From Candidatus Hermodarchaeum yapensis (lineage in GTDB: Archaea; Asgardarchaeota; Hermodarchaeia; Hermodarchaeales; Hermodarchaeaceae): a stretch of 27,715 nt of DNA. Location: the NCBI GenBank assembly GCA_016840405.1, contig JAEOSK010000035.1:1-27715 (forward strand), in the 5' to 3' direction. Both the position numbers and the translations under genes were made by a program. The notes beneath the pieces are model-generated. The model saw only the letters and a list, made by a program, of their open reading frames with translations. It made no database searches and was not told the origin of the DNA. Positions 1 to 27,715 of this stretch are shown here, piece by piece. Every line of letters starts with the position of its first letter. The first letter of the stretch is position 1.

Positions 1-258
1 ACCATCGGCACCCCCATCACCACACCACTTACTGGTCCTCCCATCACCCTCACCAACTTCGCAAATGCAACGGTACTGGGAACACAGAACTTCGCCAATT
101 CTGTGGTAGCAGGATTCCAGAACCTGGCCAACACCATCGCCCGCGGCTTCCGACCACCCCCACCACCCCCCCGCAGAGGCTCGTTTAGCGGGCGGAGCTG
201 CGCTTGCGCATGCGCGTGCGTAAGTTGTGCGTGCGCTTGTGCAGGGGGAGGGCGATAA
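1..258 (+). CDS. C-terminal fragment of a hypothetical protein ending in a Pro-rich linker and Cys-rich tail (SCACACACVSCACACAGGGR)
   Basis: Frame 1 is open from base 1 to TAA at 256-258 and reads TIGTPITT...RGFRPPPPPPRRGSFSGRSCACACACVSCACACAGGGR*. Missing from the ORF track because the start lies outside the window. Confidence 0.85.
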   Translation, partial: TIGTPITTPLTGPPITLTNFANATVLGTQNFANSVVAGFQNLANTIARGFRPPPPPPRRGSFSGRSCACACACVSCACACAGGGR

Positions 259-268
259 TAGGCGTGCG

Positions 269-1838
269 TTATTGGTTTGAATTATCCTGTGGATATTTCT
301 TCAGTATGTAGGCAATTCTCCTTCTATCATAGGATACTCAAAATTTGTCAAAGATTAATTCTGCAATTTTTCCCTTTGAGAGTCTCTGTCGATTAAGTTG
401 GTGAACTTCTGCAATGACCTCTTGAGGAATAAACCTAGGATTCTCTTCTCGACGAACACGAATCATTTCTGCTAGTTTGTCGGCGTTCATTTGGCGGTCC
501 GTTGCGTATAAGAAAAAGGGGAATTTTGCAGCACGCAATACACATATCTGTCGTTTTATCTTGATGCGGTGCTCATCTTTGGTTGATCCTATATCAAAAG
601 TCTGTAGTAATTTTCTCAAGAATGGAATATTTGGTCCACATGTGTTGCTGAGCGTTTGGTCTTTAATACTAGCAGAGCCATCGCCATCGTTAAAGCCTTG
701 AAGGAACTTAATGCGGATGTTTGTTGGTGCTGTTAGTAGCCAATCGGCTTTAATCAAATGGTAAGTCGTTCTTTGTTCCGTCTCAAGTCCGAAGCATGTT
801 TTATCTATCCATTGGAGGAGAGGGGTGTTTTCGGAGTTCCAGGAGTAACAGGTTTTTGGTCCGGCTGAGGAGTCCCGGTCTCCGACTTGTTTTGCGTGGA
901 TGCCGATTTGTCCAAGGTAATAACAGGTGGCTTCGCCCATTTGTTTGCTCCAGGAGTATTTTTTGGAGAGACGGAGATCGATACGGTGTGAGCTGTATGT
1001 GATGCTTGATTTGCCGCAGTCGCTGACGATGATGCCGAGGAGATAGGCAAAGGCTTCGTCTTGGGTGATGGGTCCAAATTGATGTTGCCATTGGTGCATT
1101 TGTGGGGTGTCGAGGGGTTGGGTCTGGTGAATCACATGTTGGATTTGCGTCCAGGTTTCTACGGTTGTTGGGACGTTGATGAAGTTGGTTGGGTGGAAAT
1201 TGGCTTCCATGGTGAAGGGGAGCCATTGGTGGTTGGGTTCTGGAGGTTGTTTGGGGATGTGGCGTGTGAGTTCGATGTAATCTGGGCGGCGACCGTCGAC
1301 CCAGCGCATGATTTGTGAGTGGCGGACTTTCAGGGTGCGAGCGACATCGAGGTAGGCGCCGCCATCTTTGAGAAGGTTGAGGGCTTGGAAGTATTGGGTG
1401 CAGTGGGTGAAGCGTTTGTGGTGGTGTGGGGATGTGGTAAGTTCTTGAGCGGGGTAGTAGGTTTTCAGACGTGCGATAACATCATCTGTAGAGAAATACC
1501 GTTGTTTTCTTTGTGGAGTTGACTGATTTGCTTATTGGCTTGGGTCTTCGAGAGCATGCGTTCCAGTTCATAGTATAAGCGGGGTTTGCGGGCATCTTGG
1601 GCCCAGGCGGTGAATTTTGGCGGGTGATACCGAGTTCTTTGCCAATGCGTTTGCGATCACCGCGTTGCAGATGTGTTTGATCTTTGAGAAGTTGGGAATA
1701 GTTGGGGCTGCGGTGGAGTCCGGGGAATTCGATTTCGAGGATTTTGTGGAGGTGGGGGATGGTGGTGATGGGGGTGGTGTGGATGGTGGGGTGCCAGAGG
1801 TGGATGGGGGCGTGATCACGGGGTTTGGGTGGTGGCAT
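269..1838 (-). pseudogene. Disrupted multi-HTH, double-motif LAGLIDADG endonuclease-like protein
   Basis: LAGLIDADG-like motifs AYLLGIIVSDC and KFLQGFNDGDG lie in ORF 338..1309. That frame extends upstream to ~1490 (TDDVIARLKTYY...YLDVARTLKVRHSQIMRW). Frameshifts at ~1616 and ~1491 join it to ORF 1482..1838. An in-frame TGA at 338-340 interrupts a C-terminal HTH that continues VSYDRRRIAYILKKY to TAA at 269-271. Confidence 0.7.
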
Positions 1839-1913
1839 GGGCGGTCCCTACTAGGATCTGGGTTAGGAGGGGTTATGAACCCCACAAAGGGTGGGGCTGG
1901 TGTGGGACCGCCC
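1839..1913 (-). other. GC-rich branched stem-loop immediately upstream of the LAGLIDADG gene ATG
   Basis: Perfect 10-bp inverted repeat GGGCGGTCCC (1839-1848) / GGGACCGCCC (1904-1913), enclosing alternative hairpins GGGGTT/AACCCC and CCCCAC/GTGGGG. Confidence 0.55.
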
Positions 1914-1963
1914 GGTTTTAGTTCGTTTAGCTGCCTAGACGCTTCACAGATGCTAAGGGGTTG

Positions 1964-2194
1964 TCAGTGTCGAGTCGCTTGAACGTTTGCTAGGGCTAAT
2001 TCTGCGACCTTTGTGAAGGGGTCGTCGACAGTTTTGCCTGAAGTGGAGTAGGTTTCATAGTAGGGGGTGTTCCATCTTTCTTCGACCATTTGGGCAGCTT
2101 CCAAAGGAATGATGCGTTTTCTGTTTAGATCGGTGTAATTACCTACCAGGATAATGGAGCCTTGAGGAACGACACGCCGGAAGTCAGTAATCAT
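1964..2194 (-). pseudogene. C-terminal remnant of a Ras/Rab-like small GTPase
   Basis: ITDFRRVVPQGSIILVGNYTDL (degenerate G4, NKxD) and PYYETYSTSGKTVDDPF (degenerate G5, ETSAK). No G1-G3 motifs; the upstream DNA is occupied by the Yip1 gene. Confidence 0.7.
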
Positions 2195-2201
2195 AGTCCG
2201 A

Positions 2202-2798
2202 TTATGGGACGGGGGTGGCGAACCATCCGAAGGTGAAGGCCCAGACGATTTGGATGCCAATAAACGCGTTGATGAGAGTAATGGTTGGTCCTAACGAAGT
2301 GTTGTGAAGGTGGTTTAGGGCGACGACGTAGAGGTATCCAGCCCATAATCCGGATATAAGGGCAAAGTAGGGGATCCAGCCAAATAATAGGGTGGGGGCG
2401 ACAGCGTAGATGCCGACTTTGAAGGAGTCGAGGAGGGTGCCGGTGCCACGGAGGAGTTTGGCGATGAGGTGGTAGATGAGGCCGATAAGGGGGAATTTCA
2501 GGATGTTGAGGAGGAAGGTGAGGATGCCAATCCAGAGGTAGCGGGTGATGCCGGTGACGGCTTCAAGGAGGGGAGCGTAGAGGTAACCGCCCATTTGGGC
2601 GTTAGTGCCAGCGTGGACGATGTTGGCGGGAAACCCAAGCCAAATCATGAGGGGGGTGAGGCATGCGAGGAGGAGGTTGAGGAGCAAGAAAAAGCGGAAG
2701 ATAGGCCAGTATCCGCCTTTGCCGCGTTCGGCGTCAAAGAATTGGTCGGGGTGGGCGAGGATTTGCCAGGTTTTGGTGAATTCAGTTTGGAGGAACAT
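2202..2798 (-). CDS. Yip1-domain multi-pass membrane protein
   Basis: About five hydrophobic segments and the typical pattern ILAHPDQFF...HLIAKLLRGTGT...SFKVGIYAVAPTLLFGWIP. GGTGA RBS on the minus strand at 2805-2809. Confidence 0.8.
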   Translation of the reverse strand: MFLQTEFTKTWQILAHPDQFFDAERGKGGYWPIFRFFLLLNLLLACLTPLMIWLGFPANIVHAGTNAQMGGYLYAPLLEAVTGITRYLWIGILTFLLNILKFPLIGLIYHLIAKLLRGTGTLLDSFKVGIYAVAPTLLFGWIPYFALISGLWAGYLYVVALNHLHNTSLGPTITLINAFIGIQIVWAFTFGWFATPVP

Positions 2799-2816
2799 GG
2801 TTGGTCACCATTTATA

Positions 2817-2852
2817 TTTGCATATTTTGTCAAATTATGCAAAATACACAAA
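2817..2852. promoter_or_regulatory. Putative operator (inverted repeat) in the divergent promoter region
   Basis: TTTGCATATTTTG-T-CAAATTATGCAAA (2817-2843; 13-bp arms, 1 mismatch), plus a third overlapping copy CAAAATACACAAA (2840-2852). Adjacent TATA-like TATAAAAA at 2854-2861. Confidence 0.65.
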
Positions 2853-2894
2853 CTATAAAAATATTTGCCTACCCACCCCTCACAGGAATCACTC

Positions 2895-3401
2895 ATGTCG
2901 CAATTAGATCAGGTCCGTGAAAGCTTCATTCAGCTCATGGAACGCATCACAGAACAACGCGGGTTTACCCCTATTCACGGTCGGATTCTTGCCTGTTTGC
3001 TCCTTTCTGACTCACCACAAACACAGCGTGGTATCGCTGAGTGGACCGGATATAGCGTCTCGGCTGTAAGCCGGACGTTGGAGCAAATGGTCGCTTTCGG
3101 TTCGGTGCGGCGATTCAAACAGCCGGGGACACGGAGTTATCAGTACGAAATTGACGCGTCTTTACCGTCGTTATTCATTGGACCTTTTGAGCGGTGGCTG
3201 AGCATTGTGGATTCCGTTCGTGGTGCCTTTGGTCAGTTGGCTGAGGCAGCACAAGATATCGACCGGGGATTGCTTACCTCATCTCAAACGAAGGAAGCGA
3301 ACCTCCTGATATCTCACCTGCAGCAGCTCGTGGGCACTCTTCAGACGGTCACACCAATTTTGAAAGAAATGCTTAATCGGCTTCAAACCCTCAGTCCCTA
3401 A
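2895..3401 (+). CDS. MarR/GbsR-like winged-helix transcriptional regulator
   Basis: GFTPIHGRILACLLLSDSPQTQRGIAEWTGYSVSAVSRTLEQMVAFGSVRR is a wHTH, followed by a C-terminal helical region. ATG 2895 is the preferred start. Confidence 0.85.
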   Translation: MSQLDQVRESFIQLMERITEQRGFTPIHGRILACLLLSDSPQTQRGIAEWTGYSVSAVSRTLEQMVAFGSVRRFKQPGTRSYQYEIDASLPSLFIGPFERWLSIVDSVRGAFGQLAEAAQDIDRGLLTSSQTKEANLLISHLQQLVGTLQTVTPILKEMLNRLQTLSP

Positions 3402-3557
3402 ACTGGCAGCAGACGTGTTGGAAGGCGTTGCAAAGTAGCGTGCGCTGAAGAATCTGATGGGCATCTTGATACAAGATGGGGGAGATGGGACCTGGAAAAT
3501 TTTAGGTACGTGCTGAGTTGATTTTTTAGGTGGTAGGGGATATAGGGTATCTCATTA

Positions 3558-4697
3558 GTGGTGGTAGACGGGATGGAAAAGCTGGTTGTACTAAAACTCG
3601 TCTTAGTGATGGGATTCTTGCTTGCTGGGCAGATGCCTGTTGCTGGGCTCAGTGTGCCAGTGCAGGAGATGATACCAGTGATTGTGGATATGGATGTGGC
3701 GCCTGATGATATTGGGGCGTTAGTGTATTTGTTGAAGCATCCGGGGGTGTCGGTTCGGGCGATTACGGTGTCGTGTGGGATTACCTATGTGCCGTGGGGA
3801 GTGGCGAATGTGTTGCGGTTGTTAGATTATTTGGGGTTTCGGGACATTCCGGTGGCGGCAGGGAAGGAGACGCCATTGGTTGGTGATAATGCATTTCCCA
3901 CCGAGTGGCGGGGTGGGTGCTACAATTTTTATGGGTTGGAGTTGCCGGCAACGGATTTACATCCGTCTGTGATGAATGCATCGGAGCTGATTATGTCCGT
4001 TATTGCGTCTTCGGCGGAGAATCTTACGTTGGTGACGACTGGACCACTGACAAATATTGCCCTAGCGCTACAAGCAAACCCTTCGATAAAGGAGGGTATT
4101 GAGCGCATTCATTGTATGGGAGGGGCAGTAACGGTTCCCGGCAATGTGGGCTTTGAATATCCAGCCATTCCCAATTATGTCGCCGAATGGAATGTCTGGG
4201 TTGATCCCCATGCGGCTGAGATCGTGTTCAAATCGGGTGTCTCGGTTACACTGATTCCCTTGGATGCTACCAATGAGGTTCCTACCTCTGAGGCGTTTCG
4301 CACACGGCTGGAAGGCATCATGCGGACGCCTGAAGCCGAAATTGTCCATCAATTTGTCCAACCTGAAATTGGGGGCTATTTCTGGGATCAGTTAACGGCC
4401 GTGGCGCTAACTAACCCGTCAGTGGTTACGTTCGAGTCTCATTACATTGAGGTCCTGATTAGTGACGAGAATCAAACAGGCTGGACGCAATCTATTGCCC
4501 AAGATCCGCCTAATACGCAAGTTGCGGTCCATGCCGATGCTGACACATTTGAGGACCTTTTCATCGAAACAATCAACTATCTCGAACCGCTTCCAATCTT
4601 TCCTGGCCCCCTAATAATTGTCATCAGTGTTGGTATTGGAATAATCCTTTCTTTCGCTATCCTAGTGGGCTATCGACGAAGGAAAACCTTTCTATGA
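3558..4697 (+). CDS. Nucleoside hydrolase (IU-NH family) with N-terminal signal segment and C-terminal membrane anchor
   Basis: DMDVAPDD (DxDxxxDD Ca-binding motif), TGPLTNIA, MGG...GN, AEWNVWVDP, PLDAT, FWD. Both termini are hydrophobic and the protein ends YRRRK. Start may be ATG 3573. Confidence 0.9.
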   Translation: MVVDGMEKLVVLKLVLVMGFLLAGQMPVAGLSVPVQEMIPVIVDMDVAPDDIGALVYLLKHPGVSVRAITVSCGITYVPWGVANVLRLLDYLGFRDIPVAAGKETPLVGDNAFPTEWRGGCYNFYGLELPATDLHPSVMNASELIMSVIASSAENLTLVTTGPLTNIALALQANPSIKEGIERIHCMGGAVTVPGNVGFEYPAIPNYVAEWNVWVDPHAAEIVFKSGVSVTLIPLDATNEVPTSEAFRTRLEGIMRTPEAEIVHQFVQPEIGGYFWDQLTAVALTNPSVVTFESHYIEVLISDENQTGWTQSIAQDPPNTQVAVHADADTFEDLFIETINYLEPLPIFPGPLIIVISVGIGIILSFAILVGYRRRKTFL

Positions 4698-4805
4698 TGC
4701 CTATATTGAGAAATTTGAATGAGCGAGCTGCAATTTGCCAAGAGCTGTTGGTTCTCCGGTTTCACAGTAACAAATTTATCTCATTTGATAACGCTTTTCA
4801 TCTTG

Positions 4806-5582
4806 ATGGAGAGCTTTCCTCGCTTAATTACCCCTTCTAGTGCGCCCTATGATCCTGTTGATTTAGCCAAAGCTACGCAAGATAATGTATGTCGTCGGAC
4901 GGATCAGGCTCGAAAGTATACGGCGGTATATGTTGCAGGAGTGTATGGTGGAATTGCCACAGCCTACGCTGTGGGGTGTCCATTGCGGTGTATTTTTTGT
5001 TGGGTGGATGATTCCCGGGAGTATCCTGAACGCCGAGGGCGATTTTACACGCCTGATGAGTTAGTTGATGCACTTTGGAATGTGGTTCGGGAGGGCTATA
5101 TTCGAAAGGCGCGGATTTCAGGGGCGGAGCCGACGTTGTGTAAGGCGCATTTGTTGGCAGTGCTTCCGCTCGTTGAGGAGTCGTTGTTTGAATCGTTTAT
5201 GTTGGAAACGAATGGCGTGTTGTTTGGTGCGGATGCGGATTATGCGCAGCAGATGGCGCGGTTTGAGAAGGTGCACGTCCGTGTGAGTCTGAAAGCGGCC
5301 ACACCCGAGGGGTTTCAGCAGCGGACAGGTGCGCGTGGTGAGGCTGTTGATCTACCGTTTCAAGCGATTCAGCATCTGTTGCAGGCGAAGGCGAGTTTTC
5401 ATGTGGCGGCGATGACAGATCCTCGGTTAATGCCTGCAACGGAACGGGAGCTCCTGATTTCACGGCTAGCGGACCTCGATATGCGGTTGGTTGAAAATCT
5501 GGAAGAAGAACGGTGTGATCCCTATAAGGGAACGGTACGTCGGCTTGAAGCGGCTGGAGTGGATGTAACATCATTCTTTTAG
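4806..5582 (+). CDS. Radical SAM protein (small archaeal Fe-S oxidoreductase type)
   Basis: GCPLRCIFCW (CxxxCxxC), RISGAEPTL, LETNG. ATG 4806 is the likely start. Confidence 0.85.
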   Translation: MESFPRLITPSSAPYDPVDLAKATQDNVCRRTDQARKYTAVYVAGVYGGIATAYAVGCPLRCIFCWVDDSREYPERRGRFYTPDELVDALWNVVREGYIRKARISGAEPTLCKAHLLAVLPLVEESLFESFMLETNGVLFGADADYAQQMARFEKVHVRVSLKAATPEGFQQRTGARGEAVDLPFQAIQHLLQAKASFHVAAMTDPRLMPATERELLISRLADLDMRLVENLEEERCDPYKGTVRRLEAAGVDVTSFF

Positions 5583-6139
5583 AAGGACTTCATCATGCTG
5601 GGAACTTGCATTTGCGTGTGCTGTGAGTAGTAATGATCAAGATTTCGTTTGTGTCGGAGTTGTTGAGCTTTGGCGGCGACGATGATGATGGTGAATATGA
5701 TTCCGAAGAGCAGGGCTGCAATCCAGTAGGGTGTATTAACGTCGGATGACACAAACCGTTTGAGTATGCTCCATTCGTAGACTGTGTCATAGACGTCATA
5801 CCCCTGTACACTAATGTTGGTCCAACCGAGTGGGTAGTTGTCGGTATGGAACGCCCAGGTGAACTGATGGTGAGTGGTGTTGTGGGCAAGGGTTTGGTTG
5901 ATATGTATGGTCACATGGGTCAGGTTGGCTGGACCGTTGACACTGAGTTGGAAATGCCCTTGGATATCGTTGCCAATGGAGTAACCAACGATTCGAATCA
6001 AGTGCACTTGGAGAGGGCGGGTGTCGTTGATGATAATTTGCTCTATATGGTTGTTGTCGGGCTTGAGAAGGAAACCCATCCCGCCGATGAGAATAACGAT
6101 GCTCAGAAGAGTAAGTACAAGCCGAGAGGTGAACTGCAT
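5579..6139 (-). CDS. Hypothetical membrane protein with two TM segments flanking a beta-rich extracellular domain
   Basis: Hydrophobic N-terminus and C-terminal TM; N-glycosylation sequons NDT, NLT, NQT, NTT, NIS. Confidence 0.7.
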   Translation of the reverse strand: MQFTSRLVLTLLSIVILIGGMGFLLKPDNNHIEQIIINDTRPLQVHLIRIVGYSIGNDIQGHFQLSVNGPANLTHVTIHINQTLAHNTTHHQFTWAFHTDNYPLGWTNISVQGYDVYDTVYEWSILKRFVSSDVNTPYWIAALLFGIIFTIIIVAAKAQQLRHKRNLDHYYSQHTQMQVPSMMKSF

Positions 6140-6209
6140 TACTATGAGACTTGAACAGGTTCTGTATTAAGCTTTAACCGATGATTTCTGATTTAATAGG
6201 AAGGTTCCG

Positions 6210-7658
6210 TTATTCTGGCGCTCGGTAGCTTTCGGCTTGTTTGCGGGCACGTTCGTGGGGAGGTTTCATGTCGGGAGGAAGGGGTGATTGGTAAGTGCGG
6301 TTTTTCATGCGGTGGTTGAATTCGTCTTGGACGAGTTTGAGGGCGTTAGGATTGGTGAGGAGGTCGAGGGCGGTGGTGGCAAGGGTTTTGGCAGCGAAGA
6401 TGAGGGATTTGTGGCCGATGCTCATGCCGGAGTGGGCGACGGTACGCCAAGAGTGGAAGGGATCATAGAGGGCGCTTGTGGTGGTGACAAATTCTAAGGT
6501 GGGCGCTTTCCAGCTGACATCGCCTACATCGGTGGATCCGTGCCACACAAGTCCTTCATCCCAAGGTTCTTCGACGGTGTTGCTGAGGGTTATGTTGAGG
6601 AATTTCTCCCAGTGGGGGTGTCTGAGCGTCGCGAGGGTTGCGCGTTTCTCATCTAGTGTTAAATCTTGGACGATAGTCTTGCTGAATTCGATTTCTTTGT
6701 CGTCATATTGGGGAGGTCCGATTTCGTGCATGTTGGCTACAATGAGTTTGCTAAGCTGTTTGTTTGGGATGAGGTTGTAGTATCCCATTTCTTGTTCGAC
6801 GGTGTGTGTGGTGCCGGCCATTAAATCGGCACCGTCAGCAATTTTGAGGACGCGTTGATAGATGTAGCCAAGTTGATCCATTTCTGGTGACCGAATGAAG
6901 TACCAACTGCGGGCATAGTCGGGGACTATGTTGGGTTGGGTGCCTCCTTGTTCAATCACGTAATGAATTCGGGCATCATCGATGATGTGCTCGCGCATAA
7001 AGTTTACCCCGGTATTCATGAGTTCTACGGCGTCAAGGGCGCTGCGCCCCAGTTCTGGAGAGCCTGCGGCATGGGCGGTTTTCCCGTAGAAATGGAATTT
7101 GTAGGATTTGATGGCATTAGAACTTCCCAGTAGGGCGGAATTGATTCTGGCTGGGTGGTGGCTCAGTACGGCATCAACGTCATCGAAAAATCCATCACGG
7201 ACCATGAACAACTTGCCACCATAGTTTTCCTCGGCGGGCGTGCCGTAGAATCGAATAGTGCCTTTGATATTTTGTTGTTCCATGGCCATTTTCGTGGCGA
7301 TGGCTCCTCCTAGGCCTGATGTACCATGGATGTTGTGCCCGCAGCCGTGTCCTGGAGCGCCTTCGACTACTGGGTCCCTGGTAGGTACGGCCTTTTGAGA
7401 TAGCCCAGGAAGGGCATCGTATTCACCCATGATACCGATGATGGGGTGTCCTTTGCCATAGCTGGCGATGAAAGCCGTAGGCATATCGGCGACACCGCGT
7501 TGTACCTGGAAGCCGTGTTTTTCCAGGGTGTCCGCAAGGAGAGCTGAGGACTTGAATTCTAAAAGGCCGAGTTCGGCGTATCCCCAAATTTTGTCACTTA
7601 TTTCAATGAGCTGCGGTTTGTTCTTTTCAATCCACTTGATTGCATCTTGTTTTACCAT
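6210..7658 (-). CDS. abgB: M20 family amidohydrolase, p-aminobenzoyl-glutamate hydrolase subunit B-like
   Basis: GEYDALPGL, GHGCGHN, GTPAEE, GKTAHAAGSPELGRSALDAVELMN, GSTDVGDVSW. ATG at 7658. Confidence 0.85.
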   Translation of the reverse strand: MVKQDAIKWIEKNKPQLIEISDKIWGYAELGLLEFKSSALLADTLEKHGFQVQRGVADMPTAFIASYGKGHPIIGIMGEYDALPGLSQKAVPTRDPVVEGAPGHGCGHNIHGTSGLGGAIATKMAMEQQNIKGTIRFYGTPAEENYGGKLFMVRDGFFDDVDAVLSHHPARINSALLGSSNAIKSYKFHFYGKTAHAAGSPELGRSALDAVELMNTGVNFMREHIIDDARIHYVIEQGGTQPNIVPDYARSWYFIRSPEMDQLGYIYQRVLKIADGADLMAGTTHTVEQEMGYYNLIPNKQLSKLIVANMHEIGPPQYDDKEIEFSKTIVQDLTLDEKRATLATLRHPHWEKFLNITLSNTVEEPWDEGLVWHGSTDVGDVSWKAPTLEFVTTTSALYDPFHSWRTVAHSGMSIGHKSLIFAAKTLATTALDLLTNPNALKLVQDEFNHRMKNRTYQSPLPPDMKPPHERARKQAESYRAPE

Positions 7659-7765
7659 GTGCCATCCCACAGGCACATTTAATGCGAAATTGTTGGCTTA
7701 AATGTTCTGAGAAGATACCCACGCTCAACGTGTTGGGGTATACGCAGACAGGAGTTGAATGGTTC

Positions 7766-8302
7766 ATGCGATTCGTTGTGGGATACGATTGGGAGGCTTA
7801 CAAAGGATATTATGCAACACTGAATGAGTTACATGCCTATTACCGGAAGTTAAACCTTGATGCTGTGAGTTATGAAGTTGGAGTTGTAGGAGACGCAGAG
7901 ACACAAATCATCAAGGCGGATTCATCTCATCTTATTGTTTGGCTTGATGGTGATGAAGTCGTGGGTCATGCGGTGTGGCATAAAACTAGTACGGAAGAAC
8001 ATCATCAGGGTAACCCCCGTGATGAGGATGATCGATCCAATCTTCGTAAGTTATTCGATGGGAAAAGGGAGAACCTTGTAGAGTTGCATGAGATCTGGTT
8101 ACGACCCGAACACCGTAGGAAAGGCTTCGGGAAACAGTTTTTCACGTTCTTTGAAAAATGCATTCGCGAAAGGGGATTTGCAGGAATTGTCTATTATACA
8201 GAGAATCCCGCTGGGATTGCTATCTGTCGTCAACGCGGATATCGGGAAGCTGACCTGGAGAGTAAAGGGTGGAAAATTTTCACCTTAGCATTGACTCGGT
8301 AA
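7766..8302 (+). CDS. GNAT family N-acetyltransferase
   Basis: Motif A IWLRPEHRRKGFGKQ and NPAGIAICRQRGY. ATG 7766 follows a GGAG. Confidence 0.8.
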   Translation: MRFVVGYDWEAYKGYYATLNELHAYYRKLNLDAVSYEVGVVGDAETQIIKADSSHLIVWLDGDEVVGHAVWHKTSTEEHHQGNPRDEDDRSNLRKLFDGKRENLVELHEIWLRPEHRRKGFGKQFFTFFEKCIRERGFAGIVYYTENPAGIAICRQRGYREADLESKGWKIFTLALTR

Positions 8303-8304
8303 TA

Positions 8305-9900
8305 CTAGGTTGAACAGATTGCATAACCTTGTTTAACCGCAATTTGCAGTTTCAAGTAGGTTACATCGGATGCAATAGCGAAGAGTTGAACTTGGACGGA
8401 GGAACGACAAGAAAGAATGACATATGGACCACTGGTGTAAATTTCAATCCAGATAACCGACTGTGGTGGGAACTGAACGATGATTTCACCGGTTTCCTCG
8501 GTGGTTGGTGGAGTCCAATCATTATACTGGGTAAGGGACGCGTCTGACAGTTCACGGGTTTGTACGTGATATGTGGCTTGAGGTGCGCCTTCGAGAGTGA
8601 TGCGACAGCGAATCGTTCTCAGTCCATGATTGGCAACAAGCACAGTGTAATTGTAAAGTCCTTCTCCCTGAGTGGTTAGGTAGGTTAAGTAGTAGGGGAG
8701 GAAGGCCAATGCTGGTTGCGGGATTAAAGTGGTCTGGAGAATGGGATTCCCAGTTACCGTAACGAAGGGTTTCAAGGCATGGTAAATGGGTTTTGGGATT
8801 GTCGGATTCCGCGTGAGTAGGCCAAAGTTCGCTTCTTCGCCAAACAACCCACTAAAATCCGGGTGGACAGGAGCATCTTTGCTTACAGCAAAACAAGTGA
8901 TATTGATTCCTTGGTGAGCTGCCACAGTTAATACTCCGGTGGCATGCAACGCGCCTTGCATTGTTCCCCAACCCACTTCTGATAGAAGATTTAAGCCCCA
9001 TTCATCGAATACACGTTCGATATCGCCATATCCATTGGCTATCAGTACATCTTTGACTACCTGCATTGACAAAACAACTTGAACGGGATTTTCCCAATAG
9101 GAGTGCCAAGAGAAAAAGTCCAAGGGGAGATTGCCTGCACTGACATTGGATAGAAAGTCAGTAGTCCATTGGTGGAGACCAGCATCAGCAAGTCCTGGTC
9201 CACCAATCTTGAAGGTTCCTCCCAGTTGATCAAGACGTTGTGATACGACAGCATATAAGTCAAAGAATTCTTGTGACGAGCCATTCCAGAATGGTTCAAG
9301 GTTGGGTTCGTTCCCAATTTCAACATAATCAATGGAATAGGTGTGACCTGAACCTCCAGGCCAATCCTGAGTGTAATGCATCAACACACGGGCAACCACT
9401 TCTGCATAGACATCATAATTTAGTGGAGGTTTATTGGGCATCCCATCTTGTGCAATGGAGCGCGGGCAACCGTTAAACGTCAGAATGGGTTGGGCACCGG
9501 TTTGGTTGACGACTTCAAAGAGGATGTCGAGATATGTCCAGTTATAGAAGTTCGAGTTCTGGGCATCTGCCATCGATGAGCCGTTGAAAATGGTGTGATA
9601 CCAACCCCATCCTAGCCCCCACGCGAGTTGCGCACCAAATTGGCACCATACCCGCAATCGTTGTAACCCTAAATCACGGAACAAATCATAGCCAACCTGG
9701 TCCTCATACAACCCTGTAACGTCTGGTCCGTAATCGTTAACTCCAACCAGCTGGTTGACCGTCCCAATCACGTCAGTAGTCTGTACCTTAAGTTCTCCAT
9801 CTGGCGGCAATATTACGTAGGTGAGGACGAGCCAACTAACCACACCTAACAGCAGAAACACAGAAACGATGGCTACTATACGCCGTTTCCGCATTATCAC
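8305..9900 (-). CDS. Membrane-anchored glycoside hydrolase, GH39-like (clan GH-A)
   Basis: N-terminal TM helix, YVEIGNEPN (acid/base), KIGGPG, LPLDFFSWHSY, FDEW (nucleophile), FGLL...PKPIYHAL. Confidence 0.85.
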   Translation of the reverse strand: MIMRKRRIVAIVSVFLLLGVVSWLVLTYVILPPDGELKVQTTDVIGTVNQLVGVNDYGPDVTGLYEDQVGYDLFRDLGLQRLRVWCQFGAQLAWGLGWGWYHTIFNGSSMADAQNSNFYNWTYLDILFEVVNQTGAQPILTFNGCPRSIAQDGMPNKPPLNYDVYAEVVARVLMHYTQDWPGGSGHTYSIDYVEIGNEPNLEPFWNGSSQEFFDLYAVVSQRLDQLGGTFKIGGPGLADAGLHQWTTDFLSNVSAGNLPLDFFSWHSYWENPVQVVLSMQVVKDVLIANGYGDIERVFDEWGLNLLSEVGWGTMQGALHATGVLTVAAHQGINITCFAVSKDAPVHPDFSGLFGEEANFGLLTRNPTIPKPIYHALKPFVTVTGNPILQTTLIPQPALAFLPYYLTYLTTQGEGLYNYTVLVANHGLRTIRCRITLEGAPQATYHVQTRELSDASLTQYNDWTPPTTEETGEIIVQFPPQSVIWIEIYTSGPYVILSCRSSVQVQLFAIASDVTYLKLQIAVKQGYAICST

Positions 9901-10037
9901 ATCTCCTTATCCAAGTTCTTACCATCTCTTCTCTTTTTAGATTAACTTGCATTTACAAAAGAACAAACAGATTTCATGAATTGGTACTGAATTCTCCCAT
10001 CTGTCTCATGGTTTAAATAGGGCGAAGAAATACGAGC

Positions 10038-10724
10038 TTGATTATCAGGAAAACGTGTAGGAAAGTGACCGCCTTCTCAAAACGGGAAAAAGAAGCCAAA
10101 GTTGATCGATTGGCGTGGGAACACATGTATGCCAGAGGTCAGTTTCTCCGTGAACCAATTCATGGGGAAATGACCAACATTGCAAAACGCTTGGAAACTC
10201 GGGGTGTGAAACGGGTTTTAGATTTGGGATGTGGAAGTGGGCGACATACCGTGTTTTTAGCGAAAATGGGATTTGACGTATTTGGGTTAGATCTCGCACC
10301 AACGGGGTTAAGTGAAACCATCCAACAGCTAGCGGAAGCAGGATTAACAGCACATGTAACCCTCTCAGATATTCAGCGGCTTCCCTACGATGACGGGTTT
10401 TTTGATGCTATCATCAGTGTGCAAGTGATTCACCATAATCGCATAAGAGACATCGAGGAAACAATTAGTGAAATGTGGCGCGTCCTCAAACCTGGGGGGC
10501 TAGTCTGGGTGACCGTTCCTGTTCCTCAAGGTCATCCAACAAAACGCGGGGTAGAAGTTGAGCCAAGAACCTTTGTTCCCTTAGAAGGATTCGAAAAGGG
10601 ACTTCCACATCACTTATTTTCAGGAGAGGAACTGCGAACGGTATTTCAAGATTTTGGGATTCTCGATCTTCATGTACACAAAGACCGCCATTACTCGCTG
10701 ATCGCTGAAAAACTCAGTGAGTGA
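10038..10724 (+). CDS. Class I SAM-dependent methyltransferase
   Basis: VLDLGCGSGRH, LPYDDGFFDAI, RVLKPGG. The true start is probably downstream (for example TTG 10110). Confidence 0.9.
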   Translation: MIIRKTCRKVTAFSKREKEAKVDRLAWEHMYARGQFLREPIHGEMTNIAKRLETRGVKRVLDLGCGSGRHTVFLAKMGFDVFGLDLAPTGLSETIQQLAEAGLTAHVTLSDIQRLPYDDGFFDAIISVQVIHHNRIRDIEETISEMWRVLKPGGLVWVTVPVPQGHPTKRGVEVEPRTFVPLEGFEKGLPHHLFSGEELRTVFQDFGILDLHVHKDRHYSLIAEKLSE

Positions 10725-10802
10725 AGAAGTTCGATTTGTATGCCTCGAATGACACCGAAAGATAAATGAGAATGCACCATGCTATCTGCGCTTGGTGATA
10801 TC

Positions 10803-11054
10803 ATGGTAAAATCGGTCACGAAGAAATCTGGCGACACCGAACCGTTCATTAAAGAAAAAATTGTTGTTGCATGTGTCAAATCGGGGGCTCCAATCAGCCT
10901 TGCCCGTGAAATCGCCGCACAAATTGAAGCGGATCCCTCGGAAATCATCGAAACAAAGTATATCCGTCAACGCTCGCTCGAAGAACTTGCTAAAGCAAAT
11001 AAAGCATATCCTGAAAACTGGAGGCGTTACGACCGAACACTAGGTCGCGCATAA
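10803..11054 (+). CDS. Stand-alone ATP-cone domain protein
   Basis: VTKKSGDTEPFIKEKI matches the ATP-cone N-terminal motif (VxKRxGxxExFxxxKI). GGTGA RBS at 10794-10798. Confidence 0.85.
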   Translation: MVKSVTKKSGDTEPFIKEKIVVACVKSGAPISLAREIAAQIEADPSEIIETKYIRQRSLEELAKANKAYPENWRRYDRTLGRA

Positions 11055-11082
11055 CAACTTCAGTTTTAAACGGTCCTGCGAA

Positions 11083-11103
11083 CCCCGTAGTGCTTCACGG
11101 GGC
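11083..11103. terminator. GC-rich hairpin between convergent genes
   Basis: CCCCGT-agtgcttc-ACGGGG between the stop codons of the ATP-cone gene and ogt. Confidence 0.4.
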
Positions 11104-11133
11104 AAGGAAGAGCGAGGTTCAGATCTAGGTGAA

Positions 11134-11688
11134 TTAATAGTAGATATTGTGCATGCTGACTTTTCCAGTATTAGTGAACTGGACACCTTCTTGTGCAAGG
11201 AGTCGCTGTTTCATAGTAATTCCCCTTTGGTAACCACCAAGACTGCCATCCGCGATGATAGCACGATGGCAGGGAATGATTAGGGGAAATGGATTTCGAG
11301 CCAATTCACCCCCCACCACTCGGGCACCATGTCGCATACCAATATGCTTCGCAATGCGTCCATAGGTACTAACCCAGCCTCGGGGAATCGCTGCTTCCGC
11401 GAGTAAAACTCGTTTCTGAGTCTTCGAACAACATTCCCAATTAAGTAATTTGAAATTAAAATCGACGGGGGTTCCATTTAAAAAATCTTGAAGCAGTTTT
11501 CCAAGGGCTAATATCTAGTTGAAGTGCCTGGAATGGCCCGGGAAAATTTCTTGAACATCTTCTCTTCTGCAGGGAGTTTTGGACTCGATAGGAAAATATG
11601 TTGTACTAGGACTTGGGAATCTGGTTCGATCCAAACGATACTCATCTTGTCAAATAATTTCTGGTATCGTCGAATAGTGTTCAATCAT
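11134..11688 (-). pseudogene. ogt: Methylated-DNA--protein-cysteine methyltransferase, frameshifted
   Basis: IPRGWVSTYGRIAKHIG..GARVVG...NPFPLIIPCHRAI..DGSLGGY..G..MKQRLLAQEG. The C-terminal frame is open up to ~11515. Upstream segments (MIEHYSTIP; LFDKMSIVWIEP...) lie in other frames, implying shifts near 11515 and 11660. Confidence 0.8.
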
Positions 11689-11824
11689 TTTGCATTGCTA
11701 TCCTGTAGTGAAATTCAATTGGCACTACACACATCTTTTTGGTTATAATTCTTGAATTTTTATGAAAACTGGGCGGGGAATCGATGTTGTGGATTTTTAT
11801 GGTAGGGAACGTTAGTTTGCAAAC

Positions 11825-12220
11825 ATGAGCTTCCTTATCGATCCTTTTTTGCTCATATTGTGTGGGGCAGTGACTGTATGGTTACGTAATCGGTGGTTGT
11901 ATCGCATTTCACGACATGCCACCAAAATGCTTGGGGTCGTCACGGCTCTGTTGTTTTGGGTTGTGGCAGGATCGCTCTACTTGAACTTGGGGTGGTTCGA
12001 TTGGATCTGGCAATGGACAGGAAGAGCAGTCAACGGACGAGATTTCATGATCAACAGTGGCGTCTTCCAATTTGAATATCTCAATACAGCAGGGCTGATT
12101 GATTTCATCGCATTGTTTCTCTTTTTGCTGTATTCCTTGTGGCTCTATCTGGGCATTTTTTTAGGGTATTTGCTGTTTGGCCAACATGAGCGTCAAACTG
12201 GGATGGTGGGTTTGCTGTAA
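11825..12220 (+). CDS. Hypothetical membrane protein (about 3 TM)
   Basis: 131-aa hydrophobic ORF ending 21 bp upstream of the SDR gene; probably co-transcribed. Confidence 0.75.
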   Translation: MSFLIDPFLLILCGAVTVWLRNRWLYRISRHATKMLGVVTALLFWVVAGSLYLNLGWFDWIWQWTGRAVNGRDFMINSGVFQFEYLNTAGLIDFIALFLFLLYSLWLYLGIFLGYLLFGQHERQTGMVGLL

Positions 12221-12241
12221 CTAGACTCAGAGGGGGGTAGG

Positions 12242-13249
12242 ATGAAGAAACGACAAGTGTTGGTGACTGGTGCCTGTGGCTTCCTAGGGAGCCATTTAGT
12301 GGATGCCCTGTTAAACGTGAAAGGGCTCGCTGTTCGGGCTACAGATGTATCAGAAGCTGATAAGACCTATCTCAATCCAAAGGCAGACTTTATTCCCAGC
12401 AATCTCCGTAATCCCAAATCACTTGAAGCCATCCTCCGCGGAGTTAAGGTTGTGTATCACGCTGCAGCCTTGTTCAGGTATTCAGCAGAATGGGATGACT
12501 TGTATGCCGTAAACGTTGAGGGGACTCAGCACTTATGTCAAACCGCTATTAATGCGGGCGTATCACGACTGATGCTTATGAGTAGTGCTGGGGTATACGG
12601 AATTCCCAGCACGTCTCCTGTTCGAGAGGATGACCCGAAGAACCCGTCTAACCCGTACGATCGTTCGAAATGGGAGCAGGAGCAAATTGTTCAGAAAATA
12701 TGCGCGGATAGCAAATTGGCGATCACAATCTTACGCCCTGCCCCAATCTATGGTCCTCGCAACCGCTATGGTATTGGCACAATTATTAGAATGGTTGCCA
12801 AGGGGCAACTCCAAGTTATCCATAAGAATATGAACACACTGGTGCCTCTTGTTTCAGTATTTGATGTTGTGGGGGCAGCGCTTTATTTGGCTGATTACCC
12901 TGCGGCTGCGGGTGAAGTGTATAACGTTGTGGATGATTCCACATATCGAAAATATGATCTTCTTTCCTATTTGGCACCGCTACTAGAGACAAAAATCCAT
13001 TACAGTCGAGTCTCCCTCCCTCGATTCCTGTTGAAGCTGTTGGCAGCTTGGTCGGAATGGAGGGCTCGACGGGACGAAAATCGTGAACCAAAAGTCGAGA
13101 AGGCTACAATTGACCTCTTGTATAATAATTACTGGTTCAGTAACAAGAAACTGAAAGAAACGGGCTACAAACTGTTAATTCCTGACGCCCGATTTGGCCT
13201 TAAGGACACTATAGGCTGGTATAAACAAAATGATTGGTTGTACATGTAA
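12242..13249 (+). CDS. NAD-dependent epimerase/dehydratase (extended SDR, 3-beta-HSD-like)
   Basis: VTGACGFLG, HAAA, NVEGT, SSAGVYG, YDRSK (YxxxK), LRPAPIYGP. Confidence 0.9.
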   Translation: MKKRQVLVTGACGFLGSHLVDALLNVKGLAVRATDVSEADKTYLNPKADFIPSNLRNPKSLEAILRGVKVVYHAAALFRYSAEWDDLYAVNVEGTQHLCQTAINAGVSRLMLMSSAGVYGIPSTSPVREDDPKNPSNPYDRSKWEQEQIVQKICADSKLAITILRPAPIYGPRNRYGIGTIIRMVAKGQLQVIHKNMNTLVPLVSVFDVVGAALYLADYPAAAGEVYNVVDDSTYRKYDLLSYLAPLLETKIHYSRVSLPRFLLKLLAAWSEWRARRDENREPKVEKATIDLLYNNYWFSNKKLKETGYKLLIPDARFGLKDTIGWYKQNDWLYM

Positions 13250-13391
13250 ACCCGTTTATCACAGAATGTGTAGGCTGCATCTGGTTCAAGAGAATAGAAT
13301 CTGTGGTTGTGATGTCACGCTTTATAAGGGGTAGTTCATTTTATCGTAAGACAAGAACCATATATGGGTTTGAATAATATTCTGAGTATCT

Positions 13392-14003
13392 TTGTTGCAG
13401 GAGGATTTGTTTTTGGCGTCCCCAAGTCAAACTGGTCGAAAATCTGAGGTATTATGGGCTCTACCCTATGTTGTCAGTTTAGCACAGGATGTACTATCGG
13501 GACCCGAGTACATTGAGGCAGAAACGACTGCTGTCTATCTCGTTCGAACGAAACAGTTGCATGACGCCGCAATGAAACGGCTGATAGGTTTAGTGGCCCC
13601 ACCGCCTAAGCATCCATTATCTGAAGCCCAAGAAGCGCTCAAAGGATTACCCCGGTTTACTCGGGGTGCAATTCAGTACTTGGGTGAGTACATTGAGCTT
13701 CTAGTACGGGCTTGGTGCTTTGAGCTCACGGGTGATGCTGCCTCGAAATCGCGGTCACTGGGTGCTAACATTCGCCGGCTAAAACCCAAAAAGTTAGGCA
13801 CCCCCGAAGAACTTGTCGACCAACTCCAACGATATAATTCATTCCTCTATACCCCAGCGAAACACGACTTTACCATATTTAAAGGGCAGCGTCATCGGTT
13901 TACTGCCCGAGAAGCAGTCCTGGTTGCATATATCACGATGAAACTAGCAGAACGAATAATGGAACTATCTTCTGCAGCACGGTTGCAAGCAATTGCTTTC
14001 TAA
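13392..14003 (+). CDS. Hypothetical alpha-helical protein
   Basis: 203-aa ORF with protein-like composition that fills the gap; 4-bp stop overlap with the convergent tsaA. Confidence 0.65.
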   Translation: MLQEDLFLASPSQTGRKSEVLWALPYVVSLAQDVLSGPEYIEAETTAVYLVRTKQLHDAAMKRLIGLVAPPPKHPLSEAQEALKGLPRFTRGAIQYLGEYIELLVRAWCFELTGDAASKSRSLGANIRRLKPKKLGTPEELVDQLQRYNSFLYTPAKHDFTIFKGQRHRFTAREAVLVAYITMKLAERIMELSSAARLQAIAF

Positions 14004-14485
14004 GTTGTATATCGGGGAATGTTATCTCGGAACCAATACGGGACCCGGGCATCATCCACTCTGTCAGATGATGGCATATACGGTTTGATGTCAACCACCG
14101 GAGTGTCATCGAAGGCATCAATCTGATCAATGTAAATGCGGCACCTGCCATTATCGATCTTCTCAATTGCCACAATTGAGAGCCCAATAGGTGTGGGGCG
14201 GACAGGAGACCGACTGGCGAAGACACCTGATAACTCCGAGTTGGATTGGGGAGGATAGTCCTGAAGATGGCTTCGTGATGCCCCGTCATCACGTCCTGTT
14301 ATCCACCACAACACAATGATGTGGGAGAATTTGTCCAATTGATAGGTGGCGTCCCAATATTGCTTGTTTATTTCAATGAAAATTGAACCATCCTCGGGTT
14401 TTCTGACATTTCCGACGCTGCTAGCAACGAGTTCCATATCTGGAGTAATTCGCTGTTCTCTGGAATAAGCTTCGCCTTGAAGCAT
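14000..14485 (-). CDS. tsaA: tRNA (N6-threonylcarbamoyladenosine37-N6)-methyltransferase TsaA/TrmO-like protein
   Basis: FSHIIVLWW, GVFASRSPVRPTPIGLS, IDAFDDTPVVDIKPY. Confidence 0.9.
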   Translation of the reverse strand: MLQGEAYSREQRITPDMELVASSVGNVRKPEDGSIFIEINKQYWDATYQLDKFSHIIVLWWITGRDDGASRSHLQDYPPQSNSELSGVFASRSPVRPTPIGLSIVAIEKIDNGRCRIYIDQIDAFDDTPVVDIKPYMPSSDRVDDARVPYWFRDNIPRYTT

Positions 14486-14548
14486 AGATTTTACTAGGCA
14501 CGATGTCTGTTAGAAACGGGGGGTTCAATAGAGTTCCTTCTCATTTTA

Positions 14549-14564
14549 CGATACACTTATATAA
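14549..14564 (+). promoter_or_regulatory. BRE-TATA promoter candidate
   Basis: CGATACAC followed by TTATATAA (14557-14564), upstream of the small ORF at 14656. Confidence 0.55.
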
Positions 14565-14655
14565 TACTGTAATATTATATTCTCATAGATTGAGATTATT
14601 ATCTAACCTGATGAGTTGGGTTGGACAACAAATCGAAAAAAAACGGTGAAGAAAA

Positions 14656-14748
14656 ATGTTCGCACGAAAAAATAAGGAAAATCATCAAAACCTTCATAGG
14701 CACTATGCACACGCAATCGCATCACGTCTTCGATTAAAAATTGCTTAG
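14656..14748 (+). CDS. Putative 30-aa basic peptide MFARKNKENHQNLHRHYAHAIASRLRLKIA
   Basis: GGTGA RBS at 14645-14649, ATG 14656, TAG 14746-14748; lies between a promoter candidate and a terminator-like hairpin. Confidence 0.5.
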   Translation: MFARKNKENHQNLHRHYAHAIASRLRLKIA

Positions 14749-14843
14749 AACAAATCGGAACCCTAACAGGGTAGTCAGAAGAAAAATCTGGTGCCCAACA
14801 GGGTGGGTGAAAAACTTGGTACGGCTGAATGGCTGGGCCATGT

Positions 14844-14887
14844 GAGGGGCAACACGTCTTGTGTGCCCCTCCCTTTACTCTTTTTTT
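14844..14887 (+). terminator. Hairpin plus T-tract
   Basis: GAGGGGCA (14844-14851) / TGCCCCTC (14864-14871) with inner CAC/GTG, followed by T7 at 14881-14887. Confidence 0.65.
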
Positions 14888-14892
14888 GATTT

Positions 14893-15867
14893 TTATTTGA
14901 TTTTTGGAATCTTTCCTTGGAGTATTTGGGTTAGTGTTGAAGCGTCGATATTTCCTCCAGATACGATGCAGCTTATTATGCCCGTTCCTGCGTGTCCTGA
15001 AATGGCTGCGGCAACAGATACGGCTCCGGCCCCTTCAGCGATAATGGAATTTCGTTCTGCAAGTAGGCGGATAGTTTTCATGGTTTCTTCTATCCCTACA
15101 ACAAGTGCCCCGTCTAGAAGCTCTTGAGCTAATTTCCACATCTCGGGAGAGAGGAACGGATATCCTATCCCTCCCACGAAACTGGGCGTGTAAGGGATCT
15201 GGTCAGGGGTTGTTCCAATCTTGTATGCTGTGGCAAGAGGTGCACAGGTTTCGATTTCAGCTGCGTAAATTTTCACGTCTGGTTTTAGAGGGCGGATGGC
15301 AGAGGCAATCCCACAGGCGAGTCCTCCACCTCCCCAGGGTATGACAATGGTGTTGAGGTCAGGGAGGTCTTCAAGGATTTCTAGCCCGATGGTTCCATTA
15401 CCCGCCATGATCTGAGAATCGCTATATGGGTGGATAAACTTGCCATCCATTCCTTCGTACCGCTGGGTTGATAAGACTGGGAGTGCATCCGAAACTGGAA
15501 GTGGGATTGTTTGAGCCCCTAACCGCTTGATTGCTGCTTCCTTTACGGGAGATATTCCTTCGGGTACAAGGATCGTGCATTTAACGTCTAGTTTGCGAGC
15601 GAACCATGCAAGGGCTTGAGCAAAATTTCCCGAGCTTATTGTCCAGACTCCTTTCTTGAGTTGTTTTGTGTCTGTAAGTTTAATGGCGTTACTAGCTGCA
15701 CGGATTTTAAATGACCGAACGGATTGGAGATTCTCCAGCTTGAGGTAGATGTTAGCCGGTAGCTTATCATCGATTAAAGGAACAAGAGGTGTACGGATAA
15801 TCTCATCTGATATCCGTGTCTGAGCTGCTCTAATCTCCGCCAATGGAATGGGTGTATCCACTTTCAT
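14893..15867 (-). CDS. PLP-dependent serine/threonine dehydratase (fold type II, no regulatory domain)
   Basis: KLENLQSVRSFKIR (PLP lysine), SSGNFAQ, GNGTIGLEI, PWGGGGL, AEGAGA, SGGNID. Confidence 0.9.
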   Translation of the reverse strand: MKVDTPIPLAEIRAAQTRISDEIIRTPLVPLIDDKLPANIYLKLENLQSVRSFKIRAASNAIKLTDTKQLKKGVWTISSGNFAQALAWFARKLDVKCTILVPEGISPVKEAAIKRLGAQTIPLPVSDALPVLSTQRYEGMDGKFIHPYSDSQIMAGNGTIGLEILEDLPDLNTIVIPWGGGGLACGIASAIRPLKPDVKIYAAEIETCAPLATAYKIGTTPDQIPYTPSFVGGIGYPFLSPEMWKLAQELLDGALVVGIEETMKTIRLLAERNSIIAEGAGAVSVAAAISGHAGTGIISCIVSGGNIDASTLTQILQGKIPKIK

Positions 15868-15917
15868 GGCGTGCCCTCTGTTCTCTGTATGCTAAAGGTC
15901 TTTATATTCTCTTCAGA

Positions 15918-16643
15918 TTACGGCTTGAGGGAGGGGAGTTCGGGATAGTCAACAGCTTTGATAGCATCAGGTACATTGGTTTTTGTACCCTTTGTTGTAA
16001 TTAATCGTGATACGGGATGGACCTCCATTCTATGGGCTTCATAGGGAACGAGTAAATCATCGATCGCTTCTCGATCGAGCTTCAATCTCAGCCAGGGCTT
16101 TTCGTCAGCTTGGTGAAGAATTACAGGCATTCGTTTGCGTCTATTGTGCACCTGTTCTAGAAGTGGATTGGCCCAAGTCGTGATGATGGTGAACGTTTTC
16201 AATTCTACCCCGGTTTCGGGGTGAGACCAGTTGTCCCAGAGTCCAGCAAAAGCGAAGGGTTGGCGGTCTTTGAGCTGGATGTAATAGGGGTATGCACGTC
16301 CTTGGTGGTGGCGCCATTCAAAGAAGCCATCAGAAAGGATAAGACACCGGTTAGAATTGATGAGGCTTCGAAATGTGGGTTTGTCGTGTATTGTTTCAGC
16401 TCGAGCATTGAGTGTACGGATTCTAAGTTTATTGGCCGTTACTTCATCTTTCACCCAGTGGGGAATAAGCCCCCAAGTGAGTAGCTGTATTCGATCAGTA
16501 TCTTCTCCTGTGATAACTGGGAGCTGAGGTTTGACAAAACCAGAGATATGATAGATGCGAGAGAATTCTTTGGGTGCGTCCAATTCGGCATGGAAATGCT
16601 TTTCGAGTGTGTCAATATCAGGAACAGTGTAGTGGTAACACAT
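15918..16643 (-). CDS. SOS response-associated peptidase (SRAP/YedK/HMCES family abasic-site crosslinking protein)
   Basis: A start at ATG 16643 gives MCYHY with the required Cys2; WGLIPHW, LNARAET, RCLILSDGFFEW, FAFAGLW, HNRRKRMPVIL. Confidence 0.9.
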   Translation of the reverse strand: MCYHYTVPDIDTLEKHFHAELDAPKEFSRIYHISGFVKPQLPVITGEDTDRIQLLTWGLIPHWVKDEVTANKLRIRTLNARAETIHDKPTFRSLINSNRCLILSDGFFEWRHHQGRAYPYYIQLKDRQPFAFAGLWDNWSHPETGVELKTFTIITTWANPLLEQVHNRRKRMPVILHQADEKPWLRLKLDREAIDDLLVPYEAHRMEVHPVSRLITTKGTKTNVPDAIKAVDYPELPSLKP

Positions 16644-16746
16644 TGACCTGAACCTTCCAAATCTATCTAAATCCACGAGAAGATTACTTTCTATTAAGCG
16701 AGGGGGAATCGGGGAGATTAAATACATTCCTGCATCACTAGGAGTG

Positions 16747-16888
16747 AGGTCCCGGTGTGTGATCCGAGAACCAAGGCGCACGTGACCGGGCAACATCGCC
16801 GGAACGGCGAGTAGAGCCTGTGGACCAGTCAGCATGAGCCGATGGGATGAAGCAGGAAGCCGCATACTTTCAAGGTGCGGTAGTTCAC
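16747..16888 (+). ncRNA. Orphan TnpB-type omega-RNA scaffold / IS200-IS605 right end
   Basis: GCCTGTGGA...GATGAAGCAGGAAGCCGCATACTTTCAAGGTGCGGTAGTTCAC. Subterminal hairpin (16859-16881), TCAC terminus, CCTGT/GCAGG helix, GAAC/GTTC pseudoknot potential. Translates to a TnpB-tail-like EPVD...MKQEAAYFQGAVVH. Confidence 0.7.
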
Positions 16889-17433
16889 TGTGGTCTAAGA
16901 TGTTTTAGTTGTCGAACCATCAATAGACCGATTACAGCTCCAAGGATGCCCAGGACAACGTCTCTGATTACCCCAAAAGTCCAAATAATTAGGATTATTT
17001 GCTGCGGGAAAAAGCCAACTAGGGTAAACACAGCCAAAGCGACAACCGACATTGTCATACTGGCAAAGAATGTCCCCATGATGGCTCGTATTGTGAATGA
17101 CCCGGATTCTGGTGACTTGACAATGTTCATGGCAATGTCAAAGATTAAACCATAGGCGAGCAGAGAGGGAAGAAGGTAAAATCGTACAGGTGAGGGTACA
17201 GTGAATTCGAGTATTAGCCCAGAAATTCCTCCCATCATAGTGCTATAGCCAAAGCCTGTTGTTAGCCCTGCAAGAACTACGAACAAAAGGGATCGAATGA
17301 TGAAGTTGTCTATGCCGTGTGTAATACTCCCAACTAGATAACTTGACAGGAAAGCATAGGCAACATATACTGCAGCTAAGATTGCGGTTAGGGCAATGCT
17401 TTGGGTGTTGGATTTCGTCTTTAGAGTTTTCAT
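16885..17433 (-). CDS. Membrane protein resembling an ECF transporter S component
   Basis: 182 aa with 5-6 TM helices, N-terminal TQSIALTAILAAVY, and LLAYGLIFD. Confidence 0.6.
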   Translation of the reverse strand: MKTLKTKSNTQSIALTAILAAVYVAYAFLSSYLVGSITHGIDNFIIRSLLFVVLAGLTTGFGYSTMMGGISGLILEFTVPSPVRFYLLPSLLAYGLIFDIAMNIVKSPESGSFTIRAIMGTFFASMTMSVVALAVFTLVGFFPQQIILIIWTFGVIRDVVLGILGAVIGLLMVRQLKHLRPQ

Positions 17434-17566
17434 TGTAATAACTCTTCATGGGTGACATCATTGACTCAGCAAAAAATCTGTTGGTATTATCATTGCTTTC
17501 CATTTGCAAATCTTTAAACGCCTGAATTCTGAGCAAGGCTTAGTAAATAATGGAGGAACTTCTAAA

Positions 17567-18082
17567 ATGGCAGATGAAGGAACATCTTCAACTTTGGTTA
17601 TTGTTGCAGCAGTTTTTCAATTGATCCTGTTATTTGTCTTTGCTGGACTTGCAGGATTATTTGCAATCGCTCTTCCTTTGCTTTCACTGATTCCCCCGTC
17701 TGAATTACCCCCTGGAATCTCATTTGCTGAGCTAGTTTTTGTTTCCCAGGCCCTGTTTGGCTACATGGCAATTGCCGCAGTCCTGTCATTACTCTTTACC
17801 ATTTTCTGGTTAATGTGGCGAGGTCAACCTAGCCAACATCGTGTCGGGCTTATCATCACAGGCATAATCGGTCTCATCCTAACTGGTGTTCTACCAGGAC
17901 TGTTAGCATTGATCGGTGGTGCTATCGCTAAGGAAGGCTATGAATCCCCTCCTGTGGCTCGTCCCGCTCCGAAAACTGCAGCACCTCCGGCTGAGGCAGC
18001 TACATACTGTCCATCCTGTGGCAATCCCATTGATCCACCAGGAGCACAGTTTTGTGGAGTCTGTGGAGCCGCAATAACCTAA
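17567..18082 (+). CDS. Membrane protein with C-terminal zinc ribbon
   Basis: TM helices, Pro/Ala linker, YCPSCGNPIDPPGAQFCGVCG. ATG 17567 follows GGAGG. Confidence 0.8.
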   Translation: MADEGTSSTLVIVAAVFQLILLFVFAGLAGLFAIALPLLSLIPPSELPPGISFAELVFVSQALFGYMAIAAVLSLLFTIFWLMWRGQPSQHRVGLIITGIIGLILTGVLPGLLALIGGAIAKEGYESPPVARPAPKTAAPPAEAATYCPSCGNPIDPPGAQFCGVCGAAIT

Positions 18083-18255
18083 TCGTTGAAAATCAATAAT
18101 TGCACTACGAACTACTGAACATACGGGCCTTCACCGTCCAGACGATGTTAGGTGAATTTAGAGTCTCATTGATGTTGGCCTTCTGGATTTTGCACACCAG
18201 AGGAGTAAGCCTCAAAAGGCATCAACACCAATAGATAACCCGATTTGGAGAATGA

Positions 18256-18648
18256 TTGACAATGTTACAATCGGATAACATTCGACAAGCAATCCGAGAA
18301 AAACTCGCCATCGATACAACACTTAAAACCCCCTCGGGTGCTGAATTTTCAGTGGAAGCGGTATCACCTGTACAGCTTGTCCTTCGCGTTGGAGAAAAGA
18401 AACTCCGTCTTACACTTCACCTCGATGCAGTTGATGATCTGGTCAAAGAGTTCAAATTTATCCCCCCTGGTGGGTGGCTCAGAATAGGCGCGGTTGCTAG
18501 CAATCCTCAACCAAATACTTTAGGAGCTATTGTTCGACCGCACACTTCTGGTGGGAGTTCAGCAAGTCAGTTTGCAGCAATACTTGAACACATTCAAGTG
18601 GCTGAAATTAACCCGAGTAGACCTGCAAGAATTCGCTTAACTGTCTAG
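18256..18648 (+). CDS. Hypothetical protein
   Basis: 130-aa ORF with globular alpha/beta composition and GGAG upstream; start could be ATG 18262. Confidence 0.7.
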   Translation: MTMLQSDNIRQAIREKLAIDTTLKTPSGAEFSVEAVSPVQLVLRVGEKKLRLTLHLDAVDDLVKEFKFIPPGGWLRIGAVASNPQPNTLGAIVRPHTSGGSSASQFAAILEHIQVAEINPSRPARIRLTV

Positions 18649-18865
18649 TCGATTCTAAACTTCTGAATATGCATTTGAGTCGAATTGAAGTCTGAACCAT
18701 TTCCGATGCTGAAGCGTATCGAGGGAGAGAGAATTCTGTGGATTTCAATCAAGTCCAGATACGCATTAGTATGTTTTCTATGTGAGAACCATCTCAAAAT
18801 TTTCACATAGCAAAGTTCTTATTTACTACAATTCGAAGAACCCCTACAAAGACGAACTGGAATGG

Positions 18866-19384
18866 ATGAAAATGACTGAAACCGAGAAACCAATGAAGGG
18901 AGACAAATGGAAGCAACGGGTCTATAATTGGTTAGCTGAAGAGGGTATGTTTCGTAAAGAAGTTGAAGATCCCAAGGCTGCCTACCACTTTGGTGTGAAC
19001 TACCCGGTCGGGTCTCCCTATCATATCGAGGTCATTAAGCCACGAGATATGAAAGATGGTATCCTCGTTGTTTCAGTTCTCCGGATTGCTCCCCCTCATG
19101 TAACGGCCCTAGCCAAGTTAACGGATGAGAAGCGGAAACCTCTCATCTATAATCTACGGCTTCAACTCCTTCAACGGCGTCCGGGATTCTCTGTGAAAGA
19201 GAAGGACGGGGTTTGGGATGCGGTTCAATTTCAGGCTCGTCTATTTTATGACAACCTGACCAAGTCTACGCTCATGGCTGCCCTTGACGACGTTTTCCGA
19301 GGTATACTCATCGTCATCTGGACATTCGGGCACCATTTTGGAATCCCCTCTGGTCAAAAGCAACAACCAGGTTTCTATACTTAA
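18866..19384 (+). CDS. DUF2299-like conserved archaeal protein
   Basis: RVYNWLAEEG...YHFGVNYP...IEVIKP...LFYDNLTKSTLM resembles the family pattern as I recall it. ATG 18866 or 18872. Confidence 0.65.
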   Translation: MKMTETEKPMKGDKWKQRVYNWLAEEGMFRKEVEDPKAAYHFGVNYPVGSPYHIEVIKPRDMKDGILVVSVLRIAPPHVTALAKLTDEKRKPLIYNLRLQLLQRRPGFSVKEKDGVWDAVQFQARLFYDNLTKSTLMAALDDVFRGILIVIWTFGHHFGIPSGQKQQPGFYT

Positions 19385-19463
19385 GACGTTGGCAAGACTG
19401 TTTTTATTCAACCTGAAAAACTTAAGAGCTTAGACTTAGATGGTAGAGCGAAGGTGACATCCT

Positions 19464-19793
19464 ATGACAAAACGTTGTGCCGCGTGTGATTATGAAAACG
19501 ATGACGATGCTGATTTCTGCGCTCGATGCGGCGCCCATTTGGAGGCTGCAGAACCTAAACCGGCTGTGATTGAAAAAGAGGACAAAGACTGCTACGGATC
19601 TGAAGAAGACGAGTGTTTCGGGCTCCCCCATGGAGGGGCAATTTGTGGAATTATTATCGGTATAGTAATCATCCTTTGGGCTGGCGGGTTAATATTTGGT
19701 TGGAATCTTTTCGATTTCTTCTGGCCATTTATTCTCGTAATCATTGGCGTGTTGATTGTTGCCGGAGCAATTTATGCAATGCGCCAGAGATGA
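19464..19793 (+). CDS. Zinc-ribbon protein with ECFG motif and LiaI/LiaF-like TM hairpin
   Basis: CAAC...NDDDADFCARCG, EEDECFGLPHGGAI, FWPFILVIIG. GGTGA RBS. Confidence 0.8.
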   Translation: MTKRCAACDYENDDDADFCARCGAHLEAAEPKPAVIEKEDKDCYGSEEDECFGLPHGGAICGIIIGIVIILWAGGLIFGWNLFDFFWPFILVIIGVLIVAGAIYAMRQR

Positions 19794-19806
19794 GCGAAAC
19801 TCTTTA

Positions 19807-20550
19807 TTATGCTTCTGAATAGGGACATTCGGGTCTATTACATCGACTACAGATGAGTCGGTGTGATCGCCGAGACATAACTATCCGGGTAAAGATCCAA
19901 TAGAGAATTAACAAGAGTGAGTAGATCGCCAGAATAAGGCTATTTGTGAGTTGAGTCAGGCTAGTCAAGAGAAGGAATGATCCGACAACAAATAGACTAT
20001 TGATAATAAATCGGATGATTCCGCGATTTAGTTTTAGCAGTTGGTAGAGGGGATGCTGTAATAATCCAATGGTAACGAATATGAATCCAAGCCAGAACGT
20101 GGCTTCTGGATAGACGATTGGGAAGCTGAGGAAGAAAAACAAGATGGTTCCGATGATTGCAATTATTGCTCCCGTGACTAGTCCGTTACATCCTGCACAG
20201 TAATGTGAACCCTTGATAGTGATAACATGACCCGAATAATGATTACAGGTGGGGTGATGGCCTTCTTTTCGTATACTCTTGATCTGAGTTGAGTTGGTTT
20301 GCTCTACAATCTCTTTTTGACTCTGTTTTTTCTTTTTCCGTGTGAGTGAGCAGTGTGAAGGTGAAATTCCCGCAATAATTCCCAGAATGCAGATAATCAT
20401 GAAAGCGAATCCAATGAGTTGTGTTTGCCAAGGAAGCACGACGACCGGAGGGGGTGGATTGAGTAACATTAGTGATAAAAGAACAAGCCCTAGAAGTGAT
20501 AGAATTAGAGAAATCACTGAAAATTGAGAACTATGTCTTCGGTTCGTCAT
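19807..20550 (-). CDS. Cys/His-rich multi-pass membrane protein
   Basis: About 6 TM helices; SPSHC, GHHPTCNHYSGH, YCAGC and C-terminal CSRC...CP. ATGA overlap with the upstream radical SAM gene. Confidence 0.8.
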   Translation of the reverse strand: MTNRRHSSQFSVISLILSLLGLVLLSLMLLNPPPPVVVLPWQTQLIGFAFMIICILGIIAGISPSHCSLTRKKKKQSQKEIVEQTNSTQIKSIRKEGHHPTCNHYSGHVITIKGSHYCAGCNGLVTGAIIAIIGTILFFFLSFPIVYPEATFWLGFIFVTIGLLQHPLYQLLKLNRGIIRFIINSLFVVGSFLLLTSLTQLTNSLILAIYSLLLILYWIFTRIVMSRRSHRLICSRCNRPECPYSEA

Positions 20551-21965
20551 AATCGGAACAATCCTTTCAGGGTGCCTAGAAAACCCTTGAGCATCATATG
20601 TTGATAGTAGGCTCGCTTTACTTTATTGCGGGCAAAGATTCCGAAGATTCGCCGTCGCCACCCGTAATATGACCTGTAAGTTGCAAAGAGCTCGGTTTGA
20701 ACCTCCTCACGAGTCAGGTGCTCTGTGGGAATAATTGCGTTGACCATATCAAAACGTTTCCATCGTGGATCTTCAATCCAGCCGTTTTCCAAGGCTTTCT
20801 TGTACATGGGTTGACCCGGGTATGGTGTCATCGTCATAAACACGGCAATATCTGGGTCAACCTCTTTGATCCATTCACGAAATGCTTCGAGTGATTCATG
20901 AGAATCTTGTCGGTGACCAATGATGGCTGTTGTTTGGGCAAGGATTTCGTGTTCTTTTAGCAACTGAATCGCTTCCTTGCCCATTTCGATATCAATTCCT
21001 TTTCGATACTCCTTGAGCCGTTGGGGGTCGTGGCTTTCTAATCCGGTCATAATCCACTGTAACCCTGTCTCACGTAACTTTGGGAGAAGTTCCTTTCCAG
21101 AGATAATTTCATCCGCGCGGGTCTGAAAGAACCACATTAAATCTTCGGTGATTTCCCGCTCAAGTAACTCGTCACATAGGGTTTCCATCCAATCATCTAA
21201 TTGAACATAATCGTCGGTGAGCCATAGAAACCGACTACCAAACTCGTTGTATAAGTACTCAAACTCATCCGCAACACGTTGTGGCGATTTCTTTCTGCAC
21301 TTCCCCCAATACCGCCATTGACCACAAAACGAACACGAATGATTACACCCACGTCCTCCCTCAACCAAAGCATACGGCAAATCCTTTCCTGCAGGAAAAC
21401 AGTACTTCTTCATGTGATCCTTAACAAAATGATAGCCAGGAAACGGCAAGGTATCTAAATCCCGAATCAAGGCTCGATTAGCGTTGTGAGTGATTTTACC
21501 TCCCTGGCGAAAAGATAATCCTTTCACATTACTCAGGGTCGACCCCGATTTCAAGGCACGGACTAGTTCGACTAAGGTGACTTCTCCTTCTCCTCTTATT
21601 ATGAAATCTAGTTGGGGGAACGCTGCCAATGTGCCCTGCGCGAGCGCTGAGAAGTGCTGCCCTCCAGCCACTGTCCAAATCTCATCGTCGATTTGTTTGG
21701 CAAGAGTAGCAACCTGTATAGTGATGTTGGCATTGCATGTAGAAACTGTGCTCGGAGCAACTAAATCTGGTTGAAAGGTTTCAATACGTTTTGTCACATC
21801 TTCCCATTTTGCTTCTTCAGCTTGGCAATCCATCACCTGAATCTCAGCGTCTGGGTAATGTGCTTCAAGGTATCCCGCCAAACACAGAAGTCCTAACGGA
21901 GGGGGAATATACTCTCCCATAATAAACCAGGGATCCTTTGGTGGCTCAACAAAGAGAATTTTCAC
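20547..21965 (-). CDS. Cobalamin-binding radical SAM enzyme
   Basis: PPLGLLCLAGYL, GGQHFS, DFIIRGEGE, GRGCNHSCSFC (CxxxCxxC), GLES, TPYPG. GTG 21965 gives MKILFVEPP. Confidence 0.9.
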   Translation of the reverse strand: MKILFVEPPKDPWFIMGEYIPPPLGLLCLAGYLEAHYPDAEIQVMDCQAEEAKWEDVTKRIETFQPDLVAPSTVSTCNANITIQVATLAKQIDDEIWTVAGGQHFSALAQGTLAAFPQLDFIIRGEGEVTLVELVRALKSGSTLSNVKGLSFRQGGKITHNANRALIRDLDTLPFPGYHFVKDHMKKYCFPAGKDLPYALVEGGRGCNHSCSFCGQWRYWGKCRKKSPQRVADEFEYLYNEFGSRFLWLTDDYVQLDDWMETLCDELLEREITEDLMWFFQTRADEIISGKELLPKLRETGLQWIMTGLESHDPQRLKEYRKGIDIEMGKEAIQLLKEHEILAQTTAIIGHRQDSHESLEAFREWIKEVDPDIAVFMTMTPYPGQPMYKKALENGWIEDPRWKRFDMVNAIIPTEHLTREEVQTELFATYRSYYGWRRRIFGIFARNKVKRAYYQHMMLKGFLGTLKGLFRL

Positions 21966-22052
21966 AAATCCACATTCCAACGAAATGTGAATGCGCTATC
22001 TTCTGCTTGACGATTTAATCCTTATGTCTTTTCAGCATCGAACTATGAAAAG

Positions 22053-22188
22053 TGGAGGGGACCGGAGTTATGGTGATTCAGACACTTCCGAAAAAGGACA
22101 CAATTGGAGGGGAGAGGGAATGGTTTCTAGGGGAGAGGAAGTGCCTAAATATTCGCCACTCCGGCGGGGTTTGTTTTCCCGGGTCCCC
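22053..22188 (-). ncRNA. Candidate structured non-coding RNA or 5' leader (~136 nt)
   Basis: Terminal stem GGGGACC/GGUCCCC followed by UCCA; 14-bp helix AUUUAGGCACUUCC/GGAAGUGUCUGAAU; 47-nt pyrimidine-rich loop; upstream TTTTAATA (22219-22212); downstream U4. Confidence 0.55.
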
Positions 22189-22314
22189 ATGTAGACCCTT
22201 ACGAATTCACTTATTAAAACTTCTTATTGTCCAATTTCTTTCTTTGATGATTTTTGGGGTTTCCCCAAAGTCTTAAGAAGAGAAGGCACGCTACTGCTGG
22301 GTGAGGTGTTCCTC

Positions 22315-22662
22315 ATGGTGTATTGCCAGAAATGTGGATCAGAAAACGTTGACACAGCAGATTTCTGTAAGAAATGTGGAACTGCTCTCGCCCCGAGGAA
22401 AGATTTCGAAAAGCGTGCGAGCGCTTGGGGGCGTAGGGTCGGTGAACGTGCTGAAGAGGAATGTTTTGGTGTCACCGGAGGAGGAGCCATCTTTGGCATC
22501 ATTTTTGGTGTAATCATTATCGGGCTTGGATATTCTCTTGTCTTGGGAATACAATTGTGGATGTTGATTGGTCCCATTGTAGCACTTATCATTGGGATTC
22601 TCATTATCGTCTGTGCATTCAATTCAATTCGGAGGAAGCGTTCCCTAAGGGGACAGGAGTGA
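22315..22662 (+). CDS. Zinc-ribbon protein with ECFG motif and two TM helices (paralog of 19464..19793)
   Basis: MVYCQKCGSENVDTADFCKKCG, EEECFGVTGGGAIFGIIFG. GAGGTG RBS. Confidence 0.8.
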   Translation: MVYCQKCGSENVDTADFCKKCGTALAPRKDFEKRASAWGRRVGERAEEECFGVTGGGAIFGIIFGVIIIGLGYSLVLGIQLWMLIGPIVALIIGILIIVCAFNSIRRKRSLRGQE

Positions 22663-22687
22663 TAAGAATAATACCGCGGAGGTTTTT

Positions 22688-23167
22688 ATGTTGTCAAGAA
22701 AAATTGATGAAGGACCAGATATTTTGGGCGCAGTCACTTTTGGCTTAATCATAATCCTACTAGCAATCATCTATATTATTCATCCGAGCTTTCTTTCCCA
22801 ACTCATCGCATTAGTCACAGATATTGTTTGGCAAGAAGTGGTTCCTGGATTCTGGTGGTGGATACCTGCAACCCCCTCAGCCCATATCGAATTCTACACA
22901 ATACTCTACCAGTTATTCATTGGGATTGTAATCATCAATATCATTGTGCTCATCCTACGTGTGATTTTCAGCGATTCCTATCGTCGTCAAATCGAGTCCG
23001 TTGGCGGAATCATTTTCGCTGCGGGTGTCACTTGGGCTTCATGGAACCTACTGAGCCCTCCCTATGCCTGGACTGTTTTTACCGGCTATTTCATCGTCTT
23101 CGCTGGTGTGAGTCTCATTATTTCCAGTCTTGGCTACTGGGTTATTCGAACCCGTGGGTCTAAGTAG
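22688..23167 (+). CDS. Hypothetical membrane protein (about 4 TM)
   Basis: 159-aa hydrophobic ORF with GGAGG RBS, 25 bp after the preceding gene. Confidence 0.75.
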   Translation: MLSRKIDEGPDILGAVTFGLIIILLAIIYIIHPSFLSQLIALVTDIVWQEVVPGFWWWIPATPSAHIEFYTILYQLFIGIVIINIIVLILRVIFSDSYRRQIESVGGIIFAAGVTWASWNLLSPPYAWTVFTGYFIVFAGVSLIISSLGYWVIRTRGSK

Positions 23168-23283
23168 TGATTTCCGTTGTGCCACAAGCATTCGCTTTTC
23201 TAATCACACTAGCGAATACTTTCAGGTAGGACACAGAGAGTGGAAATTAGACTCATGAAGTAGAAAAGATGGGCTCTGTTTTT

Positions 23284-25182
23284 TTATTTCTTCTTCTTAA
23301 GAACCTGGTCTGGTGGTGTAGTCTGCACCGGAGCTTTCCCTAGTTCTTCATGGGCAATACGTAAAGCCTCTTCAGATATTTCTTCAGCCGTTTGATGGGC
23401 GTAATAGGTGTCATAAATTGCTTTGTAACGTCCACCAAGCGCAAGAAGCTCATTGTGTGTCCCCTGCTCAACCAATTCTCCATGTTCAAAAACCAATACC
23501 CTGGATGCATTTGCAATTGTCGTTAATCGGTGGGCAATCACAACGGTCGTGCGATTCGCAAACAGTTTCTCTTGAGCTGCCTGTACCAAGGATTCTGAGT
23601 AGGCATCCAATCGGCTCGTTGCTTCATCCAAGATTAGAATCTTAGGGTCTGCAAGCATAGTCCGAGCAATCGAAATCATTTGCACTTGTCCAACACTCAG
23701 GTTCTTTCCCCCCTCGCTTAACATCGTACCATAGCCTTCTGGTAAAACCTCAATGAAATCATGGGCTCCAATAAGACGAGAAAGTTCTATGATCTCTTCA
23801 TCTGTGGCATCGGGTCGACCATATCGAATATTCTCCAATACGGTATCATCGAACAAATAGGGTTCTTGGGCAATCAATGCGACCGTGTCATGTAATGATT
23901 CCAAAGTCACATCCCGAATATCCTGGTTTCCAATCAGAATACGCCCTTCTTGAGGGTCGTAAAACCGATTGATGAGTGCTGCAATAGTTGTTTTACCCGC
24001 CCCAGTGTGACCCACTATAGCTACAAGCTCTCCTGGTTGCACTTCGAAGGTTGCGTCCTTGAGAACCTCTGTGTCTTCGATGTAGGCAAAGCTTACTTGG
24101 TCAAAGGTGATACCATCGCTTGTAGGTTTGAGTGCTGTCGCATTTATCCTATCAGTTATGGTGGGCTCGGCTTCAAGAACATCCATGAGTCGATCCATTG
24201 AGCTGAGGGCTGCTTGGAACTGTGTTACCATCATACTCAATGCAAGTAGAGGCCACAAAAATCGTTGAATCAAAATAATTCCCAAAAAGACTTCACCAAT
24301 GGTGAGTAATGGAGCGGTTCCCACAGCTAAACTGCCAGCTACGAAGAGTACTGCAGCGGTGGCAGCGATACCTGTTGCACGGACTAGGGGTTGCATCAAA
24401 GTCATGAGCATCATAAACCGGAATCCATGGCGATAGGATTCCTGATTTAATTCTCCTAAAATGTTTGCAGTTTCATCTTCACGGTTGAAGGCTTTAGCGA
24501 CATGTATTCCGCTGAGGTTTTCAGCGATTTGCCCTGAAACAAAGCCAGTTGCACGCTGAGCGGCTAGCATCGTATGTTGTCCGACGGTTCCGAAAAGGAT
24601 GACAATAAGGATAACTACTGGTACAACGACTAACGATGTCAGTGCAACAGCTGGTGCCACTAACCACATGATGATACTTGTCGCGATGAGAAGTAACAGC
24701 TGACTGCTGATGTCAATAACAATCTGGACGCCTTGAGCGAGATTATCCGTATCCGTAGTTACTCGAGAAGTAATGTCACCACTCTGTTTTGCTCGAAAAT
24801 AGGAAAAATCTGCTCCAATAAGTTTTTTATAGACATCCTGCTGGAGGGACCGGACGAAACCTGCCTGAGCCCCAGACAGAATCCAAGTATAAAGTGAGCC
24901 TAGAATCCAACTAATGACTCGGAAAATCACATACAGTGCCCCTAAATAGATTACACCAAGAATTGTGCTTCCTGGTGTGAGCACCAAGTCAATTCCCAAA
25001 GCTAGTATCACAGGATCAATCGCTCGAAATACGGTAGCGATTATCGTAAAAACAGAAGCAATCGCTATTAACTTCTTGAATCGTCCGAGATACCCAAACA
25101 TGGATCCCCATAGCACACGAATAGAACGACTTCGTTTACGTCTTTCACCGGCTAGGGCTGTTGGACCTCGACGAATCGCCAT
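23284..25182 (-). CDS. Heterodimeric ABC exporter subunit (TMD+NBD) carrying the consensus catalytic residues
   Basis: GHTGAGKT, LILDE, AHR switch, degenerate signature LSVGQ. Confidence 0.93.
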   Translation of the reverse strand: MAIRRGPTALAGERRKRSRSIRVLWGSMFGYLGRFKKLIAIASVFTIIATVFRAIDPVILALGIDLVLTPGSTILGVIYLGALYVIFRVISWILGSLYTWILSGAQAGFVRSLQQDVYKKLIGADFSYFRAKQSGDITSRVTTDTDNLAQGVQIVIDISSQLLLLIATSIIMWLVAPAVALTSLVVVPVVILIVILFGTVGQHTMLAAQRATGFVSGQIAENLSGIHVAKAFNREDETANILGELNQESYRHGFRFMMLMTLMQPLVRATGIAATAAVLFVAGSLAVGTAPLLTIGEVFLGIILIQRFLWPLLALSMMVTQFQAALSSMDRLMDVLEAEPTITDRINATALKPTSDGITFDQVSFAYIEDTEVLKDATFEVQPGELVAIVGHTGAGKTTIAALINRFYDPQEGRILIGNQDIRDVTLESLHDTVALIAQEPYLFDDTVLENIRYGRPDATDEEIIELSRLIGAHDFIEVLPEGYGTMLSEGGKNLSVGQVQMISIARTMLADPKILILDEATSRLDAYSESLVQAAQEKLFANRTTVVIAHRLTTIANASRVLVFEHGELVEQGTHNELLALGGRYKAIYDTYYAHQTAEEISEEALRIAHEELGKAPVQTTPPDQVLKKKK

Positions 25183-26973
25183 TTAGTTTCCCTCCTCCTT
25201 TTGGTTTAATCTTCGAACATAAGATAATGCGCCGGGTAACCTCTCAAAAATTCGTTGGTAATGCTGTGAACTACGCATCAGTTCATCATGGGTGCCCGAA
25301 GCGATGAGCTCGCCTTTATCGACAATTAAAATCAAGTCTGATTCTAGAAGTGTTCGGAGTCGTTGAGTTACTGTGACACTGGTTCGATTTTTCATAACCT
25401 CATTTAATGCCTTTCGAAGGGAGAACTCAGTTTCTGCATCTATGGCACTGACCGAATCATCCAGAAGCAGGATTTTCGGATTTTGGACAATGGTACGGGC
25501 AATGGCTAATCGTTGACGTTGACCACCACTAAGGGTCATTCCCCGTTCTCCGATGATTGTGTCATAGCTTTCGGGTAATTGGGTGATGAATTCGTGTGCT
25601 TGTGCCTTTTTTGCTGCCTCCACGATCTCTTCTTCACTGGCATCCACACGACCAAAGCCAATGTTATCGTGAATACTCATTCGAAAGAGAAAGATATCTT
25701 GCTCTACGAGACCAACAGCAGCTCGAACATCCCGTGTTGTTAAATTGTGGAGGTCAACGCCACCAATCTGTATGCGTCCTTTGGTGGGATCATAAAGGCG
25801 CAAAAGCAGTTTCAGAATGGTACTTTTTCCGCCTCCGGGTCCCCCAATGAGGGCAACACGAGAGCCACTGGGAATAGTGAAGTTAATGTTTTTGAGTGAA
25901 TAGGTTCCATTATGCCCGTTTTCGTTTGAATATTGAAAACTCACATTATCGAAGACAATGTCACCAGTCCAGTCAACATCAGTGAACGGCTGTTTGGGCT
26001 CTTGCAATGGATCTTTCCAGTTGAGTAGATTAATAATCCGTTGGGCATTGACATGACCACCTCGAATAACGAGTAGAAATCGGGGAAGCATGAAGCTAAA
26101 TCCCTCGACCGCCGCAAGAAGTCCAAGAATGGACACTAATGTCCCCACAGTGAAGACCCCGGTAATTACTTGAAAGGCACCGAAAATGAAGGTACTTGCA
26201 GTGATTCCGGTTAGAATTAAGGTCGGAATATAGAAGGATGCAAGTCGACCTTCACGCGCTGTGAGTTGCTCATAAACTCCGGTTATCTTGCTGAATTTCT
26301 CTTCTTCTTCCGTCTCTGTGCCAAAGGCTCTCACTACTTCGATACCGCGAAAGACTTCTTGGCTCACAGCGGTGAGTTTCTCGTTTTGTTCCGAACGAGC
26401 ACGCCTTACGGGCTCTACTTTCACTGCATACCGATATGCAAAGAAAAGGTACAGGGGGGCGCCAACAAGTGTGATGAGTCCTAGCCATGGGCTGATCAAT
26501 GCGAGTAAGAAAATGGCGATGATTAAGGTTCCAATTGCTGTGATGATATTTCGTAGAGCTGGATTCAACGAGAATCGAACCCAGCGGACATCTTGCATTG
26601 CAACTGCGAGTAATTGTTTACTATCAACTTGGTCATGAAACGTCATGCTATTTTCCTGAACCAACTCGAAAAATTCCTGGCGTGCATCCCGTTCCCATCG
26701 CAAGGTTATCACTGCAAAAGCATAGCCTACCAATAAGATTGTAACAAACAAGGCACCTGCGACAATCAAAATGAGTTGAACTTGGCTAACGAATGCTGGT
26801 GTAAAACCCGCAGTTTCAAGGATATCTATTGCATTTCCAACAATCAAAGCTGGGAGAGTCGTCAGATAGGCGGCAAAAAGTGCGAGAGCTGTCGCTAAAA
26901 GAGTGACACCGGGATATCGGCGTAATGCGGCTAATTGGTAGCTAGAGGCACTCTTGTATTTCACGTCAGACAC
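25183..26973 (-). CDS. Heterodimeric ABC exporter subunit (TMD+NBD) with degenerate catalytic residues
   Basis: GGPGGGKST, LSGGQ, LLLDD (E->D), TQR (H->Q). GTG 26973 is the likely start; the ORF is open to 27009. Confidence 0.93.
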   Translation of the reverse strand: MSDVKYKSASSYQLAALRRYPGVTLLATALALFAAYLTTLPALIVGNAIDILETAGFTPAFVSQVQLILIVAGALFVTILLVGYAFAVITLRWERDARQEFFELVQENSMTFHDQVDSKQLLAVAMQDVRWVRFSLNPALRNIITAIGTLIIAIFLLALISPWLGLITLVGAPLYLFFAYRYAVKVEPVRRARSEQNEKLTAVSQEVFRGIEVVRAFGTETEEEEKFSKITGVYEQLTAREGRLASFYIPTLILTGITASTFIFGAFQVITGVFTVGTLVSILGLLAAVEGFSFMLPRFLLVIRGGHVNAQRIINLLNWKDPLQEPKQPFTDVDWTGDIVFDNVSFQYSNENGHNGTYSLKNINFTIPSGSRVALIGGPGGGKSTILKLLLRLYDPTKGRIQIGGVDLHNLTTRDVRAAVGLVEQDIFLFRMSIHDNIGFGRVDASEEEIVEAAKKAQAHEFITQLPESYDTIIGERGMTLSGGQRQRLAIARTIVQNPKILLLDDSVSAIDAETEFSLRKALNEVMKNRTSVTVTQRLRTLLESDLILIVDKGELIASGTHDELMRSSQHYQRIFERLPGALSYVRRLNQKEEGN

Positions 26974-27111
26974 GAATTCAGACTCCCTTGATTGCTGTAC
27001 CCAGCACATTCACCTTACTTTTAGAACCATCGGTTTTACAGAAATGGCGATAGCCGATACCAATTCATATTTGAAGAAGGAAGTCCTGTTAATACAGGGA
27101 GTGAATATTTC

Positions 27112-27715
27112 TTGAGGCACAGCAATCTCAGGCACGATTACATGGTAGCCTTGGCGCTTTGTGGTCTGGGTTGCCTTTTCATTGGATCAACAATTGTGTT
27201 TCCCATTTTTGTCTCTTCTAGTTCTTTAACACTTCACGGTTATGGAGGACGGTATTATGGTGAGGTGGCTCCGTATTTTGGTACCGTATCCGAAAATGCC
27301 ACCGAATTTGTCGTTACTCCTGATCCCGATATCTATTGGGATCTCATAGTTGAAATCAGGAACTTCTACACAAATAATTCGTCAGTAACACTCATTTTTG
27401 CCACGCCTACCCACAACGAGACCGTTCCAAATTTCTATAATCTTACAAATGAACCAATCAATCGTGAATTCTATGTATGGCATTCTGATTTTTCTCTTAT
27501 CATTCAATACGATATGGCTCCAGCAAATTTTTCCTTTTGGGTCTTAGTGAACGGTATACTCCCAATTCCTCCACACATTCCAATATCTTTGAGATTTCCT
27601 TTAGATATCATTTTGCTCGTTTTTGGAATCCTACTTATTCTCATTGGGTTGAGTAAATACCGCTTCGAAAAACTGTTTATCCAGAATCGACTATGGAGAC
27701 GAGCCTTGATATTTT
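27112..27715 (+). CDS. N-terminal part of a membrane protein with a glycosylation-sequon-rich extracellular domain (runs off the window)
   Basis: Frame is open from TTG 27112 / ATG 27142 to the window end. TM ALALCGLGCLFIG..., sequons NAT, NNS, NET, NLT, NFS, second TM IILLVFGILLILIGL. Confidence 0.7.
   Translation, partial: MRHSNLRHDYMVALALCGLGCLFIGSTIVFPIFVSSSSLTLHGYGGRYYGEVAPYFGTVSENATEFVVTPDPDIYWDLIVEIRNFYTNNSSVTLIFATPTHNETVPNFYNLTNEPINREFYVWHSDFSLIIQYDMAPANFSFWVLVNGILPIPPHIPISLRFPLDIILLVFGILLILIGLSKYRFEKLFIQNRLWRRALIF

Follow-up and report, generated by a model that had tools for sequence, protein, structure and literature searches.

The window is the whole 27,715-nt stretch of DNA that was analysed. 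It belongs to contig C21 of an assembly (G000) of Candidatus Hermodarchaeum yapensis, an Asgard archaeon (2.7 Mb, 77 contigs, 86% complete). A protein-less element of 222 bp occupies positions 16667-16888 on the plus strand and sits between two minus-strand genes, a SRAP peptidase gene and an ORF for a 182-aa membrane protein. The stop codon of the 182-aa ORF is the complement of TCA within the terminal GTTCAC of the element. A mechanically called 315-aa ORF (window 15918-16865, minus strand) runs across the element and so adds 74 spurious residues to SRAP; the true SRAP start was assigned to MCYHY at 16643, and the Pfam domain begins at residue 75 of the mechanical ORF. In the congener G002 only ∼30 nt separate the SRAP start from the stop of the membrane-protein ORF (region 16643-16890 of the window), so the two genes probably form one operon. 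At the junction between the TAM-like motif and the left end of the element (family TTTATCTAAA), the minus strand carries a TATA-like TTTAGATA ∼21 nt before the SRAP ATG, through which the left end may give an outward promoter to the gene that it separated.

BLAST and nhmmer profile searches of G000 located 15 full-length orphan copies of the element, ∼222-230 bp in length and 73-89% identical. The initial annotation had proposed looking for multiple copies with differing 3′ flanks, and this is what was obtained: GTTCAC is the right terminus of all 15 orphans and an unrelated 3′ flank follows in each. The left end had been overlooked. The nhmmer profile match covers 16661-16888, and the true start of the whole non-autonomous element (left end, promoter, P0 hairpin and omega-RNA scaffold) lies further left than had been supposed, at 16667. 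The left end itself (16667-16709, plus strand, profile positions 3-84) is homologous to the left end of 1.29-kb tnpB elements. It is preceded at 16662-16666 (plus strand) by a target or TAM-like motif that reads TCTAT here and TTTAT in the family; the left flanks of the 15 orphans finish in TTTAT or a one-base variant.

Orphan profile positions 134-228 matched eight G000 sites directly behind tnpB zinc-ribbon matches, and positions 3-84 matched sites ∼1.29 kb upstream of the same eight genes. The left ∼60 bp of the orphans, TATA box included, match the left ends of these eight tnpB-bearing copies, and the right ∼100 bp match their right end, which is the omega-RNA scaffold within the tnpB 3′ end. 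Since the profile splits onto both ends of tnpB elements, the orphan was read as a tnpB-only element of 1.29 kb reduced to its left and right ends, with a family-specific 48-nt hairpin (P0) occupying the place of the gene. The omega-RNA or IS605 right-end layout that had been recognised from the letters alone is upheld by this homology of the 3′ 100 nt to tnpB right ends and by compensatory changes. No RuvC-III or zinc-finger remnant was present in any of the six frames of 16300-16900, in agreement with the earlier reading that no RuvC-III remnant lies upstream, and a zinc-ribbon profile search gave no TnpB match on contig C21. The claim that tnpB and tnpA are absent is right within the window; genome-wide it is wrong for tnpB, of which there are ∼30 copies, and tnpA was not found.

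Empty alleles, for which a search had also been suggested, were recovered in three empty/filled pairs among congeners. The site in the window is TCTAT-element-TGTGGTC… when filled and …GATTTAA/TGTGGTCTAAGATGTTTAAG… (TTTAA/TGTGG) in the empty allele of G002. An orphan of G005 was paired with an empty site at G000 C14:13896, where the junction is TTTAT/AGAGAATGG (TTTAT/AGAGA), and a G002 orphan was paired with an empty site at G000 C14:109050. Junctions were read base by base in the first two pairs. Insertion was directly 3′ of TTTAT or TTTAA without target duplication. Well-kept copies carry a left-end hairpin, CCCCGTCC-TTCAAG-GTGGGG, that is similar to the right-end hairpin, CTCCGCCC-TTCAAG-ACGGGG. 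These insertion and hairpin traits are hallmarks of IS200/IS605 elements. The left-end subterminal hairpin of the window copy (16682-16707) has decayed, with a DNA fold of -0.9 kcal/mol versus -4.5 to -5.6 kcal/mol in the best-kept copies. With the loss of this hairpin, a left flank of TCTAT instead of TTTAT and ATTAAATA as its TATA box, the window copy looks partly decayed as a transposon. The sequencing runs listed as containing the locus are all DNA metagenomes, and none is of RNA. Contigs from four of the DNA metagenome runs over 16300-17300 break inside the repeat and contain no joint that skips the element.

Y1 TnpA (PF01797) was not found in the 86%-complete G000 assembly by profile search, and neither serine recombinase (PF00239) nor Cas1 was found in the same assembly. 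As no transposase was found, mobility is not current unless a transposase was left unassembled or comes from outside. Mobilisation of the Cas1 type (Asgard aCas1) or by a serine recombinase was considered and rejected, neither gene having been found in G000. One of the 15 genus genomes, that of congener G013, holds a Y1 TnpA in an IS605 whose right end is TAGTTGAC and whose hairpins have TTCA loops; TTTAT lies immediately beyond the presumed left end. This locus was rejected as the parent, being without the scaffold (no model match); it represents a sister subfamily that shares the target and the design of the ends.

Two further loci were observed. Decayed orphan-type elements lie beside a tRNA-like gene in G012, G004 and G007 (L109, L111, L112), and the same place in G000 (C74:9321-9952), which looks like an insertion hot spot, holds a different tnpB fragment whose right end is also TAGTTCAC. 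Separately, G000 has a full tnpB element within the 3.4 kb of C36:12021-15416. Opposite this region, L077 (G002:C85) and L102 (G005:C13) have the right-end scaffold and then just ∼190-230 bp, and this G002:C85/G005:C13 locus may be an independent deletion derivative.

The helices and motifs that the initial annotation had read from the letters were all located where it had placed them. P0 (16751-16790, plus strand) is the 5′ hairpin CCCGGT…ACCGGG with the conserved loop CCGAGAACCAAGG, and its outer stem is retained in 15/15 orphans with some compensatory and G-U changes. It had been described as an extra 5′ hairpin; the hairpin is real but is a family-wide module of the orphans rather than a local extra. 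The tnpB-linked copies are without P0; a shorter stem, located in their coding sequence, is present instead. Derivation of P0 from the 5′ coding end of tnpB was tried and rejected, the local alignment being no better than shuffles (648/2000). P1 (16796-16810, TCGCC/GGAAC/GGCGA) has 5/5 pairs changed on both sides, and the GAAC of its loop (16802-16805) provides the 5′ half of a pseudoknot. P2, formed by CCTGT (16817-16821) with GCAGG (16852-16856), covaries in 3/5 pairs and encloses a K-turn (GGA 16822-16824; GAU-GA-A 16846-16851) and the variable stem P3 (16825-16845), in which 8/8 pairs covary. P4 (16859-16881, GCCGCAT/GTGCGGT) is the subterminal right-end hairpin, with 6/7 pairs covarying, and is probably also the DNA hairpin that a Y1 transposase would recognise. 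The 3′ tail GTTCAC (16883-16888, plus strand like the helices) supplies the 3′ half of the pseudoknot, GTTC at 16883-16886, and finishes in TCAC at 16888, which is the transposon end; 23/23 genomic copies (15 orphan and eight tnpB-linked) stop at this GTTCAC.

A consensus fold of the 23 genomic copies gave P1, P2 around P3, and P4, with double changes in 15/26 pairs. For 27 diverse matches, 94% of cells were paired over the full structure with the pseudoknot, 25/29 pairs had changes on both sides, and 0/500 shuffles were as good. The alignment used for covariation was fitted to the model and thus favours the structure; slid controls fell to only 35-46% paired. The loop pairing GAAC:GTTC that had been proposed was paired in 99% of cells across the 27 diverse right ends. 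It is nearly invariant, with GGAC (G-U) in eight sequences and one mismatch case, and is fully compensated once, as GGUU:AACC. The right end with GGUU:AACC (L094:1501-1595) terminates in AACCAA rather than GTTCAC, and a 106-nt tRNA match, probably intron-bearing, was noted ∼100 nt downstream of it (L094:1697-1802). A single-sequence fold of the plus strand was unexceptional against shuffles (z -0.81), so the support for the structure comes from comparison across copies and not from folding energy. The stretch is far beyond chance, because the 15 repeats all end in GTTCAC and the helices covary.

The check with covariance models that had been suggested had a divided outcome. No Rfam family reached its gathering score anywhere in the window; a model built from the shared 100 nt matched exactly the 23 copies in G000, and it had matches in 43/151 genomes and 19/52 genera of the phylum. 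In a permissive Rfam search the only relevant match was RAGATH-18, over 16817-16858 (26.8 bits versus a gathering score of 44.9, E 0.011). The P2/P3 junction has K-turn geometry, with G-GA on the 5′ strand and NNN-GA-A on the 3′ strand, which explains this weak similarity. Archaeal K-turns are usually bound by L7Ae, so L7Ae might belong to a ribonucleoprotein formed on the scaffold (K-turn at 16822-16851). A distant relative of the scaffold (L093:1526-1622, minus strand) had a sub-threshold match to Rfam HPnc0580, a Helicobacter pylori sRNA (32.9 bits versus 37), which hints that HPnc0580 is itself a piece of an IS605-type right end or omega-RNA.

An archaeal TATA box, ATTAAATA, is located at 16717-16724 (plus strand). 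The initial annotation had called it TATA-like; it is conserved across the orphans and aligns with the tnpB promoter box of the parent elements. The box is ATTAAATA in the window copy, TTTAAATA in the orphan family and TTCAAATA in the parents, where it lies 22 nt before the tnpB ATG (MLRxFRYRLYPN...), a distance that indicates a leaderless tnpB mRNA. In the orphans a non-conserved spacer of 20-21 nt follows the box and conservation restarts at GAGG, 22-23 nt downstream of the box, at a point that corresponds in the alignment to the ATG of the parent mRNA, which is apparently leaderless. The predicted transcription start (16746-16747, plus strand), taken from this restart of conservation, agrees with the placement near 16745-16748 that had been put forward.

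TnpB zinc-ribbon matches number 32 in G000; they belong to several subfamilies, and many are truncated or contain stops. In full copies the TnpB frame runs through the whole scaffold (…DRDxNAAxNIKMIGL…PREPREEPVELSALAEASKQE…), with DRDxNAAxNI coded just upstream of the tnpB-linked right ends and the stop provided by the TAG of gTAGttcac. The tnpB genes with the same right end, which the initial annotation had recommended seeking, are the eight linked copies. Only the C59 copy (P0001, 401 aa) is intact, and the other seven cognate copies in G000 are broken or without ATG. P0001 aligned end to end with the ISDra2 TnpB (E 2e-67), and the D, E and D of the catalytic triad are kept. The congener G010 has 10 orphans and two intact cognate TnpBs; no close TnpB was found in the assemblies of the orphan-carrying congeners G012, G005 and G002.

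The guide position is the 3′ flank at 16889-16908 (plus strand), which falls within the 3′ end of the 182-aa ORF on the minus strand. The letters TGTGGTCTAAGATG at 16889-16902 and the TTTT after them are as had been described, and the T-run (16903-16906) follows or overlaps the guide. Against the empty site of G002 the first 17 bases of the guide are identical (19/20 overall), and the guide matches solely its own insertion site. A search for matches of TAM plus guide had been proposed as well; for the 15 guides nothing beyond chance was found in G000, and no second site with TTTAT and 0-1 mismatch exists there for any of them.

From the end homology to tnpB elements, the multicopy occurrence with a sharp right end, the duplication-free empty sites, the covarying structure and the intact cognate nuclease, all of which were observed, window 16667-16888 is best explained as a PATE/MITE-like element without protein genes, derived by deletion from a tnpB-only parent of the IS200/IS605 type that has an ISDra2-like TnpB. 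We give a probability of about 0.8 to this explanation as a whole, that is, to the origin of the element together with the proposed transcription, TnpB use in trans and homing. Both readings offered by the initial annotation, a stand-alone guide RNA served in trans and a minimal non-autonomous element, fit this one object.

We infer the transcription, TnpB loading, cleavage and kind of acting transposase described here from sequence. The element would most likely work as an omega-RNA-bearing PATE. The left-end promoter, which would drive the leaderless tnpB mRNA in the parent, would start an RNA near 16746. This RNA would hold, in order, P0, P1, the K-turn three-way core, P4 and the GAAC:GUUC pseudoknot, giving a scaffold of ∼143 nt, and then the flank. 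Because the RNA would run past the element end into the flank, the first ∼16-20 flanking nucleotides, beginning at 16889, would be the guide. The orphan RNA would be bound in trans by a TnpB encoded at another locus of the genome; the intact ISDra2-like TnpB of the C59 copy could do so and is the best candidate. Cleavage of the empty allele next to TTTAT by TnpB would be followed by recombination that copies the element back (retention or homing). Moves to new sites would need a Y1 TnpA given in trans.

Constraint after insertion was estimated from two orthologous orphan pairs. The RNA part is 6.8% diverged (19/280 sites; 5.0% and 8.5% in the single pairs), the left end and spacer 12.7% (18/142 sites) and the flanks about 10% (7-15%). 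For two pairs, this is a weak sign of constraint on the RNA part. The same figures can be read the other way, since divergence of the RNA part in situ (5.0%, 8.5%) is near that of the flanks (7-15%). The element would then be an inert relic: the copies would be dead MITEs with no functional RNA now, and their RNA-like traits would persist through the need for a right-end DNA hairpin in transposition and through selection on the source copy. Such a relic would also account for the alteration of the G005 orthologue in the K-turn and P2, the decay of the left-end hairpin in most copies including that of the window, the lack of a transposase in the assembly and paralog identities of just 73-89%. 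Against it, the TATA box, P0 loop, P1 loop, K-turn and pseudoknot are kept in the 15 orphans as the spacer and left-end hairpin drift, and a transposase needs the subterminal hairpins only. Compensatory and G-U changes fit the plus strand, and an intact cognate TnpB exists. We regard the inert relic as rather unlikely, and as the alternative to be taken most seriously.

More speculatively, the 10-15 promoter-equipped guide cassettes per genome might all be kept functional and be served by one or two intact TnpBs with no resident transposase. The set would be a hyperparasite of TnpB that consists of guides only, or a multi-guide system resembling a proto-array. P0 would then be a new 5′ part of the omega-RNA, formed after its release from coding, and spread between strains would be by RNA-guided homing, not transposition. 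We hold this to be a long shot.

Domestication as a trans-acting guide RNA gene (TldR-like or otherwise host-beneficial), fixed here with its guide used in regulation or defence, is very improbable. In favour of it, the copy has a conserved promoter of its own, the scaffold is complete, a T-run comes 14 nt after it, and the gap that the copy occupies between two host genes is operon-like. The TldR-like role that the initial annotation had entertained is nonetheless contradicted by the site being empty in the nearest congener, G002. The 15 guides are unrelated and each is merely the flank, the cognate TnpB retains its catalytic triad, and the lack of a second genomic target (TTTAT with 0-1 mismatch) for any guide argues against a domesticated regulatory role. 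Least credible is that the RNA is an IS607-type reRNA belonging to RAGATH-18 and that a serine recombinase, not a Y1 transposase, moves the element. The sole Rfam similarity, over the K-turn core, speaks for this. Against it stand a score well under gathering, 16 related right ends without a RAGATH-18 match at E 0.1 or better, and a search of G000 that gave no PF00239 match. The TnpB is also much nearer to ISDra2 (E 2e-67) than to 8iaz, the other solved TnpB (E 1e-34), and the scaffold lies inside the tnpB frame, where IS607 reRNAs are reported apart from coding sequence. The element further has paired subterminal hairpins and a TTTAT target with no duplication.

The preferred reading, an omega-RNA-bearing derivative of a tnpB element, has published counterparts, and the kind of element is already described: both stand-alone omega-RNAs and omega-RNA-bearing PATEs are known. 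In the preprint of Meers et al. (2023, PMC10055086), PATEs are described as elements that ‘often encode omega-RNAs’, which depend on a TnpB acting in trans. Like PATEs (PMC10055086), the present element is protein-less, has both ends of a tnpB element, is multicopy, carries an omega-RNA predicted for use in trans and is inserted beside a TAM without duplication. Unlike PATEs, it has an Asgard host and an archaeal TATA box in its left end placed to start the RNA directly, a 48-nt hairpin replaces the tnpB-embedded part of the omega-RNA, and no resident TnpA was found. Stand-alone mobilised omega-RNAs have been shown working in trans (Altae-Tran et al. 2021, as summarised in PMC10691335). As that summary describes them, they resemble the orphans in being without effector or transposase in a genome that also holds effector loci (PMC10691335). 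Going by the same summary, the orphans differ in that their origin from one particular 1.29-kb parent is traced from end to end, and trans use is here predicted.

The cognate TnpB resembles that of ISDra2 (PDB 8exa, 8bf8, 8h1j) in its full-length alignment and D-E-D triad. As in the ISDra2 omega-RNA, the scaffold overlaps the tnpB 3′ end, stops at the transposon end and has a guide-adjacent pseudoknot. The ISDra2 TAM is TTGAT. Unlike ISDra2, the present family has the TAM-like motif TTTAT, its element is without tnpA and its scaffold is unrelated at the Rfam level. RAGATH-18 is the reRNA core of IS607 TnpBs (PMC11061315), and the K-turn of RAGATH-18 (RF03064) was studied in PMC8191799. The orphans share with the RAGATH-18/IS607 reRNA a K-turn core, CCUGU-GGA...GAUGAA-GCAGG, in a guide-RNA scaffold; they differ in a similarity that is sub-threshold, and in TnpB clade, transposase type and relation to the coding sequence.

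What is particular here is thus local: the Asgard host, the likely reuse of the tnpB promoter for a guide RNA, P0, a K-turn within a scaffold of the ISDra2 type and a genome that seems to have no transposase of its own. The element leaves knowledge of OMEGA systems unchanged. For annotation, a spurious 74-aa extension of the SRAP gene is removed. For the family, the locus gives a resolved Asgard example of a TnpB transposon losing its gene: the boundaries are exact, the target is TAM-like, empty alleles exist and the structure covaries. It also offers a compact, predicted self-promoted omega-RNA scaffold of ∼143 nt together with a matched ISDra2-like TnpB, open to experiment.

Follow-up and report, generated by a model that had tools for sequence, protein, structure and literature searches.

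A bulge-helix-bulge RNA gene of a Hermod-type Asgard archaeon with an 82-nucleotide circle as its probable product

Results

An RNA gene between a radical SAM gene and a zinc-ribbon gene

The window analyzed here is a stretch of 27,715 nucleotides (contig JAEOSK010000035.1) from Candidatus Hermodarchaeum yapensis, in which a divergent intergenic spacer separates a B12-binding radical SAM gene on the minus strand (positions 20547..21980; Pfam PF02310 and PF04055) from a zinc-ribbon membrane protein gene on the plus strand (22306..22662; Pfam PF13240). An RNA gene lies on the minus strand of this spacer, with the zinc-ribbon gene as its upstream and the radical SAM gene as its downstream neighbor. 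The TATA-like element TTTTAATA at 22212..22219 (minus strand), which an earlier sequence-only reading of this DNA had picked out, is confirmed as the TATA box of the RNA gene; transcription is predicted to start near 22188-22190, and a T-run at 22051..22048 (minus strand), the likely terminator, closes the gene. A second promoter-like box, AAGGATTAAAT (22013..22023, minus strand), stands outside the RNA, between it and the radical SAM gene to which it is assigned, and is kept in most of the orthologs at this position (class A of the family described below). Such signals recur in the family as a whole, where 49 of 61 copies have a TATA-like box at a distance that is fixed within each class and 48 of the 61 are followed by a T-run. 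The trio of radical SAM gene, RNA gene, and zinc-ribbon gene has also held together, as a check on synteny suggested by the sequence-only reading shows, at 12/12 class A loci in the genus. Synteny thus links the RNA to the radical SAM gene, but a functional tie between them is unsupported by the evidence here.

All of the structural elements that had been described for this locus (stem, hairpin, 14-bp helix, and loop) are present on the minus strand. The 5′ flank ("exon 1", 22152..22188), in which pairing rather than sequence is kept between paralog classes, opens with the outer stem strand GGGGACC (22188-22182), which pairs with GGUCCCC (22063-22057), and also holds a small CGGG...CCCG hairpin (22181-22165), the 5′ strands of helices h and H, and the first two bases of bulge B1 (22153-22152). 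The hairpin is followed by the long arm, the base of which consists of helix h, where CCGGAGU (22164-22158) pairs with ACUCCGG (22068-22062), and the 4-bp helix H, where GGCG (22157-22154) faces CACC (22075-22072). Beyond a bulge AAU on the 5′ strand (B1, 22151..22153) lies an uninterrupted 14-bp helix h′ (22137..22150 with 22076..22089), identified from the fold and from compensatory changes, and this helix carries a C/U-rich loop of 47 nt (22090..22136), delimited from alignments. On the 3′ strand, a second bulge AUA (B2, 22069..22071) is followed by the 3′ flank ("exon 2", 22047..22068), in which ACUCCGG and GGUCCCC precede a tail UCCAC and then the T-run. The loop does contain two copies of UCUCCCCU (22136-22129 and 22115-22108), as had been noted, together with a CCUCC, GUGUCCUUUUU, and several UCCCC and CCUCUCC motifs.

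Folding calculations with RNAfold give the minus strand a minimum free energy of -43.5 kcal/mol (z = -2.77; one of 200 shuffled sequences folds as well), whereas the plus strand is unremarkable (z = -0.49), so that the proposed strand specificity is borne out by the comparison with shuffled sequences. The predicted minimum-energy structure reproduces the architecture of stem, hairpin, and long arm in a slightly shifted register. Moreover, two pairs in the 14-bp helix are G-U on the minus strand and would be C-A if read on the plus strand.

Searches for a known identity gave no candidate, in agreement with the sequence-only reading, which could not match the RNA to tRNA, 5S, SRP, RNase P, or a cobalamin riboswitch. 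Rfam yields no match at the gathering score in the whole window and three chance-level matches (E 2.6-9.7) in 21900-22400; no cobalamin or SAM riboswitch is matched at the gathering score or with E up to 10, and ARAGORN finds no tRNA gene at the locus. A tRNA or tRNA-like RNA was rejected on the grounds that there is no cloverleaf, the T arm is absent, the UCCA is variable in orthologs, and Rfam gives no tRNA match. The related suggestion of a tRNA mimic fails because the UCCA tail, the outer-stem sequence, and the side hairpin vary even among the 12 syntenic orthologs; the paralogs, in addition, have unrelated outer helices. Inspection likewise led us to reject a C/D box sRNA, since a CUGA is present at 22081-22078 but no UGAUGA occurs in the 82-nt segment 22070..22151 discussed below, and a K-turn in the internal loop, where there are no tandem G-A pairs beside a 3-nt bulge. 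These results support the presence of an uncatalogued, minus-strand-specific structured RNA with its own promoter.

A canonical bulge-helix-bulge motif maintained by compensatory changes

At its base the long arm forms a canonical hBHBh′ motif, with the 4-bp helix H between 3-nt bulges (AAU and AUA) on opposite strands, each bulge lying 3′ of its own H strand, an outer helix of 5-7 bp, and an inner helix of 14 bp. A 4-bp helix with two flanking 3-nt bulges is the defining substrate of the archaeal splicing endonuclease, and the central helix of pre-tRNA includes the first two bases of the anticodon (PMC4090602); each bulge must then follow its H strand on the 3′ side, an arrangement also seen here. 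In the window copy, CACC occurs at 22072-22075 where most copies, including that of the nearest relative (G002), have CGCC, and helix H of the window copy therefore contains one C-A mismatch.

Homologs were collected and tested for covariation, as the sequence-only reading had recommended, in an alignment of 58 copies from four paralog classes and two genera. Across this alignment 87% of cells are paired and double changes occur in 21 of the 25 pairs, giving a covariation score of 0.419 compared to 0.215 for shuffles (0/500 of which reach the observed value) and 0.04-0.13 for slid partners. Helix H is paired in 97% of cases and shows compensatory changes in three of its four pairs, the variants being GGCG/CGCC, AGCG/CGCU, GGCA/UGCC, and AACG/CGUU. 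The outer helix is 84% paired, with all seven pairs covarying, and the inner helix h′ is 86% paired, with compensatory changes in 11 of 14 pairs. Both bulges are 3 nt long, in gapless columns, in 58/58 aligned copies. Judged from these alignments, the predicted structure is far beyond chance and is maintained via compensatory changes in homologous copies.

A multi-copy family in Hermod-type genomes and beyond

The core of the RNA (22059-22167) recurs in its own genome and in all 18 other genomes of the GTDB family, with up to five copies per genome; no sister family within the order or class is present in the genome collection that was used. Where the invariant loop occurs in public records, these carry the label Candidatus Hermodarchaeota, which is an Asgard group. 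The five copies in the host genome are located at C21:22059-22167(-), which is the window copy, C41:35093-35205(+), C41:7064-7171(+), C44:5836-5951(+), and C54:12396-12510(+), and the neighbors of the family copies are mutually unrelated, comprising the radical SAM gene, an ADP-forming acyl-CoA synthetase, acyl-CoA dehydrogenase/H+-PPase, and GH5/DinB.

Conservation is concentrated in the segment 22070..22151 (minus strand). Every class A and class B copy, in either genus, has the same sequence over about 45 nt of the loop; the radical SAM protein encoded next to the RNA, by comparison, retains only 69-79% identity once the closest relative is set aside. This 82-nt segment is conserved in the 58 aligned copies while the outer flanks are free to vary; in class B, for example, one long helix takes the place of the outer stem and side hairpin. 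The equivalent segments are predicted to span 77-108 nt across the family.

Several copies depart from this pattern in ways that are informative in their own right. Seven class B copies (L052, L053, L054, L103, L104, L106, and L114) have a loop insertion of 16-22 nt, in which a new GGACA pairs with GUGUCC and a second GUCCUUUU is supplied, and in class D a C-run of the loop is paired in cis with a covarying G-run; these cis-paired motifs suggest that the loop motifs concerned act as pairing elements. A fifth and more divergent paralog, class E (genome G000, C54:12396-12510 (+); locus L139:897-1011), has GGCG-ACA...CGCU-AUA as its BHB bulges, the invariant C/U-rich loop, and a hairpin with a U7 terminator; it is kept in 13 of the 18 family genomes and has no Rfam match. 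An exact 20-mer of the loop is also found at L083:7497-7516, on a contig labelled uncultured Eubacteriales bacterium, where the family model gives no match, and this occurrence reflects a chance match or mis-binning of the contig.

A model trained on all classes detects divergent members with a canonical BHB in two other Asgard families, in three of four genomes of the first, from which three sequences were then added to the training set, and in three of three genomes of the second, which stayed outside the training set. One weak match was obtained in a fourth family, and no members were found in the remaining sampled families at the sensitivity of this model. The divergent homologs (L158:1501-1608 (-), L159:155-261 (-), L160:1501-1606 (-), L161:101-207 (-), L162:101-197 (+), and L163:101-207 (+)) have GGUG/CACC or GGCA/UGCC as helix H, TATA boxes, and loops of the CCCUCUCCCC type. 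On these sequence matches, the family is wider than the Hermod lineage.

A circular junction in environmental RNA libraries

A search of public runs retrieved six metatranscriptomes, each with 5-7% of the sequence words from a 1.4-kb region that includes the RNA, and we examined four of them (X1, X2, X4, and X6), which come from four studies of wetland, sediment, and marine sediment. In X1, X4, and X6 the RNA is represented by 112-nt contigs confined to 22070-22151 that go back by 82 nt on themselves (82 nt plus a 30-nt overlap). Their path runs from 22126 to 22070 and then from 22151 to 22097, forming a cyclic 82-nt unitig, and these closed contigs do not branch into the flanks. The join, ...CACCAU|UAUUUAGG..., connects 22070 to 22151 with zero positional ambiguity, which puts one cut at A22152|U22151 and the other at U22070|A22069, in either bulge behind the second base. 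Within 22070-22138 the contigs differ from the window at one base. In X2 a 112-nt contig of a different family member has the loose ends CCGCUAU|UGAUCAGU; the tool reported no joint for this contig, and we infer that its ends represent the same kind of junction.

Contig depths of 12.9, 66, and 137.6 in the three runs with cyclic contigs, and of 9.1 in the fourth, compare with 2-8 for contigs of flanking genes, each depth being a sum over sources because loop words are common to classes A and B and to related species. The RNA is among the better-covered transcripts of these sediment and wetland RNA data, which are assemblies of RNA libraries from which strand, ends, and true abundance cannot be read. 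The flanks 22152-22198 and 22011-22057 have no contig cover, a circumstance that is not usable as evidence against the presence of a precursor. No permuted or tandem arrangement of the circle exists among the approximately 90 genomic loci that we examined. In addition, the genome encodes RtcB and two EndA paralogs (on C14 and C36), the latter being consistent with a two-subunit enzyme.

Discussion

Biogenesis and alternative explanations

Our reading of these data is that the locus is a stand-alone RNA gene in which the functional product is an 82-nt circle, cut out by EndA and closed by a ligase, with the flanks serving only as a processing scaffold; we put the probability of this reading at roughly 0.8. 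Under this proposal, a primary transcript of about 140 nt would start near 22188 and end at the T-run (22051-22048), with the variable outer flanks holding the hBHBh′ motif in place. EndA would then cleave within both 3-nt bulges, two bases into each (A22152|U22151 and U22070|A22069), and a ligase, presumably RtcB, would close the excised piece into the 82-nt circle. The assignment of EndA and RtcB as the enzymes acting on this RNA is drawn from the motif and the gene content of the genome. The circle would have the shape of a dumbbell, with the 14-bp stem capped by 7 nt at one end and by the 47-nt loop at the other. The sequence-only reading had proposed a new three-way-junction RNA of about 136 nt, and of this proposal the uncatalogued structured RNA stands, whereas the junction is a BHB motif and the conserved product is the 82-nt circle.

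We consider it improbable that a linear three-way-junction sRNA of about 136 nt is the functional species, with circles as a minor side product or an intermediate of decay. As that explanation requires, the full-length fold is stable and the promoter and T-run do bound a unit of about 140 nt, but sequence conservation is limited to the circle while the flanks vary freely, contigs of four RNA runs cover the circle alone and close on themselves in three of them, and the BHB geometry is exact in 58 copies and present in other Asgard families. Even less probable, in our estimation, is that the circle is a discarded intron and that the ligated flanks form the product, namely a small RNA, tRNA-like or hairpin-shaped, that carries CCA and an acceptor-like stem. 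This idea would account for the 7-bp stem followed by UCCA in the window copy and for cuts at the canonical tRNA intron site (equivalent to positions 37/38). Among orthologs, however, neither the UCCA nor the flank sequences are conserved, class B is devoid of the side hairpin, there is no T-arm, the equivalent of U33 is G, and ARAGORN reports nothing.

Two further explanations concern the neighboring and overlapping reading frames. The RNA is on the same strand as the B12-radical SAM gene, some 70-130 nt upstream depending on the start codon, and it has kept this position at all 12 class A loci, so that a cis-acting leader, attenuator, or riboswitch of this gene might be envisaged, as the sequence-only reading had done for an attenuator. 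We regard this as very unlikely: the attenuator reading fails because the T-run and the AAGGATTAAAT box separate the RNA from the gene and because the paralogs, in classes B to E, adjoin unrelated genes (acyl-CoA synthetase, acyl-CoA dehydrogenase/H+-PPase, and GH5/DinB), and there is no cobalamin or SAM riboswitch match. To the idea of a protein-coding or repeat artefact, in which the sequence is a mobile repeat or encodes protein on the plus strand (ORFs 22052..22276 or 21991..22194), we give almost no credence. Both ORFs are open in the window and the sequence is multi-copy, but tblastn matches of the two ORFs are limited to the invariant nucleotides and occur in two frames at once, the frame is broken in orthologs, and the class B equivalent stops after three codons. 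Conservation of these ORFs as proteins, which had been named as an observation that would speak against an RNA gene, is therefore not seen. Moreover, a mobile repeat is at odds with the conserved syntenic sites, the covarying stems, and a lack of terminal repeats or transposase.

Possible functions of the circle

If the 82-nt circle is the product, one possibility for its action, which we hold tentatively, is a stable and abundant trans-acting RNA in which CCUCC, UCCCC, and CCUCUCC pair with purine-rich sequences resembling Shine-Dalgarno elements; the Shine-Dalgarno sequences of this genome are GGAGG/AGGTGA, and the loop CCUCC also occurs in the 3′ end of the 16S rRNA (GAUCACCUCCU). Anti-Shine-Dalgarno sRNAs are represented by RsaE/RoxS in Firmicutes and sRNA41 in Methanosarcina mazei, in which unpaired UCCC/CCUCC loop motifs have the potential to pair with ribosome-binding sites. 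These sRNAs are linear molecules with short conserved seeds, whereas the RNA described here has a 45-nt invariant loop and no sequence or structural homology to them. Invariance of the whole 45-nt loop exceeds the needs of a short seed and is no less compatible with a protein or RNP platform. That the circle is a platform, sponge, or scaffold for an RNA-binding protein is nonetheless a rather doubtful assignment, and some other function of the circle is a possibility that we entertain as seriously as base pairing with Shine-Dalgarno-like sequences.

Efforts to find a pairing partner by calculation have not singled one out. We rejected pre-16S rRNA as a partner because its complementarity is no better than that of shuffled loops; the best duplex with the pre-16S region has a predicted energy of -43.7 kcal/mol, a value equalled by 4 of 60 shuffled loops. 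A genome-wide duplex scan of the loop against 10,194 purine-rich windows likewise reveals no trans target that stands out, with the best sites outside the family loci at about -46 kcal/mol in a continuous distribution. Hence the anti-Shine-Dalgarno suggestion of the sequence-only reading holds in so far as the C/U-rich loop resembles such an element, but the genome-wide scan supplies no specific target. The top non-self match in the scan, C54:12440-12489(-), with a duplex energy of -48.9 kcal/mol and kept in 13 of 18 genomes, was considered as a GA-rich partner RNA and rejected, being the antisense of the fifth paralog. For this locus the C/U sense has the more stable consensus fold, with -36.8 kcal/mol compared to -20.9 kcal/mol for the GA sense, and we take the C/U strand to be the gene because the better fold, the family-model match, and the hairpin with the U7 terminator are all found there. 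Two sites, C42:15709 and C14:50418, match the complement of the loop exactly over 12 nt but have no telling context.

The rRNA loci of the host genome (G000) have some unusual features of their own. The 16S rRNA gene (C71:619-4212 (-), locus L132) is about 3.6 kb long compared to a model of 1478 positions, and it must therefore contain large insertions or introns, while the 23S rRNA gene is split across contig ends (C17 and C60). At C71 ~5690-5800 (-), about 1.5 kb upstream of the 16S gene, there is a hairpin with a purine-rich arm, GGGAAGAGGGAGGGGACC, facing a C/U-rich arm, CCCAUUCCCCCUCCCCUC, and the latter resembles the loop of the circle.

Relation to known circular RNAs

Cutting at BHB motifs and circularization are already known for archaeal tRNA introns, rRNA precursors, and one permuted SRP RNA. 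Archaeal tRNA introns are cut at the BHB by EndA and circularized, and the intron of tRNA-Trp carries a C/D box sRNA (PMC4090602, PMC12558985, PMC4536317). In common with these introns and with metazoan tricRNAs, the RNA described here has a 4-bp helix with two 3-nt bulges, a cut inside each bulge, and a potentially functional circle. The host of those introns is a tRNA, however, whereas here there is no cloverleaf and the flanks are variable, and unlike the tRNA-Trp intron sRNA the circle is without a C box. The SRP RNA of Thermoproteus is made from a permuted gene and circularized via BHB cleavage (Plagens et al. 2015, PMC4731332). It provides a closer parallel in that the gene is neither a tRNA nor an rRNA gene and a functional RNA is made by BHB cleavage and circularization, but the Thermoproteus circle restores a universal, known RNA, whereas the RNA here is lineage-restricted and its gene is unpermuted. 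Finally, circular pre-16S and pre-23S rRNA intermediates, and circular 23S rRNA in ribosomes, arise through EndA and RtcB at a BHB in the long processing stem and are seen in metatranscriptomes of uncultivated archaea, including Asgard archaea (PMC12918454, PMC7758197). These differ from the present RNA, which is 82 nt long, has no rRNA similarity, and belongs to a multi-copy family with its own promoters.

A promoter-driven, multi-copy gene with non-tRNA flanks that solely releases a small, conserved circle is absent from Rfam and from the searchable literature. The Hermod-type Asgard archaeon thus has at this locus a small RNA gene that had not been described and that seems to exist only to make a circle. 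Across a class-level lineage no genome lacks the family, which numbers up to five copies per genome and offers a concrete, testable case of a functional prokaryotic circular RNA as well as a natural design for stable expression of circular RNA. We suggest, as a speculation that may well prove wrong, that Asgard archaea have dedicated multi-copy genes with an abundant circular RNA, made by the tRNA-splicing machinery, as their sole conserved product and that the ring is a long-lived regulator, acting as an anti-Shine-Dalgarno mimic by titration of purine-rich ribosome-binding sites or as a protein sponge or scaffold. Asgard archaea are the closest archaeal relatives of eukaryotes. If true, such genes would be a prokaryotic counterpart of the functional circular RNAs of eukaryotes and a natural version of the BHB-based cassettes that have been engineered for circular RNA expression.
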